64,000 bases of DNA from NCBI GenBank assembly GCA_964653045.1, contig CAZZBW010000001.1, positions 617-64,616 of the forward strand, read 5' to 3'. This stretch comes from an uncultured Pseudomonadales bacterium. GTDB lineage: Bacteria; Patescibacteriota; Microgenomatia; UBA1400; PJMF01. Every line of letters begins with the position of its first letter. Position 1 is the first letter of the stretch. A program made the translations under genes and the position numbers. Under the pieces are notes generated by a model. It searched no databases. It saw nothing but the letters and a program-made list of their open reading frames with translations, and had not been told where the DNA came from. Shown piece by piece: positions 1 to 64,000 of this stretch.

Positions 1-949
1 CTATTGGGGGTTGATCCAGGTTGATTCGATCAATGGTATTTCAGTCAAAGAGTCGAGTAAGCAAGAGAGACCGAGGTTTCACAAGTTGACTCCGGTTTAT
101 CCAGACTCACAGATCAAGTTGGAGATGGGTGACGAGCCTCTCTCGCTGAGAATTATTGACTTAATTGCCCCAATTGGTAAAGGCCAACGCAGTTTGCTAG
201 TCTCTCCGCCCAAAGCTGGGAAAACTAATATTCTCAAGGAAATCGCCAGTGGGGTGGCCGCCAATCACCCGGAAATCCATATTATGGCGGTGTTGGTAGG
301 AGAACGACCAGAGGAAGTGACAGATATTCGCCGACATATTGAACGAATCACTCAAGGCAAGGGTGAGGTGGCGGCCAGTAATTTTGACGAGTCAGCCAAA
401 GATCAAACCCATGTGGCTGAGCTCGCTTTGGAGCGGGCCAAGCGCCTAGTGGAAATTGGTCAAGACGTAATTATTTTGCTTGACTCAATCACCCGTTTGG
501 CTAGAGCTTACAACTTGGCGATGCCCACGTCAGGGAGGACTTTGTCTGGTGGTTTTGATCCAGCAGCGTTGTTCCCACCGAAAAAGTTTTTTGGGGCTGC
601 CCGAAATTTTGAAGTGCCGGGCAGCTTAACGATCGTCGGTACTGCGCTGGTTGACACTGGTTCGCGCATGGATGACCTGGTCTATGAAGAGTTCAAGGGC
701 ACTGGTAATCAAGAGGTGCATCTAACCCGAAGTTTGGCCGAAAGACGAATTTATCCCGCAATTGATGTCCAGCGATCAAGTACGCGCCGCGATGATCTAC
801 TGATTAATAGTGTTGATTACCAATCAGTCATGACATTACAGAGGATGCTCGATACTCTAGATAAGGACGAGCGCAGTTTAACCCTAATCAATCAACTGCG
901 CCGCACCAAGACCAACAAAGAATTTTTGGCCAATCTCAAGGCAGCTTAA
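1..949 (+). CDS. rho: Transcription termination factor Rho, C-terminal part (5' end lies upstream of the window)
   Basis: The ORF is open to the window edge. FHKLTPVYPD...RIIDLIAPIGKGQRSLLVSPPKAGKT matches the Rho RNA-binding/ATPase junction and Walker A. RecA-like ATPase core continues to the C-terminus. About 130 N-terminal residues are missing. Confidence 0.85.
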   Translation, partial: YWGLIQVDSINGISVKESSKQERPRFHKLTPVYPDSQIKLEMGDEPLSLRIIDLIAPIGKGQRSLLVSPPKAGKTNILKEIASGVAANHPEIHIMAVLVGERPEEVTDIRRHIERITQGKGEVAASNFDESAKDQTHVAELALERAKRLVEIGQDVIILLDSITRLARAYNLAMPTSGRTLSGGFDPAALFPPKKFFGAARNFEVPGSLTIVGTALVDTGSRMDDLVYEEFKGTGNQEVHLTRSLAERRIYPAIDVQRSSTRRDDLLINSVDYQSVMTLQRMLDTLDKDERSLTLINQLRRTKTNKEFLANLKAA

Positions 950-955
950 TCAATC

Positions 956-2080
956 ATGATCAAAAAACGTCGTACCATCTTTTCTATACCGATTGTGGGA
1001 GAACTCAATCAGTATATGAAATTTTTGCTCAAGTATGGCAAAAATCATTTTTATGCTTGGTTTGTCCACTTCGAAGATGCCAAGGATATCCTAGTAGATT
1101 TATTACATCGCAAGAGAGGTAGATACGCGCGACCGTTCTTGCATTTGGCCTTTGTGGCACTGACGTTTATGGTGATCAACGTGGGACCATGGTTGCTCAG
1201 CCCCGCTGAAGGCGGGGCTGATCTAGAAGATCTGAAAGGCACTTTCGCCACTCAAGCTTATGGTGTCAATTTTTATACCCAACAAGCCGAGGAAGTGAGT
1301 CGCTATCGAGGAGGGGAGATCATTAACCATTACGTGGGCGAAGGTGAAACTTTGAGTGATATCGCACAACGCTATAACCTCGAGATCGAGACAGTCCTTT
1401 GGGAAAATAATCTCGCAGCTAACAGCACCATTAAGCCGGGTCAGGAATTGAAAATTCTGCCAATTGACGGCGTTCGTCACCAAGTGGCTAGAGGTGAAAC
1501 AATTTATACTATTGCCAAGAAATATGGTTTGAACGAGTCCCAAGCCCAGATGATTATTGATTATCCGTTTAACGAATTTTTAAACGACGAAACATTTGAG
1601 CTGGCAGTCAATCAGAGTATTCTGGTACCTGAGGGAATTAAACCAGCAGAAAAGAAAGCTGTGCCATCTACTACTCGTTATGTGGCGCAAACGCCGAGTG
1701 CGGGGGTGGTAGCAGCCTCAGGATCGTTCGGATGGCCTGCTAGCGGAGGAATCAGTCAAGGTTATAAATTTTATCATAAAGCTATCGATATTTCTAACAA
1801 AGGTGGCGGGCCAATTTTGGCAGCTGACAGTGGCACCGTGGTGATAGCAGGATTTGTCGATAATTCAGGTTACGGTAATCGAGTAATGGTGGATCACGGC
1901 AATGGGTATGTAACTCTGTACGCGCACTTGAGCGTCGCTCAAGTGCAGCCGGGACAAACAGTTAGTCGCGGCAACGTCCTTGGTCAGATGGGGAGCACTG
2001 GGCGTTCCACTGGTACTCACCTCCACTTTGAGATCAGGAAAGATGGAGCTTTGCTCAATCCGCTGCAATTTCTGCAATAA
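956..2080 (+). CDS. LysM-domain M23 family metallopeptidase (cell-wall hydrolase)
   Basis: Two LysM-like motifs (GETLSDIAQRYNL, GETIYTIAKKYGL). C-terminal M23 signature: HKAIDIS...GNRVMVDHGNGYVTLYAHL...GSTGRSTGTHLHFEI. N-terminal TM helix. Confidence 0.8.
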   Translation: MIKKRRTIFSIPIVGELNQYMKFLLKYGKNHFYAWFVHFEDAKDILVDLLHRKRGRYARPFLHLAFVALTFMVINVGPWLLSPAEGGADLEDLKGTFATQAYGVNFYTQQAEEVSRYRGGEIINHYVGEGETLSDIAQRYNLEIETVLWENNLAANSTIKPGQELKILPIDGVRHQVARGETIYTIAKKYGLNESQAQMIIDYPFNEFLNDETFELAVNQSILVPEGIKPAEKKAVPSTTRYVAQTPSAGVVAASGSFGWPASGGISQGYKFYHKAIDISNKGGGPILAADSGTVVIAGFVDNSGYGNRVMVDHGNGYVTLYAHLSVAQVQPGQTVSRGNVLGQMGSTGRSTGTHLHFEIRKDGALLNPLQFLQ

Positions 2081-2105
2081 TAATATATAGGTTATACTGC
2101 ACATC

Positions 2106-3371
2106 ATGATTGATTGGGTGAGGTTGGAAATACTAGCAGGGGATGGCGGCAGCGGCAGCATTTCTTTTCGGCGTGAGAAATACGCGCCCAAGGGTGGCCC
2201 AGATGGTGGTGATGGTGGTAATGGAGGAAGCGTGATCGTGCGTGCCACCGCCCGCCTGTCGACGCTCAATCACCTGCAAGGTAAAAAAAAGATTCAAGCG
2301 GAAAGTGGTGGTCCTGGTCAAAAGCGCAAAAAATTTGGAGCTAACGCTAAGGATTTTTATCTGGATGTGCCGGTGGGAACGCGTATTATTGTGACCGCCG
2401 AGAATCCAATTTCACGCTTTGGTGCGAAAGCACTCAAGCGCAGCAATCTGGATTTTTACTGTTATAGTCAAGAGTATGAAGATCAGATTCAGAAAAATAT
2501 TTGTCGAGTAGACCAAGATGGTTCGCTGCGGGAAAAACAAAAGCAGCTGAGTGAGGTAGCTAATGAGTTAACTCCTGAGTTTGGACTTCCCATTTCAACT
2601 GGTAAAGTGGTATGCGAACTGAACGAAGTGGGGCAAGAATTTATACTCTGCCAAGGCGGATTGGGTGGGCGAGGTAATACCCAATTTAAGTCTTCAACTT
2701 TGACCACTCCTAGAATTGCAGAATATGGCAGTGTGGGCGAGCGCAAAGAAGTGGTGTTGGAGCTGAGATTGCTGGCCGACATCGGTTTGGTCGGCCAGCC
2801 CAATGTGGGCAAGAGTAGCTTGCTCTCTGTTTTGACCGAAGCCCGACCGAAAGTGGCCAATTATCCGTTTACCACTCTTGAGCCAAACCTGGGAATTCTG
2901 ACTCAAACCGATTTGGTGATGGCTGATATCCCCGGGTTGATTGCTGGAGCACACACCGGCAAAGGCTTGGGTACGAACTTCTTGCGTCATATTGCTCACT
3001 GTCGGGTTTTATGTTTTGTCGTGGCAGTGGCGGACACTCACTTGGTAGAGGTGGCTGAAGGTCAGTTTGCATCTCCGATTGTAGAGCTCAAACAGCAATT
3101 AGAGATGCTACATTCAGAGTTGATTCAGGCCTCTCCAACTTTTCTCGATAAACCACAGATAATTATCTTGAGTAAAATTGATCTTTATCCCGAGGGTTTA
3201 ATCAAGGCGGCCAAAACCAAACTGGTTGGTAAAACAAAAACACCATTTTTTGCTGTCAGTAGCGCTAATCGCGAGGGGATAGAACAACTGCGCCAATACC
3301 TGATGGGTATTGGCGCACAACTTACTCCACAACCGGTGGTGCCTCAGGAGTTGTGGTATCACTCGGTGTAA
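2106..3371 (+). CDS. obg: GTPase Obg/CgtA with an insertion in the Obg-fold domain and no C-terminal OCT/TGS extension
   Basis: N-terminal glycine-rich Obg fold (AGDGGSGSISFRREKYAPKGGPDGGDGGNGG). G1 motif GQPNVGKSS. G2/switch region PFTTLEPNLG. About 60 extra residues between the Obg fold and the G domain compared with canonical Obg. Confidence 0.85.
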   Translation: MIDWVRLEILAGDGGSGSISFRREKYAPKGGPDGGDGGNGGSVIVRATARLSTLNHLQGKKKIQAESGGPGQKRKKFGANAKDFYLDVPVGTRIIVTAENPISRFGAKALKRSNLDFYCYSQEYEDQIQKNICRVDQDGSLREKQKQLSEVANELTPEFGLPISTGKVVCELNEVGQEFILCQGGLGGRGNTQFKSSTLTTPRIAEYGSVGERKEVVLELRLLADIGLVGQPNVGKSSLLSVLTEARPKVANYPFTTLEPNLGILTQTDLVMADIPGLIAGAHTGKGLGTNFLRHIAHCRVLCFVVAVADTHLVEVAEGQFASPIVELKQQLEMLHSELIQASPTFLDKPQIIILSKIDLYPEGLIKAAKTKLVGKTKTPFFAVSSANREGIEQLRQYLMGIGAQLTPQPVVPQELWYHSV

Positions 3372-5457
3372 CATTCGATTCTGTTTGCTGAGAATCCGGA
3401 ATTACCACGTCATTGACCGGTGGAGTATTAACTAAATCAGCAGGTTGCGTTTCCAATTGTTGATTGGTAATCGAGTTTGTTGGTGTGGTGGCTGATTCTG
3501 GCGCGGTTTCCGCTGACTCTGACTTTGGTAGCGCATCAATCTCTTTCTGTAGCGCTTCAATCTCTTGGTTCAGCTTGATGAAATCTTCCGAGCCAGAGTC
3601 AACTAGAGCCAGAGTTTGTTGATAAGAAGTCATCGATTCTTCCAATCTTTTCAACTGTCTGAGCACAACTGCCAGGTTGTAGTGAGTGTTGGGATAATCT
3701 GGCTTGATATTAATTGTTTCAGATAGAACACCGACTGCTTGTTGAGCTTGCTCGGTAGCAACTAACACTCCACCCAGAGCAATTCTGAGATTGGGATCAG
3801 TGGGATAAGTTTGGATGGCATTGATGTACGCCTGAGTTGTCCACTGGGGCGCATCTTCAGCCAAGCCAATCATATTAGAGTAAATGTTGGCTAAGACTTG
3901 CCAGTTTTGCGAATCAAGCGGATCAAGAACCGTAGCTGCCGAGGCTTCTCGCACTGCCTGTTGCAGGAGCAGGTTGATCTGTTCCTTGTCCTCATCTGAT
4001 ACCTCGGCTTTATTGGCCAGGGCGCTGGCAATCAGCAGATTGGTAAATGCGTACGAGCGTCGATTAACATCAAGATAGGGATTGAGGGTGACCGCCCGTT
4101 GTTGCAGATCGTAAACCTGAGTTGCGTCATTGTTGACAGCAGCCAGATCAGCTTTGCGAAGCAGGATTAAGGGATAGAATCCACGATAAAGACCGTAAAA
4201 ACCCGCTGCTGTGCCGGCCAAAATAACTACACAGAGGAAGTAAACTGGCAGGCTGCTGTTTTTGGCTCTGCGGTCTTCGGTGAAAGCCTCATTGATTTGA
4301 TCTCCTTTAGATGAAGTCAAGCTAATGCTCATGCCACCAACGCTAAAACTGGGCAAGTGTTTTTTATCAATTGCTACTAGAGCTGCGAGCGTTACAGCCT
4401 GGAGGGTAATGATCACCAAGTTGGCAGGGAAGAAGAAGCTAATTATGATCGAAACCAAAATTGGTGCCAGAAGAGAAGACTCTTGTGATTTTTTGATCTG
4501 AGTCAGTGAAGTCCTCGCCACTCTATAGACCAACCATAGCCAGGCCGCAACACCCAAGATACCCATGGTAGTCAGAATAGTGAGGGGTTGATTATTGGCT
4601 GTACTGAATATTAGACTCCAATCTTCTGTACCGTTCACCCAAATTGGTTTGTATTGGCGGTAACTATTGGCATAACTTTCTGGACCAGCTCCAATCAGGG
4701 CAGTTCGTGGGGCCCTGAGGTTATCAAGAGAGATCGACCAGCTGGATAAGAAAGACTGATTCTTGAGTGGAGCTGGTCCAGCCTGGCGCATACTCCAGCC
4801 ATACAAACCAATGCCGATAATCAGCAACGGCATAATTATCGCGCTAAAAATTGAGATCTTCTTCTGTTTCCAGCTTTCCCAAGCTAGATAGCTGAGTCCG
4901 AGAATCGCAATTTGAAAGCTGATCCACACTCCACCAGCAAATGAGTAATTTAGCTCGGTGGGAAGACTCAGACCAAAAAGCTGATTGTATAGTTGAGCTG
5001 GGCCGAAGCCGATCATCTGGAAGGTACTGCCCAAGACATTGATCAAACCAACTATGGCAATTGTTTTACCTACTAATTTGTGGGCGTGAGCTGGCAAGAC
5101 CTGTGCACCCAGAAGTATGATCAAACCGAAGGCAATATACGCGCCTCCCCAGCCCAATAGGTTCTCCACGGGATAACTTGACGCCATTAGTGAAGAAACA
5201 AGACTTACTACCAACAAAGCCAGAACCGGCCAGAACCAGCGAGTGAAAACCAAATCGAGGCTCTTTTTCTGCCAAGATCGTACTCCATAGATGGCTACAA
5301 CTAATAAAGCGGACGCCATCAGCGCAAAAAGCTTGGTATCCTGGACAAAATTATTGGTGAGTGGCAGGTTGATTAAGCCAGTGGCGACAACCAGTCCAAG
5401 TATTAGCCAGAGGGCGATGTGATTTATTAAAGAGGAGTGATGGGTATTGTTGAACAT
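3322..5457 (-). CDS. Polytopic membrane protein, Wzy_C/O-antigen-ligase-like, with C-terminal TPR repeats and a P/T/S-rich tail; possible pilin O-oligosaccharyltransferase
   Basis: At least 10 predicted TM helices. C-terminal TPR-like region (YINAIQTYPTDPNLRIALGGVLV...YNLAVVLRQLKRLEES). Low-complexity PT-rich tail. Lies divergently adjacent to three pilin genes. The Wzy_C assignment rests on architecture only. Confidence 0.5.
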   Translation of the reverse strand: MFNNTHHSSLINHIALWLILGLVVATGLINLPLTNNFVQDTKLFALMASALLVVAIYGVRSWQKKSLDLVFTRWFWPVLALLVVSLVSSLMASSYPVENLLGWGGAYIAFGLIILLGAQVLPAHAHKLVGKTIAIVGLINVLGSTFQMIGFGPAQLYNQLFGLSLPTELNYSFAGGVWISFQIAILGLSYLAWESWKQKKISIFSAIIMPLLIIGIGLYGWSMRQAGPAPLKNQSFLSSWSISLDNLRAPRTALIGAGPESYANSYRQYKPIWVNGTEDWSLIFSTANNQPLTILTTMGILGVAAWLWLVYRVARTSLTQIKKSQESSLLAPILVSIIISFFFPANLVIITLQAVTLAALVAIDKKHLPSFSVGGMSISLTSSKGDQINEAFTEDRRAKNSSLPVYFLCVVILAGTAAGFYGLYRGFYPLILLRKADLAAVNNDATQVYDLQQRAVTLNPYLDVNRRSYAFTNLLIASALANKAEVSDEDKEQINLLLQQAVREASAATVLDPLDSQNWQVLANIYSNMIGLAEDAPQWTTQAYINAIQTYPTDPNLRIALGGVLVATEQAQQAVGVLSETINIKPDYPNTHYNLAVVLRQLKRLEESMTSYQQTLALVDSGSEDFIKLNQEIEALQKEIDALPKSESAETAPESATTPTNSITNQQLETQPADLVNTPPVNDVVIPDSQQTESNVTPSDTTTPEAPPVVE

Positions 5458-5536
5458 GTTCTACATTAAAGCAAACTACCATACACGAAAGCAAGAGCAA
5501 AAATTCACTACGACGATGTGATAAACTGATATATAG

Positions 5537-6007
5537 ATGAAGAATATGTCGCGCGCTCGCCTGGGTTTCAGCATGATTGAGATGATGATTATCATGGCTT
5601 TGATCGGCATTCTGTCTGTCAGCATCGGTTGGCAGGTGACCAGGCAGCTAGGTCGCGCTCGCGACAGCGAGCGCAAAGATGACCTGGCCAGGATCAAGCT
5701 AGCGTTTGAGGATTACTATAATGATCATGATGAGTATCCACCAGACGATACTATTTTAACTAATTGTGGTGGTGCCCAATTAATGCCATATCTTCCAGTG
5801 ATTCCTTGTGATCCGAGCACCCACGACCCTTATCTCTACGAGCCCGATCTAGCAACTGGCGGTTATCGTGTTTACGCTATCTTGGAGAACCCTGCTGAGA
5901 AATCTGTCACAGATCTGAATTGCGGTGGCTCACAGGGATGTAATGTAACTGGTCACTCTGAGTATAATTATGGTGTGGCAGTGGGTGTGCCTGTCAGGAT
6001 GCCTTAG
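5537..6007 (+). CDS. Type IV pilin/pseudopilin-like protein with class III prepilin signal
   Basis: N-terminal RARLG|FSMIEMMIIMALIGIL matches the prepilin peptidase site (G/F, Glu at +5). Hydrophobic alpha1 helix. C-terminal cysteines (NCGG...PCDPS...NCGGSQGC). Confidence 0.7.
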   Translation: MKNMSRARLGFSMIEMMIIMALIGILSVSIGWQVTRQLGRARDSERKDDLARIKLAFEDYYNDHDEYPPDDTILTNCGGAQLMPYLPVIPCDPSTHDPYLYEPDLATGGYRVYAILENPAEKSVTDLNCGGSQGCNVTGHSEYNYGVAVGVPVRMP

Positions 6008-6045
6008 TGAGAAATAACAAGTTAAAAACTATCGATAAGGAGCAT

Positions 6046-6513
6046 ATGCGCAATTTTTCTCCAGCCAAACGGGGTTTCACCATGATCGAGATTTTGGTGG
6101 TGGTTACCATCATTGGAATTCTAATTACATTGGGAATTCGTTCGTACAACGCTACTCAAATCAAAGCTCGAGACGTTAGGCGCAAAGCGGATTTGCACAA
6201 TATAGCCAAACCCCTCGAAGCATACTTCAATGATTATGGTGTGTATCCGATAGGAGCGGGCGTGATTACCATCGGTGTTAACACAATAGATTGGGGCGAA
6301 GCATTTGTTGACGGCAATGGAACAGTCTATATGTCACAGCTTCCTGAAGACCCCAGGGGTGACAGAAATTATTGGTATGAATCTAATGGCACTGAGTGGG
6401 CAATTTCGGCGCTGCTTGAGAATGAGAATGATCCCGATAGAGCGGGACCATTTCTTGGTACAACTTGTATAGTGGCTGATGACTGTAATTATCAAGTAAC
6501 TAGTACCAACTAA
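6046..6513 (+). CDS. Type IV pilin-like protein
   Basis: KRG|FTMIEILVVVTIIGIL prepilin motif. ATG at 6046 is preceded by AAGGAG at about -7. The ORF track begins at GTG 6007 and overlaps the upstream stop. C-terminal CxxxxC pair. Confidence 0.7.
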   Translation: MRNFSPAKRGFTMIEILVVVTIIGILITLGIRSYNATQIKARDVRRKADLHNIAKPLEAYFNDYGVYPIGAGVITIGVNTIDWGEAFVDGNGTVYMSQLPEDPRGDRNYWYESNGTEWAISALLENENDPDRAGPFLGTTCIVADDCNYQVTSTN

Positions 6514-6525
6514 ATAGATAAAAAT

Positions 6526-6990
6526 ATGTTCAAACTACCCTCCAGTAAATCAGGTTTTACCCTCATCGAGCTCTTAATCGTGATTGTGATTATTGCCTTG
6601 TTATTGGGAATTCTATTACCCAATATGCTGGGGATGAGAGAGAGGGCGAGGGATAGCGAGACAAAATCAGAGTTGAGAGAGCTCAAACTGGCGGTGGAGC
6701 TCTACGCTGACGAGTTTCAAGGGTATCCAGAAGGACATGCAAATAAAATGTATGGTTGTGGCACTACACCACCGGCGATCTGTAATGATGGTGATGTTTT
6801 CAGGCGAAATGGAATAGATTTTATGCAGGAAATGCCAGATGATTATAATTATGAGCAGCCAGACTCTACCAGTTTTTACATTTGGAAACTCTTAGAGAAT
6901 GAGTCCGATCAAGATATAGAAAGAAGTTGGGCAAAGTGTGGAATTACATCGTCGCCTGACCCGCAGGCTTATTTCGAATGCAGTTTTTAA
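6526..6990 (+). CDS. Type IV pilin-like protein
   Basis: KSG|FTLIELLIVIVIIALLLGIL prepilin motif. Conserved charged segment after the helix (RERARDSE, also present in the other two pilins). Four Cys in the C-terminal half. Confidence 0.7.
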   Translation: MFKLPSSKSGFTLIELLIVIVIIALLLGILLPNMLGMRERARDSETKSELRELKLAVELYADEFQGYPEGHANKMYGCGTTPPAICNDGDVFRRNGIDFMQEMPDDYNYEQPDSTSFYIWKLLENESDQDIERSWAKCGITSSPDPQAYFECSF

Positions 6991-7059
6991 TTTATTTTGT
7001 CATCATGTTACTTGGGACATATTGAGGTTTTGGTGAGATTTAAATTTCGGGATGGGTTA

Positions 7060-10000
7060 CTACTCAGTGAAAAACACTGCGCCATTATTGTAAACCGTCT
7101 GGATTTGGTCTTGAGTCAGGGCGTAGTTGAAGATCTGCACGTCGTCGATTTGACCGTCCCAAGTCGTTGTTGGAGAAGCTTTGCCTGCCCCAATGTACAA
7201 GTTTCCGGTTGAAGTAGTGTCGTACTTAAGGGTTTTGTTTAAGACAACCGATTTTTCCATTTGTCCATTGATATAGATTTTGGCAGTTGCTTGGTCATAG
7301 GTACAAGTTATATGAGTCCAGGTGTTGTTGGGAATATCGTTGACGCTATCAACATCAAGAGCATATGAGTTATCAGTAAAACCTAAAAAGCACTCTACCT
7401 TGTTATCATTGCTCCGGTCATAGATCATTGCATAAGAAGCGAATGGGGCGGCACCATCATTATTATATGTTTTACCAATAATCGACTTTGCTCCAGCGCT
7501 GGTTGTCGTGCGGTACACCCAAGCAGAGTAGGAGATTGAAGCAGGCTCTATAATGCTCGATCTTGGGATAGTAATAAAATCATCCGTACCATCAAAGTTA
7601 AGTGATGCGTTGAACTGCCCGGTGGCACCGTTACCCCAAGCGGTGCTTGGGGTGGAGCAGTCGCCGGCGGCGGTTTGCGCACCGCCGCCAGTCCCACCCC
7701 AAGTCCCATTTAAGTTAGCATCATATGTTTCGTTGCTGGAGTGAACCGTGGTGCCAGAGCACTCGTCCATTTTGTAATGAGCGACTGGATCACCGCGATT
7801 GTAATCCCAGGCAATCTGTGCCGGTGTACGGGCGTAGTTAAAGATTTGAACGTGATCAATTTGGCCTTCAAAAGGATAAGCTGTGTCAGAATCCCACCAA
7901 CCAGCACCAATTTCAATTTTTTCTCCTGCAAGATTGGGGGTACAATTTGAAAATTGATTCGAGGTGGTTTTTTCTTCGCCATTAATATAGATTTTTGTTG
8001 TCGAAGCTATCAATCCTGGACTTTTCACTACAGCGACGTGGTACCAATTGTTATTCTCGGTTATTACTTGTGTGCTGGTGTTTTGTCCACAAGTACCTGT
8101 ATGTAGTCCAATTCGACCACTGCCAGCGCCTGTAACACTGAGAATAATTGCTGCATGATTTCCAGTTCCTGTTACGGTTGGTAAAACACCGACAATTACC
8201 TGGTTTTCTTGTGTGTAGTCAGCGGGATTGATCCACGCCTCAAATGTTCCAGCAAAGTTTCCACTTAGTCCTGTATTGTTACCTGCATATTTAACATAAT
8301 CATTACTTCCATCAAAACTTAAAGCTTTGCCAATTTTGCCGTTTGTCCAGACGGGATCAGTAGTATCAGACCCAGAAGTTGATCCAAGCTGGCCAGTGTT
8401 GGCGTTGCCAGTCGTATCGTTGGTTACTTGGCCAGTACCCTCATCCAACTTCCACTCCGCCACAGGCGCACAACTGCCCGTACTATCTCCAGGTGGGCAG
8501 TACGAGCGGTCACTAGCATTTGAGGCTTCGCCTGACGCATCTGTTGAGAGCGCGCCCATGACGGTGGCTTTGCCCATGTTGAACTCGGCTTGGATTTGGG
8601 ACTCATCCAGAAAATGATTGTAGATTTTTAGCTCGTCGACGTTGAAGTTACTTGCATAATTTCCACCGTTTCCACCAATATAAAGAACGTCACTATAGTT
8701 ATAGACAGTTCCAGTCACTGTGGTTTCTCCCTTAAGTGAGCCGTCAACAAAAAGTCTTAGTTTTCCTGTACCTGAGTCATATTGACACACATAATGATTC
8801 CACTCTCCCAATACGCCGGAGTTATTCACAGCAAAGTTTGCGAGTGAAGTGTTTGCCAGCATACAACCGAAGCTGTTTGAGGCATTAGGTACTATTCCCC
8901 CATGAAATCCAAATTTTGCTATGGTTACTGAGTTTCCCCCATTGGCGTTTTTCTTCAACCATGCGCTGATTGAAAAAGAAGAAGTGCCTGAGTCAATCAA
9001 CCCAGGTAAATTCATCGTTGCATAATCACCATCTGGATTAGCAGCGCCATCAAACGACAATCCTTTGTCAAGTTTACTATTGTTATTCCAGCTAGGGCAG
9101 GTTGTTGCTCCAGGACAGGCTCCGCCCATATCGGCGTTATAACTACTACCCCCACTACCGGAATTGTGAAGTGTCTCGCCATAACCCTCGTCAAATTTCA
9201 AATGGACTAAGGCACTGCCCACCGGACTACCGGGCGGGGGATGCCCGGCGTTCATGTCTTCCACGATTTGTTGGGAAGTGCGGGCGTAGTTATACAACTT
9301 AATATCGTCAAGTTTTCCTTGAAAAGATCTAGTGGTGTAGTTGTAAATCGACCCACCAATCGAAAGTGGTTGACTAGTGGCAACATTGAGGACAATTGAT
9401 TGAGAGGTTTTTTGTTGACCATTTAGAAACTGCTTAATGTTCTGACCGTCATAACTGACAGTAATGTAATTCCATTCTGATAAATTGCCCGTTACTCCAG
9501 TGGCTGAAAAACCGTAGGTCTCAAAATTGAAGCTAGTATCAGTTACTCCGACCCTGGCGCTATTGTATCCACCTGACACATGAGTACCCCAGCCAATTGC
9601 AATATCTTCATAAGATTGTTGCCCCGAATCTTCTGCTTTTGCCCAGAAGCCAACGGTCCATGGTTTGTTAGAAACAACACTTTCAATAGATGCGCTAGAA
9701 TTGACGTTTAAATAATCGGCTCCATTAAACTGAAGACCAGAACTATACTGGCCAACTGTCCAACTGGATTCTGACATGGAACCTTCCATTGTTCCAACAT
9801 TATCTTTTCCTGAGTAATCAAAAGCGGATGTTCCCGTACCCTCGTCAAATTTCCAGTATCCGATTGGTCCTGGCGCCCAGTTGTAGAGAGCTTGAACTTC
9901 GGCGGGGGAGAGGGCGCGGTTGTAAACCCGAGTTTCATCAATGTTACCTTTAAAATTTTGCGAATAGGTACTATGACCTGAAGCACCTATGACAAAAGGA

Positions 10001-13000
10001 TTTGTAGTAGTCAGATCTCCAGCTGTGTCCGGAACTGTACTAACCAACGCTCCATCAAGGTAAAGGTAAAGGTTTTTTGTGTCTGAAACCATTACGCCAT
10101 GGTGCCACAATGTATCTTCAACGCTATTTGGAGAGGCCGCCGTAACTTTACTTGTGCCGTCACCAATTACCGCCTTTAACACACTTCCACCGTAGTCACG
10201 ATCAATATATAAGCTGTAACCTGGACCACTATCGTAGTTATCGCTCCATTTTTTATCAACAATCTGTTGGAAACCGGTAGAACCGGTGGATTTAAACCAA
10301 GCGGAAACTGTGAATTGATCGCTATCGGTCATGCTGAAATTATTACCGAAATTAACCACATCACCGTCTGCGTCAAACAATCCGCCATTGCTGTATTTTC
10401 CGGTACTGATGGTTGCATTGGTAGATGTTCCATTTTTACTGTTGCCGCTGCTATCTAGTACCTCACCTGAGGTACCGTTCCAGCTGGCCTCGTCCATCTT
10501 CCAGTAGCCGACCAAGCCTTGGCCGAGGGCGCCTTCGGCGCCATCACCGATGAATCCCGCGCTGATTCCTTTGACGCTGCCTCTGGCAGCGTACTCGGTC
10601 ATAATTTGAGTCGTATTTAGCGCATAGGTATAGACGCGCACCTCATCGATGAAACCTTTCCACGGATTACTACTGCCATCGCTATCGATGCCAACATAAA
10701 ATGTGGTGTTACTGCCGGACAATCCTCCTGTGGCTGTCAGTGCAGTAGTGACCATCTTCATTCCATCCACATACACATTAATACTATCTGTTTCTTTGAC
10801 CGCAGTGATGAAGTGCCACTCGGAATCGGCAAAGCTATCAGTCGAGCAAGCCGCGTCGTTTGGCCCCCAAGTGCTGTCGTCATCCACGCCAAAACAGACT
10901 TGCCCGCTGGCATTCATGTAGAGTTTGTACCCACTGGAAGAGTAACGACTGATCAGTGTTTGTTGAGCGCTGGCACCCGATGGGGCTTTAAACCAAGTTG
11001 AGACAGTGAAAGGTTTGGTAGTCGGATCGAGCTCAATGTCATTGTTGTAGGTTTTGGTCACGTAATCATTGGTGCCGTCAAACTGGAGACTTTTGCCATC
11101 TGGCGCGGAGCCGTACTCATCATCAGACCAAAGCGCCCCACTAATAGTGGCATTATTACCTTGATTGGAGCTATCGTATGCGATCTCGCCGAAACCATCG
11201 TCAAACTTCCAGAAAGCTACTGGGCCCTCCTGACCAGAAAACTGCTCAGTGTAATCAGTTTGCAGTTCGTGTGAGCCCAGGCCGGAGTAGTAGAGCGAGG
11301 CGACTTCGGAGGCGGTGAGGGAAGTTTGAAATGTTCTAAAATCAGATATATTTTGGTTTGCAATTATTGAATTGACTGTTCCGAGCCTAAAACTTGATGG
11401 AGTTGACATTGTATAGCTAGCATCAGTGCCATTAAGGCTTCCGTTTGAATAACCTCGAAGATTGGATCCGTCCCACGTAATAACATAATGCATCCATTTT
11501 TTAATTGGTGCTGCAGTTAAATTAACACTTCCGTCATTAGCGACATTAATATTAAAATCAACTTGATTAGTGCTTTGACAATTGTTCGTTGATGAAAGAA
11601 CTCTAAGAGCCCCTAAGCCTGAGCCAACATCAATCAAGCCACCTCCGTAATTCCAGCCCCTTCCTGTTCCATCCCAGCAATGATTAAGTTTTATCCAAAA
11701 AGATATTGATCCTGAGTTTTGTAAAATATTGTTTGTAGCGCTAAACGACAAATTGTCGACCTGCCTAGTGCTTGATGAATCATGCTCTGATGATAACCAG
11801 GAGTATCCAGTTCCCAAACTCCCATCAGCATACGTAGTCGCATAGGCCTTTTCCTCCAACTGCACGCCATCGATATAGATAGTTTTGCCAGAAAGAGCCT
11901 GGACGCCGTAGTTGCCGGAGGCATTTGCGGTAGCCGCTGAGTAGGAAAGTCGCCACCAGCCCCCGCCCATATCGGTATAGGCACTTGGTGTAACAACAGA
12001 GCCATTGAACACCAGCTTGGCCGCGGTGGCAGAAACCGCGCCACCCACATTACCTGTCGTGCCATCGTACACATAAGCAGATAGAGTATGAGTGTTGGTA
12101 TTGCCAGGGTTGATTGAAGTCACATACCCTCGACCATCTCCCCCAATATTGACTAATTTAGCCGAACTAGTGGCGAACTTACTGTATGGAGAAGTAGTGT
12201 TCTGAGAGGCAGAAATTGGTTCTGGGGCCAGTGCTGCATCTCCCTGATTTGCTCCGTTGGAATTTGAACCCCAGTAGGCAATGTTGGGGGCGTCGGCAAA
12301 GGTACTGGGGATAGACGACAAGGTAATCCTAGCCGTGCCGTCCACTGACAGCACCATCGTGCCGCCGCCAGTGTACGTAATTTGCATGGCATAAGTGGTG
12401 CCGGCGCTGATCGCGCCAGTGGCAGTCCAGGTAGAACTGGTGACTGTGCCGCCATTCATCTGATACTCTAGTCTCAAGGTGTTGGCGGCACTCCAGTACA
12501 GAGCAATGTAATCTGTGGCGCCACTCATCAGCTTGGCAATGTATGGAGTCGTTTCACCAAACTTGGCAACATCCGCCGCTGAGTGGCGCGGCGTGTACGA
12601 GAAATTAATCGTACCTGTGCTAGCCGTGAGTGAGGGTAGGGTATGGGTGTAGGTGTCCTTACCATCAACACGAAGTTGGTCAGATTCGGTGGAGGAAGAT
12701 AAGGAAGAGGGACTAACGATCACCATTGCAGGGTTTAAAGTGTATGAGTAAAAATCATCCCAGTCTGAAGTTGTCCCCCCACTTGCTCCAGATTGAGCCT
12801 GTCCCGAGAAGTTGTTTGAATTTACTGCTTTTACTATTCCGTTATATCTTTTCCAAACCAAGTTGCTATTTTCCGCACCCATTGAAAAACCACAGTTTGG
12901 ATCAGTTGGAGAACAGTAGTTTGTTTGCAATTGGAAACCCGTATTGTAATTACTTCGAAAGTATTGTGGGTAGGTTGGGGTTCCATAATCATATTTATAA

Positions 13001-16000
13001 AAACCAAATGAAAAAAATTGATCAGTAGTTTTTGCAATTGTTCCAGAATTTATTCCTTCATACCATGACGAGCCATCAACGTAGGTTATCTTGAACGAAC
13101 TTAGACCAGACCGGTTATTAGTTGTCTCTTGTATTCCTTCTCCAGGCTCTAAGTTACTACTGCTCCACCATGTTGGAATCCATGGATCTCCAGCTCCAAT
13201 TTCAAAAGAGGGATTTGAAAATTTATTTTCTAAAACTTCCACCTGGTGCCAGTAAGCCGTGCCGCTAGCAGCTGTGCTTACTAGTTTAATTCTTACTGTT
13301 GTTGTGGCAGTTTGGCCACCAGTTAAGTTGGTACCAGAAACTGTAGTATTGTCAGCAGTTTCTGAGAGAGCGACATTTCCAGATGCTCCAGCGTTAATTG
13401 CTGTAAGGATGATATTTCCTCCTGATGCAGCAGCAGTCACCACTGTATGTGCAGTAACACCAGTTCCGTATTTATAGTTAGTATTTAGTGTTCCAGCATT
13501 GGTAATCGCTCTGCGTAAATTATCAGCAGTATTGGTATAGGCAGCACCGATTAGTACCCAGGCCTCGCCTGGATTTGGTGTTCCGAGTAGTGAAGTTTTA
13601 AAGATGTATGTTTGTGTGTCAATAGTGACGGTTTGAGTATCGGCAGGTTGGCCAGTCATGCTAATCCATCCGCGCGCTTTACCATCCGGTGCCTCACCAG
13701 TGAACAACAGCATGTTTGGCGCGGTCCGAGTAGAAGTGGTAGTACCAGTTAGGCTGCCAATCTCTGCACCATTAGTTTGATCGAAGAGAATTAATTTAGG
13801 TACAGAAGTACCATCAGAGTGAGCTAATCCCCTGATAACAAAATCTTGTCCTGCTGTAACAGTAATGTCTTTATATATTCCTTCATTAGCAGCATCTGAA
13901 GTAACTTTGTATCCACCACCATAGATCTTCTCAGTACTAGCTAGAGCAGCTACAGAAGTAGGTGTACCTTCATCAGCAAATCCATCAGTAGTGTAAGTAC
14001 CATTAAGCATGAATCCAGCTGCACCGTTAGTGCCTCCTAATAAGTTACTCGCGTGTGGGTGGGACCACGCTTCGCCGGTGCCAGTTACGAGATTTCCTAC
14101 TGAAGAATTTGTGGGCAAGGCAAAGACAATATCCCAGGAGCCGGTAATCAGGGTGGGATCGGTGCCACCTGAGTTTTTGACTACTGTGACCTCGTCTACA
14201 CCAGCGTTGGCATTCACGCCATACATTCCATCAAATAATACACGCCGATAGATAGTCAGTCCTTCAATCAGACCAGACGCCGCCCCAGTGGTGCCATTTG
14301 AACCCACATAAATCTTGGTGGCTGGTACTGAAGCCGAAGGTTGAGTAGTAATGCCATACGTATGCGTATCGTCAATCGAGAGTGCGGCATAGTTTGTGCC
14401 ATCAAGAGTGGTTTTAGTATCCCAGCGCGCCACTAATCCTTGGGAAGTACCAGCCACAATATTTGAGGCTACAGTCATTGTTTGACCACCAGCGCCAAGT
14501 TGGTATCGGTCATTGGCGTAATCATAGGCCAGGTAATAGTTGGCGTTGGCATAATACAGATAATGAAGACCAGAACCGGATAGAGAGTTGTATGAATATT
14601 CTGGTGTCCACCACAGCGCCACCGAGCCTTGGGTAGTGTCAAAGTTGGTATAAAAATACTCACCGATAGATTTTTCGCGGTGGAAGGAGAGGGTATCATC
14701 GGTTAAACCGCTGGTGTTAGTTGGATCACCTTGAACCAGAACACCAGCGGTGAATGGACCTGAGCTGGAGCCATTACGCTTTGCCAGACTTGGGTTGGTG
14801 GGGCTAAAACGGACGTCGGCCAAGATGAATGTTGAGCCAGTGGTGGCTGGTGCGAATAAGGCATCTCCTTGTCGGTCACCTTCTTTACGCGAGCCCCAAA
14901 AGGCGAGGTAAGGCGCTACGGCAAAGTTGGCGGGGATGGTGCTCAAGGTAATGCGGGTGGTGCCAGCAACTGCTAATGTCATATTCGAACCGCCGGTGTA
15001 ATCGATCTGGATGTCGTAGGTAGTCCCAGCCACAATCGCGCCGGTAGCATTCCAAGTACTACTGCCGGTGGTGCCATTCATGCTGTAAGCCAAGGTAATA
15101 GTGTTGGCGGCATTCCAGTACAGGCGGATGTAGTCAGTGGCGGTGCCCACAAACTCAGCAATATATGCATCAGTGACCTCGATGAATTTGAGTGCATCCG
15201 CAGCTGAGTGGCGGGGAGTGTACTTGAATTTTATCGAGCCGGAACCATCGCTTAAGCTAGAGATTTCTTGAATCGCCATATCGCGGCCATCCACACGCAG
15301 GCCGGCGGTTTCAGTTGAGTTGAGTTGAGAGGAGGGAGTGAGAAATAAATTAATGTCTTGATTTTGTACCACATATAAATCATCTACCAGGGTGTATGTT
15401 GCGTAACTGGGGTGACCAAGCAAAGCAAAAGCATTGTTCCAAAGAGCTGCCCCGAACCTAGCCACTCCTTTGCTGTGTGTCCATGCAGTATCTGCTGATC
15501 CAACAGCAAACGTTGTGTTTGGAAGATGTTGAAATGTTAGAGCATTTGAGGCGTTATACGAACTAAATCTTGGAGCGTAAGATGAGGAGGTAACTTTATT
15601 AAACCCTCCAATAGAATAAAAACCGTTTGGAGATGTAAAAATATTTGTTGTCCAAATATTTTTGATATTACTCCAGCCGCTCATAAGTATTGAGTTAGCT
15701 CCACTATGAGCGTCCGCAGAGCTTGAAAGTTCTCCTACCGCAGGTCCTGGAGATCCACCACTCCAACCAGTTGGCATCCAAGGATCACCTGACCCTGATG
15801 CAAAAGAGGGATTGGTAAGTAAATTTCGTATCACCTCTACCTGATGCCAGTAAGCAATCCCAGATGCAGCAGTATTGATTAGCTTGACTCGAATAGTGGT
15901 ACATCCCGTGGGTGCCTCACCAGTAAACAACAGCATGTTTGGCGCGGTCCGAGTAGAAGTGGTAGTACCAGTTAGGCTGCCAATCTCTGCACCATTAGTT

Positions 16001-18672
16001 TGATCGAAGAGAATTAATTTAGGTACAGAAGTACCATCAGAGTGAGCTAATCCTCGTATGACAAAATCTTGTCCAGCTGTAACAGTAATGTCTTTATATA
16101 TACCTTCATTAGCTGCATCTGAAGTAACTTTATAACCACCCCCATAGATCTTTTCGGTACTAGAGAGTGCGACCACAGAACTTGGTGTACCTTCATCGGC
16201 AAAACCATCAGCAGTATAGGTGCCATTGAGCATAAACCCAGCTGCTCCATTCGTCCCTCCCAACAAGTTGCTCGCATGAGGATGTGACCAAGCTTCGCCG
16301 GTGCCAGAGCTCATGGCTCCCACACTACTATTAGTAGGCAGTGCAAACACCACATCCCAAGAACCAGTGACAAGAGTTGGGTCTTTAGAACTTGCCACAG
16401 AACCATTCCAAACTTGAGAGAGCTCATTCCCATTACCAACATCAATACCATTGGTCCCATCAAATAAGGGCCTTCTATAGATTGTTAAACCTTCAATGAT
16501 AGCGTTGGCAGGATACTGACCCAACCAGGTTGCATGACCAACCCCGCCAATTGTAAATGCTCCTGAATAGTTGTTGCTTGTAATAGCAGTTGTTCTTCCG
16601 TACGTGGTGGTGCCATTAACTGTTAGACTCAAATAGTTTGTACCATCAAGCGTATTATCAAGGTCCCATCTAGCAACAACCTGGTAGGTAGTTCCAGCAG
16701 TCCAACTAATGGGCACGCTCAGACTTTGGTTATATGCTAGGTCTAAGACTAGACTGGAAGTGTCGTGATAAACCTGGAACCAGTTGTGATGGGAGAGAAA
16801 CACATGTCTTCCCGAGCCTGCTCCAGAGTTCCATTCTGGAGTTACCCAAAAAACCACAGAACCCTGGTTTCGATCAAAGATATCACCAAACTGATTAGAA
16901 ATTACTTTTGGAGTTTGAACCTTAATCAGATCTCGTGGATACTGAGCATCCGAAGAATAACCACCTTGGACAATGGGGGCGGCGGTAAATGGGCCGGGGG
17001 CATTGCGCTTGGCGAGCGATTGACTGCCTTGGGTGAAAGTTTCAAAAGAGTTGCCCCCGGCCGACCAATTGGTATTGTAGGTAGTGTGTTCAAAGCTGGG
17101 ATTGGTGATTTTGTTGGTGGTGCCTTCTTCGATGAAAACACCTTCGTGAGAAGCATATGATTGAGATGGAGCTTTGCCAGTGTCGGTGGCGGAGGCATCG
17201 ACACCCACTAGGCCAGAAACGTACTTGGCACCGGTGATGGTGCCGTGATTAGCGTTGCCTGAATCGTCAATGGCTTTGCCAGTATTGCGTGGGTCATCGC
17301 CGTTTTCATCAAAGTGGAGGAGGAGCTTGGTGTACTCGTCACGGACGAAGGGAGTGGTTTGGGGGGTGAAGTTGGTGGCATAGCGCTTGATGTTGGAGAT
17401 TCTAACTTCATCTTGCAAACCTCTGTAATAAATACTTGATCCGGAAGCAGCACCAAGAGTAAGGTTAGACGTGTTATCAGTTGCGTATGTACCGCTACCA
17501 GCTGTTTTTGATGAATTAGATAAGACACCGTTAAGATAAATATCGCTACTTTTTGTCGTGGCATCCCACACAACGGCCCAGTGAATCCATTGATCTGAAG
17601 AAGTGCCAGAAGAGTAAGTGCGAGCATCACTGGTCAGATTCACAACAAAATCAATCATTGACGGGCTAGTTCCACCAGCCAGTCTAACAAGCCAACCCCC
17701 AGTACCTCCTTTAGAAATTAAAATAGGATAATTGCCGTTTTGAGTGTTTCTATACATCCATCCCTCAACCGTCATATCAGAATTTGGTAAATCGTCTAGA
17801 CTACCATCTGTTCCTGAATCTAATGTGTCATTGATTCCATCAAAACTCATTGCGCTTTTGGCGCCGGAGTAGCGGATGGCGCCGGTGGCGGTGGTGGGGG
17901 TTTCGGCACCGGCGCTGTTGACGCAAGTGGTATCGCCGTTGAAAGGGCAAACAAGCGTGGCTTGTTTGCCACCAACATCAAAAGCGCTGACGCTGGCTTC
18001 GGAAACGGCGGAATCGTTATCGTAGTATAAATAGTACTCAGTATCAGTAACATTATTACTCAAACTGGCTTGGAGCGGGAAGTAGAGCTTGGTCGCTTCG
18101 CTATCGCTGCAACCGGTTGTACCAGAGGCAGGATCGAAATAGTAAGCGAGCTTAGTATTGGTATTTTCATCCGGCTGGTAATAGATCCGCAGGTCAGAGC
18201 AATCGCTATTTAGATCACCAGCGTCCACCAGCTCCTTGGTATTTAGAGTAATGGAGTAGGTGGTGGTGGCGATTAAGGTTTGTCCAGAGTTGTTGATTAG
18301 GCTGAGGCGTTTACGTTTCTGCCAATCTGTGGCAGTGGTGGCCCAGGGGGCAGCCTTGGTCTGATTAGGGCGAATTAGAGTCAGGTAAACAGTTGGACCG
18401 ACCAGGAGAATCAGCGCACCCGCGAAGAGGGCCAGCTTGCGACGGTGGGCGCGCAGGCGCGCAGGAATAATTGACCACAATCGGCTATTACTTATTATTT
18501 TGAGTAACTTTGTGCCTTTTTGAGTAACTAATTTTGCTAATTTGTTCCGGATTGGTTTTGTGTGATTAAGTAACCTTGGCGCATATTTAGATACAAATAA
18601 ATGCAATTGATGGAGTAACTTAAAAAAGGATCGAGAAAAGTGGGTAGTAAATTGGGCAACGCGGTATTTCAT
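7060..18672 (-). CDS. Giant (3870 aa) membrane-anchored surface protein with CBM4/9-like modules and at least 7 LamG (concanavalin-A-like lectin) domains
   Basis: Basic N-terminus plus one TM helix (LALFAGALILLVGPTVYLTLI). Repeated NPSFE...W modules. Seven C-terminal LamG signatures (e.g. DEVRVYTYALNTTQI, DETRVYNRALSPAEVQALYN, DDVQIFNYALTQDQI). Start codon lies 1 nt after the stop of the upstream giant ORF. Confidence 0.8.
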   Translation of the reverse strand: MKYRVAQFTTHFSRSFFKLLHQLHLFVSKYAPRLLNHTKPIRNKLAKLVTQKGTKLLKIISNSRLWSIIPARLRAHRRKLALFAGALILLVGPTVYLTLIRPNQTKAAPWATTATDWQKRKRLSLINNSGQTLIATTTYSITLNTKELVDAGDLNSDCSDLRIYYQPDENTNTKLAYYFDPASGTTGCSDSEATKLYFPLQASLSNNVTDTEYYLYYDNDSAVSEASVSAFDVGGKQATLVCPFNGDTTCVNSAGAETPTTATGAIRYSGAKSAMSFDGINDTLDSGTDGSLDDLPNSDMTVEGWMYRNTQNGNYPILISKGGTGGWLVRLAGGTSPSMIDFVVNLTSDARTYSSGTSSDQWIHWAVVWDATTKSSDIYLNGVLSNSSKTAGSGTYATDNTSNLTLGAASGSSIYYRGLQDEVRISNIKRYATNFTPQTTPFVRDEYTKLLLHFDENGDDPRNTGKAIDDSGNANHGTITGAKYVSGLVGVDASATDTGKAPSQSYASHEGVFIEEGTTNKITNPSFEHTTYNTNWSAGGNSFETFTQGSQSLAKRNAPGPFTAAPIVQGGYSSDAQYPRDLIKVQTPKVISNQFGDIFDRNQGSVVFWVTPEWNSGAGSGRHVFLSHHNWFQVYHDTSSLVLDLAYNQSLSVPISWTAGTTYQVVARWDLDNTLDGTNYLSLTVNGTTTYGRTTAITSNNYSGAFTIGGVGHATWLGQYPANAIIEGLTIYRRPLFDGTNGIDVGNGNELSQVWNGSVASSKDPTLVTGSWDVVFALPTNSSVGAMSSGTGEAWSHPHASNLLGGTNGAAGFMLNGTYTADGFADEGTPSSVVALSSTEKIYGGGYKVTSDAANEGIYKDITVTAGQDFVIRGLAHSDGTSVPKLILFDQTNGAEIGSLTGTTTSTRTAPNMLLFTGEAPTGCTTIRVKLINTAASGIAYWHQVEVIRNLLTNPSFASGSGDPWMPTGWSGGSPGPAVGELSSSADAHSGANSILMSGWSNIKNIWTTNIFTSPNGFYSIGGFNKVTSSSYAPRFSSYNASNALTFQHLPNTTFAVGSADTAWTHSKGVARFGAALWNNAFALLGHPSYATYTLVDDLYVVQNQDINLFLTPSSQLNSTETAGLRVDGRDMAIQEISSLSDGSGSIKFKYTPRHSAADALKFIEVTDAYIAEFVGTATDYIRLYWNAANTITLAYSMNGTTGSSTWNATGAIVAGTTYDIQIDYTGGSNMTLAVAGTTRITLSTIPANFAVAPYLAFWGSRKEGDRQGDALFAPATTGSTFILADVRFSPTNPSLAKRNGSSSGPFTAGVLVQGDPTNTSGLTDDTLSFHREKSIGEYFYTNFDTTQGSVALWWTPEYSYNSLSGSGLHYLYYANANYYLAYDYANDRYQLGAGGQTMTVASNIVAGTSQGLVARWDTKTTLDGTNYAALSIDDTHTYGITTQPSASVPATKIYVGSNGTTGAASGLIEGLTIYRRVLFDGMYGVNANAGVDEVTVVKNSGGTDPTLITGSWDIVFALPTNSSVGNLVTGTGEAWSHPHASNLLGGTNGAAGFMLNGTYTTDGFADEGTPTSVAALASTEKIYGGGYKVTSDAANEGIYKDITVTAGQDFVIRGLAHSDGTSVPKLILFDQTNGAEIGSLTGTTTSTRTAPNMLLFTGEAPDGKARGWISMTGQPADTQTVTIDTQTYIFKTSLLGTPNPGEAWVLIGAAYTNTADNLRRAITNAGTLNTNYKYGTGVTAHTVVTAAASGGNIILTAINAGASGNVALSETADNTTVSGTNLTGGQTATTTVRIKLVSTAASGTAYWHQVEVLENKFSNPSFEIGAGDPWIPTWWSSSNLEPGEGIQETTNNRSGLSSFKITYVDGSSWYEGINSGTIAKTTDQFFSFGFYKYDYGTPTYPQYFRSNYNTGFQLQTNYCSPTDPNCGFSMGAENSNLVWKRYNGIVKAVNSNNFSGQAQSGASGGTTSDWDDFYSYTLNPAMVIVSPSSLSSSTESDQLRVDGKDTYTHTLPSLTASTGTINFSYTPRHSAADVAKFGETTPYIAKLMSGATDYIALYWSAANTLRLEYQMNGGTVTSSTWTATGAISAGTTYAMQITYTGGGTMVLSVDGTARITLSSIPSTFADAPNIAYWGSNSNGANQGDAALAPEPISASQNTTSPYSKFATSSAKLVNIGGDGRGYVTSINPGNTNTHTLSAYVYDGTTGNVGGAVSATAAKLVFNGSVVTPSAYTDMGGGWWRLSYSAATANASGNYGVQALSGKTIYIDGVQLEEKAYATTYADGSLGTGYSWLSSEHDSSSTRQVDNLSFSATNNILQNSGSISFWIKLNHCWDGTGRGWNYGGGLIDVGSGLGALRVLSSTNNCQSTNQVDFNINVANDGSVNLTAAPIKKWMHYVITWDGSNLRGYSNGSLNGTDASYTMSTPSSFRLGTVNSIIANQNISDFRTFQTSLTASEVASLYYSGLGSHELQTDYTEQFSGQEGPVAFWKFDDGFGEIAYDSSNQGNNATISGALWSDDEYGSAPDGKSLQFDGTNDYVTKTYNNDIELDPTTKPFTVSTWFKAPSGASAQQTLISRYSSSGYKLYMNASGQVCFGVDDDSTWGPNDAACSTDSFADSEWHFITAVKETDSINVYVDGMKMVTTALTATGGLSGSNTTFYVGIDSDGSSNPWKGFIDEVRVYTYALNTTQIMTEYAARGSVKGISAGFIGDGAEGALGQGLVGYWKMDEASWNGTSGEVLDSSGNSKNGTSTNATISTGKYSNGGLFDADGDVVNFGNNFSMTDSDQFTVSAWFKSTGSTGFQQIVDKKWSDNYDSGPGYSLYIDRDYGGSVLKAVIGDGTSKVTAASPNSVEDTLWHHGVMVSDTKNLYLYLDGALVSTVPDTAGDLTTTNPFVIGASGHSTYSQNFKGNIDETRVYNRALSPAEVQALYNWAPGPIGYWKFDEGTGTSAFDYSGKDNVGTMEGSMSESSWTVGQYSSGLQFNGADYLNVNSSASIESVVSNKPWTVGFWAKAEDSGQQSYEDIAIGWGTHVSGGYNSARVGVTDTSFNFETYGFSATGVTGNLSEWNYITVSYDGQNIKQFLNGQQKTSQSIVLNVATSQPLSIGGSIYNYTTRSFQGKLDDIKLYNYARTSQQIVEDMNAGHPPPGSPVGSALVHLKFDEGYGETLHNSGSGGSSYNADMGGACPGATTCPSWNNNSKLDKGLSFDGAANPDGDYATMNLPGLIDSGTSSFSISAWLKKNANGGNSVTIAKFGFHGGIVPNASNSFGCMLANTSLANFAVNNSGVLGEWNHYVCQYDSGTGKLRLFVDGSLKGETTVTGTVYNYSDVLYIGGNGGNYASNFNVDELKIYNHFLDESQIQAEFNMGKATVMGALSTDASGEASNASDRSYCPPGDSTGSCAPVAEWKLDEGTGQVTNDTTGNANTGQLGSTSGSDTTDPVWTNGKIGKALSFDGSNDYVKYAGNNTGLSGNFAGTFEAWINPADYTQENQVIVGVLPTVTGTGNHAAIILSVTGAGSGRIGLHTGTCGQNTSTQVITENNNWYHVAVVKSPGLIASTTKIYINGEEKTTSNQFSNCTPNLAGEKIEIGAGWWDSDTAYPFEGQIDHVQIFNYARTPAQIAWDYNRGDPVAHYKMDECSGTTVHSSNETYDANLNGTWGGTGGGAQTAAGDCSTPSTAWGNGATGQFNASLNFDGTDDFITIPRSSIIEPASISYSAWVYRTTTSAGAKSIIGKTYNNDGAAPFASYAMIYDRSNDNKVECFLGFTDNSYALDVDSVNDIPNNTWTHITCTYDQATAKIYINGQMEKSVVLNKTLKYDTTSTGNLYIGAGKASPTTTWDGQIDDVQIFNYALTQDQIQTVYNNGAVFFTE
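13688..14300. repeat. About 600-bp intragenic repeat in the 3870-aa gene, copy A (about 95% identical to 15912-16520)
   Basis: Both copies encode TGEAWSHPHASNLLGGTNGAAGFMLNGTYT.DGFADEGTP...KLILFDQTNGAEIGSLTGTTTSTRTAPNMLLFTGEAP with only a few substitutions. Confidence 0.75.
15912..16520. repeat. About 600-bp intragenic repeat in the 3870-aa gene, copy B
   Basis: See copy A. Confidence 0.75.
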
Positions 18673-18673
18673 A

Positions 18674-21600
18674 TTAATTAACTATCCACCAATTAAATTG
18701 TAAGTCAGTATCCAGAGCTTGATCAACCGCCACACTGAAGTGGCCGGGGATGATCACTGTCTCTTCTGGCTTTTCCTCAGTTGCTTCAGTAATAATCTCT
18801 TGATCAGGCTGCTGCGAAGCGACGTACAGCACTTGATTCTGGGTGCTGCCTAGCGGAGTGATATAGACCAGGGATTTGTCAGTTATGGCTGAGGTCTCGA
18901 TCACCAGTAATGATTGGCCGGCGGGGAGGACGGCTTTGCCAGATGTCTTATCAGTGTTAATCACTGTATCTGCCGAGGCAGAGGCAGACTGGTCGCTCAA
19001 GTCTTCGCTGCCGATGCCGATCCCGCCGGCAAACTCAGCTCTGCCTTGAGCTGAGATGGTGGCCACGGGAGCGCCCGTGGCATCAACAATCTCGAAGCGG
19101 GAGTTTTTCAACTCGCCACTCTCACTGCTCGCACCAGCCACCTGCACTTGGAAGGGATTACCGAAATCAACTGGTTGGAGCAGGTTGCTCAAGAGTGAGC
19201 CTTCGGTGGTGATGTCACCAGCCACATGGAGGTTGCCGGTGATGTTGACCAGGCCGGTTTCGTCGAGGGTCATCAGCCCAGCCATGATCGAGAGCACGCC
19301 CTTGCCTGAGGGCTGAATCTGGAAGATAGCTAGCTCGCCCTCAGCTTCGGGATTGGCGGTAAAAGCCAAGTAGTTTTCAGTCAGCTGGACTTTATTACCA
19401 ATATTCAATTGTTGGCCAATGCCCAAGCTTTCAGCAATATAGCCAGTGCCATTAACGCGGAAGTACTCCTCGATGAAAAGGGCAGAGCCATTCAGGACTA
19501 CTTCTTCTTCAGTTAGGCTCAACTCTTCCAATGACTTATCAAAGCTGCTTAGCTCTTGGACAGTTGAGTCTAAGGAGGCGATCAACTGATTGATTTGATC
19601 TAGTTCTTGAGTAATTTCAGATTTTTCGTTGAAGAATAGCTCTGATAACGAAGGCTGAGTGAACGCCTCAGCGATATGCTGATCTAGATCGGCGATGTTT
19701 TCGACATATAGAGTACCAGAGACGGTGGCGTTTGCCAAAGAGGCGGTGAGCGCCGTGACCTCGTCGATCTTGGCCAGGTTTGACTCGATTACGTCAAACC
19801 TGGCCGCAGTTGCTTCAAGATCGGTAGCTTTGAGCTCGAGCTCAAAGCTCCCACTGTCCGCCACCAAGTTTTGTGTATCAACAGTGGTTGTCGTTACTGA
19901 GCTAGCGCTTAGTCCACCGCTGACAGTGACTTCTTGGGCGTTCAGCTCACCAAGCAGAGTGGGTTGAGTTGGGTCAAAGCTAACTGGGTCAGTCACACTC
20001 GGAGTAGGAGTGGGGCTAACCGCGCTTAATCTTTGGGCAATGCGCTCATCCAGGTATTGATCGATCGGGATTTGATTAATTGCTAATGTATTTACCTCAA
20101 GTTCATTGATTTCCGCGCGGCGATTGACAACCAAATCACTTAATTGCAGTATTTCTGGGATTGAAGCAATCAGCCCACTGGTATTTGCTAGAGCTTCATC
20201 AACTATCTCACGGACATAGATGGATAATGATTTTCCTCCGACTGATAAGGCATCAGCGGCAACATTTGTGGCTGAGATAGAATTAGCGACTAAGTTTGAG
20301 ATCAAAGCCTGGGTTGGAATACTAACTCGATTTATGACAGCTTCAGTGAAGCTGGCCTTGCCTGTTGCATCTACAGAAGCAAGGATTTTGCCCGTGTCAC
20401 CCTTGAACTCTAGACTGTTTGTCGTGATATTACGAGAAGCCAACTGATCAGTTATGATTTGATTGGACTCAACGATGGGTGAGACGAGCTTGTCTTCGAC
20501 AAAAATTTCTTTTGATAATACCAAACCAGCTGTGAGTTCGCCGATCATGCTTTGAGAGAAGGCTGATACCCGGTTGATTTTTTGACCACTTGGATCATAG
20601 ACGTCATATGAGCTATCAGCGGTGTGTGACAGGGATAATTGGCTGACACTTGTCAGCGAAGTGTCCGGATCAAACCAGCCAGGGTTAACAAAGGCGATTA
20701 CTTTTCCGATTAAGGTCCCGTCTGGAAGCCGATAGCAATCTTTGGTATATTCCAAAGGACTGCCGCCCTTGGGAAAATCTGGCCACAGTATGCCTTCGGC
20801 TGACGCCACGTACTGACAGCTTGCAGGATCGGGATTGAAGTTTTGTAATACATAACCAGCGCTGAAGCCAGCCTGTGAGCTGCGCATGCCAATACCAGGT
20901 AGATTTGAGCTAGTCACCCTATCCCCAGTTTTCAACGGACCGTTAATTGTGGATACCTTGACTGGTACTCTCCCGGCGAGAGCGACAGCCTTTTCCAAGT
21001 TTGGTGATTTTTTGTTTTCTCCCTCAGAATCATCCCATGGGATTCCTCCAATAAAACCAGGTTGTGTAGATACAATACCAACTAAGTTCTCGTCATATTG
21101 CCTCGAAGCCCTATCTAGTGTTTCAATCACACCGTCATTTGCGACTACTGATACCAGATCTCCTTTGGAGACACTTGTCTCGTTGACGTATGGGAATTTT
21201 TCGGCGTAGTCAAAAGAAGCACTTGACCAACCACCTCCTTCCGCTGTGTTGTACTGGGCGGTGGCAGAATCTGTCCAAAACCTGAACATTTTATCATCAT
21301 CAAGAGCGGCCATGTATATAAAACCTGCAGTTGAGGTGTTGGTTGCTCCCCCCAATATCCCTGCGTTATTCGCATTTATTTTGAGGTTCCCACCATAGAT
21401 CTCGAGTTTTTGACCAGCGCCCGTTGTTGTTCCGATGCCGAGATTACCGGAGGCAGTTAATATCATTTTCAGAGAGTTATTTGTGCCAAATCTAATATTT
21501 GAACCCGCCCTGTTCCAAATAAGTGCGTCATTTCCTTCACCGGTATAAGCGGAACCTCTTAGTCCAACAAGAAACAGGTCGCTTGACGCATTATTTCCAA

Positions 21601-24600
21601 ACTGCAAGAAGTTTGAAGCGCTGGTGCCGGTGCTTGTATTAGTTAAGTTTGCCGTGTAAGAGCTGCCATCTAGAGATGTAACAATATTCAACTTTGATGC
21701 TGGAGCAGTTGTCCCGATACCAACGTTGTCGCCGCTAATTGATAGCCTGGTGGCATCGGATCCTCCAGCAAAGGTATTAAAATCAAGTCTGCCTATTTCA
21801 CTGCCGGCAGTACTGCTAACAATATTCGCATTCATACTGGCATATTCTTGTTCAGCAAAGCCACTATCTAGTCCACCAAATGCAATTTCTCCCAAATTGG
21901 CTCCATTAGAATTGCTTGTGGTTTTTAGATAAAAAACACCAGCGGGAGAATTGCCACCCAACTGAAGATTAACGCCGCTAAGGACGCTGGACGTCTTTAT
22001 ACCAACATTTCCTATCACGATAGTATTTCTAAGAGCAGTATCTCCATCTACTTCCAAAGCGTCTTGCACATACAAATCTCCATCGCCTGTGGCACTGTTT
22101 ATTGTTCCTCCACTGCCAATCCGAACTTCATCTCCAGTTATTTGTAATTTGCCTAATGGGTTTGTTATCCCGATTCCGACGTTGCCTGTCCCGGCAGGCA
22201 TGAGGCTTAGGTGTTCGTTGGTGGCAGTAGTAATATCACTGGCGACGCCTGAAAAGTTGAGTGTTCCAGTCATGGTGTCGCCAGTGATATTCACCCAGTT
22301 GTCTGTAGAAGCAGGCATGTAGTAACTACCATGTTGATTATCTAGTAAATCTGCATTGAGATTTGTATTTAGAGTGGTAGAGGTAACAGCAAATGGAGAT
22401 GTACCTACAGCCAGTGAAGAAGTAATTTGACCTGAGTAGTTACCTAAGACACTATAGATATTGGCAAATCGAATGGCTGATGATCCCAGTTTTGAAGTGT
22501 TATTAGTTTGTCCACCAATATCTCCAGAGACCTGAAGCTTGAAGTTATTGGGATTGGTGGTTTCAATCCCGACGTTGCCGCCAAAATACGCAGCAACATT
22601 AGTATCTGCACCTGTTGGAGTTTCAACATACAAACCATAATTAGTTGAAGTACCGGTAAGGTTCATTGAGAGGGCGTTTTGGATATAGACACCATAGGCA
22701 TTAATAGTTCCACTAGTAACATTTCCACCTGCCTGGAATCTACCACCAATGGAGTGGGTAGTAGCGCCGTTGACTCCGGAGCTCCAACCAGAAAATTGTC
22801 CGCCGATAGTGTACTGTGTGCCTGTGGTTATCGCTGACATCTGGGAAGCCTGCAGAGCTCCTGCGGTAGTGGTACTGGCAGTGGTAGAAGTTGTTTGATA
22901 GTCGCTAATTAGACCAACACCAGCAGTTGCGGTACCAGTTAATCTGGTTTGAAAGATCGCCCCGAAACCGTACGCACCTGAAGCCAACGCGTCTTGAACT
23001 CGAAGTTTGGCATTTGGATTCGTCGTTCCAATACCGACGTTGCCGTTTCCTTTTATTGTAAGAGCATTTATAGGAGCGACTGCAGTTTTCGTTCGTATAA
23101 ATATATCTCCGTTATCATTGTTATATAAATTATCGATATATGAAGCTCCTGTACTATTATCATAAGTAAACTTTAATCCTTCGGTGGTAAGCGAGTCCCT
23201 ATCACTTAGAAATAGTACAGGATCAGTAGACTCGTTTGCAGATGCAATTTGAATATTACCATCGACATCGAGCTTTTGAAGTGGATTCGTTGTCCCGATA
23301 CCGACGTTACCGGCTGAGTCGATTCGCATTCTTTCAGTTCCTGTTGTAGTTGTTCCGTTAGCGGCGGTATAGAACAGCATATATGTAGTTGCATTCATCG
23401 CAGGTGTTCCTCCACCAAAGTGAAGAATGTTGTAGCCATTTTCACTTTGGGTTGTTGCTATTGCCACTGGTTCTTCTGCGTTAGTGTAATGATATCCTCC
23501 AAAACGACCCCATTTTTGTGTTGCGTTCGTTCTGGTTGAGGCTCCACTATCTGCTCCTAATATTAAAGCTAGTTGACCGTCGGCAATGTCTAACTTCCCG
23601 CCCGGACTTGTCGTTCCAATTCCTACCAGGTCACCAACTGTTGTTAGTCTCACAACGCTGCCATCATCTGTCCAACCACCGCCAATTGGACCGCCGGCAT
23701 TGATTGCTTCTCTGATACCTTGTTCTGTGACCAAAGTTGTGTCGTCGCCAGTAGCACCAACTGTAGTGGCAATGTAATTGACATTAGCACCTGTGGCCAA
23801 TTTAAGATCACCGTTGATGTGGAGTTTGGCAGAAGGAGTGGTGGTGCCGATGCCGACGTTGCCGTTGGCTGAAATTCTTAATCGCTCGTTGCCTGCAGCA
23901 CTTCCGGCAGTGAACATGGATATTACTCCCGCGGCGTTATTGGCTGTGAGAGACAAACCTCCTGAGTCATATCCAACTAAAGCTGTGGTGAGCGGAGCAT
24001 ATGCGCCTGAACCAGAGTAAGTTGAGCCGATGGAGTGAAGTGCAGCACCAACCGCTGCATCGGCATTACCACTATTTATTCTTAAAACACCATAGCCAGC
24101 GGTATTGGTATTGTCGATGAAAGCGCCGATACTACCGGTTGATGAACCACTGATAGCTAATTTATTGCCTGGAGAAGTGGTGCCAATACCGACGTTGCCA
24201 CCATTAGTTTGTAATGCTAATGCTTGATTACTCGCTTCCGTTGTCAAAATGGCATAGGAGTTATATACATTGAAATCCAGACCGGAACTTACTCCACCGA
24301 GACGCAAAGCGTTTCCGTTTGATCCATAAATGAATTGACCGTTCCCAACAACATCCAGTTTGTAACTCGGAGCAGTGGTGCCGATGCCGACATTGCTAGC
24401 AAGTGGATTTAAGATGAGAGGTGTTGATCCGTATGTTTGTATCCAACCGTAACTACCGGAAAGGTGTCCCATCGCAGTGCCGAACGCCCCTGAGGAAGGT
24501 GGTGTTCCTGAATCACTGATATCAGAATATCCACCAACAACACGTAATTTTGCTGATGGACTCGTCGTTCCAATACCCACGTTACCATTAGCAAAGATCG

Positions 24601-27600
24601 CGGCATAATTTGCAGTAGTGCCACCCGTTGCACTTGCATACAGCCCTACATTGGTTGAAGTTGTGCCGGCATGAGTATTGGTAATATATGCACCATAAGT
24701 TGTTTGAGCCGAAGTAACATTTGTGCCAGAAAGAGAAATATTCAAGCCTTTTTGAGTACTGCCAGTTGCTGCAGTAGAAGTTGTGACTAAGTCTAGTAAA
24801 GAACCAGAGCTTAGAGTGCTGGAACTGATTGCCAGCCCTTTGCCCGTAGTAAGTGAGTTGACATTGATTGCCATGGCATTACCAGTTGCGGTCGCATCAT
24901 CTAGCTGAAAGCCGTTGCCCGTATGAGCACCTGTGAAGTTAAATCTCACTCCACCATTACTGAAAGCTGAAGTAGAAGGAGAAGTAACATACAGAGCATT
25001 CCCAGTCAGTCCAGTTCCACCGGCTGTAATAGATAGGGCCGTGCCTGATGTCAGAGCAGTACCGGAGATACTGGATAGAGTTCCTGTTGTAGCTGAGTTA
25101 GCTGTCAGAGTCAGTAGCCCTGTCCCGGTATATATTCCGGTAGTAGCAATGGTGGCGCCGTTACCTGCGGTAGCGGCGCCCATATCTATATTAAGTAACT
25201 TTCCTCCCGTTGTCAGGCCTGCTCCAGAGCGAGCAAGAGAGAACATCGTTCCACTAGTTAGAGAAGTACTACTAGATGTTAGACCTGTACCAGTAGTCAG
25301 AGAGTTCCATGTCCAAGTAGAAGTATTAGCTCCCATTGTTAGTGACTGAGCACCCACTGGACTCTGAATCGCATCCCAGGTAGTACTACCAGTAGAGATA
25401 GTTGTCCAAGAAGTATTACCACTCCCATCTGTAGTCAGCATCTGATTAAGATCACCATCATTAGCAGGTAAAGTCAGAGTCCAATCACCTGCTGCTTCTG
25501 CAGGTTGGATTTGAGTGTAACCAGAAGTGTTGCCAGTTAGCCTGAGCGTTCCTCTACTAGTTCCTGCCGTACCTAGTTGAAGCATGGCACTGGGAGCAGT
25601 GGTACCGATGCCGACGTTGCCACTAACTATCATTGATCCTGCCCCAGGATCAGTGACTATATAGCCATTTCCCAAAGATAAGCCACCAGTTGCAGATAAT
25701 CGCATTTTTTCTGAACCAGCGGTTTGGAAGCCAATTAAGCTGTTTTGGTAACCATATATTGTTGAGGTGCCCCAAGACACACCATAGCCATCAGAAAGAC
25801 CGATATAGCCTGAATCGACTGTTAATTTATACGTTGGACTGGTTGTCCCAATTCCCACATTCCCCATAAAGTGACCTGTGCCAGTATTAGCATCTGCTCT
25901 GAACTTAGCACTGGCGGTGGAGTTACCACCGATATATAGATTAAGAGACTGATTAGTAGGAGAGAGTCCTTGGTTAGCTAGTGTCCAGTAGTTAGTACCC
26001 ACAGTAGTAGGATCTGTCCAAGTCGGAGCTGTATTAGCCCCAGCAGAAGTCAATAGATATCCAGACGTTCCTGCTGCTGCTCCTGGCATGATTGCACCAG
26101 AAAATTGGAGATTACCAGCAATATCTAACTTCTGAGTTGGATTAGTACTTCCGATACCAACGTTGCCGGCAGTGGGGGCCATGATCAGATTAGCTGCGGG
26201 AGTGATGGTGATATTACCAGTGCTGTTGGCAATGGTGGAGGCAGCTCCAGCGATGTGGAGTCTGGCAGTAGGGTTAGTTGTGCCAATACCCAAGTTGCCT
26301 GTGAAGTGGCCAGTGCCGGTATCAGCATCTGCTCTGAACTTGGCACTGGCTGTAGAGTTACCACCTATATATAGGTTAAGAGTTGTGTTGGTGGGGTATA
26401 AACCTTGGTTAGCTAGACTCCAGTAAGACCCACCTCCTGTAGCAGTCATCTCAATCCAGGTAGGATCAGCTCCAGCCCCATTGGTAGAGAGGACATAGCC
26501 AGCCGTACTAGGAGCGAGGGTAGACATGGCACCTGTGTTATTGAAGAAAGGTACACTTCCTCTAGCTACTGCACTCCAGTTCTGACCAGTACCACCATAG
26601 GTAGTGCTCAATGTTCCCCAGGTGGGAGCAGCAGCTCCACCAGAAATGAGAGCCATACCAGAAGTACCAGCTGTTAAGTGTCCATAAGCAGCAGTCCCAG
26701 TAGAGTAGATGATCTCACCAGCTCCACCAGCAGTCATGTTAGCTCCCAGGCCTCCACGAGTGACATTAACATACTGTTCTGCAGCGAGAGTGTTAGAGTC
26801 TGGTGACCAGTAAGCGTTGTAACCATTTGTCCCAGAACCATCAACCAATGAAGTTCCCCAGACCCTAGTATCAATGCTCCGAGTCTGGAGAGTACCTGAG
26901 CTATGAGTAACAACTGTATCAGTGCTACCGGCACCTAATGTACCAACTACCAAATTATCATCTGTCTTAAGAGTATCTGCGGCAGAGCGATAGAGATTAG
27001 TATCACTGCCAAAGCCAATTCCTCCCACAGCTGTGGTAGCTGCGGCTAGGTTGAGCTTGAAAGCTGGAGCGGTGGTACCGATACCGACGTTGCCGGAAAC
27101 TTGTTGGACAAAAAACGGATCAATTACTCCATAAGTATCAATATATACACCCTGTCCTGAAACAGCTCGAATCGAATGATTAATATCTAGCATATATAGC
27201 GTGTTATTAACAAGCGCGTTACCGACCACTTCTAATTTCTGCGTTGGAACCGTTGTCCCAATCCCTACATTCCCCATGAAGTGACCAGCACCAGTATTGG
27301 CATCTGCTCTGAACTTAGCACTGGCTGTGGAGTTACCACCAACATATAGATTGAGAGTAGTATTAGTTGGATGAAGTCCTTGGTTAGCTAGTGTCCAGTA
27401 GTTAGTACCAACAGTAGTAGGATCTGTCCAAGTCGGAGCTGTATTAGCTCCAGCTGAAGTCAATAGATATCCAGATGTTCCTGCTGCTGCTCCGGGCATG
27501 ATTGCACCAGAGAACTGGAGATTACCAACAATATCGAGTTTCTGAGCAGGAGCGGTACTACCGATACCGACGTTGCCAGAATCAACAATAAGACCATAGT

Positions 27601-30600
27601 TTTTAACTGCTCCAGTAGCAGAAAAGTATCCCGCTACGTTAGTTGATGTGTTTATACCACCACCTGTTGCTGTTGAATAAATTCCATATCTTGTTTGGCT
27701 GTCTATAGATCCAATTTGTGAAACACTGACTGCTTTTCCACCACTAACCATTGTATCTGCGTATATATCTAAATAAGCTCCCGGACTTGTCGTTCCCACT
27801 CCTACATTCCCCCCCATATCTACCACAAACGGTGTGGTATCAGCATAAGTACCATCATCATTCACCCGTAGAGCTAGAGCACCAGTTCCAGTCTGAGAAG
27901 TAGTAATATTGAGAGCAGTACCAGAACCAAGAGCATCAGTACCAAGTAGCCCTACCTTAAGCGCACTCCCATCTACATCAGCATCTGCATTGTTATACTC
28001 AAACTTAGCCAGATCACCTGTCCAAGTAGAAGCTGGAGCACCTGTAGCAGAGAGATTAAGTAATCCTCCGCTCGATAGAGCAGTAGAAGAAGTAGAGAGA
28101 GAGAACATCGTTCCACTAGTCAGAGAAGTACTACTAGATGTTAGACCTGTACCAGTAGTCAGAGAGTTCCATGTCCAAGTAGAAGTATTAGCTCCCATTG
28201 TTAGTGACTGAGCACCCACTGGACTCTGAATCGCATCCCAGGTAGTACTACCAGTAGAGATAGTTGTCCAAGAAGTATTACCACTCCCATCTGTAGTCAG
28301 CATCTGATTAAGATCACCATCATTAGCAGGTAAAGTCAGAGTCCAATCACCTGCTGCTTCTGCAGGTTGGATTTGAGTGTAACCAGAAGTGTTGCCAGTT
28401 AGCCTGAGCGTTCCTCTACTAGTTCCTGCCGTACCTAGTTGAAGCATGGCACCGGGAGCGGTGGTGCCGATCCCCAAATTACCTGCAAAGTAACCAGCCC
28501 CAGTGGCTCCATCAGCCATGAATTTGGCACTGGCAGTGGAGTTACCACCTACGTAGAGATTGAGAGTGGTGTTGGTGGCGTGTAGACCTTGGTTAGCTAG
28601 TGTCCAGTAGCTGGTGCCTGTGATAGTACTTGGATCCGTCCAAGTCGGGGTGGCGCCGGCACCAGCGGAAGTCAGAAGGTATCCGCTGGTGCCGGCAGAG
28701 CTACCTGGCATGATTGCTCCAGAGAATTGGACATTACCAACGACGTCTAGTTTCTGAGCTGGAGCGGTACTACCGACACCAACATTGCCGGTTGGAACCA
28801 AGAAATTACCGGTACCACTCAGGTTAGCAATGATGTCGCCAGCGCCGTATGTTTTGAGTGTCAGGTTATTACTTTCCCAGGCTTCGCCGACAGTGATGCT
28901 AAATGGCCCATAAGTCTGAATGTTTGAGCTAGTTTGGTTGGTGAAAATTAGGTCGTACGCCATCGACACATCACCTGCAGCGGTGAATTGATGGGGGACG
29001 GCACTGGTGATCTGATTTTGTGCGACAGAAAATACTTCGCTATCGTTGTTATATATTCCCAAAATTTTGCCAATGTTGCCGTATTGACCGACATTTAGCT
29101 TAAACAAGTCGCCGGTGGCATATACTTCGGTGGAACCAGATGGGTTCCAGTTGAGGTAAGCCAAGTTACCGGTCGTCAGAGCAGTTGAGGTTGATTCAAA
29201 ATACAGGCCGTTGCCGGTAGTCAAGCCGTCGAGGCTGACGTTGATACCGTTGCCTGAAGTGATCGAGTCGCCGGTTAGATTAAGCAAACTGGTGGTGTTG
29301 GTACTGACAATGTTGAGTTTGGCATTGGGCGCGGTGGAGCCAATACCGACATTGCCGGCGCTGGTGACATTAAACAAGGAGTTGACGTCGAAGAACGAAA
29401 GAGGTGAAGTGGAGCCAATACCCACATTACCATTATTTAGAATGGTGAAACGCTCGGTCAGACCAGCATCTCCGCCAGTTGAGGTGCGGATGCCGAAGGT
29501 ACCGCCATTGAGGATGTTGAGTTTTGTGGCTGGGTTGGCGCCTGTAGGGACTGCTAGCGCGAGGTTGCCAGAAATACTAGCGGTGGGTGTGCCAGAGTTA
29601 ACGTTGAGGAAGGCGAACTTGGCAGAAGAAGAAGCAGTTCCGCCGATCAGCATATCTAGAGAAGTGTTGTTTGGCGAAATTGTGCCGGCATTTACAGTCC
29701 AGTTGCTGGAGGGGCCACAGTTGCCTGAAGCATCACACACCATTTTGTCGCCCCAGTACAGGCTGCTTGAAGCCGCACCGGCAGCAGCGGAAGTGTTGAG
29801 GACATTGTTGGCGCCAGCCGCCCCCAGGCGGATGGCGCCACTCACGTCTAATTTTTGTGAAGGTGTGGTTGTCCCAATCCCTACATTTCCAGCAAAGTAT
29901 CCTTGTCCGGTTGCTCCATCAGCCATGAACTTGGCAGTGGCTGTGGCATCACCACCCACATATAGATTCAGCGATTGATTAGTAGCAGATAGTCCTTGGT
30001 TAGCTAATGTCCAGTAGTTAGTTCCAGTAATAGTACTTGGATCTGTCCAAGTAGGAGTACCTGATCCAGCGCTCGTTAACAGATAACCAGTGGTACCGAC
30101 ACTACTAAAGCCATATGCAGTCCCAGTAGAGTAAGCAATCGTGCCAGCTGAACCTACAGTAGTAGCATTAGTCCCACCATTTCCAACTCCTAATGTTCCT
30201 GTTACTTCAGCTGATGCTAGATTAATCGCTGCACTGATTAGATCCTTATTAGCATTAGTCTTAACTGGCAGAGAAGCAGTTAGACCTGTGACTCGCACAT
30301 CACCCGCAACTTCCAGCTTTTGAGCTGGGGTGATAGTTCCAATTCCGACATTACCAGAATTAGCTAGAAATATCTGGTTGCCCCCGTCTTGAGATTTGAG
30401 TAACAAACCAGAAACTGTATTTGCCGTACTAATTGTTGCTGGGTTTGTACCGTCATAAGTTGTAAACAATAGCGATCTATTTGCGGAATCTCTGATGCGT
30501 AAGGAACCACCTGTTCCAGCAAGTATGTCAACAAATGAGATGGGATTCGTAGTTCCAATTCCCACGTTTGTCCCGTTGTTATATAGAAGTGAATTAGCAA

Positions 30601-33600
30601 TCCAAGAAGTACCATCATGGCGGAGGGTCTGACCGCTGGTACCAGTGGGGAGCAGCACACTAGATAAATTTGTCCAGACTGGGGCAGTATTCGCTCCTTG
30701 GCTCTGTAAGTAATATCCACTGGTACCAGCTAAGCCGCCTGGCATCAGGGCATTACTAAACTGGAGATTGCCAGCAATGTCTAGTTTTTGAGCTGGAGCA
30801 GTGGTGCCGATGCCGACGTTACCGGTAGTATTTATAACGAATTTTTGGTTCGCCGCATTGTAATCGGTGCCGATTCCGTAACTATATTGGGCACCGCCAT
30901 AAAATACACCAGAAAACCATGATGCGCTTGCTCCTGTGTATTGAATTCCAGCAATGCGGTCTATTGCTCCTCTGGTTAACTCTAAAATGGCTGAATTTCC
31001 TTCAAATTTAGCCATTGTTGCCAAGGATGGACCATTGGTAACATTCAAAATTACGCTTGGACTCGTCGTCCCAATTCCCACATTCCCCATGAAGTGACCA
31101 GCACCAGTGTTTGCATCTGCTCTAAACTTAGCACTGGCGGTGGAGTTTCCACCGATATATAGATTAAGAGACTGATTAGTAGGAGAGAGTCCTTGGTTGG
31201 CTAGTGTCCAGTAGTTAGTACCAACAGTAGTAGGATCTGTCCAAGTAGGAGTACCTGATCCAGCACTGGTTAACAGGTATCCGGTAGTACCAACACTACT
31301 GAAGCCATATGCAGTCCCAGTAGAGTAAGCAATCGTGCCAGCTGAACCGACTGTCGTGGCTCCCGTACCACCATATCCAACTCCCAGAGTACCAGTCACT
31401 TCAGTCGAACCCAAGTTAATCGCTTCACTGATCAGATCTTTATTAGCATTAGTTTTAACAGGTAGAGAAGCAGTTAGACCTGTGACTCGCACATCACCCG
31501 CAACTTCCAGCTTTTGAGCTGGTGCAGTGGTACCGATACCGACGTTGCCGGTAGAACTAATTGCTAACCTTGTCGTAGTTGTCTGGTTAAAATATATTGG
31601 ACCATCGCTTCTTTGATTTGCGATAATTGCAGAAAGACCACTGGCCGCTCCCGTAATTTTAACCCCATTGGATGAATCAAGTGAAGCTCTAATAAGGATA
31701 GATGGGGCACTGCCGGCAACATCTAAATTTGAACCGGCGATCGTCGTCCCAATCCCGACGTTCCCCATAAAGTGACCTGCACCAGTGTTTGCATCTGCTC
31801 TAAACTTAGCACTTGCCGTGGAGTTACCACCGATATATAGATTTAGAGACTGATTAGTAGGAGAGAGTCCTTGGTTAGCTAATGTCCAGTAGTTAGTACC
31901 CACAGTAGTAGGATCTGTCCAAGTAGGAGCTGTATTAGTCCCAGCAGAAGTCAATAGATATCCAGATGTTCCTGCTGCTGCTCCTGGCATGATTGCACCA
32001 GAGAATTGGAGGTTACCGGCTATGTCTAGTTTCTGAGCTGGTACTGTTGTCCCAATCCCTACGTTTGTCCCATCGTTATGTAGAAGTGAGTTAGCAATCC
32101 AAGATGTGCCGTCGTGTCTGAGGGTCTGGCCGCTGGTACCAGTGGGGAGTAACACACTAGACAAATTTGTCCAGACTGGGGCAACATTGGCTCCTTGGCT
32201 CTGTAAGTAATATCCACTGGTACCAGCTAAGCCGCCTGGCATCAGGGCACCACTGAACTGCAGGTTACCAGCTATATCTAGTTTCTGAGTGGGAGCAGTA
32301 CTACCAATGCCGACATTGCCAAGTGGATTAACAACAAATAATGATTGCGATGTTGAATCTTGAATCTGAAAGATATTGGCTGTCTGAGAAGCTGCTCCCT
32401 TAAGAATAAGGGCGTTATCTGTGGCGGTGTTGGACTGTAAGGTAAAATCATCGCTTGTCCAAATACCATTGAATTTTATTAAACCGTATCTTGAAGCAGA
32501 TGCTTGGGGGTATTGGTTAACGGTGCCGCTGGTAGTGTTGTTGGTCAAATACGAGTAATAGAGGTTAGCAACTCCGCCAGTACTGATGTCGTAGTCTGAA
32601 CCCCCAAAATAACTATTTTTTGCATTTACGGTATAGGCACCAGGAACATATAGTCCATACCTGGTGCCAGTAAAGTATCCAACGCTTGACACAGTAGTTC
32701 TCTCAATTGAAATTGTTTGCCAATTGTTGTATATGCCAACGGCGTCTTTATAGTCACCTCTTACCGATACGTTGCTGTCAAATATTGAAAGGGATGCGTT
32801 CGAGCTAAATATTCCATATAAGCTTCCGGAGCCAGTTGTTGATGAAACCGAAATAGACACATCACGGATAATGTTGCCGGATGTCCCTGATCCGGCGCCA
32901 ACTGTTATTGCTGCTACTGATCCGATATCTTTAATGTTTGTTGTATTACTGATTTGAATATCTTCTATCGACGATCCGCTACCAGACAAGTTCACTATAT
33001 AATTTATGCCTGTTCCTGCCGTTCCATCCCCATTTATTACAACATTTCCCGCACGTGATTTAAGTGTCGTATATGCAGGAACCAGTACGTTTTCAGTATA
33101 AGTACCAGGTAACACTTCAACTAAAAAGCGATTGTCTGGTGCTGGTGATTGTGTAGAAACATAAGTCATTGCGGCAGAAATGGTTGTGAAATCACCTTCG
33201 CCGTCAGGATCGACCACGACAGCGTGATCATAGGGACTCAGCATGCCGTCTTGAAATCTCACCTGACCTCCAGTTACGTCTAGCTTGTATTGAGGAGCAG
33301 TCGTCCCAATTCCTACATTCCCCATAAAGTGACCAGCACCAGTATTAGCATCCGCTCTGAATTTAGCTGAGGCTGTGGAGTTACCACCAACATACAGATT
33401 AAGAGATTGATTAGTAGGAGATAGTCCTTGATTAGCCAGTGTCCAGTAGTTTGTACCTACAGTAGTAGGATCTGTCCAAGTAGGAGTTCCTGTTCCAGCA
33501 CTGGTAAGTAAGTAACCTGTAGTACCAACACTACTGAATCCATATGCAGTCCCAGTAGAGTAAGCAACACTACCAGCTGAGCCTACCGTAGTAGCATTAG

Positions 33601-36256
33601 TACCACCATTACCTACACCCAGAGTACCTGTCACTTCAGCACTAGCTAGATTAATAGCTCCACTAATTAGATCTTTACTGGTATTAGTCTTAACCGGTAG
33701 AGAAGCAGTCAATCCTGTAATCCGGACATCGCCAACTACCTCTAGCTTCTGAGCTGGGGAAGCGGTACCGATACCAACATTACCCGTAGTTGGTAAGATT
33801 ACCAGATCTTCTGCAGGAGTAATGGTGATATCGCCATCATCGTTGGCAATTGTTGAGGCTGCGCCAGCGATGTGTAACCTGGCGGCAGGATTGTAAGTGC
33901 CAATACCAACATTACCCATAAAGTGACCAGTACCAGTGTCTGCGTCAGCCCGAAATTTAGCCGTAGCGGTGGAGTCGCCACCGACATAGAGGTTGAGAGT
34001 GGTATTAAGTGCGTGTAATCCCTGATTAGCCAGTGTCCAGTATGTCTCACCTGTGGCCGTCATCTCGATCCAGGTGGGATCGGCTCCAGCGCCGTTGGTA
34101 GAGAGGACATAACCAGCAGTACTTGGGGCAAGGGTGGTCATGGTGCCAGTGTTGTTAAAGAAGGGAATGCTGCCTCTGACCACACTACTCCAGTTCTGAC
34201 CAGTCCCGCCGTTACTGACACCTAGTGCGCCAGTTACTTCTGAACTGGCGAGATTAATTGCAGCACTAATGAGATCTTTATTGGCGTTAGTCTTGACTGG
34301 CAGAGATGCAGTCAGGCCTGTGATCCGGACATCTCCTACTACCTCAAGCTTCTGAGCAGGTGCGGTGGTGCCGATACCGACATTTGTCCCATCGTTAAAA
34401 AGAAGTGAGTTGGCTGTCCAAGATGTGCCGTCGTGTCTGAGAGTCTGACCGCTGATCCCAGTGGGCAGAAGAGTGCTGCTCATATCTGTCCAAACTGGCG
34501 CCGTATTAGCTCCCTGACTCTGTAAGTAATACCCACTGGTACCAGATTGGCCGCCTGGCATCAGGGCGCCGGAGAATCGGAGATTACCTGAGACGTCGAG
34601 CTTTTCTACAGGATTCGAGGTACCGATTCCCAGATTACCAGCCGAATTAATTACGCCAAGAGTAGTATCTGTACTCGTTTTCCATTGGGCAATATCGGCG
34701 GTGGCGGATGGGCCGGCTTTGAGGATGAGGGCGGTGCCACCCGCGTAGGTAGCGGAGAGGGTGGCACCGGGAGCGCTCAGATAGCCTTCCACATCTAAAT
34801 CAGAATTGATTTCAACTTTGCCAATTCCATCAGGGTCAAGGACAATGTCACCGTTCGAGCCGGCCGGAGTTTGGAGAGTCAGGGTCGCAGCTTCAATGGT
34901 GAATGATGTGCCAGTAGATTTGAGTATACTGTTGGACTCAGCAATCAGGATTTGACCGGCGTTGTCCATTACAAGAACAGTATTTTTGGTAGCACCACCA
35001 GTGGGAGCTGGAGGGTAACCTTGGAGCGTTTCGGAGTTGAGGGCATACGCCACTGATTTAATCGCTTGTCGCGGCGTCAGCACCTCTGCGTCGACCTCAA
35101 CCTCCAGCCAGACGTTGGAGTTTTCGGTAAATACTTCATTACCGATCTCGGCGCCGCACTCGTCGCCCAAGCCTATGGAAAAAATACCGTCTTGATCTGG
35201 ATCGACGCTACACGTCCCGCCTGAGTCCCAGAGCAAACTTCCGCCTGTACCTGGGCCGGTGTCGTAGAGATAGAACCGGACTGGAGTGGGGTCAATAATT
35301 GGGGTTTTGGCAATATCGGTTAATCTTCCTTGAAACGAGAGCGATCGATAAGGTCGGGTGAGCTCGGTGGGATAAGCAAGAGAAGGTGTGGCCGAGTCAA
35401 GCCACTGTTGATAGCCAAAAAGGCCTAGAGCCGAGAACAATAAAGCAACTATGGCCAATGTGGTGTAATTGAGCGAAGGTGCGCGGCTGGCGGAATGAAG
35501 TCGAGAGAGGGCGGAATTGAGTTGATACTGCCAGTCCTGATTGGAGCGAGTACTGACAGAACTGGTAAAGTTGTGATCTAAGGTGAGTAAAGGCAGCTGC
35601 CAGAGTTGTTTTTTGTTGGCAGAAGGTGTTTGTTTGGGTGTTTTGGGTAACTTTTTGGTCTTAAGTCCAGAAGCCATTCGGGTTAAGTGGGGCTCCGCCT
35701 GCGCATTAAGAGCAACAATTTCTGAGAAGCCATGTTCGACAAAACCCTCTTTTTGTAGCCATAGTGCAAATTGGGTAATACTCGATAATTTCCTTTTGAC
35801 CGTGCTGATTGATTGACCTTGGAAAAGAGAATTCTCGAGGAAGCTCAATAATTTGGGTTTTGTCAGAATTTGGGTTAGAGAAGATTGCTGGATGAATGCG
35901 ATGAATTGGCCGATATCAGAGCGATAACCCTTAATCGTTTGCGGTGAGCAGTGGGCACGATGGAGTGCTAAAAGATATGTTTGGAGCGCGACTCCAGCCT
36001 GGGAAATGAAATAGAGTCTTGCAAACTGATGGAGCAAGGGTTGGGGCTGACGTTTCGGATGAAGAAAGCGAGAAAGTAAAGCACGGGCGTGTCCAAACAG
36101 ATTTTGAGCCGCTTGGTGATGATGAAGTTCGACCAGCTCATCGATGGCAGCACGAATATCTTGCTCTTTGGCCTCAATTGAGCGACCAAAAAGACCTACA
36201 AGGTCAATGAGGGCAATGAAAGTGCGCTTTTCGGTTGGCATGAGCAGCTTTGTCAA
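18674..36256 (-). CDS. Giant (5860 aa) surface fibril protein: N-terminal integrase-type core-binding domain, one TM helix, then a long tail-fibre-like repeat array
   Basis: Continuous ORF. Residues about 90-180 match the Phage_integrase_N / XerCD core-binding fold. TM LAIVALLFSALGLFGY. At least 30 copies of the GNVGIGTT.P..KL.V.G motif. At least 9 copies of YWTLANQGL...NLY.GG.STASAKF.AD. A tail-fibre-like LDNQHGSYY module. C-terminal coiled-coil region. Confidence 0.8.
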   Translation of the reverse strand: MTKLLMPTEKRTFIALIDLVGLFGRSIEAKEQDIRAAIDELVELHHHQAAQNLFGHARALLSRFLHPKRQPQPLLHQFARLYFISQAGVALQTYLLALHRAHCSPQTIKGYRSDIGQFIAFIQQSSLTQILTKPKLLSFLENSLFQGQSISTVKRKLSSITQFALWLQKEGFVEHGFSEIVALNAQAEPHLTRMASGLKTKKLPKTPKQTPSANKKQLWQLPLLTLDHNFTSSVSTRSNQDWQYQLNSALSRLHSASRAPSLNYTTLAIVALLFSALGLFGYQQWLDSATPSLAYPTELTRPYRSLSFQGRLTDIAKTPIIDPTPVRFYLYDTGPGTGGSLLWDSGGTCSVDPDQDGIFSIGLGDECGAEIGNEVFTENSNVWLEVEVDAEVLTPRQAIKSVAYALNSETLQGYPPAPTGGATKNTVLVMDNAGQILIAESNSILKSTGTSFTIEAATLTLQTPAGSNGDIVLDPDGIGKVEINSDLDVEGYLSAPGATLSATYAGGTALILKAGPSATADIAQWKTSTDTTLGVINSAGNLGIGTSNPVEKLDVSGNLRFSGALMPGGQSGTSGYYLQSQGANTAPVWTDMSSTLLPTGISGQTLRHDGTSWTANSLLFNDGTNVGIGTTAPAQKLEVVGDVRITGLTASLPVKTNANKDLISAAINLASSEVTGALGVSNGGTGQNWSSVVRGSIPFFNNTGTMTTLAPSTAGYVLSTNGAGADPTWIEMTATGETYWTLANQGLHALNTTLNLYVGGDSTATAKFRADADTGTGHFMGNVGIGTYNPAARLHIAGAASTIANDDGDITITPAEDLVILPTTGNVGIGTASPAQKLEVVGDVRITGLTASLPVKTNTSKDLISGAINLASAEVTGTLGVGNGGTNATTVGSAGSVAYSTGTAYGFSSVGTTGYLLTSAGTGTPTWTDPTTVGTNYWTLANQGLSPTNQSLNLYVGGNSTASAKFRADANTGAGHFMGNVGIGTTAPQYKLDVTGGQVRFQDGMLSPYDHAVVVDPDGEGDFTTISAAMTYVSTQSPAPDNRFLVEVLPGTYTENVLVPAYTTLKSRAGNVVINGDGTAGTGINYIVNLSGSGSSIEDIQISNTTNIKDIGSVAAITVGAGSGTSGNIIRDVSISVSSTTGSGSLYGIFSSNASLSIFDSNVSVRGDYKDAVGIYNNWQTISIERTTVSSVGYFTGTRYGLYVPGAYTVNAKNSYFGGSDYDISTGGVANLYYSYLTNNTTSGTVNQYPQASASRYGLIKFNGIWTSDDFTLQSNTATDNALILKGAASQTANIFQIQDSTSQSLFVVNPLGNVGIGSTAPTQKLDIAGNLQFSGALMPGGLAGTSGYYLQSQGANVAPVWTNLSSVLLPTGTSGQTLRHDGTSWIANSLLHNDGTNVGIGTTVPAQKLDIAGNLQFSGAIMPGAAAGTSGYLLTSAGTNTAPTWTDPTTVGTNYWTLANQGLSPTNQSLNLYIGGNSTASAKFRADANTGAGHFMGNVGIGTTIAGSNLDVAGSAPSILIRASLDSSNGVKITGAASGLSAIIANQRSDGPIYFNQTTTTRLAISSTGNVGIGTTAPAQKLEVAGDVRVTGLTASLPVKTNANKDLISEAINLGSTEVTGTLGVGYGGTGATTVGSAGTIAYSTGTAYGFSSVGTTGYLLTSAGSGTPTWTDPTTVGTNYWTLANQGLSPTNQSLNLYIGGNSTASAKFRADANTGAGHFMGNVGIGTTSPSVILNVTNGPSLATMAKFEGNSAILELTRGAIDRIAGIQYTGASASWFSGVFYGGAQYSYGIGTDYNAANQKFVINTTGNVGIGTTAPAQKLDIAGNLQFSNALMPGGLAGTSGYYLQSQGANTAPVWTNLSSVLLPTGTSGQTLRHDGTSWIANSLLYNNGTNVGIGTTNPISFVDILAGTGGSLRIRDSANRSLLFTTYDGTNPATISTANTVSGLLLKSQDGGNQIFLANSGNVGIGTITPAQKLEVAGDVRVTGLTASLPVKTNANKDLISAAINLASAEVTGTLGVGNGGTNATTVGSAGTIAYSTGTAYGFSSVGTTGYLLTSAGSGTPTWTDPSTITGTNYWTLANQGLSATNQSLNLYVGGDATATAKFMADGATGQGYFAGNVGIGTTTPSQKLDVSGAIRLGAAGANNVLNTSAAAGAASSSLYWGDKMVCDASGNCGPSSNWTVNAGTISPNNTSLDMLIGGTASSSAKFAFLNVNSGTPTASISGNLALAVPTGANPATKLNILNGGTFGIRTSTGGDAGLTERFTILNNGNVGIGSTSPLSFFDVNSLFNVTSAGNVGIGSTAPNAKLNIVSTNTTSLLNLTGDSITSGNGINVSLDGLTTGNGLYFESTSTALTTGNLAYLNWNPSGSTEVYATGDLFKLNVGQYGNIGKILGIYNNDSEVFSVAQNQITSAVPHQFTAAGDVSMAYDLIFTNQTSSNIQTYGPFSITVGEAWESNNLTLKTYGAGDIIANLSGTGNFLVPTGNVGVGSTAPAQKLDVVGNVQFSGAIMPGSSAGTSGYLLTSAGAGATPTWTDPSTITGTSYWTLANQGLHATNTTLNLYVGGNSTASAKFMADGATGAGYFAGNLGIGTTAPGAMLQLGTAGTSRGTLRLTGNTSGYTQIQPAEAAGDWTLTLPANDGDLNQMLTTDGSGNTSWTTISTGSTTWDAIQSPVGAQSLTMGANTSTWTWNSLTTGTGLTSSSTSLTSGTMFSLSTSSTALSSGGLLNLSATGAPASTWTGDLAKFEYNNADADVDGSALKVGLLGTDALGSGTALNITTSQTGTGALALRVNDDGTYADTTPFVVDMGGNVGVGTTSPGAYLDIYADTMVSGGKAVSVSQIGSIDSQTRYGIYSTATGGGINTSTNVAGYFSATGAVKNYGLIVDSGNVGIGSTAPAQKLDIVGNLQFSGAIMPGAAAGTSGYLLTSAGANTAPTWTDPTTVGTNYWTLANQGLHPTNTTLNLYVGGNSTASAKFRADANTGAGHFMGNVGIGTTVPTQKLEVVGNALVNNTLYMLDINHSIRAVSGQGVYIDTYGVIDPFFVQQVSGNVGIGTTAPAFKLNLAAATTAVGGIGFGSDTNLYRSAADTLKTDDNLVVGTLGAGSTDTVVTHSSGTLQTRSIDTRVWGTSLVDGSGTNGYNAYWSPDSNTLAAEQYVNVTRGGLGANMTAGGAGEIIYSTGTAAYGHLTAGTSGMALISGGAAAPTWGTLSTTYGGTGQNWSAVARGSVPFFNNTGAMSTLAPSTAGYVLSTNGAGADPTWIEMTATGGGSYWSLANQGLYPTNTTLNLYIGGNSTASAKFRADADTGTGHFTGNLGIGTTNPTARLHIAGAASTIANSTGNITITPAANLIMAPTAGNVGIGSTNPTQKLDIAGNLQFSGAIMPGAAAGTSGYLLTSAGANTAPTWTDPTTVGTNYWTLANQGLSPTNQSLNLYIGGNSTASAKFRADANTGTGHFMGNVGIGTTSPTYKLTVDSGYIGLSDGYGVSWGTSTIYGYQNSLIGFQTAGSEKMRLSATGGLSLGNGYIVTDPGAGSMIVSGNVGIGTTAPSAMLQLGTAGTSRGTLRLTGNTSGYTQIQPAEAAGDWTLTLPANDGDLNQMLTTDGSGNTSWTTISTGSTTWDAIQSPVGAQSLTMGANTSTWTWNSLTTGTGLTSSSTSLTSGTMFSLARSGAGLTTGGKLLNIDMGAATAGNGATIATTGIYTGTGLLTLTANSATTGTLSSISGTALTSGTALSITAGGTGLTGNALYVTSPSTSAFSNGGVRFNFTGAHTGNGFQLDDATATGNAMAINVNSLTTGKGLAISSSTLSSGSLLDLVTTSTAATGSTQKGLNISLSGTNVTSAQTTYGAYITNTHAGTTSTNVGLYASATGGTTANYAAIFANGNVGIGTTSPSAKLRVVGGYSDISDSGTPPSSGAFGTAMGHLSGSYGWIQTYGSTPLILNPLASNVGIGTTAPSYKLDVVGNGQFIYGSNGNALRLGGVSSGLDFNVYNSYAILTTEASNQALALQTNGGNVGIGTTSPGNKLAISGSSTGSIGAFIDNTNTAGYGVLRINSGNADAAVGAALHSIGSTYSGSGAYAPLTTALVGYDSGGLSLTANNAAGVISMFTAGSAAGNERLRISANGNVGIGTTTPSAKLHINGDLKLATGANVNYIATTVGATGDDTTLVTEQGIREAINAGGPIGGGWTDDGSVVRLTTVGDLVGIGTTSPGGKLDIADGQLALILGADSGASTRTNATQKWGRFGGYHYTNAEEPVAIATTQSENGYNILHFGGGTPAMNATTYMLFYTAANGTTTTGTERMRIDSAGNVGIGTTNPLQKLDVDGNIQIASANESTDPVLFLSDRDSLTTEGLKFTYDNSTGASYIDNLYNNDNGDIFIRTKTAVAPINALTIKGNGNVGIGTTNPNAKLRVQDALASGAYGFGAIFQTRLTGTATAGVGLISDYQTTSTTASTTTAGALQASQMSAITTGTQYTIGGQFSGWSSGVNGATTHSIGGRFQAGGNVTSGTINAYGVYIQNALSMNLTGTSTNYGLYVETPTGADTNVAAYFGGNVGIETTNPNNFKLQVSGDIGGQTNNTSKLGSSAIRFANIYSVLGNYSGQITSSLAVGTSPFAVTSTTLNTNLNADLLDNQHGSYYMPASTDNWVNITGDTMTGTLNFSGVASDITTATNEHLSLMPAGTGNVGIGITNPLGKLQITGDEVRIGSGGTINSATGDGDLYVQDALEVDGDTALRNTIVIGNVGIKTSSVLSGVNLQLGGNSPAGVFYLKTTSNSNGANLGEIAFGGLDSGFAEQEYASMNANIVSSTAGSEIGRLDFNTFAGGSDATRLSISGDNVGIGTTAPASKLNIVTSLDGSSYTANLTNTSTGTSASNFLQFGNNASSDLFLVGLRGSAYTGEGNDALIWNRAGSNIRFGTNNSLKMILTASGNLGIGTTTGAGQKLEIYGGNLKINANNAGILGGATNTSTAGFIYMAALDDDKMFRFWTDSATAQYNTAEGGGWSSASFDYAEKFPYVNETSVSKGDLVSVVANDGVIETLDRASRQYDENLVGIVSTQPGFIGGIPWDDSEGENKKSPNLEKAVALAGRVPVKVSTINGPLKTGDRVTSSNLPGIGMRSSQAGFSAGYVLQNFNPDPASCQYVASAEGILWPDFPKGGSPLEYTKDCYRLPDGTLIGKVIAFVNPGWFDPDTSLTSVSQLSLSHTADSSYDVYDPSGQKINRVSAFSQSMIGELTAGLVLSKEIFVEDKLVSPIVESNQIITDQLASRNITTNSLEFKGDTGKILASVDATGKASFTEAVINRVSIPTQALISNLVANSISATNVAADALSVGGKSLSIYVREIVDEALANTSGLIASIPEILQLSDLVVNRRAEINELEVNTLAINQIPIDQYLDERIAQRLSAVSPTPTPSVTDPVSFDPTQPTLLGELNAQEVTVSGGLSASSVTTTTVDTQNLVADSGSFELELKATDLEATAARFDVIESNLAKIDEVTALTASLANATVSGTLYVENIADLDQHIAEAFTQPSLSELFFNEKSEITQELDQINQLIASLDSTVQELSSFDKSLEELSLTEEEVVLNGSALFIEEYFRVNGTGYIAESLGIGQQLNIGNKVQLTENYLAFTANPEAEGELAIFQIQPSGKGVLSIMAGLMTLDETGLVNITGNLHVAGDITTEGSLLSNLLQPVDFGNPFQVQVAGASSESGELKNSRFEIVDATGAPVATISAQGRAEFAGGIGIGSEDLSDQSASASADTVINTDKTSGKAVLPAGQSLLVIETSAITDKSLVYITPLGSTQNQVLYVASQQPDQEIITEATEEKPEETVIIPGHFSVAVDQALDTDLQFNWWIVN
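25241..25590. repeat. About 350-bp intragenic repeat, copy A (near-identical to 28114-28463)
   Basis: Direct comparison of the two stretches shows 1 mismatch over about 350 bp. Both lie inside the 5860-aa ORF and encode the same about 116-aa segment (...GAMLQLGTAGTSRGTLRLTGNTSGYTQIQPAEAAGDWTLTLPANDGDLNQML...). Confidence 0.85.
28114..28463. repeat. About 350-bp intragenic repeat, copy B
   Basis: See copy A. The copies lie about 2.9 kb apart, in direct orientation and in frame. Confidence 0.85.
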
Positions 36257-36739
36257 AATACGTTTGTACCAGATTGATTACACCCAAAACAAATACTTAA
36301 CCAGTGTAGAGAAATCGAGAAGTAAGTCAAGATCGAGTAATCCAGGCTAAAATTAATAATAGTAATAAAGCTCACAAAATTAAACAAAAAGCAGAATATA
36401 ACTGCAATATTAACGTATTTTCACAATAAGCCACTGTGATCAGAACGGATCAATGGAAGTAACATGTTTGGATAAAATTCGATAAGTGGAGATAAAATGG
36501 ATAAGAACTAGACTTGCATCCACATCGTGAATATGTTCTACTTATGTGATCTAAGTGAACGTAAATAAAAAAGAATAAGTATAAGTACTGTGATTACTAG
36601 AGTAAAAAGGATTAATGATACACATATCAAACAGAAAAACTGCTAATTATGATTGTTTGGGTGAGCTAAGTGTGGAAAACCTCTTAACTGATCAATAAAT
36701 ATACTTTAATATTAACATGATAACTGCAAAGATAACTTT

Positions 36740-37486
36740 ATGAAAAAGTCATCACTCAAGGTTCTTATTAGTCTGGGGGCGTTAGGTTTACATTCTGCCC
36801 ATCTCGACGAGAATTACTTATCAGTAATAGTGCCCGAGCTGAGCATTAATGGGCAAAGATCGTTGATTTATCATCTAAAGCGATCTTTCTTGGTTGAACA
36901 GTTCCGACCTGCCAAAGGAATAAAGAGCTTGCGAATTACAACTGGGGGGATGAGAGTGTTGAAGGCTGAATTTCCGGCTCTCTTTCCTGAAAATGGAAAG
37001 AGAGCCGGATGGCACTGTATGGTGTTCGTTAAGCCGCCAAAGAATGACCCGGCTTTTCGATATCTGCGTTCCCAGGTGATAGCAGATGGAGGTATCAATC
37101 TAACTAGAGGGGTATATCTCAAGCAGTCGCCTTATTCGACCAAGCTGATGATGATGTGTGACAAGCTGTACGCCCAAGCAATCAGTATATTTTTGATAGA
37201 TTCTTGGATATTTGGGTTTGATTCGCTATATTTGGAGAAAATGCAGGGAGCAGATACCCATTTTTCACTACTGTCTGGTGTTAGCAGTGAAATAACTCAA
37301 TTGCTAAGTAAAATTAGCAAAGATAATATTGCGCAATATCAGCGAAAAAAGTTAATTGAGGGTCTGTTAGAAAGATACTATGCAATTACTCTCAATTATC
37401 CATACTTTACCAATAACGAATTCTCTCAATATATCTCGACATCGAACGTATATTTACAGGTGGGAGAGCTCTTAAAATTATTGTGA
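36740..37486 (+). CDS. Hypothetical protein, possibly a winged-helix (PaaX-like) regulator, divergent from the giant gene
   Basis: 248-aa ORF after a 480-bp AT-rich intergenic region. Weak resemblance to the PaaX N-terminal wHTH (SLIYHLKRSFLVE...LRITTGG). No strong motif recognised. Confidence 0.4.
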   Translation: MKKSSLKVLISLGALGLHSAHLDENYLSVIVPELSINGQRSLIYHLKRSFLVEQFRPAKGIKSLRITTGGMRVLKAEFPALFPENGKRAGWHCMVFVKPPKNDPAFRYLRSQVIADGGINLTRGVYLKQSPYSTKLMMMCDKLYAQAISIFLIDSWIFGFDSLYLEKMQGADTHFSLLSGVSSEITQLLSKISKDNIAQYQRKKLIEGLLERYYAITLNYPYFTNNEFSQYISTSNVYLQVGELLKLL

Positions 37487-37790
37487 CGTTGACCATAAAG
37501 TGGGTTGTCAATTACCGCACTATAATTTCATACCGAAGAGGGCAGAAAAATGATTTTTCTTAGCTATAATACGATTGGGTGCTTCGGGTTTGAAAATATT
37601 GATCCTTGGACTAGTATCATTGTCTAACATTGTAATATTAATAACATATATATCACTAATGCGGCAATAACTTACTAGAGTAGCGGTAATAAAGCGGCTA
37701 AACCGCGTTAATACATATTTTTATCTCTTCTGGCAAGGTGTTTGAGTGAAATCTTAAACTCTACATTAATTACCCAAATAAAGGCCATTG

Positions 37791-39413
37791 TTAGTTTATT
37801 TTATGAATATTCTTCCATGCGGCTATGCTGATTAGAATCAGCAGTAATAGTACATTCGTCCAGTGCGGCCATAATAGGGTGATTAGCGCACTGATGGGTA
37901 GATTAAGCATCCAAACTAACGGTCCGGTCCAACTGCCGCACTCTACTGATTTAGCTGCTTTGGTAGTTAGTCTTTTCCCGTTTTTTTCTATTAATGTGAG
38001 GGGAATGCCTACGACTGGTATAGTTTCTTTTTCTTTAATCTCAAACTTTTCACTTTGGTAAAAGTTTTGCCAGTGTCCATGTTTCGGTTTCTTTTCCAAG
38101 CATGGAAACAGCCCTGCTGGATGTTGGACTGATATCTGATATTTTCCTGGTTCTAGTTCAGTTAGCTGGTATCTTCCGTGTTGGTTGCTGAGCTTTCGAT
38201 CAACTTCTTGAGCAATCTCTTCATTATTAATTAGATATATGCTAATCCTGGCGGAGGCAAATCTGTGTCGCTCTGGTAACTCATACACCAGACCGAACCA
38301 CCGCGCGTGAATTGGCCACCAGCGCAGTATCCACAAGAACTCTTTCATCTGCCCAAAATTAGGCTTTCTGCCCAAGCGGCTGGTTAGATAAGCCAGTCCG
38401 ATCATAAGGGTGATAATTAACCAAATTAGTAGCATCAAGTACTCAGAGTAGCCCAGGTTGGGCAGGCGGCTTTTGGCATATGACCGCAGCGATGTTACAA
38501 CTGAAGCCATCTTGGTGGTTTGATCGGCAATTGTTTGAAATATAAGGGGAGGTGGTGAGCCGACAGTCTTGGGAGAGGCAATGATCATAAACTGCAGGTT
38601 CTGAATCATGCTGATATTGCCAGCTGCATCTTGGATGATGAAGCTGAGACTAATGGTAGCGTTTTCTGGAAGTTGAGGAAGCTGGGTTGTCCAGACTCCG
38701 TCAGGTCCAATCACGAAATCAATCACAATGGTCTGGCCATCAGGTAAGACGATGATCAGCTTCACTTGAGCGCCCGGTTCTCCAGTACCGTGGAGAACCG
38801 GGCTATTGGTATGAACGATCAATAACCCAGATTCGGTCAGATCTGACGGAGCAGTGAAATCAACTGGTAGCTGACCAATTTGATCAATACTGAATGCTGG
38901 GGCTAGGGTATCAATAATGAAGTACCAGATGGCCGAAAAACTGGAGTTACCACTGGTATCAACGGCTTCAACTTGCCAGAAGTGTTGTCCGTCTGCCAAG
39001 GGATGAAGGGAATTGAGAGTGAATACCCCGTTGACGATGCTGGACGGATCGATCAAGTCATACATGATCGATCCGTCCACCCACAACCGGTAATACGCCA
39101 CCTCGACGTTGTCAGTGCTGCCAATCCAGATAAAATCTGGAATGGCAATATTAATTTGGCTGTTATTATCTGGAGAGATGAGAATAGGAGCAGAAGGTTT
39201 GATAATATCTGGGACGCCGGCAGTCACTTGGGTGCCACGACTTATTTTAACTGTTTGGGCCAAACTAAGCTTGGGATTGATTACTGCCCAACTCAGTGAA
39301 ACCACCATCAAGCAGATGAGAACTTTGCTCGGGAGATTGAGTTTGAAACTACGCCTTTTTTTCAAGGTCTTGCAGCTTATTTTCCAACTCTTTGATGCGG
39401 GCAGATTGATCAT
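37791..39413 (-). CDS. Membrane protein with Ig/FN3-like ectodomains and a CarboxypepD_reg-like domain
   Basis: N-terminal signal/TM, central TM (LMLLIWLIITLMIGLAYL) and C-terminal TM. ARISIYLINNEE...HGRYQLTELEPGKYQISV matches the carboxypeptidase-regulatory / Cna-B-like beta-sandwich signature. True start is probably ATG at about 39308, since the long ORF overlaps the upstream gene by 64 nt. Confidence 0.5.
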   Translation of the reverse strand: MINLPASKSWKISCKTLKKRRSFKLNLPSKVLICLMVVSLSWAVINPKLSLAQTVKISRGTQVTAGVPDIIKPSAPILISPDNNSQINIAIPDFIWIGSTDNVEVAYYRLWVDGSIMYDLIDPSSIVNGVFTLNSLHPLADGQHFWQVEAVDTSGNSSFSAIWYFIIDTLAPAFSIDQIGQLPVDFTAPSDLTESGLLIVHTNSPVLHGTGEPGAQVKLIIVLPDGQTIVIDFVIGPDGVWTTQLPQLPENATISLSFIIQDAAGNISMIQNLQFMIIASPKTVGSPPPLIFQTIADQTTKMASVVTSLRSYAKSRLPNLGYSEYLMLLIWLIITLMIGLAYLTSRLGRKPNFGQMKEFLWILRWWPIHARWFGLVYELPERHRFASARISIYLINNEEIAQEVDRKLSNQHGRYQLTELEPGKYQISVQHPAGLFPCLEKKPKHGHWQNFYQSEKFEIKEKETIPVVGIPLTLIEKNGKRLTTKAAKSVECGSWTGPLVWMLNLPISALITLLWPHWTNVLLLLILISIAAWKNIHKIN

Positions 39414-40401
39414 TTTTCTTGCTGATAAGGTGTCTGCGAATAATAATTATCATAGCGACAACTACCAGCAGTGCAATGATCACGGCGAGTACTAAAGTAA
39501 TTGGGAAGAGCCAAAAGCTGAGTTTAGCAATCACGACTTTCCCTGATTGACCGTAATTCATGGTCAAAGTGGCAAAATACTTTCCCGTTCCCCAGATTTG
39601 TTCAAACTTACCATCAAATGGCCGCTCAGCCAGAGGAAAGACATTTTTTGACTCAATATTAATGCTGGCTACCTGCCGACCAAACATATTGGTAATTTCC
39701 AAGTTGATGTTGGGTTGAATATGAATGTCTGAGAGGTTCTCAACACTGAAAGAGAAAGGCACGGGACCGTACTCAGAAAAGGCTGGCATCTTAAAGTTGC
39801 GGATATATGCCTCTTCATTAATCGGTCCGTTGACGAAAACATAGAGTAGAGTGCCGACTTTTTGACTTATGCCAGACTGAGACTCGGTGAGTTGATCTAC
39901 TTCAGCACTGTCAAGCTTTTCCGGAGTGGGTTGGTGAGTGATCATGGCATAGTGACCACCTGGCAGAGCATCTGCGGGGATCTCGATCACCACTGATAAA
40001 GCCTTGACTTCATTAGCCTGAATTGTTTGTGAGTTGGGGGCGATGGTGATCCAATCAGCCAGGCTCCAGCGTGTGGAGGTTGATTCGGTAATGGGCATGG
40101 GGGTGGAACCATCGGCGCCGATCACAAAATCTTGAGCTTGAGACACAACATTTATCTGAGTGGTCGAAGAGTTTTTCACTCTAATGCTAGTTTGCAATGT
40201 TTCTCCTGGGTTACCCTTAAGAGTTCCGTCGTCACCGAGGCGAGGAGGGATAGCAGTTAGAGTCACCTGATTTTCGTCAGTAACTTGGGCGAAAACAGAA
40301 GCTAGAAAATGAGTTTTTCCCAAAAATACCAAGCCGGCAATAAACAAGGATAAGGCAAGTATTCTGGAGAGCTGGGATTTGGTTTTGTCTGGGCAGGACA
40401 T
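39349..40401 (-). CDS. Cell-surface protein with DUF916/DUF3324-like architecture (signal peptide, beta-rich ectodomains, C-terminal TM anchor plus basic tail)
   Basis: Signal peptide (LALSLFIAGLVFLG). C-terminal TM LFPITLVLAVIIALLVVVAMIIIIRRHLISKK. Internal ...IPADALPGGHYAMIT motif paralogous to the 41974-42966 product. Confidence 0.55.
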   Translation of the reverse strand: MSCPDKTKSQLSRILALSLFIAGLVFLGKTHFLASVFAQVTDENQVTLTAIPPRLGDDGTLKGNPGETLQTSIRVKNSSTTQINVVSQAQDFVIGADGSTPMPITESTSTRWSLADWITIAPNSQTIQANEVKALSVVIEIPADALPGGHYAMITHQPTPEKLDSAEVDQLTESQSGISQKVGTLLYVFVNGPINEEAYIRNFKMPAFSEYGPVPFSFSVENLSDIHIQPNINLEITNMFGRQVASINIESKNVFPLAERPFDGKFEQIWGTGKYFATLTMNYGQSGKVVIAKLSFWLFPITLVLAVIIALLVVVAMIIIIRRHLISKKNDQSARIKELENKLQDLEKKA

Positions 40402-40424
40402 ATTTGGCTTAAAGTTAATATTTA

Positions 40425-41903
40425 CTAAAATGTCGCAGTCGCGGTGTAGGTCACATAGTTAGAGTAAGTGCCGGCTGCTTGGAGAGGGGAAATTATGGCT
40501 TTGTAGCAGACATAAAGATTATGATTGTCGGCTACGGAGGTGTGAGTCATGATTGTCTGGGGTGGTTCAGTGATGGCATTTTCATCATCGGCAAACTGGC
40601 GGAAACAAGTGCCGGCGCCGGTACAGGCGCCAACAGCATTACTGGTGTATTGAAACGCAGGAGTAGTGCCACTGGTGTTGACATCGTGAAGAGAGAAAGC
40701 AAATCCCTTGACGGCAGTTTGGCTCCACTCGGCTGGATTGGTGTGTGACATATTGCTGGTGTTACCTACGGAATCGGGGATACACTCAGTACCAGTGTTG
40801 TCGCCCAGACATAAGTTGGCATTTCTTCCTAACTGATCATTTGCGATTGCAGTTACTGCGTAGCCATTACTGGCATTGGTGGAGACAGCCAAGCCTTGGG
40901 CAGCATAGGTAAAGCCGTCGATTGCGAGATAGCCGAAGGGTACGGAAGAAGGGGTGGTGGTGACAGACGTGTTAAAGCCACAGGCAGAAGTTCCAGAGTT
41001 CAAACCAAGGATTCGGAAAGTAATCTGAGGAGCCACTTCAGCTGTGATGCGGACTGCCTCGACCACTCCGATTGCCACCGTGCTGAAATCAGCTACAGCA
41101 TCCGAACTATCTAAATGTTGAATGATTGGTCTGTAGGTATCGGCGTAACCGAGTGAGTGAGTATCTTTTTTGGGAGCTGGATTGATAACTGAGCTAATAA
41201 TAATTGCGTCATTGGTGACACCGTCGAAGTCGGTGCCGATCGCGCCATTGCCAGTATAACTACACTCGTAGGCATGATAATCGACTCCGGCAATGGTGAC
41301 ATTGGAGGCGGTAGCGGTCCCGGCGGCAAAATCATAGCCAGTCAAGTCAGCTGGGCAAGTGACAGTAGGAGCCACGGTGCCGAAGTCAAACGCCCCGCCA
41401 TCGGGAATACCGTTAGCCGCTTCAGTGTCATCGGTGACTGCAGGCAGGAGAATTCTAAACGAACCGTTGGCAATAGCGTTGGTAGTTGAAAATCTGACAG
41501 TTAATGACGCAGAGCTGGTGGCGACCAGATCATCTCCTGCGTCGGCATCACCAGTGGCGAGAACAGGATCGATATTGACGGTTGAGTCACTGACTACATC
41601 TGTAACTGAGTACAGTGTAGCGGTATTACCAGTTCCAACAGTAAGGAGCTGGTCGCCGATGACTAATTGAGCTGAAGAGGTCGATGGCCAGGAGGCAGCG
41701 GTGGTAGTGAGAATTAGTTGTGAGGTGCCGACGGTATTGCCCGCAGCCAGGGAGCCGCGGAACGAAGGCCGAGAATTAGAGAGAGTAATCGAGACATCAC
41801 CAAGATTGGCAGAGCGAGTATCGTCGAGATATCCAGCGATGATAACCCCAGAAAGACCGATTGTTGCCAAGATACCTAATCTAAGGATAAAAGCTTTGGG
41901 CAT
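40425..41903 (-). CDS. Secreted beta-rich surface protein with a C-terminal WxL-like / spore-coat-U-like domain
   Basis: Signal peptide (ILRLGILATIGLSGVIIAG). C-terminal block ...FRQFADDENAITEPPQTIMTHTS...YKAIISPLQAAGTYSNYVTYTATATF is paralogous to the C-terminus of the 42970-43746 product. It ends with an AG.Y...V.Y.A motif reminiscent of SCPU and WxL C-termini. Confidence 0.55.
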   Translation of the reverse strand: MPKAFILRLGILATIGLSGVIIAGYLDDTRSANLGDVSITLSNSRPSFRGSLAAGNTVGTSQLILTTTAASWPSTSSAQLVIGDQLLTVGTGNTATLYSVTDVVSDSTVNIDPVLATGDADAGDDLVATSSASLTVRFSTTNAIANGSFRILLPAVTDDTEAANGIPDGGAFDFGTVAPTVTCPADLTGYDFAAGTATASNVTIAGVDYHAYECSYTGNGAIGTDFDGVTNDAIIISSVINPAPKKDTHSLGYADTYRPIIQHLDSSDAVADFSTVAIGVVEAVRITAEVAPQITFRILGLNSGTSACGFNTSVTTTPSSVPFGYLAIDGFTYAAQGLAVSTNASNGYAVTAIANDQLGRNANLCLGDNTGTECIPDSVGNTSNMSHTNPAEWSQTAVKGFAFSLHDVNTSGTTPAFQYTSNAVGACTGAGTCFRQFADDENAITEPPQTIMTHTSVADNHNLYVCYKAIISPLQAAGTYSNYVTYTATATF

Positions 41904-41973
41904 ATTTTGACAACAAAAAATCTGCTAATTCGTCCATTGTAGTCAGGTCAATGGATACTTTGCAATAGGCAAT

Positions 41974-42966
41974 TTACGATTTCCTCTTCAAGAAGTACCA
42001 AACTAATTGGGTAAAACCAAAAATGAAACCAATGAAAAACACTGAGAGTGGTAGAGCAAAGAATGCCCGTTGAAATTTTTGTGTAGAAAGATCGGCGTTG
42101 ATCAATTCAATCTCGAGTTGGTATGGTCCGAGGAGAAATTTTGGGGTAAAAACAAACTCAATGGGCGTCAACCCTTCACTTGGGTTGACAGTCGATTCAT
42201 CCAAGCTTGCGCCATATAACTTCCTTGTTTCTTTACCCAAGACGACCATAGGCATCAGCTTTTGTTCATAAATGCTTTCACCCCGCCAATTAATGAGTTT
42301 AGCACTGCCAGAGGCAATCGAAGCCTGAATGCTTTGATTGGTAATTGACGGGGAAAAATTAATTGGGCGAAAACTATCAACGATTGGGCCAATACCAAAA
42401 TCAGTGATACTTAAGTTGGTGTCTTGGTCCGTCTGCGAGACCAAGACAATCAGGTTGCTGCCAATTGAGGGCAGGACAGTAGTACTATTATTAAAGTTTG
42501 GAGCGCTGGCTTTATCGGTCTGTGGTAAGACTGATTCAAAGAGAATAGTGAGGTAGTACTCTTTTTCGAGCGCGTCGCGTGGTGGGGTAATTTTGATACT
42601 CAGCTGGCTTTTCCGCCCAGGTGGGAGAGTTACGGCGGCAAAGCCCTGATCGGGCAGATCTAAATGGGGAAAGGTCAGCTCTGCTTGGGGAATAGCTTTT
42701 CCCTGATTTGGGATAAAATCTACAAATTTTGGTTTGAGTGTCAATGCAGTTTGACCGGTGTTTTCCAAAGTAACGATATGGGTGGCCGAAGTACCTGGTC
42801 TGACTCTGAGGAAGGCGACGGGTGGAGTAATGGAAAGATCGAACACGGATTGGGCGCTGCTGGGGCTGGGATGAGCCACCAGCAGCGCCAACAGTATAAG
42901 TAGTAGTAATTTCACTCGAATCACCGGTTTATTTGCCAAAATTTGGTTAAAATTGGTTTTTGTCAT
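41974..42966 (-). CDS. Cell-surface protein with DUF916/DUF3324-like architecture (paralog of 39349-40401)
   Basis: Signal peptide (LLLLILLALLVAHPSPSSA). N-terminal SVFDLSITPP...TLENTGQTALTL. ...PPRDALEKEYYLTILFE motif. C-terminal TM FALPLSVFFIGFIFGF plus KRKS. Confidence 0.55.
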   Translation of the reverse strand: MTKTNFNQILANKPVIRVKLLLLILLALLVAHPSPSSAQSVFDLSITPPVAFLRVRPGTSATHIVTLENTGQTALTLKPKFVDFIPNQGKAIPQAELTFPHLDLPDQGFAAVTLPPGRKSQLSIKITPPRDALEKEYYLTILFESVLPQTDKASAPNFNNSTTVLPSIGSNLIVLVSQTDQDTNLSITDFGIGPIVDSFRPINFSPSITNQSIQASIASGSAKLINWRGESIYEQKLMPMVVLGKETRKLYGASLDESTVNPSEGLTPIEFVFTPKFLLGPYQLEIELINADLSTQKFQRAFFALPLSVFFIGFIFGFTQLVWYFLKRKS

Positions 42967-42969
42967 TTA

Positions 42970-43746
42970 TTAATACCCTGGCACAGCCACGTACACCACA
43001 CTAGTTTGATAGCGGCCGGCCGCTTCCGATCCGGATAGGCCTGCCTTGTAAGTAACAGTACTTAGCCTGTCGAATGCGGCACTGGTAGTGCTCATGATCG
43101 CCTCCATTGGCTCGACTGGAGAAGTGGCGGCTTTGTTGGCAAACTGGCGGAAATGATTACTAGAGGTGAAGTCAGGAGCAACGTCCACTCCTTGGATATT
43201 GAAGCCAAAGCCGCCCACACCTGTGTCTTGCCAGATTGTAGCCACTGTCTCATCACAATCATTATTATCACAAGTGGTATCGGGAATAGCATAACTACCG
43301 TCGACAGTTTGGAGTGGATGAGCTTCATAAGCGTAAATAGTGTAGCCACCGGCATTGGGGGCATTGATCAACAGGGTATGAGCGGCGGTGTTATGCGCTT
43401 GGGCAGTGAGCAGTCCCAGATTAATGTTGGTATTGCTGATCACAAACTGGAACGGTTTGATTTGGTAAATATACTGGAACCCACTGCCTAGGAAATAATT
43501 GGATACTCCATACTCACCGTATGGTCCCGCAAAGCTTTGCCCCACCGTGTCAGTGACGGTATAAGTATCACCAGATTTTTCTCCCGATGTAATATTAAAA
43601 TTGCCAAACTGAATGATATAGGAATCTGACTCGAGGTTTTCAGCTAAAACTGGGGCAACTAAAAAAGAGGTTGAAATGATGAATTGCGTTAACGCCAAAA
43701 CAAAAATCCAGTGCCAATGAGCGACTTTTCTTTGATTAAACCTCAT
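42970..43746 (-). CDS. Secreted surface protein with a C-terminal WxL-like / spore-coat-U-like domain (paralog of 40425-41903)
   Basis: Signal peptide. C-terminal ...HFRQFANKAATSPVEPMEAIMSTTSA...TYKAGLSGSEAAGRYQTSVVYVAVPGY. Stop is 4 nt before the start of the downstream gene. Confidence 0.55.
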   Translation of the reverse strand: MRFNQRKVAHWHWIFVLALTQFIISTSFLVAPVLAENLESDSYIIQFGNFNITSGEKSGDTYTVTDTVGQSFAGPYGEYGVSNYFLGSGFQYIYQIKPFQFVISNTNINLGLLTAQAHNTAAHTLLINAPNAGGYTIYAYEAHPLQTVDGSYAIPDTTCDNNDCDETVATIWQDTGVGGFGFNIQGVDVAPDFTSSNHFRQFANKAATSPVEPMEAIMSTTSAAFDRLSTVTYKAGLSGSEAAGRYQTSVVYVAVPGY

Positions 43747-43769
43747 ACAATTTACCCAATTTGCTTGTG

Positions 43770-44471
43770 TCAGCTATCTTGCTCAATCTGCTGATTCAAC
43801 TGCTCGATTTCGTCATGAATTTTTGGTTCACAACGGAAGTAAGTCGTTTGCCAAGACTGAAGTTGTTGCTTGAGATTAGATTGAAAAGTTTGAAAGGCTG
43901 CCAGTTGATCTGTGGCAACTTGTAGCTGTGATTTGTACTTTTCTAACTCGGTGTGCAGCGACTCGATTTCGTTTTCTTGGGTTTTCAAAGCTTGAGTGTC
44001 TTCCCGCAGTGTTTGTTTTTTGGTGATAACCTCCTCGTGTTGCAACTTGGCAAACATAAAAAAAACCATGACGATGGGCAGAGTTGCCAGATGGACAAAT
44101 ACACCCAGGTCCAGAACGGGTGACAAACTCAAGTGAAACAGGGCGGCTCCAGCCATCACTGCTGTCGCCACTGATGGTCTGGTGCTCATTACCAAAAAGA
44201 ACAGATGAATATAAGTCAGCGGATAAAGCGGAGAGTTAAGGTTACCGGTTCTACCAATAACCAAGAGCAAGCTGAAAGTGACAAAAGCTAGTTCAAACGA
44301 GGTTTGCCCTGGCAAAAGATGCCAGGGCTTGGTTTTTTTGAGGGCAAAATAACAGATAGCAGAGAGCGCGACTGCCTGAATCGAATAGGGTACAAGGAGG
44401 GGAGTGCGCAACCACAAATAAGCTAGGGTAACTGCGGCAAGAAGTACCAGGGCGTGAAGGGTTGGGCGCAT
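43770..44471 (-). CDS. Integral membrane protein with a C-terminal coiled-coil; first gene of the surface-complex operon
   Basis: At least 5 TM helices, then a heptad-rich tail (KKQTLREDTQALKTQENEIESLHTELEKYKSQLQ...). No recognisable catalytic motif. Confidence 0.5.
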   Translation of the reverse strand: MRPTLHALVLLAAVTLAYLWLRTPLLVPYSIQAVALSAICYFALKKTKPWHLLPGQTSFELAFVTFSLLLVIGRTGNLNSPLYPLTYIHLFFLVMSTRPSVATAVMAGAALFHLSLSPVLDLGVFVHLATLPIVMVFFMFAKLQHEEVITKKQTLREDTQALKTQENEIESLHTELEKYKSQLQVATDQLAAFQTFQSNLKQQLQSWQTTYFRCEPKIHDEIEQLNQQIEQDS

Positions 44472-44563
44472 GTGATCATCATACCAGCCCGAGATATTTT
44501 TTCCAAAACGATTTTGCCATGTTATACTTACTTACTCTGGTATGAGGATATTCATGGATAAAA

Positions 44564-47128
44564 ATGAGTAAAACAAAAGATAGTTCGCCCGCCAAAGTTT
44601 ATGACCCGATTAAGTTTGAGCCGATTTGGCAAAAACAGTGGGAAAAACTTGCTTTGTTTCAAAATACTCCTGAGCATTTTGATCAATCGAAAGAAAAGTT
44701 GTTTTTATTGTTCGCGTTTGCTTATCCCTCTGGAGCAGGCTTACATGTAGGACACGTCGAGAGCAAGACAGCTCTCGACATTTTAGCTAGATACTACCGG
44801 ATGAAAGGCAAACAAGTATTTTTTCCGGTGGGATGGGATGCGTTCGGCCTGCCAGCGGAAAACTATGCTGTCAAGACAGGGGTGCATCCGGCGATTACCA
44901 CCAAGAATGCGATCAACACCTTTCGCTCACAAATCAAGCGTTTGGGAATTTCTTACGATTGGGCTAATGAGTTGGCCACCAATCACCCAGGATACTACAA
45001 ATGGACGCAATGGTTGTTCCTCGAGTTGTTTCAAAAAGGTTTGGCTTATCAGGCACTCGGTGCGGTCAATTGGTGTCCGTCGTGTCAAACGGTCTTGGCT
45101 AACGAGCAAGTAGTTGAGGGGAAATGTGAGCGGTGTGGGAGTGAGGTGGTGCAAAAAAACCTGAAACAATGGTACTTCAAAATTACGGAGTATAAGGATG
45201 AGTTGATTGATGGGTTGGCTCAGGTGGACTGGCCTCATGCCACCAAGCAGCAGCAGCTCAACTGGATTGGTAAGAAATCAGGGATAAATATTAATTATCC
45301 AATCGAGGATGAGGCTGGCAAAGTGGTGGGAAATGTTGAGTGTTTTACCACCAGACCTGACACCAATTTTGGCGCCACCTTTGTTGTGTTGGCGCCTGAG
45401 CATCCCTTAGCAATTGATTTCGCCCAAAACAACCCAGAAGCAGCTGAGTATCTGGAAAAATCCCGAAAAAAAACCGAGCTGGAAAGACAGCGGGAGGGAA
45501 GAATTAAAACCGGAATTAATACTGGCTTAGTTGTGGTTAATCGACTGAACGGTCGCAAGTTGCCAGTGTGGATCTCTGATTTTGTCCTTGGTGGTTTTGG
45601 TACGGGTGCGGTTGTGGGAGTGCCCGGACATGATAAGCGTGATTTTGAGTTTGCTCAAGCTTTTGGAATTGATGTGATTCGGGTGGTGGTGGCTCAAGAT
45701 GGTGACAGCGCGGCGATTACAAACACTAGTCAGGTGTTTGAAGATGAAGGAACAACGATTAATTCTGATTTTCTTGACGGGTTGGATACTCCCACTGCTC
45801 AACAGCAAATGATGGATTATCTAGAGGGGAAAGGGTGGGGTAAAAGAGTGACGACCTACAAATTACGTGACTGGTTGATTAGTCGGCAGCGGTATTGGGG
45901 GGCGCCGATCCCGATCGTGTACGATCCGGATGGCGCCCCCCACCCAATTGATCCTGATTCTTTACCCTGGCTTCTACCCACTGACGTTGATTTCAAGCCA
46001 ACTGGCGAGTCGCCTCTGACTTCTTCTCAAGAATTTCAGCAACGGACCGAGCAGTACGTGGCAAAGAACTTTGCTTGGTTAATCAAACAAAAAGGTTGGG
46101 ATAAGTCAGGCAAAGGTTGGCGCCCAGAGTACGATACGATGGACACCTTTGTCGATTCTAGCTGGTACTACCTGCGCTACGCCAACTCTCGAGATGAGCA
46201 TCAATTCGCCGACAGTGCTCAATTGAGTCGTTGGCTTCCGGTCGATTTTTACATGATTGGCCCAGAGCACATTGTGTTGCACTTACTTTATTCGCGATTT
46301 TTTACCAAGTTTCTCAGAGATCAGGGCTATCTCAAGTTTAGCGAGCCATTTCTCAAGATGCGACACCAGGGGATGATTCTTGGTCCCGATGGTCGGAAAA
46401 TGAGTAAGAGCAAGGGCAATGTGATTAATCCTGATGAAACTATTGAAAAGTTTGGGGCCGATACCCTGCGGGTTTACGAGATGTTCATGGGTCCGATCGA
46501 AGCAGACAAACCTTGGGATCCCCGGGCAGTGATCGGGGTGTATCGATTTCTCAATCGAGTGTTTAACCTGGTTCAGTTGGCAAGTGGAATCGATCCAGAT
46601 CTAGAGAAGCAGGGTAACCAATCAAGTGACGAAGTCAGGCGTAAGCTTCACCAAGTAGTGGCGAAGCTTGATCACGATCTTCCCAAGCTGAAATTTAACA
46701 CCGCGATTGCCAGTCTGATGGAGTTGGTCAATCTCTGGGAAAAAGTCGGCGCCACAGCTCTTGATCGTGGTGATTTACTGATTTTGATCAAGGCTCTGGC
46801 GCCGATTGCCCCTTTCCTAGCAGAGGAGTTATATCAATTATTAAACTCTGGTGATCAAACTTTTCGTACTGTTCATCTGCAATCTTGGCCAGACCATGAC
46901 CCCCAACTTGCCAAGTCAGAAATGACAATAATTCCCATCCAGATCGATGGCAAAGTCAGGGCGCAGCTTGAGCAGCCCAGTGATCAGCTGGGGCAAGAGT
47001 ATCGCGCGGTCATTCTGACGCAAGCTCAAGCGCTTCCGGCGGTCAAGCGGTGGTTGGAGCAAGGCACCTTGAAACAAAGCATGTATATTGAAGGCAAAAT
47101 CGTGAGTTTGGTGTTAGATCACAGTTAA
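44564..47128 (+). CDS. leuS: Leucine--tRNA ligase
   Basis: Class I HIGH motif (LHVGHVESKTALDILARYY). KMSKS (GRKMSKSKGN). CP1 editing-domain region. LeuS-typical length of 854 aa. Confidence 0.95.
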   Translation: MSKTKDSSPAKVYDPIKFEPIWQKQWEKLALFQNTPEHFDQSKEKLFLLFAFAYPSGAGLHVGHVESKTALDILARYYRMKGKQVFFPVGWDAFGLPAENYAVKTGVHPAITTKNAINTFRSQIKRLGISYDWANELATNHPGYYKWTQWLFLELFQKGLAYQALGAVNWCPSCQTVLANEQVVEGKCERCGSEVVQKNLKQWYFKITEYKDELIDGLAQVDWPHATKQQQLNWIGKKSGININYPIEDEAGKVVGNVECFTTRPDTNFGATFVVLAPEHPLAIDFAQNNPEAAEYLEKSRKKTELERQREGRIKTGINTGLVVVNRLNGRKLPVWISDFVLGGFGTGAVVGVPGHDKRDFEFAQAFGIDVIRVVVAQDGDSAAITNTSQVFEDEGTTINSDFLDGLDTPTAQQQMMDYLEGKGWGKRVTTYKLRDWLISRQRYWGAPIPIVYDPDGAPHPIDPDSLPWLLPTDVDFKPTGESPLTSSQEFQQRTEQYVAKNFAWLIKQKGWDKSGKGWRPEYDTMDTFVDSSWYYLRYANSRDEHQFADSAQLSRWLPVDFYMIGPEHIVLHLLYSRFFTKFLRDQGYLKFSEPFLKMRHQGMILGPDGRKMSKSKGNVINPDETIEKFGADTLRVYEMFMGPIEADKPWDPRAVIGVYRFLNRVFNLVQLASGIDPDLEKQGNQSSDEVRRKLHQVVAKLDHDLPKLKFNTAIASLMELVNLWEKVGATALDRGDLLILIKALAPIAPFLAEELYQLLNSGDQTFRTVHLQSWPDHDPQLAKSEMTIIPIQIDGKVRAQLEQPSDQLGQEYRAVILTQAQALPAVKRWLEQGTLKQSMYIEGKIVSLVLDHS

Positions 47129-47160
47129 GTAAAGGAATCGGTTTTAACATCTCAATTGAG

Positions 47161-47796
47161 ATGTTTGAAACGCAGTCCCAATCTGGATTTTCTCTGCATC
47201 AATTGAATTTTGTGATGTTGAGTGGATTATTGGGACTATTCCTTGGTTTAATTCTGGCAACAGCGGGAGTGGTGATTGCGCTTAGTGAGAGAAAAGAAGG
47301 TGCTAACGCAGAGTTTGATTCAAACCTGACTTTGCATATCACAGGTGCAGTGAGATCTCCAGGTGTTTACGTACTGAAACCAGATTCAAGGCTCCAAGAT
47401 TTAGTGGATGCAGCAGGTGGATTAAGCAAAGAGGTCGACCAAGAGTATCTAATACAGAAGCTGAATCTAGCCCAGAAAATAACCGATGGGCAAAAAATCT
47501 ATATTCCCTTGCAAACAGAAAGTAACAACGCTAATACAAATAGTAGTCAGAGTGGGGGATTGGCAATGTCAAAACCCAGCCAAAGTAACTATAGCAGTGT
47601 TGTAAGTACTAGCGCTGGCTTGATTTCGATCAATCAAGCCAGCGCCACCGAGCTCGAATCACTTACGGGCATTGGCACTAAAAGGGCAGAGGCAATTATT
47701 GTTGGTAGACCCTACCACGCGATTGAAGAATTGATCAGCAAAAAAATTGTCAGCGAAAGCATATTTAAAGAAATTAAGACGCAAATTAAATTATAA
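47161..47796 (+). CDS. comEA: Competence protein ComEA (DNA receptor; SLBB plus helix-hairpin-helix domains)
   Basis: N-terminal TM. SLBB-like SPGVYVLKPDSRLQDLVDAAGG. C-terminal tandem HhH (INQASATELESLTGIGTKRAEAII). Confidence 0.8.
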   Translation: MFETQSQSGFSLHQLNFVMLSGLLGLFLGLILATAGVVIALSERKEGANAEFDSNLTLHITGAVRSPGVYVLKPDSRLQDLVDAAGGLSKEVDQEYLIQKLNLAQKITDGQKIYIPLQTESNNANTNSSQSGGLAMSKPSQSNYSSVVSTSAGLISINQASATELESLTGIGTKRAEAIIVGRPYHAIEELISKKIVSESIFKEIKTQIKL

Positions 47797-47905
47797 AACC
47801 CGAACACTTAAATAGATCAAACTAAACAAAGTTACGAGTTTAAATTAAAGTAGTTATAAGACATATACTAAGAGTACAAAAACTATAACAACCCATAATA
47901 CTTAA

Positions 47906-49231
47906 GTGCAACTAAAGATTATTATATTGATATTATTAACGATATTAATATTAACGCGGATTATTCATATATATGAATATTATCGCAAAATTGATGATAA
48001 CCAAAACATCTCGCTATTCTTGACTATAAAAGAATACCCAAAAACTTGCTGGTTCAGTACCGAAGGTTTTTTGTTTCAACTAAAGGATTGCACGAAGTAC
48101 CCACTGGCCTCACGCTTGCAGATAATTGGCAAGCGGAGCGGAGTGATTGCTAACAGTAATACACAAACAATTTTGCTTGAAATTGAGAGCATTATCACAG
48201 TCATTTCCAAAAATAATCCAATTGTTTTTTCCACACAAAAGGCGCAAGAGTTTCTCTTCTTGCTGCGTCTCAAGATTTACTCAAGATTGGCACTGTACTT
48301 GCCAGAACCGCTCCTTGGATTGTTCTTTTCATTGATTTTCGGTGGAAGTTCGCATTTAGATCCCGAAACTAAACAAATTATCACCCAGATTGGGGTGCAA
48401 CACTTGATTGCTGCATCTGGCATGCAAGTATCACTTTTGGTCGAGTTAGCTGCCAAGACTACTGTTAATGTTCCTAAAAAACTCCGGATTCCTTTGATAT
48501 TTTTGATAATCGTCACTTACCTCCATTTGGCTGGACTATCGATTTCTGTTATCCGAGCTGGTCTAATGCACTCTCTCCGCCTCATCTCTCAACTCGTCTT
48601 CAAGCAGTACTCAATATTCTTGTCTTTAGGTGTTGTTGCCTCGTTTTTGCTACTCATTTGGCCAAAGATTTTTTTTGAAGCTGGGTTTCAATTATCGTTC
48701 TTAGCTGTACTAGGTATTGTTGTGTCATTTTCGCACAGCACGACCAAGCAGTCCCAACTGCATCAACTCGAATCTGGAGATCTCAATGATCAGCTCCAGC
48801 AAGAGTCTGTTACAAATACCTGGATTCAGACTTGTCTGGATTACATCAATGGGTGTCTACAACTAACTTTGGTCGTTAACCTCTGGATTTGGCCGGTGCT
48901 TTGGTATCACTTTGGTGAATTAAATCTTTTTGGATTCATTTCTGGCCTTGTACTAATCTGGCTGCTGATCCCAATCTTTGTTTTTGGCTGGTTATTGTTG
49001 ATCGTCATATTAATCTTGCCAGTCGGACAGTTTGAGTTTTTGATTGAGAATTTTTTCCTTCCACCAGTTTATTGGTTAATGTGGTTGTTTGAGTGGATTT
49101 TTGAATTTTTGGCCAAATTTAACGGTTGGACTATTTTGTTAGGCAAATGGAGTTGGCAGCTCTCTCTAAGTTGGTACGGACTACTGATTCTGATGTTATT
49201 AATTAAAAACAGAGTGAAGGCGCGTGGGTGA
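47906..49231 (+). CDS. comEC: ComEC/Rec2 DNA-uptake channel, membrane 'competence' domain part
   Basis: Polytopic membrane protein. Competence-domain signature LIFGGSSHLDPETKQIITQIGVQHLIAASGMQVSLL. Stop overlaps the GTG start of the next ORF (GTGA). Confidence 0.75.
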   Translation: MQLKIIILILLTILILTRIIHIYEYYRKIDDNQNISLFLTIKEYPKTCWFSTEGFLFQLKDCTKYPLASRLQIIGKRSGVIANSNTQTILLEIESIITVISKNNPIVFSTQKAQEFLFLLRLKIYSRLALYLPEPLLGLFFSLIFGGSSHLDPETKQIITQIGVQHLIAASGMQVSLLVELAAKTTVNVPKKLRIPLIFLIIVTYLHLAGLSISVIRAGLMHSLRLISQLVFKQYSIFLSLGVVASFLLLIWPKIFFEAGFQLSFLAVLGIVVSFSHSTTKQSQLHQLESGDLNDQLQQESVTNTWIQTCLDYINGCLQLTLVVNLWIWPVLWYHFGELNLFGFISGLVLIWLLIPIFVFGWLLLIVILILPVGQFEFLIENFFLPPVYWLMWLFEWIFEFLAKFNGWTILLGKWSWQLSLSWYGLLILMLLIKNRVKARG

Positions 49232-50103
49232 AACTGAAAACTGCAATTGGTATATATTTACTGTCTGTTTTGTTGAATGCTACCTACCGATTGGCAAACA
49301 CTGCCCAGGGAGATCTTGAACTTATCGTGTGTGATGTGGGTCAAGGTGATGCGATTCTGATTCAATCGGGTAAAACTCAAGTGTTAATTGATGGAGGACC
49401 AGATGCAGCAGTCATGCGCTGTCTAGGAAAGTACATGGTGCGCTTTGATCGAGTGATTGAGTTGGTGGTAGTCACACATCTGGACTCTGATCACATTGCC
49501 GGTTTAATCCCGGTGTTATCGACTTATCAAGTCGATAAACTAATGATTGATGATGAAACCAAGGAAACTGACGATTTTAAGGATCTTAAACAGCTTGTCC
49601 AGGCTAAGAAAAGGCAGGGTATGGAGTCAATTGAGCCAGTTCACGGAACCGAAGTTGTCCTGGGAAAAGAGCAAAAATTACGAGTGATTAATATTTTCTC
49701 CGAAAGCACATTACAGGATTCAGGTATGAGCGATCTGAAAAGTACCGCTACGAGTAATGACCGATCTATCGGTCTTTTTCTAGTGTGCGATCAGGCAAAA
49801 GCCGTATTGATGGCAGACATTGAGGATCGGGTAGAGCAGGCAATGGTAAGTTTGAAATTGCTAGACGATGTAAACCTACTGAAAGTAGGGCATCATGGGT
49901 CAAAATCGAGTACAAGTGAAGCATTATTAAGGGTGACACGACCCGAAATTAGTGCTATAAGTGCAGGTAAAAACAATCATTTTGGTCATCCCTCTCCTCA
50001 AGTAATTTCTCGCCTACTCGAGTACGACTCCATGGTCTTGAGGACAGATCAAGAGGGTGACCTAGTTTTCCGGTGCCAAGCTGATCGTTACCAACTTCAG
50101 TAA
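49228..50103 (+). CDS. comEC: ComEC metallo-beta-lactamase domain protein (encoded as a separate, translationally coupled ORF)
   Basis: MBL motifs LIVCDVGQGDAILI, VVVTHLDSDHIAGL, VGHHGSKSST. GTG start overlaps the upstream stop by 4 nt. Confidence 0.8.
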   Translation: MKLKTAIGIYLLSVLLNATYRLANTAQGDLELIVCDVGQGDAILIQSGKTQVLIDGGPDAAVMRCLGKYMVRFDRVIELVVVTHLDSDHIAGLIPVLSTYQVDKLMIDDETKETDDFKDLKQLVQAKKRQGMESIEPVHGTEVVLGKEQKLRVINIFSESTLQDSGMSDLKSTATSNDRSIGLFLVCDQAKAVLMADIEDRVEQAMVSLKLLDDVNLLKVGHHGSKSSTSEALLRVTRPEISAISAGKNNHFGHPSPQVISRLLEYDSMVLRTDQEGDLVFRCQADRYQLQ

Positions 50104-50445
50104 TAGATCAAAAACGATCAGACATGTCTAGTTGTTGTTAAAGAGCACTAATTTTCTATCTTTTCATAATAGTGATATCAGTGTCAAGTGGTAATTTTCT
50201 CCCTTTATGGATAATGCAGAGAAATTAATGCATAATCTATCCCATAATATTGGTTTAGGAATAGAGTATTCGACCCAATCAAAATTATGGTAAAAATACT
50301 ATAGACATAATGACAATATAATCGTGTCCGAGTAAATACTTACACCAAGAGAAACCGATATTATTCACTTTAGAAATCTATTCCATGAGTAAACAAGTTG
50401 TTCGGAATACTTTGGTTTTTATTAGGTTGATGCCTCAAGTGAAGT

Positions 50446-52416
50446 ATGTTTATCGATTTCGCTAAGCAGTTACTTCTATATATTTGTTACAATACTGGCA
50501 TGACTAATCCCACGGTCCTCCAATTAGTTAAGGAAATAGAACTGGATTTGGCAGGAGTTATTGCAGATCTGTTTGGAGTTAAACTACTGGTAAAGTTGAA
50601 CTACCCTAAGGATTTGAAGCATGGTGACTTTACCACTAATGTAGCTTTGAGCTTGTTTTCGCTGCTCAAAGAGAGTGGACGCAAGGATGACTCTCCTTTG
50701 TTAGTGGCGCAAAAGCTTGTCACAGTTTTAAAAGAAAGCTGGAGTACGAAGCGCGGTGGATTCTCAAATTCAGTTATTTGGATCGATCGAGTGAGCGCAG
50801 AGCAACCCGGATTTATTAATTTCTGGTTAACGAACACTTATTTACACCAACTAAATTCTTCAATCTCCTCTGGTGCTGACATCGAGAGGTGGTTGTCTAA
50901 AAATTTAAGAGGAAAAAAAGTGATCGTAGAGTTTACCGACCCAAATCCGTTTAAGGAGTTTCATATTGGACATTTATATAGCAATATTGTTGGGGAGGCG
51001 ATTTGCCGGCTGGAGGAGGCTGTTGGAGCGCAAGTAAAACGCGCCTGCTATCAGGGAGACGTTGGCATGCATGTGGCCAAAAGTCTCTGGGGAATGTGGC
51101 AGAAAAAAGAGCAAATCGCCGAATTGAGTTCTCTGCCGTTGAGTAAGAGAGCACAGTTTCTTGGTCAGGCGTATGCCTTAGGCGCCAGCGTCTACGAGAC
51201 AGACGCTGGCGCCAAACAAGCCATCCAAGAGATTAATCAGGTTGTGTATCAGCGTCTCGACCTTAGTCAAGAAAGTCCGAGCTCAACGGTTCAGAAGACC
51301 GATTTTTCTTCTGTAGAGTTTATGGAGCTGTATCATCTGGGTAGGCAGTGGAGTCTGGAGTATTTTGCTTGGCTTTACGATCGCCTTGGTATGAAGTTCG
51401 ATTACTTCTTTTTTGAAAGCCAGGTCGGTCGAGCAGGAGTAGCAATCGTCAAGGAGTACTTGGCTAAGGGTGTGTTTGAGACCAGTCAGGGTGCCGTTAT
51501 CTTCCCTGGCTCGAAACACGGTTTGCATGATCGAGTATTCATTAACTCGCTCGGTCTGCCTACTTACGAAGCCAAGGAGCTAGGTTTAGCTCCGACCAAG
51601 TATGCTCAGTATGCTTACGATCGCTCCATTATCATCACGGGCAACGAGATTGATGAGTATTTTAAAGTACTGCTCAAGGCTATGAGTCTGACTCATCCAG
51701 ACCTAGCTGAAAAAACTACTCACCTTTCTCATGGTATGGTCAAGCTGCCAGAGGGAAAGATGTCGAGCCGAACCGGTAAAGTGATTACTGGCGAGTGGCT
51801 GATGAATCAGGCTACCGAACAAATGGTGGACCGATTGCGCTCAACTCGTCCAGAGTTGAGCGCAACCAAACAGGCCAAAATCGGCTCAGAAATCGCTCTT
51901 GGAGCGATTAAGTATGCTTTACTTAAATCTAACATCGGGGGGGATGTAGTTTTTTCATTCGAACAATCGCTGGCTTTCAGCGGAAACTCAGGACCATACC
52001 TTCAATACACCGCGGTTCGCTGTATGGGAGTATTACGGAAAGCGACTGCTGCTATGCAATTAAGTAGCATAAGTATACTTATTGATCTATTAAAAAATAT
52101 TAAAGTAGATATTGATCAACTAGACGCAAAAACTAGTTATACAAGTTTAGATAAAGATTTATTAAGAATCATTGCGCGATATTTTGATACACTAGAAATG
52201 GCTGCAGCGAAATATACTCCTCATTCACTGACGGAATACCTTTATGAGTTTGCCCAAAAATTAAATTATTGGTATGACAAACAAAAAATTATTGAGCTTG
52301 AATCGGGTAAGCTTACGCAACCGGCTCAATTGAAGTTATCGCTCGCGTTGACTGCTTATCAAGTTTTGTTTCATGGCTTGAGTGTGTTAGGTATCAATAT
52401 TCCAGAGGAGATGTAG
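50446..52416 (+). CDS. argS: Arginine--tRNA ligase
   Basis: HIGH motif (FHIGHLYSNIVGEAICRL). Class I catalytic core. C-terminal DALR anticodon-binding region (LAFSGNSGPYLQYTAVRC...). A start at ATG 50498 (MTNPTVLQ) is also possible. Confidence 0.9.
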   Translation: MFIDFAKQLLLYICYNTGMTNPTVLQLVKEIELDLAGVIADLFGVKLLVKLNYPKDLKHGDFTTNVALSLFSLLKESGRKDDSPLLVAQKLVTVLKESWSTKRGGFSNSVIWIDRVSAEQPGFINFWLTNTYLHQLNSSISSGADIERWLSKNLRGKKVIVEFTDPNPFKEFHIGHLYSNIVGEAICRLEEAVGAQVKRACYQGDVGMHVAKSLWGMWQKKEQIAELSSLPLSKRAQFLGQAYALGASVYETDAGAKQAIQEINQVVYQRLDLSQESPSSTVQKTDFSSVEFMELYHLGRQWSLEYFAWLYDRLGMKFDYFFFESQVGRAGVAIVKEYLAKGVFETSQGAVIFPGSKHGLHDRVFINSLGLPTYEAKELGLAPTKYAQYAYDRSIIITGNEIDEYFKVLLKAMSLTHPDLAEKTTHLSHGMVKLPEGKMSSRTGKVITGEWLMNQATEQMVDRLRSTRPELSATKQAKIGSEIALGAIKYALLKSNIGGDVVFSFEQSLAFSGNSGPYLQYTAVRCMGVLRKATAAMQLSSISILIDLLKNIKVDIDQLDAKTSYTSLDKDLLRIIARYFDTLEMAAAKYTPHSLTEYLYEFAQKLNYWYDKQKIIELESGKLTQPAQLKLSLALTAYQVLFHGLSVLGINIPEEM

Positions 52417-52417
52417 G

Positions 52418-53719
52418 ATGTTAAAGCACCAATTGAATAAATTAGATTCTGGATTGGAAGTAATCAGGGTACCAATCGATAGCCTACCTTCTGTGACGGT
52501 TTTGATACTTGGTAACACCGGCTCTCGATACGAGACAGCAGCGGAACAAGGACTGGCTCACTTTTTCGAGCACATGGTATTCAAAGGCACAAAAAAATTT
52601 CCTTCAGCCAAAATTATTTCTGAGTTAATTGACGGAGTGGGAGCTGAGAGCAACGCATTTACCAGCAAAGAGTTTACTGGTTATTACATCAAGGTGAAAA
52701 GCGATCATATTCAGCTGGCTCTTGATATCTTGTCGGATATGTTACTAGCGCCAAAGTTAGTCGAAAGCGAGATCGAGAAAGAAAAGGGTGTGATTATCGA
52801 AGAAATGAACATGTATCTGGATACACCGATGCGTGATATAGGTAATCTATTTGATCAGCTGGTGTTTGCAGACCAGAGTGTGGGTCACGATGTGATTGGC
52901 ACCAAGCAAACTGTCTCAGGTATGAGCAAACAGAACTTTATCAATTTTCTAGATAAGTGGTATGGTTTAGCCAACTTGACGTTAGTGCTCGCTGGTGATG
53001 CACGCGTGCTGAACCAAGCTGACCTGCTTGACGGAATTAACAAGCTGTTTACCAGCAAACTAGCTGGTGCTGATCGATTCAAGAAGCGGGTAGAGATTGA
53101 AGATTTGTTGGGTCCGGCGCCGCTGCGGCGGCGCCGGCTAATCATCCGCAAACAAAAAACCAAGCAAGTGCACTTGATGCTGGGTTGGCCGGGTATTGCC
53201 AGAAATGATAAGCGATATTACGCCATGTCTATCCTGGCAAATATCCTAGGTGGGAACATGAGCTCGAGATTGTTCAGTGAAGTACGAGAAAAACGGGGTT
53301 TGTGTTATTACGTCAACTCTTCGCCAGATTATTATCATGATGCTGGTACTTTGACCGTGGCGGCTGGAGTTGATCCGCAGCGAGTGCATGAGGCGTTGTC
53401 TGTAATTATTGATGAGTGTCAGAAACTGGCCAGCGGTAAGGAGCCACTGAGTGAGAAAGAGATGACCAAAGCCAAAGAGAACCTGGTGGGTAATATGGCG
53501 TTGTCGTTTGAAGATAGCATGGCTGTCGCCCAATTTTTTGGTTTAAGACAAGTTCTGACCCAAAAAATCGAAACACCAGAGGAGGTGATGAATCAAGTGA
53601 GAGGGGTGACGCTTGAGTCGGTTCAAGCTTTGGCCAAGGAAATTATCCGCCAGCCCCAGCTGCGGCTGGCGGTGATTGGTCCATTCACTGAAAGTGAATT
53701 CAAGCGTTACGTAGAGTAA
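52418..53719 (+). CDS. M16 family zinc peptidase (insulinase-like, inverted HxxEH)
   Basis: GLAHFFEHMVFKGT zinc-binding motif. M16 N- and C-domain length. Starts 2 nt after the argS stop. Confidence 0.8.
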   Translation: MLKHQLNKLDSGLEVIRVPIDSLPSVTVLILGNTGSRYETAAEQGLAHFFEHMVFKGTKKFPSAKIISELIDGVGAESNAFTSKEFTGYYIKVKSDHIQLALDILSDMLLAPKLVESEIEKEKGVIIEEMNMYLDTPMRDIGNLFDQLVFADQSVGHDVIGTKQTVSGMSKQNFINFLDKWYGLANLTLVLAGDARVLNQADLLDGINKLFTSKLAGADRFKKRVEIEDLLGPAPLRRRRLIIRKQKTKQVHLMLGWPGIARNDKRYYAMSILANILGGNMSSRLFSEVREKRGLCYYVNSSPDYYHDAGTLTVAAGVDPQRVHEALSVIIDECQKLASGKEPLSEKEMTKAKENLVGNMALSFEDSMAVAQFFGLRQVLTQKIETPEEVMNQVRGVTLESVQALAKEIIRQPQLRLAVIGPFTESEFKRYVE

Positions 53720-53787
53720 ATATTTAGTAGACAGTCAATTTAAAATTTGGAATAAGTAGTTGTATAATTCTCCATAAGAAGGGGAGA

Positions 53788-54264
53788 TTGATTATGAAAA
53801 ACACCCGCACCGCAGTGTTAGTCAAACCAGATGGTCTACAACGAGGTCTAATCGGCGAGATTATCAGCCGTTTTGAACGCAAAGGCTTGAAATTAGTGGG
53901 AATCAAGATGGTGAGCATGACTGATGCCCAACTGTCTGAGTGGTATCAAGAACACCAGGCGAAAAGTTTCTTTGGTGATCTCAAAAATTTCATGGGAAGC
54001 ATGCCAGTAGTGGCAATGGTTTGGGAGGGAGTTGAGGCAGTGCCGGTAGTGCGAAAATTAGTTGGTACTACGGTTGGCCGTGAAGCTGAAGCTGGCTCAA
54101 TCCGCGGAGATTTTGGCATGAGTCGCCAGTTCAATCTGATTCATGCGTCCTCGTCCGACTCGGACGCCCAACGCGAGATCGATATTTTGTTCAATGTTGA
54201 CGAGCTATTTAACTACTCTGGTGCCATGGAGTGCGTGGTATATACAGATGAGGAGAGAGAATAG
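53788..54264 (+). CDS. ndk: Nucleoside diphosphate kinase
   Basis: RTAVLVKPDGLQRGLIGEIISRFERKGLKLVG...NLIHASSSDSDAQREI (active-site His context). 158 aa. Confidence 0.9.
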   Translation: MIMKNTRTAVLVKPDGLQRGLIGEIISRFERKGLKLVGIKMVSMTDAQLSEWYQEHQAKSFFGDLKNFMGSMPVVAMVWEGVEAVPVVRKLVGTTVGREAEAGSIRGDFGMSRQFNLIHASSSDSDAQREIDILFNVDELFNYSGAMECVVYTDEERE

Positions 54265-54267
54265 ATT

Positions 54268-54585
54268 ATGCAAGAGACAAGAACTACGAACGAAAAATCT
54301 CCTAAAAGATGGTTGTTAGAAACAATGCGAGTTGGTCAGGTATTGATGTTTAGAACTAAGAAGTCAACTTATCTTCTAAGATGTGAACAACAGGCGGAGA
54401 GGGGTAAGCTTTTAGAATTTCGGATTTTGAATCCCTTACATATGGCTCAACAATTTCCTGATTCTGTGAGTATAGCGGGCGATTTTATTCAAGCTGGAAA
54501 AAGCGTACTTGTTGTCGACGCAAATACGAGGGAAGCACTATTTGCTACATCTGAAGTGACTGAAGCAAGGGTAAACAACCAATAG
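54268..54585 (+). CDS. Hypothetical protein
   Basis: 105-aa ORF immediately after ndk, same strand. No recognised motif. Confidence 0.35.
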   Translation: MQETRTTNEKSPKRWLLETMRVGQVLMFRTKKSTYLLRCEQQAERGKLLEFRILNPLHMAQQFPDSVSIAGDFIQAGKSVLVVDANTREALFATSEVTEARVNNQ

Positions 54586-54643
54586 CAGTTGTTTGATTGT
54601 CCCAATTGTCTATTAAAAATTTCGGTGTATACTGAAATGCAGT

Positions 54644-54928
54644 ATGCAACCATTTTTTGTCAAAACATTTAGTAAAGGTCAAATGACGATCCCTAAGGTC
54701 ATACGCCAGAAATGGGGTGTGGGGGACGATTTTTGGATGAAAGTTAGATTTGATGAAAGTGGGGCATTAATTCTCATGCCCATTGAACACTCGCCTGATT
54801 CAGGGGGCATACTTGACCGCTTGTCAGCACTGCCCAAACCTCAAGAGTCGTGGTTTTCTCAGAAAGAGAATGAAAATATGAGAAACGAAGTCGAATTAGC
54901 GTTGAAGCGCAAGCTTAAAGATTGGTGA
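54644..54928 (+). CDS. vapB: AbrB/MazE/SpoVT-fold antitoxin (VapB-like)
   Basis: KGQMTIPKVIRQKWGVGDDFWMKV... swapped-hairpin motif. Stop is 1 nt before the PIN gene start. Confidence 0.6.
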   Translation: MQPFFVKTFSKGQMTIPKVIRQKWGVGDDFWMKVRFDESGALILMPIEHSPDSGGILDRLSALPKPQESWFSQKENENMRNEVELALKRKLKDW

Positions 54929-54929
54929 G

Positions 54930-55307
54930 ATGAATGTATTACTTGATACTTCAGTTATAGTTGATTGGTTGAGGCAAAAAGATAGTCGTGATACCTGGCT
55001 TTTCCAGTTACTAAAAGCTGACTGTCGGTTGTTTGTGCCTGTGGTGGTGGTGGCCGAGCTATATACTGGGTCGAGTGTCTGGCAGATTGCGGATGCAAGA
55101 TTGAGGCTCGAAGGTTTTTTGCGTGAGTGCCAGGTCATGAGTTTGGAGACAAATACCGCGGTTTTGGCGGGACAAATCAAAAACAAGTATAAGATCAACC
55201 TGATTGATGCGTTGGTAGCGGCTGAAGCAATGGAAAGATCACTAAAGCTAGCCACGCTCAACACGAAAGATTTTGCCAAAATCGAAGGATTGGATTTGGT
55301 GAAGTAG
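54930..55307 (+). CDS. vapC: PIN-domain ribonuclease toxin VapC
   Basis: MNVLLDTSVIVDW (Asp at position 6). ...LIDALVAAEAM..., ...ATLNTKDF acidic quartet positions. 125 aa. Confidence 0.75.
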   Translation: MNVLLDTSVIVDWLRQKDSRDTWLFQLLKADCRLFVPVVVVAELYTGSSVWQIADARLRLEGFLRECQVMSLETNTAVLAGQIKNKYKINLIDALVAAEAMERSLKLATLNTKDFAKIEGLDLVK

Positions 55308-55311
55308 CTCG

Positions 55312-55383
55312 TGCCCCCGACAGGAATCGAACCTGTACCAACGGTTCCGGAAACCGTAATTCTATCCGTTGAACTACGGGGGC
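55312..55383 (-). tRNA. tRNA-Arg (anticodon CCG)
   Basis: Manual fold of the reverse complement. Acceptor GCCCCCG/CGGGGGC, D stem GTTC/GAAT, anticodon stem ACGGT/ACCGT with loop TTCCGGA, T arm ACAGG-TTCGATT-CCTGT, discriminator A. CCA is not encoded. Confidence 0.85.
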
Positions 55384-55529
55384 GGTGATCATGAGTTATT
55401 GTACATCATTGAGGTAGGCTTCTCGGCGTAACTGAGCTTGCCTATATCAAGTTGTTTTTGCTACACTGAAAGATGAAATAAATCCAGGATCTTCTTGGAA
55501 TTTGTTGTGTTGGGGTTAGATAAAAACTG

Positions 55530-58500
55530 ATGAAAAAGAGTCACTTGCCCACTAGCCTGATTAATCGAGTAATTACTTGGTTAGCTGTTTCTCTGGTGAT
55601 TGCAAGTATTGCTTTGGGGCAGGTAACAAATAGTGTAGTTTGGGCAGCTTCAGAATCGCAGACCAAGAGTGCGAGTGTAGTCAGCACGAATCCAGTGAAT
55701 GATGAAGCTGCCCCACAAGAAATCAGCGTTGAGCCAGTCGAAGTGGAAGTCAAAGCTCAGCCTTCGGCTTGGCAGAGATTATTGAAGTCAACCGGGATTC
55801 GTGCCAATTACCAGGGAATTAAGGCCGAGATCAGGAATAGTGAAGGCGAAAAAGTGGAGGATGTGGTGTCTGATGACTCCAACTCTGCCGATCAGTTTTT
55901 GTTTCATTTGGATCCAGCCAAACTAGAACTGGCTCCAGGCGAATATCAATTGGTTGTAGAGTACGCCGGCGAGGTGATTTATCAAGATTTTACTTACGGC
56001 GTGCTGGCGGTGAACGCCACCAAAGATGTGTACACATTGGGAGAGGCGGCCAGCCTGGAGCTGGCCGCCCTAGACAGTCACGGTACCACGCTGTGCAACG
56101 CCAACTTACTCCTCACCATTACTACTCCCGATGGGGGACAAACCAATCCAGAAGTGGTTAAATCTGGTGAGTGTGACGGAAATAATGTGACTGACGTGCC
56201 GGATTATTCGGCAGAATATGTACCTGAGCTTGAGGGCGAGTATCGCCTCAAGCTCCAAAACCTCGATCAAAATTTTGTGATCGAATCAAGTTTCCAAGTC
56301 GTAGCGGATCCTGAGTTAAGTATCGAGAGGTTGGGCCCGAGCAGAATATATCCAATGGCTAATTACTTGATGAATATCAATGTGTACTCAAAAAATGGCT
56401 TTAGTGGAACGGTGAGTGAAAGTGTGCCCAGCTCGTTTGCTATCGAAAGCGATGGTGCGTCAAAAAGCCAGCAGGGTGAACTGACGATTATCTCTTGGCC
56501 GGTTGAGATTGCTCCAGGAGAAACTGCGGAGCTGGCGTATCTTTTTGACGCACCGGACGTCTCTCCCCAATTTTATTCTCTTGGCTCGATTCAGTTATTA
56601 GATAACAAAAACCCAATTTATACCGAATCTCGCCAGTGGCAAGTTGCCTCAGATGATACTTCCACCAAGGCAATCGGCTCCGAGTCTGGCACCAACTGGT
56701 CAGCCTCAGGTGGCTGTACCTTCGGCACCAACTGCGTGACTACTTCTAACAATCAGTACGCTACTTTTAATGGCACTGGTCGGAATACTTTGTACCTTAA
56801 AAACATTGGTTTTTCAATTCCTGCGGGATCGACAATTGATGGCATTGTGATTGGATTCGAGGGATACGGGTCAGGCACTACTGCCGCAAGAAGAACCATA
56901 AGGTTGAATGTAACAAAAAATGGTACCAATGCAACTGATGCCACTTGGAATACCCAAGCTTTTACGACTCGAGATGCTAGTTATACCACAGGGACTAGCA
57001 CTGATCTTTGGGGCACGACTTGGACAGTCAGTGAAATTAATTCGACCAACTTTGGGGTAATGATTTCAGATAATGATACTACTGCCCGCGCTTTATACAT
57101 TGATCATGTTCAGATTACGGTGTACTACACACCACCAGTGACAATTAATGTGTCTGGTTCAACCAATGTCGCTAGTGGGACAGTTAAATGGGCGAAAAAT
57201 GGAGTGGCACAGGCTGAAACAGCTACGATCGGTTCTGGGACGTGGTCACTAACTGCTACTGGTTTAGCCCAAAACGATATCGTCACTACTTGGATTGATG
57301 CGGCAGCTGAGACCGATGAGAGTACCGCGATCACCAAGTATGACGGCACTGGTGATATCACTGGCATGGTGCTCAATGCCAATGTTCTGTCTGTAGGTAG
57401 TGTCGATAATCCTAGTCTGGTACTATCAAATTTCGCCTACACCAATACCAATAATGAAAATGTGATGCACAGCTACGGTAGTAGTACGCTGACGGTCGAT
57501 GGGGGTAATTCTTACTCAACAGAAAAACTTGACGTGCTGAGTGGAGCTACGCTGACGGTGGGTATCAGCGAGATAGTCAATACTCATCATCTGTCCATCA
57601 ACGGCACGCTGACTTCTGGTGGCAGTAGTACTTACAATGTTTATGGTAATTGGGAGAACAACGCGACTTTCACTGCCTCGACCAGCACGGTAGATTTCAA
57701 GCTTGCCTCAGGGACGCAGACGCTCAAGAGCGGTGGGACTGGGGCAGGCAAGTTGTTTAATAATCTGACACACTCTGGTGCCGGCACGCTCCAGCTGAAT
57801 ACCAATGCCATTGACGTTGATGGTAACTTTGCTCAAACCGCCGGCACCTTCGACGCCAATAGTTTCAGCCAGAACTTTGCTGGGGATTTTTCTTTGTCGA
57901 GTGGAACCGTGTTTACCAAAGGTGGAACCACCACGTTTGACGGTTCGGTAGCTAAAGCTATCACTGATAACACCACTGGTCAGCAAGATCTGGGTGCGGT
58001 GGTGATTGATGGGACGAGTAAAAGTATTTCTTCTTCAACAAATATCAAGCTGACCACTTTGTCGATCGGAGCGGATGATACGTTGGATATTTCTTCTGAT
58101 ACTTTGGCTATTTTGGGAAGCGGTACGCCGTTTACCAAAACGGGTGCGTTTACCACTACTGGTTCGACCGTGGTATATGCTGGGACTACGGCTACCAACG
58201 TTACCACCACGGCTTACAACAATCTGACGTTCACTCCCGCTTCAGGCACGCCGACATACACTTTACAAGCCAGTTTGACCGCCGGCAATGCGATTGCGGG
58301 CAACTTAACAATCAGTAGTGGTGCAACTTTAAGCACTTCAGCTTCAAACTTCAATCTAGAAGTTAAGGGCAATTGGGCGAATGCCGGCAGTTTTACTTCA
58401 GGTACCAACACCGTGACTTTTTCGGCAACCGCTACTGGCAAAACGATCGTGACCGGTGGGACCGGTACTGGTCAGGATTTTAATCATGTAGTGTTTAACA

Positions 58501-61500
58501 GTTCTTCCGGAGGATGGACAATCCAGACTAATGATATGAAAGTGGCTGGTAATTTGACCATTACCGATGTCAATGATTGGACGCTGCAAACGGGGAGGAT
58601 TCTTGAGGTAAATGGCCAGTACACCATTACTGGCAATGAAACGGCCGCTACCACTTGGACTGGTTCGACGCTTTATCTTAATAACGGCACTAGCACTAGT
58701 TACACTATTAACTCGATTAAAACTGCCTCAGCTGAGACCTATGGCACGTTGCAAATCGGTGCTAACACTGATGTACGGATGTGGAACTCAACCGCCACGA
58801 CCTTTACTGTGGATGCGACTGGTTCTTTATACTCGCAAAATCATGCCAATACGGCTGGTAGCCTGTATATTTGGGGTGATTACAACGTGGTGGGCACAGA
58901 TTACTGGAGTTACGCGACTGATTTTGACAGTGTGGCGTTGGGAGGATCTTCCCGCCAGGCAAATGTCAGAATTGATCCAGCTGGTGGAGTGACCGTGGGC
59001 AGTGGTAAAACACTAAATGCCATTGGCACATCGAGTTTTCGCACCACAGTGGATCGGCAGGGCGCCAGCAATGGTTACGGGCTAACCATTGCTGGCGGCA
59101 CAATTAACTTCAATTACGTCAACTTTGACCGGCTAGACGGTAACAAGGGTTTGGATATTCAAACAGGTTCAACCGTCACCAGTCTCGATTATACCAAGTA
59201 CGACAACTTGGTTGGAACGGCTGGTACCGATGATGCGTTTATTACTTTGAGTACTTCAATTGTTGGCACTGGCACTAAAATTTTGACCGGTTTACAGTTT
59301 GATAATACTGGGACTGGGGCAGAGTTCAATGTCAATTTGAGCGGAACGGCGGTCACCGGTTACTGGGATTTTGAGTCCAGCTCTGGGACATTCGATGGCG
59401 AGAGCTATGATGGCGCCAGCGGCATGGCCGAGGCCGATCCAGGCACACTGCGTTGGGATGACTCGGCCCAGCCGCCGCTGGCGCCCACCGACCTTTTAGC
59501 CGAGGGAGCGACCAACCCAACCGGCGTGATCGATCTGACTCCAGAGATGTCGGCGATTTATCGCGATAACAACGTTGGTGATACTGCTAATAAGTACCAG
59601 ATCCAAGTCGACGACAACTCAGATTTCACCTCAGTCTTTTGGGACTCTGGCGCGAGTGGTACCTCCATGACCAACTGTACAGTCAACAACCGCTGTCAAG
59701 ATATCTCATACACTGGTTCAGTGTTAACAAGAGGAATAACGTATTACTGGCGAATTAAGTATTGGGATATTGCAGGATTGGAGGGCGATTTTTCTTCAGA
59801 GTCAGCCACTTTCAAGCTCAATCAATTACCTAACACGCCGACCAACACTGCGCCAACTGATGGATTGGGCAATCAATCTTTGACTCCGACACTCCAGTCT
59901 TCAGCTTTCTCTGACTCAGATGTGGGTGATACCCACTCCGCCTCCCAGTGGCAGGTATCGACTGCTAGTGGGGCAGGATTTGATGCTGGCATTGTTTGGG
60001 ATTCAGGCACAGACACGACCAACAAAACATCCCGAGTAGTTGGTACCACGCTTTCCACTGGTACAACTTACTATTGGCGAGTCAGGCACCAGGATGATAA
60101 AACCGAGTGGTCGAGTTACTCGACAATTACTAGTTTTACCACCTATTACCCACCCTCTGCTCCCACTGATTTATTGGCAGAGGGAGCGACTAATCCCACG
60201 GGAATCATTGATTTGACCCCAGAATTATCAGCCATCTATCGTGATTCCGACGCAGGTGATACTGCTAATAAGTACCAGATCCAAGTCGATGATAATTCAG
60301 ATTTTACCTCGGTCTTTTGGGATTCTGGTGCGAGTGGTACTTCCATGACCAACTGTACCGTCAATAATCGTTGTCAAGATATTTCATACTCAGGATCAGC
60401 TCTTACCAGAGGCACAACTTATTACTGGAGAATTAAATTCTGGGATGTGGGTGGGGCAGAGGGGGCATTCTCTTCCGTCACAGCTACTTTCAAGATTAAT
60501 CAAATACCTAATACTCCAACTAACACTTCTCCAACGAATGGGGCAGGTAATCAATCACTGACTCCGACACTCCAGTCTTCAGCTTTCTCTGACTCAGATG
60601 TAGGAGATACCCATGCTGCTTCTCAATGGCAGGTATCTACCGCCACTGGGGCTGGCTTTGATGCCGGCATCGTTTGGGATTCGGGCACAGACACGACCAA
60701 CAAAACATCCCGAGTGGTTGGCACCACGCTCTCTACTGGTACTATTTACTATTGGCGGGTTAGACACCAAGATAACCGAACTGAGTGGTCGAGTTACTCA
60801 ACTATTACTAGTTTTACCACTAGCTATCCACCCAACACCCCGACTAATACCTCGCCAACCAATGGTGCGATCAACCAATCACTCACTCCAACGCTCCAGT
60901 CTTCTGCATTTTCCGATCCTGATGCTGGGGCGACTCATGCCGCTTCTCAATGGCAGGTATCTACCGCCAGTGGGGCTGGATTTGATGCCGCGATTGTTTG
61001 GGATTCAGGTACGGACACGACCAACAAAACATCTAGGGTAGTTGGTACCACGCTCAATCCCGGAGTGACGTATTATTGGAGAGTTCGCCATCGGGATGAT
61101 CGGAGTGTTTGGTCCAGCTACTCTGTTATTACCAGCTTTACAACTTATTATGCTCCCTCTGCTCCCACGGACCTCTTAGCCGAGGGAGCAACTAACCCCA
61201 ACGGCTTAATTGATCTTACCCCTGAGTTATCTGCGATCTATCGTGACTCAGATGCGGGTGATACCGCCAATAAATATAGAATCCAAGTGGATGATAACTC
61301 AGATTTCTCTTCAGTGTTCTGGGACACAGGAGTCAGTGGTACATCTATGACCAACTGTACCGTCAATACTCGTTGTCAAGATATTTCATACTCAGGATCA
61401 GCTTTAACTAGAGGTACAGTGTATTACTGGCGAATTAAATTCTGGGATGTGGGTGGGGCAGAGGGAGTATTCTCCAGTGAATCGGCTACTTTCAAACTCA

Positions 61501-62279
61501 ATCAATTGCCAAATACTCCAACCAACACTTCACCAACTAATGGCGGTACAGAGCAAAGCCAAAATCCGACTTTGCAATCATCGGCTTTTTCCGATTCCGA
61601 CGTTGGGGACACGCACTCCAACTCCCAGTGGCAGGTATCTACCGCCACTGGAGCTGGATTCGATGCAGCCATTGTCTGGGATTCGGGGGTCACCGCCACC
61701 AACAAGACCTCTGTGGTAGTCAACAGTACCAACGGTACTTTCCAGGGTAGTTTAAGTGGGCAAACACAACTAGCCTTAAACAGCACTTACTATTGGCGGG
61801 TTAGACACCAGGATGATAAAACCGAGTGGTCCAGCTACTCAACTATTACCAGTTTCACCACCATTGTGTCTAACCCGCCTACAGCTCCCACTATTCCTTG
61901 GTGTGAGGGCCAAACCAATCCAACTAATGTAACTAGCGCCACTCCGAGCTTTTCTGCCATACACAACGATCCTGACGGTGATGCAGCAAATTTTTATCAA
62001 ATTGAGGTAAATACTAACTCAAGCTTCAGTGGGACAGTGATGTGGAATTCTACCAAAACTTCTATGAGCAATCTCGCTTCTGGCGTGCGCTCTGCCGATT
62101 TTGTTTATGCTGGTTCTGGTTTGCAGTTAAGTACCACTTACTATTGGCGCATCCGATTTTGGGATGTGAACGGCTATGAAGGTGCAGTCTCCGCCACCCA
62201 ACAATTCACAACGGCGAGCTTCGTCAGCGGCAACTTCTTTTTTGAGGGTTTGCAAATGGAAGGTTTAAATATCAACTAG
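55530..62279 (+). CDS. Large (2249 aa) secreted adhesin-like protein: signal peptide, beta-helix-like T/G-rich region, then 9 alternating FN3-like modules
   Basis: N-terminal signal/TM (ITWLAVSLVIASIALG). Two module types alternate. A: PSAPTDLLAEGATNPTG.IDLTPE...YYWRIK.WD. B: PNTPTNTSPTNG..QSLTPTLQSSAFSD.D.GDTH.ASQWQVST...YYWRVRHQD. The W/YYW pattern is typical of fibronectin-III-like folds. Confidence 0.8.
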   Translation: MKKSHLPTSLINRVITWLAVSLVIASIALGQVTNSVVWAASESQTKSASVVSTNPVNDEAAPQEISVEPVEVEVKAQPSAWQRLLKSTGIRANYQGIKAEIRNSEGEKVEDVVSDDSNSADQFLFHLDPAKLELAPGEYQLVVEYAGEVIYQDFTYGVLAVNATKDVYTLGEAASLELAALDSHGTTLCNANLLLTITTPDGGQTNPEVVKSGECDGNNVTDVPDYSAEYVPELEGEYRLKLQNLDQNFVIESSFQVVADPELSIERLGPSRIYPMANYLMNINVYSKNGFSGTVSESVPSSFAIESDGASKSQQGELTIISWPVEIAPGETAELAYLFDAPDVSPQFYSLGSIQLLDNKNPIYTESRQWQVASDDTSTKAIGSESGTNWSASGGCTFGTNCVTTSNNQYATFNGTGRNTLYLKNIGFSIPAGSTIDGIVIGFEGYGSGTTAARRTIRLNVTKNGTNATDATWNTQAFTTRDASYTTGTSTDLWGTTWTVSEINSTNFGVMISDNDTTARALYIDHVQITVYYTPPVTINVSGSTNVASGTVKWAKNGVAQAETATIGSGTWSLTATGLAQNDIVTTWIDAAAETDESTAITKYDGTGDITGMVLNANVLSVGSVDNPSLVLSNFAYTNTNNENVMHSYGSSTLTVDGGNSYSTEKLDVLSGATLTVGISEIVNTHHLSINGTLTSGGSSTYNVYGNWENNATFTASTSTVDFKLASGTQTLKSGGTGAGKLFNNLTHSGAGTLQLNTNAIDVDGNFAQTAGTFDANSFSQNFAGDFSLSSGTVFTKGGTTTFDGSVAKAITDNTTGQQDLGAVVIDGTSKSISSSTNIKLTTLSIGADDTLDISSDTLAILGSGTPFTKTGAFTTTGSTVVYAGTTATNVTTTAYNNLTFTPASGTPTYTLQASLTAGNAIAGNLTISSGATLSTSASNFNLEVKGNWANAGSFTSGTNTVTFSATATGKTIVTGGTGTGQDFNHVVFNSSSGGWTIQTNDMKVAGNLTITDVNDWTLQTGRILEVNGQYTITGNETAATTWTGSTLYLNNGTSTSYTINSIKTASAETYGTLQIGANTDVRMWNSTATTFTVDATGSLYSQNHANTAGSLYIWGDYNVVGTDYWSYATDFDSVALGGSSRQANVRIDPAGGVTVGSGKTLNAIGTSSFRTTVDRQGASNGYGLTIAGGTINFNYVNFDRLDGNKGLDIQTGSTVTSLDYTKYDNLVGTAGTDDAFITLSTSIVGTGTKILTGLQFDNTGTGAEFNVNLSGTAVTGYWDFESSSGTFDGESYDGASGMAEADPGTLRWDDSAQPPLAPTDLLAEGATNPTGVIDLTPEMSAIYRDNNVGDTANKYQIQVDDNSDFTSVFWDSGASGTSMTNCTVNNRCQDISYTGSVLTRGITYYWRIKYWDIAGLEGDFSSESATFKLNQLPNTPTNTAPTDGLGNQSLTPTLQSSAFSDSDVGDTHSASQWQVSTASGAGFDAGIVWDSGTDTTNKTSRVVGTTLSTGTTYYWRVRHQDDKTEWSSYSTITSFTTYYPPSAPTDLLAEGATNPTGIIDLTPELSAIYRDSDAGDTANKYQIQVDDNSDFTSVFWDSGASGTSMTNCTVNNRCQDISYSGSALTRGTTYYWRIKFWDVGGAEGAFSSVTATFKINQIPNTPTNTSPTNGAGNQSLTPTLQSSAFSDSDVGDTHAASQWQVSTATGAGFDAGIVWDSGTDTTNKTSRVVGTTLSTGTIYYWRVRHQDNRTEWSSYSTITSFTTSYPPNTPTNTSPTNGAINQSLTPTLQSSAFSDPDAGATHAASQWQVSTASGAGFDAAIVWDSGTDTTNKTSRVVGTTLNPGVTYYWRVRHRDDRSVWSSYSVITSFTTYYAPSAPTDLLAEGATNPNGLIDLTPELSAIYRDSDAGDTANKYRIQVDDNSDFSSVFWDTGVSGTSMTNCTVNTRCQDISYSGSALTRGTVYYWRIKFWDVGGAEGVFSSESATFKLNQLPNTPTNTSPTNGGTEQSQNPTLQSSAFSDSDVGDTHSNSQWQVSTATGAGFDAAIVWDSGVTATNKTSVVVNSTNGTFQGSLSGQTQLALNSTYYWRVRHQDDKTEWSSYSTITSFTTIVSNPPTAPTIPWCEGQTNPTNVTSATPSFSAIHNDPDGDAANFYQIEVNTNSSFSGTVMWNSTKTSMSNLASGVRSADFVYAGSGLQLSTTYYWRIRFWDVNGYEGAVSATQQFTTASFVSGNFFFEGLQMEGLNIN

Positions 62280-62342
62280 GGTGGGTGAGTCTGTGTGACA
62301 GACGTATTGACTTAGTACATAGTACACAGTATACTATATACT

Positions 62343-63332
62343 ATGAAAACAACTACTAGATCTGATATTCTGACTTTCATCAAAAAACGAGGTCAAGTTT
62401 CTCCCCATCAGTTGAAACAACACTTAGGCCTAGGTGGTCCAGCTATTCACCGGCAACTAAGAAAATTGGAGGCTGAGCTCTCAATTGTTAAGATTGGCAA
62501 AGCACCGAAAGTAGTATATGTGGCGCGTGAGGGTAGTCGAGTTATGCCAGCCATATCCACTTTGCCACCTGAGTTGGCAGAGGTGATCGAGGCGAGATAC
62601 ACTTTCGTTAATCCCGATGGAGTGATGCTAGAGGGAGTGGAGGGATTTGTCCATTGGGTGCAGAAAACTGGTCAATCTGCGAATCTAACAGCCTTGGCAC
62701 AAGAGTTTGTTAAAGTTCGCCAAGAAGCTGACAGTTGGTACCAAGGTAAATCTTGGATTGATGCGACTACTAAACTTAGTCAGACATTCCCTAATACTTT
62801 GATTGATCAAGTGGCCTACGCCGATTTTTATGCATTGCCCAAGTTTGGTAAAACCAAGTTGGGTGCCTATACGCTTCACGCCAAGGTTTCCCAGAATCAG
62901 TCATTAATGGTGAAAATCGCAACTCAAGTTAGTCCGATCATTCAGGAACTGATTGCTGGTTGGAAAATTCAAGCGGTGGCCTACATTCCGCACTCTATTC
63001 CCAGAATATTGCCACTTTTACCGGTTATCAAGCAAGAGCTGGCGCTCGCCTTGCCTTTGATTAAAGTAGAAAAATTATACGCAGGAGATATTAGAGTGGC
63101 ACAAAAAAGTTTGTCTAAGTTGAGTGATCGAGTGGAGAATGCCAGGCGCACAATGTTTGTCACGAGTGAGATACCTTGGAAGCGAGTGTTACTAATTGAT
63201 GACGCGGTGGGATCGGGAGCAACGCTTAATGAAGTGGCGGTCAAACTTAAGAGCGAAAAACAAGTTGAGTTTGTCGGTGGATTTGCGATAGTGGGGAGTT
63301 ACAAAGGATTCGAAGTGATTAATGAAGTGTAA
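62343..63332 (+). CDS. Winged-HTH plus phosphoribosyltransferase(PRTase)-type domain protein (PurR/ComF-like fold)
   Basis: N-terminal DeoR-like wHTH (DILTFIKKRGQVSPHQLKQHLGLGGPAIHRQLRKLE). C-terminal PRPP-binding-like motif VLLIDDAVGSGATLNEVAV. Confidence 0.6.
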   Translation: MKTTTRSDILTFIKKRGQVSPHQLKQHLGLGGPAIHRQLRKLEAELSIVKIGKAPKVVYVAREGSRVMPAISTLPPELAEVIEARYTFVNPDGVMLEGVEGFVHWVQKTGQSANLTALAQEFVKVRQEADSWYQGKSWIDATTKLSQTFPNTLIDQVAYADFYALPKFGKTKLGAYTLHAKVSQNQSLMVKIATQVSPIIQELIAGWKIQAVAYIPHSIPRILPLLPVIKQELALALPLIKVEKLYAGDIRVAQKSLSKLSDRVENARRTMFVTSEIPWKRVLLIDDAVGSGATLNEVAVKLKSEKQVEFVGGFAIVGSYKGFEVINEV

Positions 63333-63333
63333 G

Positions 63334-63351
63334 GTGCCCTCACCAGGACTC
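63334..63351. repeat. 18-nt direct repeat of the 3' end of tRNA-Arg(CCT), from T loop to acceptor end plus 2 nt of trailer (gtgccctcaccaggactc); second copy is within the tRNA at 63396-63413
   Basis: Exact 18/18 match. The copy lies 44 nt beyond the tRNA 3' end and immediately after the stop codon of the 62343-63332 gene. The intervening segment contains the hairpin CCCGC-TTA-GCGGG. Confidence 0.8.
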
Positions 63352-63396
63352 CCCGCTTAGCGGGGTAAACTTCTCGTCTTGGGTTCGTGCACTTTG

Positions 63397-63468
63397 TGCC
63401 CTCACCAGGACTCGAACCTGGATCGGAGGTTTAGGAAACCTCTGTTCTATCCCTTGAACTATGAGAGC
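63397..63468 (-). tRNA. tRNA-Arg (anticodon CCT)
   Basis: Manual fold. Acceptor GCTCTCA/TGAGGGC (one G-U pair), D stem GTTC/GAAC, anticodon stem GAGGT/ACCTC with loop TTCCTAA, T arm CCAGG-TTCGAGT-CCTGG, discriminator A. Confidence 0.85.
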
Positions 63469-63474
63469 GAGGGA

Positions 63475-63496
63475 GCTCTGTCGGGGTGGCTGGACT
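63475..63496. repeat. 22-nt direct repeat of the 3' end of tRNA-Pro(CGG) (gctctgtcggggtggctggact); second copy is within the tRNA at 63558-63579
   Basis: Exact 22/22 match including 6 nt of 3' trailer. The copy lies 6 nt upstream of the 5' end of tRNA-Arg(CCT). The intervening 62 nt contain the hairpin TCCCGAT-[gaagcttaagcgaa]-ATCGGGA. Confidence 0.8.
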
Positions 63497-63563
63497 TCCC
63501 GATTTCGCTTAAGCTTCATCGGGATAAACTTCTCGCCAGCCAACTCGACTTCACTTCGCTCTG

Positions 63564-63637
63564 TCGGGGTGGCTGGACTCGAACCAGTGACCTCGTCGTC
63601 CCGAACGACGCACTCTAGCCATCTGAGCTACACCCCG
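63564..63637 (-). tRNA. tRNA-Pro (anticodon CGG)
   Basis: Manual fold. Acceptor CGGGGTG/CACCCCG with the C1-G72 pair typical of bacterial tRNA-Pro. D stem GCTC/GAGT, anticodon stem CGTCG/CGACG with loop TTCGGGA, T loop TTCGAGT (one A-C mismatch in the T stem), discriminator A. Confidence 0.8.
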
Positions 63638-63664
63638 TTTGTATTTCGTTAATGTTAATTTCGT

Positions 63665-63772
63665 TTAAACCAGTGACCTCCCCGCCGAAGCTTTAAGCGT
63701 AGGCGGAGCACTCTAGCCACCTACCTACATTGCTACGCAATTTTGGCGGGTAAATCTGAGCTACACCCCGTT
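63665..63772 (-). pseudogene. Degenerate tRNA-Pro-like copy: acceptor 5' strand and D arm with a 35-nt D-loop insertion, anticodon arm replaced by a GC hairpin, 3' acceptor strand missing
   Basis: Reverse complement reads CGGGGTG-TA-GCTC-AGA[35 nt]TGGCTA-GAGT-GC[TCCGCC..GGCGGG hairpin]GAGGTCACTGGTT. It shares the 5' half and variable/T-stem with tRNA-Pro at 63564-63637. It cannot fold into a cloverleaf. Confidence 0.45.
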
Positions 63773-64000
63773 TACCCGTCTAAGTTTTATGAAGCGTTAA
63801 CGTCAATAATTCTTGGCGAGTCAGTGCTATTCTAACTCAATTGCGTACAAATTGAGTGGCACATCTGGGCTGAAGCCGGTCAGGACCAGCAAGCGACTGC
63901 CAGTTGGCCAAGGATAAACAAATTGTTCAAAAAATGGTCCCGAGTAAATCGTGTTGGTATTACTGCTGTCATACTCAATGACTTTAATCTGGTTTTCACT

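Follow-up and report, generated by a model that had tools for sequence, protein, structure and literature searches.

A structured element behind bacterial tRNA genes that ends in a copy of the tRNA tail and resembles RtT RNA

Two tRNA genes in the window, that is, the whole 64-kb stretch of DNA analyzed here, from a candidate-phyla-radiation bacterium, are each followed on the same strand by a short structured unit ending in an exact copy of the 3' end of the tRNA itself, and the same architecture recurs behind 64 tRNA genes representing 24 anticodon types. The element is common across bacteria and absent from the RNA catalogue searched (Rfam). The explanation favored here, with moderate confidence, is an RtT-like tRNA trailer that is transcribed with its tRNA and changes in copy number through recombination between repeats.

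Two tRNA genes and copies of their 3' ends

ARAGORN and Rfam model RF00005 agree on both tRNA genes, neither of which encodes CCA. Their parts and those of the units behind them are listed in the order of the minus strand, with repeat families (D), inverted repeats (I), family alignment A1, and family covariance model R1 cited as sources.

63563..63637, minus strand: tRNA-Pro(CGG) gene, no encoded CCA (ARAGORN; RF00005, 55.7 bits)
63558..63579, minus strand: proximal 22-nt repeat, running from T-loop A58 through the discriminator and 6 bases into the trailer, AGTCCAGCCACCCCGACAGAGC (D1, 100%)
63550..63557, minus strand: 8-nt linker of the Pro unit, GAAGTGAA (sequence reading)
63536..63549, minus strand: 14-nt complement of the T-stem-3'/acceptor-3' strand in the Pro unit, GTCGAGTTGGCTGG, the 5' strand of helix P1 (I5, I6)
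63525..63535, minus strand: conserved single-stranded junction of the Pro unit, CGAGAAGTTTA (D5; A1 columns 10-20)
63497..63524, minus strand: hairpin P2 of the Pro unit, TCCCGAT-GAAGCTTAAGCGAA-ATCGGGA (MFE fold; covarying helix 2 in A1)
63475..63496, minus strand: distal 22-nt copy of tRNA-Pro, the 3' strand of P1 (D1, 100%)
63469..63474, minus strand: 6-nt spacer between the Pro copy and tRNA-Arg, too short for a promoter (sequence; promoter scan)
63396..63468, minus strand: tRNA-Arg(CCT) gene; the final 18 nt, one of them a trailer base, are the proximal repeat 63396-63413 (ARAGORN; RF00005, 62.7 bits; D4)
63377..63395, minus strand: linker AAA and degenerate complement of the tRNA 3' strand in the Arg unit, GTGCACGAACCCAAGA (sequence; partly paired in folds)
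63366..63376, minus strand: junction of the Arg unit, CGAGAAGTTTA (D5)
63351..63365, minus strand: hairpin P2 of the Arg unit, CCCCG-CTAAG-CGGGG (fold; R1 match)
63334..63351, minus strand: distal 18-nt copy of tRNA-Arg, 1 nt from the convergent PRTase stop (D4, 100%)

A sequence-only reading of this stretch had described exact copies of each tRNA's own 3' end behind a trailer, which is correct: 63334-63351 repeats 63396-63413 exactly over 18 nt and 63475-63496 repeats 63558-63579 exactly over 22 nt, with inserts of 44 nt (Arg) and 61 nt (Pro) between the repeats. By our own arithmetic the expectation for a chance 18-mer repeat within 1 kb is ∼1e-5. Both copies begin at G57/A58 in the middle of the T-loop and extend to the acceptor end, as had been read; the two to six additional trailer bases claimed hold for Pro, which has 6, and not for Arg, which has only 1. 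The homology claimed for the two trailers is supported by a shared 16-mer, CGAGAAGTTTAYCCCG (minus strand, 63361-63376 and 63520-63535, 94% identity), which is followed in each unit by a GC-stem hairpin and whose exact occurrences in the 64 kb are confined to those two positions. The spacing was also read accurately, the Pro copy lying 6 nt (63469-63474) from the 5' end of tRNA-Arg and the Arg copy beginning 1 nt past the TAA stop of a convergent 329-aa wHTH-PRTase ORF (62343-63332). The Arg copy, hairpin, and trailer are identical to the window in the independent Logan contig L001 (SRR8925802), indicating that at least the Arg part is no assembly artefact.

The Pro complement (63536..63549) is 86% complementary to the tRNA 3' end and also to the copy (I5, I6). 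Folding of the trailer units, which the sequence-only reading had proposed, pairs this complement in the MFE fold (z = −3.9), and the Pro unit forms both P1 and P2. The linker and complement of the Arg unit (63377..63395) have a homologous position in loci L010 and L168, and the final G of the Arg hairpin doubles as the first base of the Arg copy. Model R1 matches the Pro unit at 63484-63544 (51.5 bits, E 2e-11) and the Arg unit at 63338-63385 (46.9 bits, E 4e-10), and beyond these two tRNA-linked units it finds no further copies in the 64-kb window. Neither promoter-like nor terminator-like sites were found in 63200-64000, and neither hairpin is followed by a U tract.

A block upstream of tRNA-Pro was missed in the sequence-only reading. 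It contains three pieces of the tRNA-Pro 5' end (20, 15, and 13 nt, within 63668-63773), arranged as follows.

63668..63786, minus strand: upstream block of tRNA-Pro 5' fragments (D2, D6, D7; I2, I3, I11)
63754-63773, minus strand: tRNA-Pro nt 1-17 plus leader (repeat families)
63708-63722 and 63668-63680, minus strand: other tRNA-Pro 5' fragments (repeat families)
63681-63706, minus strand: hairpin of the same kind in inverted orientation, between the 5' fragments (sequence)
63739-63754 / 63771-63786, minus strand: inverted repeat TTTACCCG, interleaved with the 5' fragments (inverted-repeat search)

Mirror-image arrays like this block are present in L041, L086, and L089. Any upstream tRNA match is seen in 9 of 62 loci, mostly as full tandem tRNA copies, and derived features common to the upstream units of one locus mark these units as copies of each other rather than independent relics. 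Nested insertion of whole-tRNA cassettes was rejected as a general mechanism on these two grounds.

Distribution of the family

The sequence-only reading had raised a miniature element family, and searching beyond the window for the 16-mer and hairpin bears this out, since the unit, spread over many genomes, follows 64 or more tRNA genes, differs in presence between close relatives, and is not unique to the window. At these 64 tRNA genes the motif is always on the tRNA strand and followed by the tail of its own tRNA, at a distance from the tRNA 3' end of 8-107 nt (median 45.5). Units are 44-100 nt long and often form tandem arrays. The general motif, CGAGAAGUUUA, sits between the complement and a hairpin YCCCG...CGGGR, and the copy starts at T-loop A58 in all tRNA types; the duplicated length varies (12, 18, or 22 nt, up to entire trailers). 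Most carriers are Bacteroidota, others being Patescibacteria, Chlorobiota, and further phyla, and cultured isolates of Indibacter (I. alkaliphilus LW1), Salinimicrobium (S. catena CGMCC 1.6101 and S. sediminis), and Phaeodactylibacter (P. luteus) are among them. Hairpin subtype tracks taxonomy and not tRNA identity. One subtype occurs at six different tRNA species within the Flavobacteriales, indicating spread between tRNA genes. Recombination between repeats alone does not explain such spread.

About 550 matches to the 16-mer are expected by chance in the 596-Gb genome collection (own arithmetic), and lone matches without tRNA context were excluded. The viral contigs served as a negative control: all 37 of their 16-mer matches lie in apparent long coding stretches without the tRNA architecture and were counted as chance, leaving none genuine. 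Rfam searches of the window and eight other loci at permissive E-values returned just tRNA, plus RNase P in one locus, and literature searches under motif strings and concept terms found nothing on the element. Comparison with hammerhead, hairpin, twister, and pistol ribozymes and with k-turns gave no convincing match, and there was no Rfam match.

Secondary structure and covariation

In alignment A1 two helices, P1 (complement plus copy) and P2 (hairpin), flank a conserved 11-nt single-stranded junction, and P1 lengthens the T-stem by one pair with base 60. Both helices covary, with a score of 0.328 vs 0.165 in shuffles, a value reached by 0 of 500 shuffles, while slid controls give ≤0.17. 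Pair 9-55 is AU in 18 sequences, GC in 9, and GU in 6, none being unpaired; pair 21-52 is UA in 23, UG in 9, and CG in 1; and at pair 27-46 both sides are changed in 14. P2 of L168 is compensated as CCCAGCC/GGCUGG. The junction (columns 10-20) is invariant in A1 but fixed there by the search pattern; variants found by the covariance model still keep CGAGAAG. The pairs that close the junction include G-U but never A-C, which indicates that the folded strand is the tRNA-sense strand. Many P1 helices comprise just 3 bp, G-T is not clearly commoner than A-C (14 vs 8) in the strand count of long P1 helices, and the opposite strand of the window units folds no less well. Matches of 9 bp between the complement and its target tRNA are frequent. 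The decayed Pro trailer of L002 is not recognized by R1.

RNase P, RNase Z, and the CCA-adding enzyme all recognize the top half of tRNA. In the modeled fold, P1 and a single-stranded acceptor tail would mimic the top half of the cognate tRNA, as in tRNA minihelices and viral tRNA-like 3' structures; unlike minihelices, the unit has its T-loop replaced by the 11-nt junction and hairpin, and its 5' strand mostly covers just part of the acceptor.

Comparison with RtT RNA

RtT, still poorly understood, has been known in E. coli from the time of the tyrT sequence onward. It consists of the 178-bp rttR repeats behind E. coli tyrT/tyrV, with homologues at other tRNA genes in Enterobacteria and Pasteurellaceae. 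The tRNA transcript releases the RNA, for which a link to the starvation response has been drawn (PMC4986893; 10.1101/2024.07.17.603846), and in Actinobacillus RtT RNAs are expressed beside Asn and Lys tRNA genes (PMC4986893).

The architectural likeness is extensive. Both window units and those at the 64 tRNA genes immediately follow a tRNA gene on its 3' side and share its strand, as RtT does; a unit can form the spacer between two tRNA genes (tyrV/tyrT in E. coli, the Pro unit in the window); units are tandemly repeated; and each ends in a copy of the tRNA tail from A58, 19 nt long for E. coli tRNA-Tyr. The RtT complement GGGGAAGGA pairs with UCCUUCCCC, a helix present in the RF00391 consensus and corresponding to P1 of the window family. 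This helix is followed at once by UGAGAAGCUU, vs CGAGAAGYYU in the window family, so that the complement and then immediately YGAGAAGYUU are common to both. The corresponding stretch of the RF00391 consensus is GgGaaGGAUGAGAAcCUU...AUCCuuCcC, vs GGR-CGAGAAGUUUA in the window family. Unlike RtT, the 178 nt of which include a multi-helix interior, the units are 44-100 nt long with one variable hairpin; they lack a tpr-like ORF, the window tRNAs lack an encoded CCA, and the carriers are Patescibacteria, Bacteroidota, Chlorobiota, and others.

Model RF00391 (gathering threshold 45 bits) has no match in 62800-64000 at E ≤ 10 or in eight other element-bearing loci at E ≤ 1, whereas its positive control, the four RtT copies in E. 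coli, scores 133-138 bits; conversely, R1 gives E. coli RtT 3 bits only. By score the units are thus outside RF00391, and by position, tail copy, and the succession of P1 and YGAGAAG they agree with RtT. Since detection fails in both directions, the link to RtT rests on architecture and the 10-nt motif, and not on statistical homology.

A proposed co-transcribed trailer with shifting copy number

The favored explanation is the RtT-like trailer. Read in the direction of the tRNA, each unit comprises a linker or terminator that may be absent, the complement, the CGAGAAG-YYUR junction, the YCCCG...CGGGR hairpin, and the cognate tRNA copy from A58. The unit is probably transcribed together with its tRNA: the window Pro unit makes up the entire spacer between tRNA-Pro and tRNA-Arg, and the 6 nt left between the Pro copy and tRNA-Arg, along with the lack of any promoter-like site, point to a common transcript. 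Among the possibilities listed in the sequence-only reading, a structured trailer or processing element copying the tRNA 3' end fits best. The unit would fold as a mimic of the acceptor/T-arm top half with an enlarged T-loop, and it may be excised by the enzymes that mature the flanking tRNAs; the primary tRNA transcript would then yield it as a discrete RNA, as the E. coli tyrT transcript yields rtT RNA. At many Bacteroidota loci, apparent stem-plus-T-run terminators are seen by eye between tRNA and unit, and a transcript reaching the unit would have to read through them.

In DNA, the presence of the same tRNA tail twice renders the unit unstable. Recombination between them would delete it exactly, producing the empty sites seen in relatives, and unequal exchange would multiply units into arrays. 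Exact empty sites exist in L002, where the site reads TAA-T-GTGCCCTCACCAGGACTCGAACC, and L009; in the closest relative the tRNA itself stands where the window has the distal Arg copy (63334..63351). L168 has one unit, and L010 two or more; all four loci belong with the window to one Patescibacteria lineage. Distal copies and units have decayed in places (L002 Pro, L058, L093, L041), indicating that many units are not under selection. In arrays the decayed units are farthest from the tRNA, and array units differ in their trailers and have apparent terminators of their own.

Alternative explanations

The strongest competitor, possible though held with considerable doubt, is a non-autonomous cassette that inserts at T-loop 57/58 of the cognate tRNA gene, bringing a replacement tail or making a long, variable target duplication. 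It would be moved by a putative enzyme encoded elsewhere (either a recombinase with a folded single strand as its substrate or a reverse transcriptase that is primed at the nicked target), with the hairpin junction as recognition structure. The empty and occupied sites among close relatives suit such a cassette, but deletion between the repeats explains them equally. The constant junction at A58, the variable duplication length, the association of hairpin subtype with taxonomy and not tRNA identity, and the position of the decayed array units farthest from the tRNA, with differing trailers and apparent terminators, are likewise in its favor. The upstream 5'-fragment arrays mirror the downstream arrays in four loci, but upstream units in a locus are copies of each other. 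Dispersal is seen for a related palindrome, which occurs at 120 or more metagenome loci. The unit itself has no copies in the window away from tRNA genes and none in the viral contigs. No enzyme candidate was found, and the frequent 9-bp match of complement and target is one that a moving element could not carry to a new tRNA. The cassette and the RtT-like trailer overlap as explanations. A MITE was rejected: the inverted repeat comes from the tRNA and changes from one tRNA to the next, duplications are variable (12-22 nt or longer), and R1 finds just two tRNA-linked copies in 64 kb and no dispersed ones.

The palindrome concerned, TCCCGATAGCYATCGGGA, often tips longer inverted repeats, and its stem is that of the unit, TCCCGA(T)...(A)TCGGGA, a likeness to REP/BIME-type repeats. 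Unlike these, the tRNA-linked unit adds the CGAGAAGYYUR junction and a tRNA-derived helix and is seen only behind tRNA genes. A broader proposal, speculative and put forward more tentatively still than the cassette, is that the window units, the ∼60 loci, and E. coli RtT are one pan-bacterial class of tRNA-gene-specific elements imitating the tRNA top half. These would spread between tRNA genes by a dedicated mechanism at T-loop 57/58 (a folded single strand or RNA intermediate and a putative enzyme), with hairpin-seeking palindromes building the variable arm and mirror-image 5'-fragment arrays as a second product. If true, this would make the class a novel type of mobile or self-propagating element, more than an RNA motif.

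It is improbable that the repeats are scars of integrase-carrying prophages or islands that entered the T-loop-to-3'-end segment and lost their interior, leaving attL and attR joined. Direct repeats of a tRNA 3' segment around an insert are the classical att signature, phage Ms6 has a T-loop attB (PMC1762012), and partial tRNAs become stacked by repeated integration (10.1101/2020.12.28.424599; PMC9897764). The units share with P4-like islands, Ms6, and tycheposon stacks the T-loop-to-3'-end repeats, an intact tRNA at one end opposite a displaced tail, stacks in which age increases with distance from the tRNA, and exact empty sites; relatives also have toxin-antitoxin cargo between the PRTase gene and tRNA-Arg. 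Unlike those elements, however, the units contain neither integrase nor sizeable cargo between the repeats at the loci examined. None of ∼60 units has a recognizable integrase or an obvious remnant, and the absence of integrase and cargo from the 44- and 61-nt window inserts had been read correctly. Interiors measure 8-107 nt, and three are longer: L044 has an unrelated ∼1.3-kb insertion, a putative IS in which two ORFs follow one another, between tRNA and motif; L107 has a ∼125-aa ORF between tRNA and motif; and L064 has about 1.2 kb between relic tRNA-tail copies. The search for longer, integrase-bearing elements between the same repeats yielded only these long intervals, and none with an integrase. 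The conserved insert lies inside the would-be crossover T-loop, and one core recurs at 24 tRNA types; to account for the units, scars must have preserved one covarying two-helix fold with one 11-nt junction across many phyla, a structure that random deletion remnants would not retain. The joined ends of decayed tyrosine-integrase elements suggested in the sequence-only reading are therefore not supported.

Least probable of all is that the GC hairpins are intrinsic terminators, as the same reading had also considered, or RNA 3'-end stabilizers of the tRNA operon with incidental repeats. In favor, units stand at tRNA 3' ends and the Arg unit closes the operon opposite a convergent gene. Against this, neither hairpin has a U tract behind it and no terminator-like site lies in 63200-64000, the Pro hairpin separates two tRNA genes for which a common transcript is required, a separate apparent stem-plus-T-run terminator accompanies the unit at many loci, and the exact 18- and 22-nt repeats and conserved junction would go unexplained.

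Significance

For annotation, the units give partial tRNA matches, break short-read assemblies (contig L001 stops within the repeats), and can pass for integration scars in genomic-island calling. For RNA biology, they provide a compact relative of RtT, 45-100 nt long, at many tRNA types in several phyla, including cultured Bacteroidota. The element may serve as a mimic of the tRNA end, be a by-product of processing, or be selfish DNA, and the conserved YGAGAAGYYU junction and tRNA-matched helix would offer comparative and genetic handles on the role of the trailer.

Repeats at the window locus

Exact copies of tRNA 3' portions lie downstream of tRNA-Pro(CGG) and tRNA-Arg(CCT), as the sequence-only reading had described, and the repeat finder also recovered a 16-mer common to both trailers. 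The features are:

63334-63351 and 63396-63413, minus strand, exact 18-nt repeat (Arg; repeat finder)
63361-63376 and 63520-63535, tRNA (minus) strand, 16-mer CGAGAAGTTTAYCCCG common to both units (repeat finder)
63396-63468, minus strand, tRNA-Arg(CCT) (ARAGORN and Rfam)
63475-63496 and 63558-63579, minus strand, exact 22-nt repeat (Pro; repeat finder)
63563-63637, minus strand, tRNA-Pro(CGG) (ARAGORN and Rfam)

Both repeats start in mid T-loop, cover the acceptor end and extend into the trailer. The presence of trailer bases shows that the copies arose at the DNA level, not from mature tRNA. The spacing had likewise been read correctly: tRNA-Arg starts 6 nt after the end of the Pro copy, and the Arg copy begins 1 nt past the stop codon of a convergent gene for a 329-aa wHTH-PRTase (hereafter the PRTase gene), homologues of which are found in Patescibacteria. 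The feature is real, and an identical Arg unit occurs in the independently assembled Logan contig L001 (SRR8925802). The end of L001 inside the repeat region, together with an N run interrupting the element array of relative L010 (~5113-5212; GCA_964521215.1), indicates that the units break short-read assemblies.

A further tRNA gene, tRNA-Arg(CCG), has no trailer element in the window. In the region 55311-62343 it is separated from the PRTase gene by a repeat-rich 2249-aa ORF (55530-62279), which apparently encodes a secreted or surface protein; in relatives the distance between the two genes is ~80-150 nt.

Anatomy and fold of the unit

Read on the tRNA strand, a unit consists of:

part 1, a short linker
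part 2, a complement of the tRNA T-stem-3'/acceptor-3' strand (Pro, 14 nt, 86%; Arg, degenerate)
part 3, the junction motif CGAGAAGTTTA
part 4, a hairpin (P2), closing YCCCG/CGGGR
part 5, the tRNA copy, first bases AGTCC

The complement is able to pair with the tRNA copy, forming helix P1. Folding, a check that had been proposed from sequence, indicates that the Pro unit is structured and contains P1 (-29.7 kcal/mol, z = -3.9); the opposite strand of the window units folds at least equally well, so that the strand cannot be read from the window by itself. In a 33-sequence alignment of units, covariation over the two helices scores 0.328, compared with 0.165 in shuffles, none of 500 reaching the observed value, and slid-partner controls give at most 0.17. 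The pair extending the T-stem to base 60 is formed in every sequence (AU 18, GC 9, GU 6), the P2 closing pair is UA in 23, UG in 9 and CG in 1, and both sides of an inner P2 pair are changed in 14 sequences. The occurrence of G-U without A-C at these pairs, with tandem G-A pairs in a Flavobacteriales subtype, points to the tRNA-sense strand. Farther out from the junction P1 varies: many units have only a generic 3 bp, others 9-14 bp, and the ratio of G-T to A-C there is 14:8. These data demonstrate a defined unit anatomy, a covarying fold and a tRNA-matched helix. In the window, the covariance model R1, derived from this alignment, detects no copies besides the two already known, and the variants it detects elsewhere keep CGAGAAG while the next four bases vary.

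Comparison with RtT

The closest known system is RtT, the rttR repeats of E. coli (Rfam RF00391), and comparison with the E. coli K-12 tyrT/tyrV region demonstrates a common plan. Each 178-bp rttR repeat closes with the tail of tRNA-Tyr from A58 onward (AATCCTTCCCCCACCACCA), and upstream GGGGAAGGA pairs with UCCUUCCCC, which is exactly the helix in the RF00391 consensus. One E. coli unit forms the tyrT-tyrV spacer, just as the Pro unit forms the tRNA-Pro-tRNA-Arg spacer. Directly after the upstream strand of that helix, E. coli has UGAGAAGCUU and the window family CGAGAAGYYU. Since neither the RF00391 model nor that of the window family detects the other statistically, the window units are named RtT-like and not RF00391 members. 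RtT was first observed as RNA released from the tyrT transcript, and RtT RNAs are expressed beside Asn and Lys tRNA genes in Actinobacillus (PMC4986893); their mode of action is still termed unknown (10.1101/2024.07.17.603846).

Distribution of the family

Scanning for the 16-mer in one genome per species gave at least 119 loci, to be read against a chance expectation of ~550 matches by our arithmetic, and many lone in-gene matches are chance. Among the matches listed, at least 64 tRNA genes (24 anticodon types, 14 amino acids) carry the motif, 8-107 nt 3' of the tRNA on the same strand (median 45.5), followed at these 64 genes by the hairpin and then by the tail of the gene's own tRNA from A58. 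The motif is thus not unique to the window, and the suggestion of a miniature element family is borne out. Carriers among the matches listed are mostly Bacteroidota, including cultured isolates; the others, by MAG labels of which some may be mis-binned, are Patescibacteria, Chlorobiota, Synechococcus, Armatimonadota, Spirochaeta, Gammaproteobacteria and one 'archaeon'. Tandem arrays are frequent among the unit-bearing loci listed. Within Flavobacteriales a single hairpin subtype is shared by genes of six tRNA species, indicating either spread or homogenisation of the core within a lineage. All 37 matches in viral contigs are chance, lying in apparent coding regions; Rfam families gave no match to the units of the window and eight other loci, and the motif string was not found in the literature searched.

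Presence and absence among relatives

In the closest relative (L002-L008; PRTase 86% identical) tRNA-Arg lies directly against the stop codon (TAA-T-GTGCCCTCACCAGGACTCGAACC), an exact empty site differing from the window by 62 nt. Its Pro unit is decayed, with the linker start as in the window, no CGAGAAGTTTA and a 12-nt copy. Relatives at ~70% identity are empty (L009), carry a single unit with compensatory changes in its hairpin, CCCAGCC/GGCUGG (L168), or carry at least two units of 98 nt with an additional internal hairpin (L010), and the same native trailer follows the site in all three. No units were found in relatives at 60% identity. The units are clearly unstable among relatives. Recombination between direct repeats would yield exact empty sites, which therefore fit gain or loss of units alike.

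The tRNA-Pro of the closest relative is 2 kb away, behind a 649-aa ABC-transporter gene that separates tRNA-Pro and tRNA-Arg in relatives (L002 2372-4285) and is absent from window 63469-63562; an inverted 13-nt exact match to its last codons at 63814-63826 is possibly chance (blastn E = 3). The PRTase-tRNA-Arg(CCT) interval is a variable hotspot in L009, L010, L168 and L177, with toxin-antitoxin-type contents that vary by relative (BrnT/CopG, PIN, DUF6364, AbiEii, YafQ). In L009 the 3' end of the PRTase gene runs into a tRNA-Arg(CCT) remnant that spans the D-arm to the anticodon arm (3979-4030). The two meet at a shared TCCGA, resembling a microhomology deletion, and a second, intact tRNA-Arg(CCT) lies 1.5 kb off, past toxin-antitoxin genes.

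Upstream 5' fragments and a dispersed palindrome

Upstream of tRNA-Pro in the window (63668-63786, minus strand) the 5' part of this tRNA recurs as three fragments that keep the tRNA order (nt 1-17 with leader, ~nt 17-31, ~nt 45-57). They are interrupted by a 35-nt insert with first bases TTTACCCG and have, in place of the anticodon arm, the hairpin CCGCCGAAGCTTTAAGCGTAGGCGG (plus strand), which is related to unit hairpins. This block, absent from relatives L002 and L003, is either a pseudo-tRNA or a structure that mirrors the downstream unit.

Arrays of tRNA 5' fragments also precede an intact tRNA at three other loci, L041 (minus-strand offsets ~4360-4570), L086 (1250-1530, plus strand) and L089 (minus-strand offsets ~90-230), each fragment having a TCCCGA...TCGGGA hairpin in the D-loop/D-arm region. 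They mirror the downstream 3'-copy arrays, with unit ratios of 2:2, 2:1-2 and 2:2, respectively, and derived deletions shared within an upstream array indicate that its units are copies of each other.

The perfect palindrome TCCCGATAGCYATCGGGA, whose stem is common to the units' hairpin, is dispersed over at least 120 metagenome loci (L179-L258 and further). Only 11 of 125 matches listed are within 300 nt of a tRNA, most being far from tRNAs, although it also occurs in D-loops of tRNA-Ala and tRNA-Phe fragments (L189, L236). Its flanks are often mutually complementary, it frequently caps longer inverted repeats, and it is possibly a hairpin-seeking dispersed repeat.

Origin and proposed working of the units

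The units are very unlikely to be ordinary integration scars, and the reading of the locus as decayed tyrosine-integrase elements is not supported: an integrase occurs in none of the units examined. The long intervals are a ~1.3-kb unrelated insertion with two consecutive ORFs, by eye resembling an IS3-type IS, which interrupts the first of at least three units in a tRNA-Met array (L044, minus-strand offsets ~1340-2750); ~1.2 kb between relic tail copies (L064); and ~560 nt with a ~125-aa ORF in a tRNA-Arg(TCG) unit of a Patescibacteria MAG, where the ORF-bearing stretch separates the tRNA tail from the complement and motif (L107 4400-4960). No other unit was seen to contain a clear ORF.

A T-loop-specific mobile cassette is a live alternative and not mutually exclusive with an RtT-like trailer; the units may be mobile. 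There is some likeness to tycheposon stacking at tRNA genes (10.1101/2020.12.28.424599) in decayed distal copies (L058), in older degenerate units farther out (L093), and in adjacent units with different trailers and apparent terminators of their own (L101, L093).

In the most likely reading, an RtT-like trailer, the Pro unit would have to be transcribed, given the start of tRNA-Arg 6 nt on and that no promoter-like site was found at the tRNA-Pro/tRNA-Arg locus (63200-64000). Its RNA may mimic the acceptor/T-arm half of its tRNA and could be freed during maturation of the flanking tRNAs, and the copy number of units would shift by recombination between tRNA-tail repeats. The window units belong to a widespread, uncatalogued family, a compact RtT-type variant.
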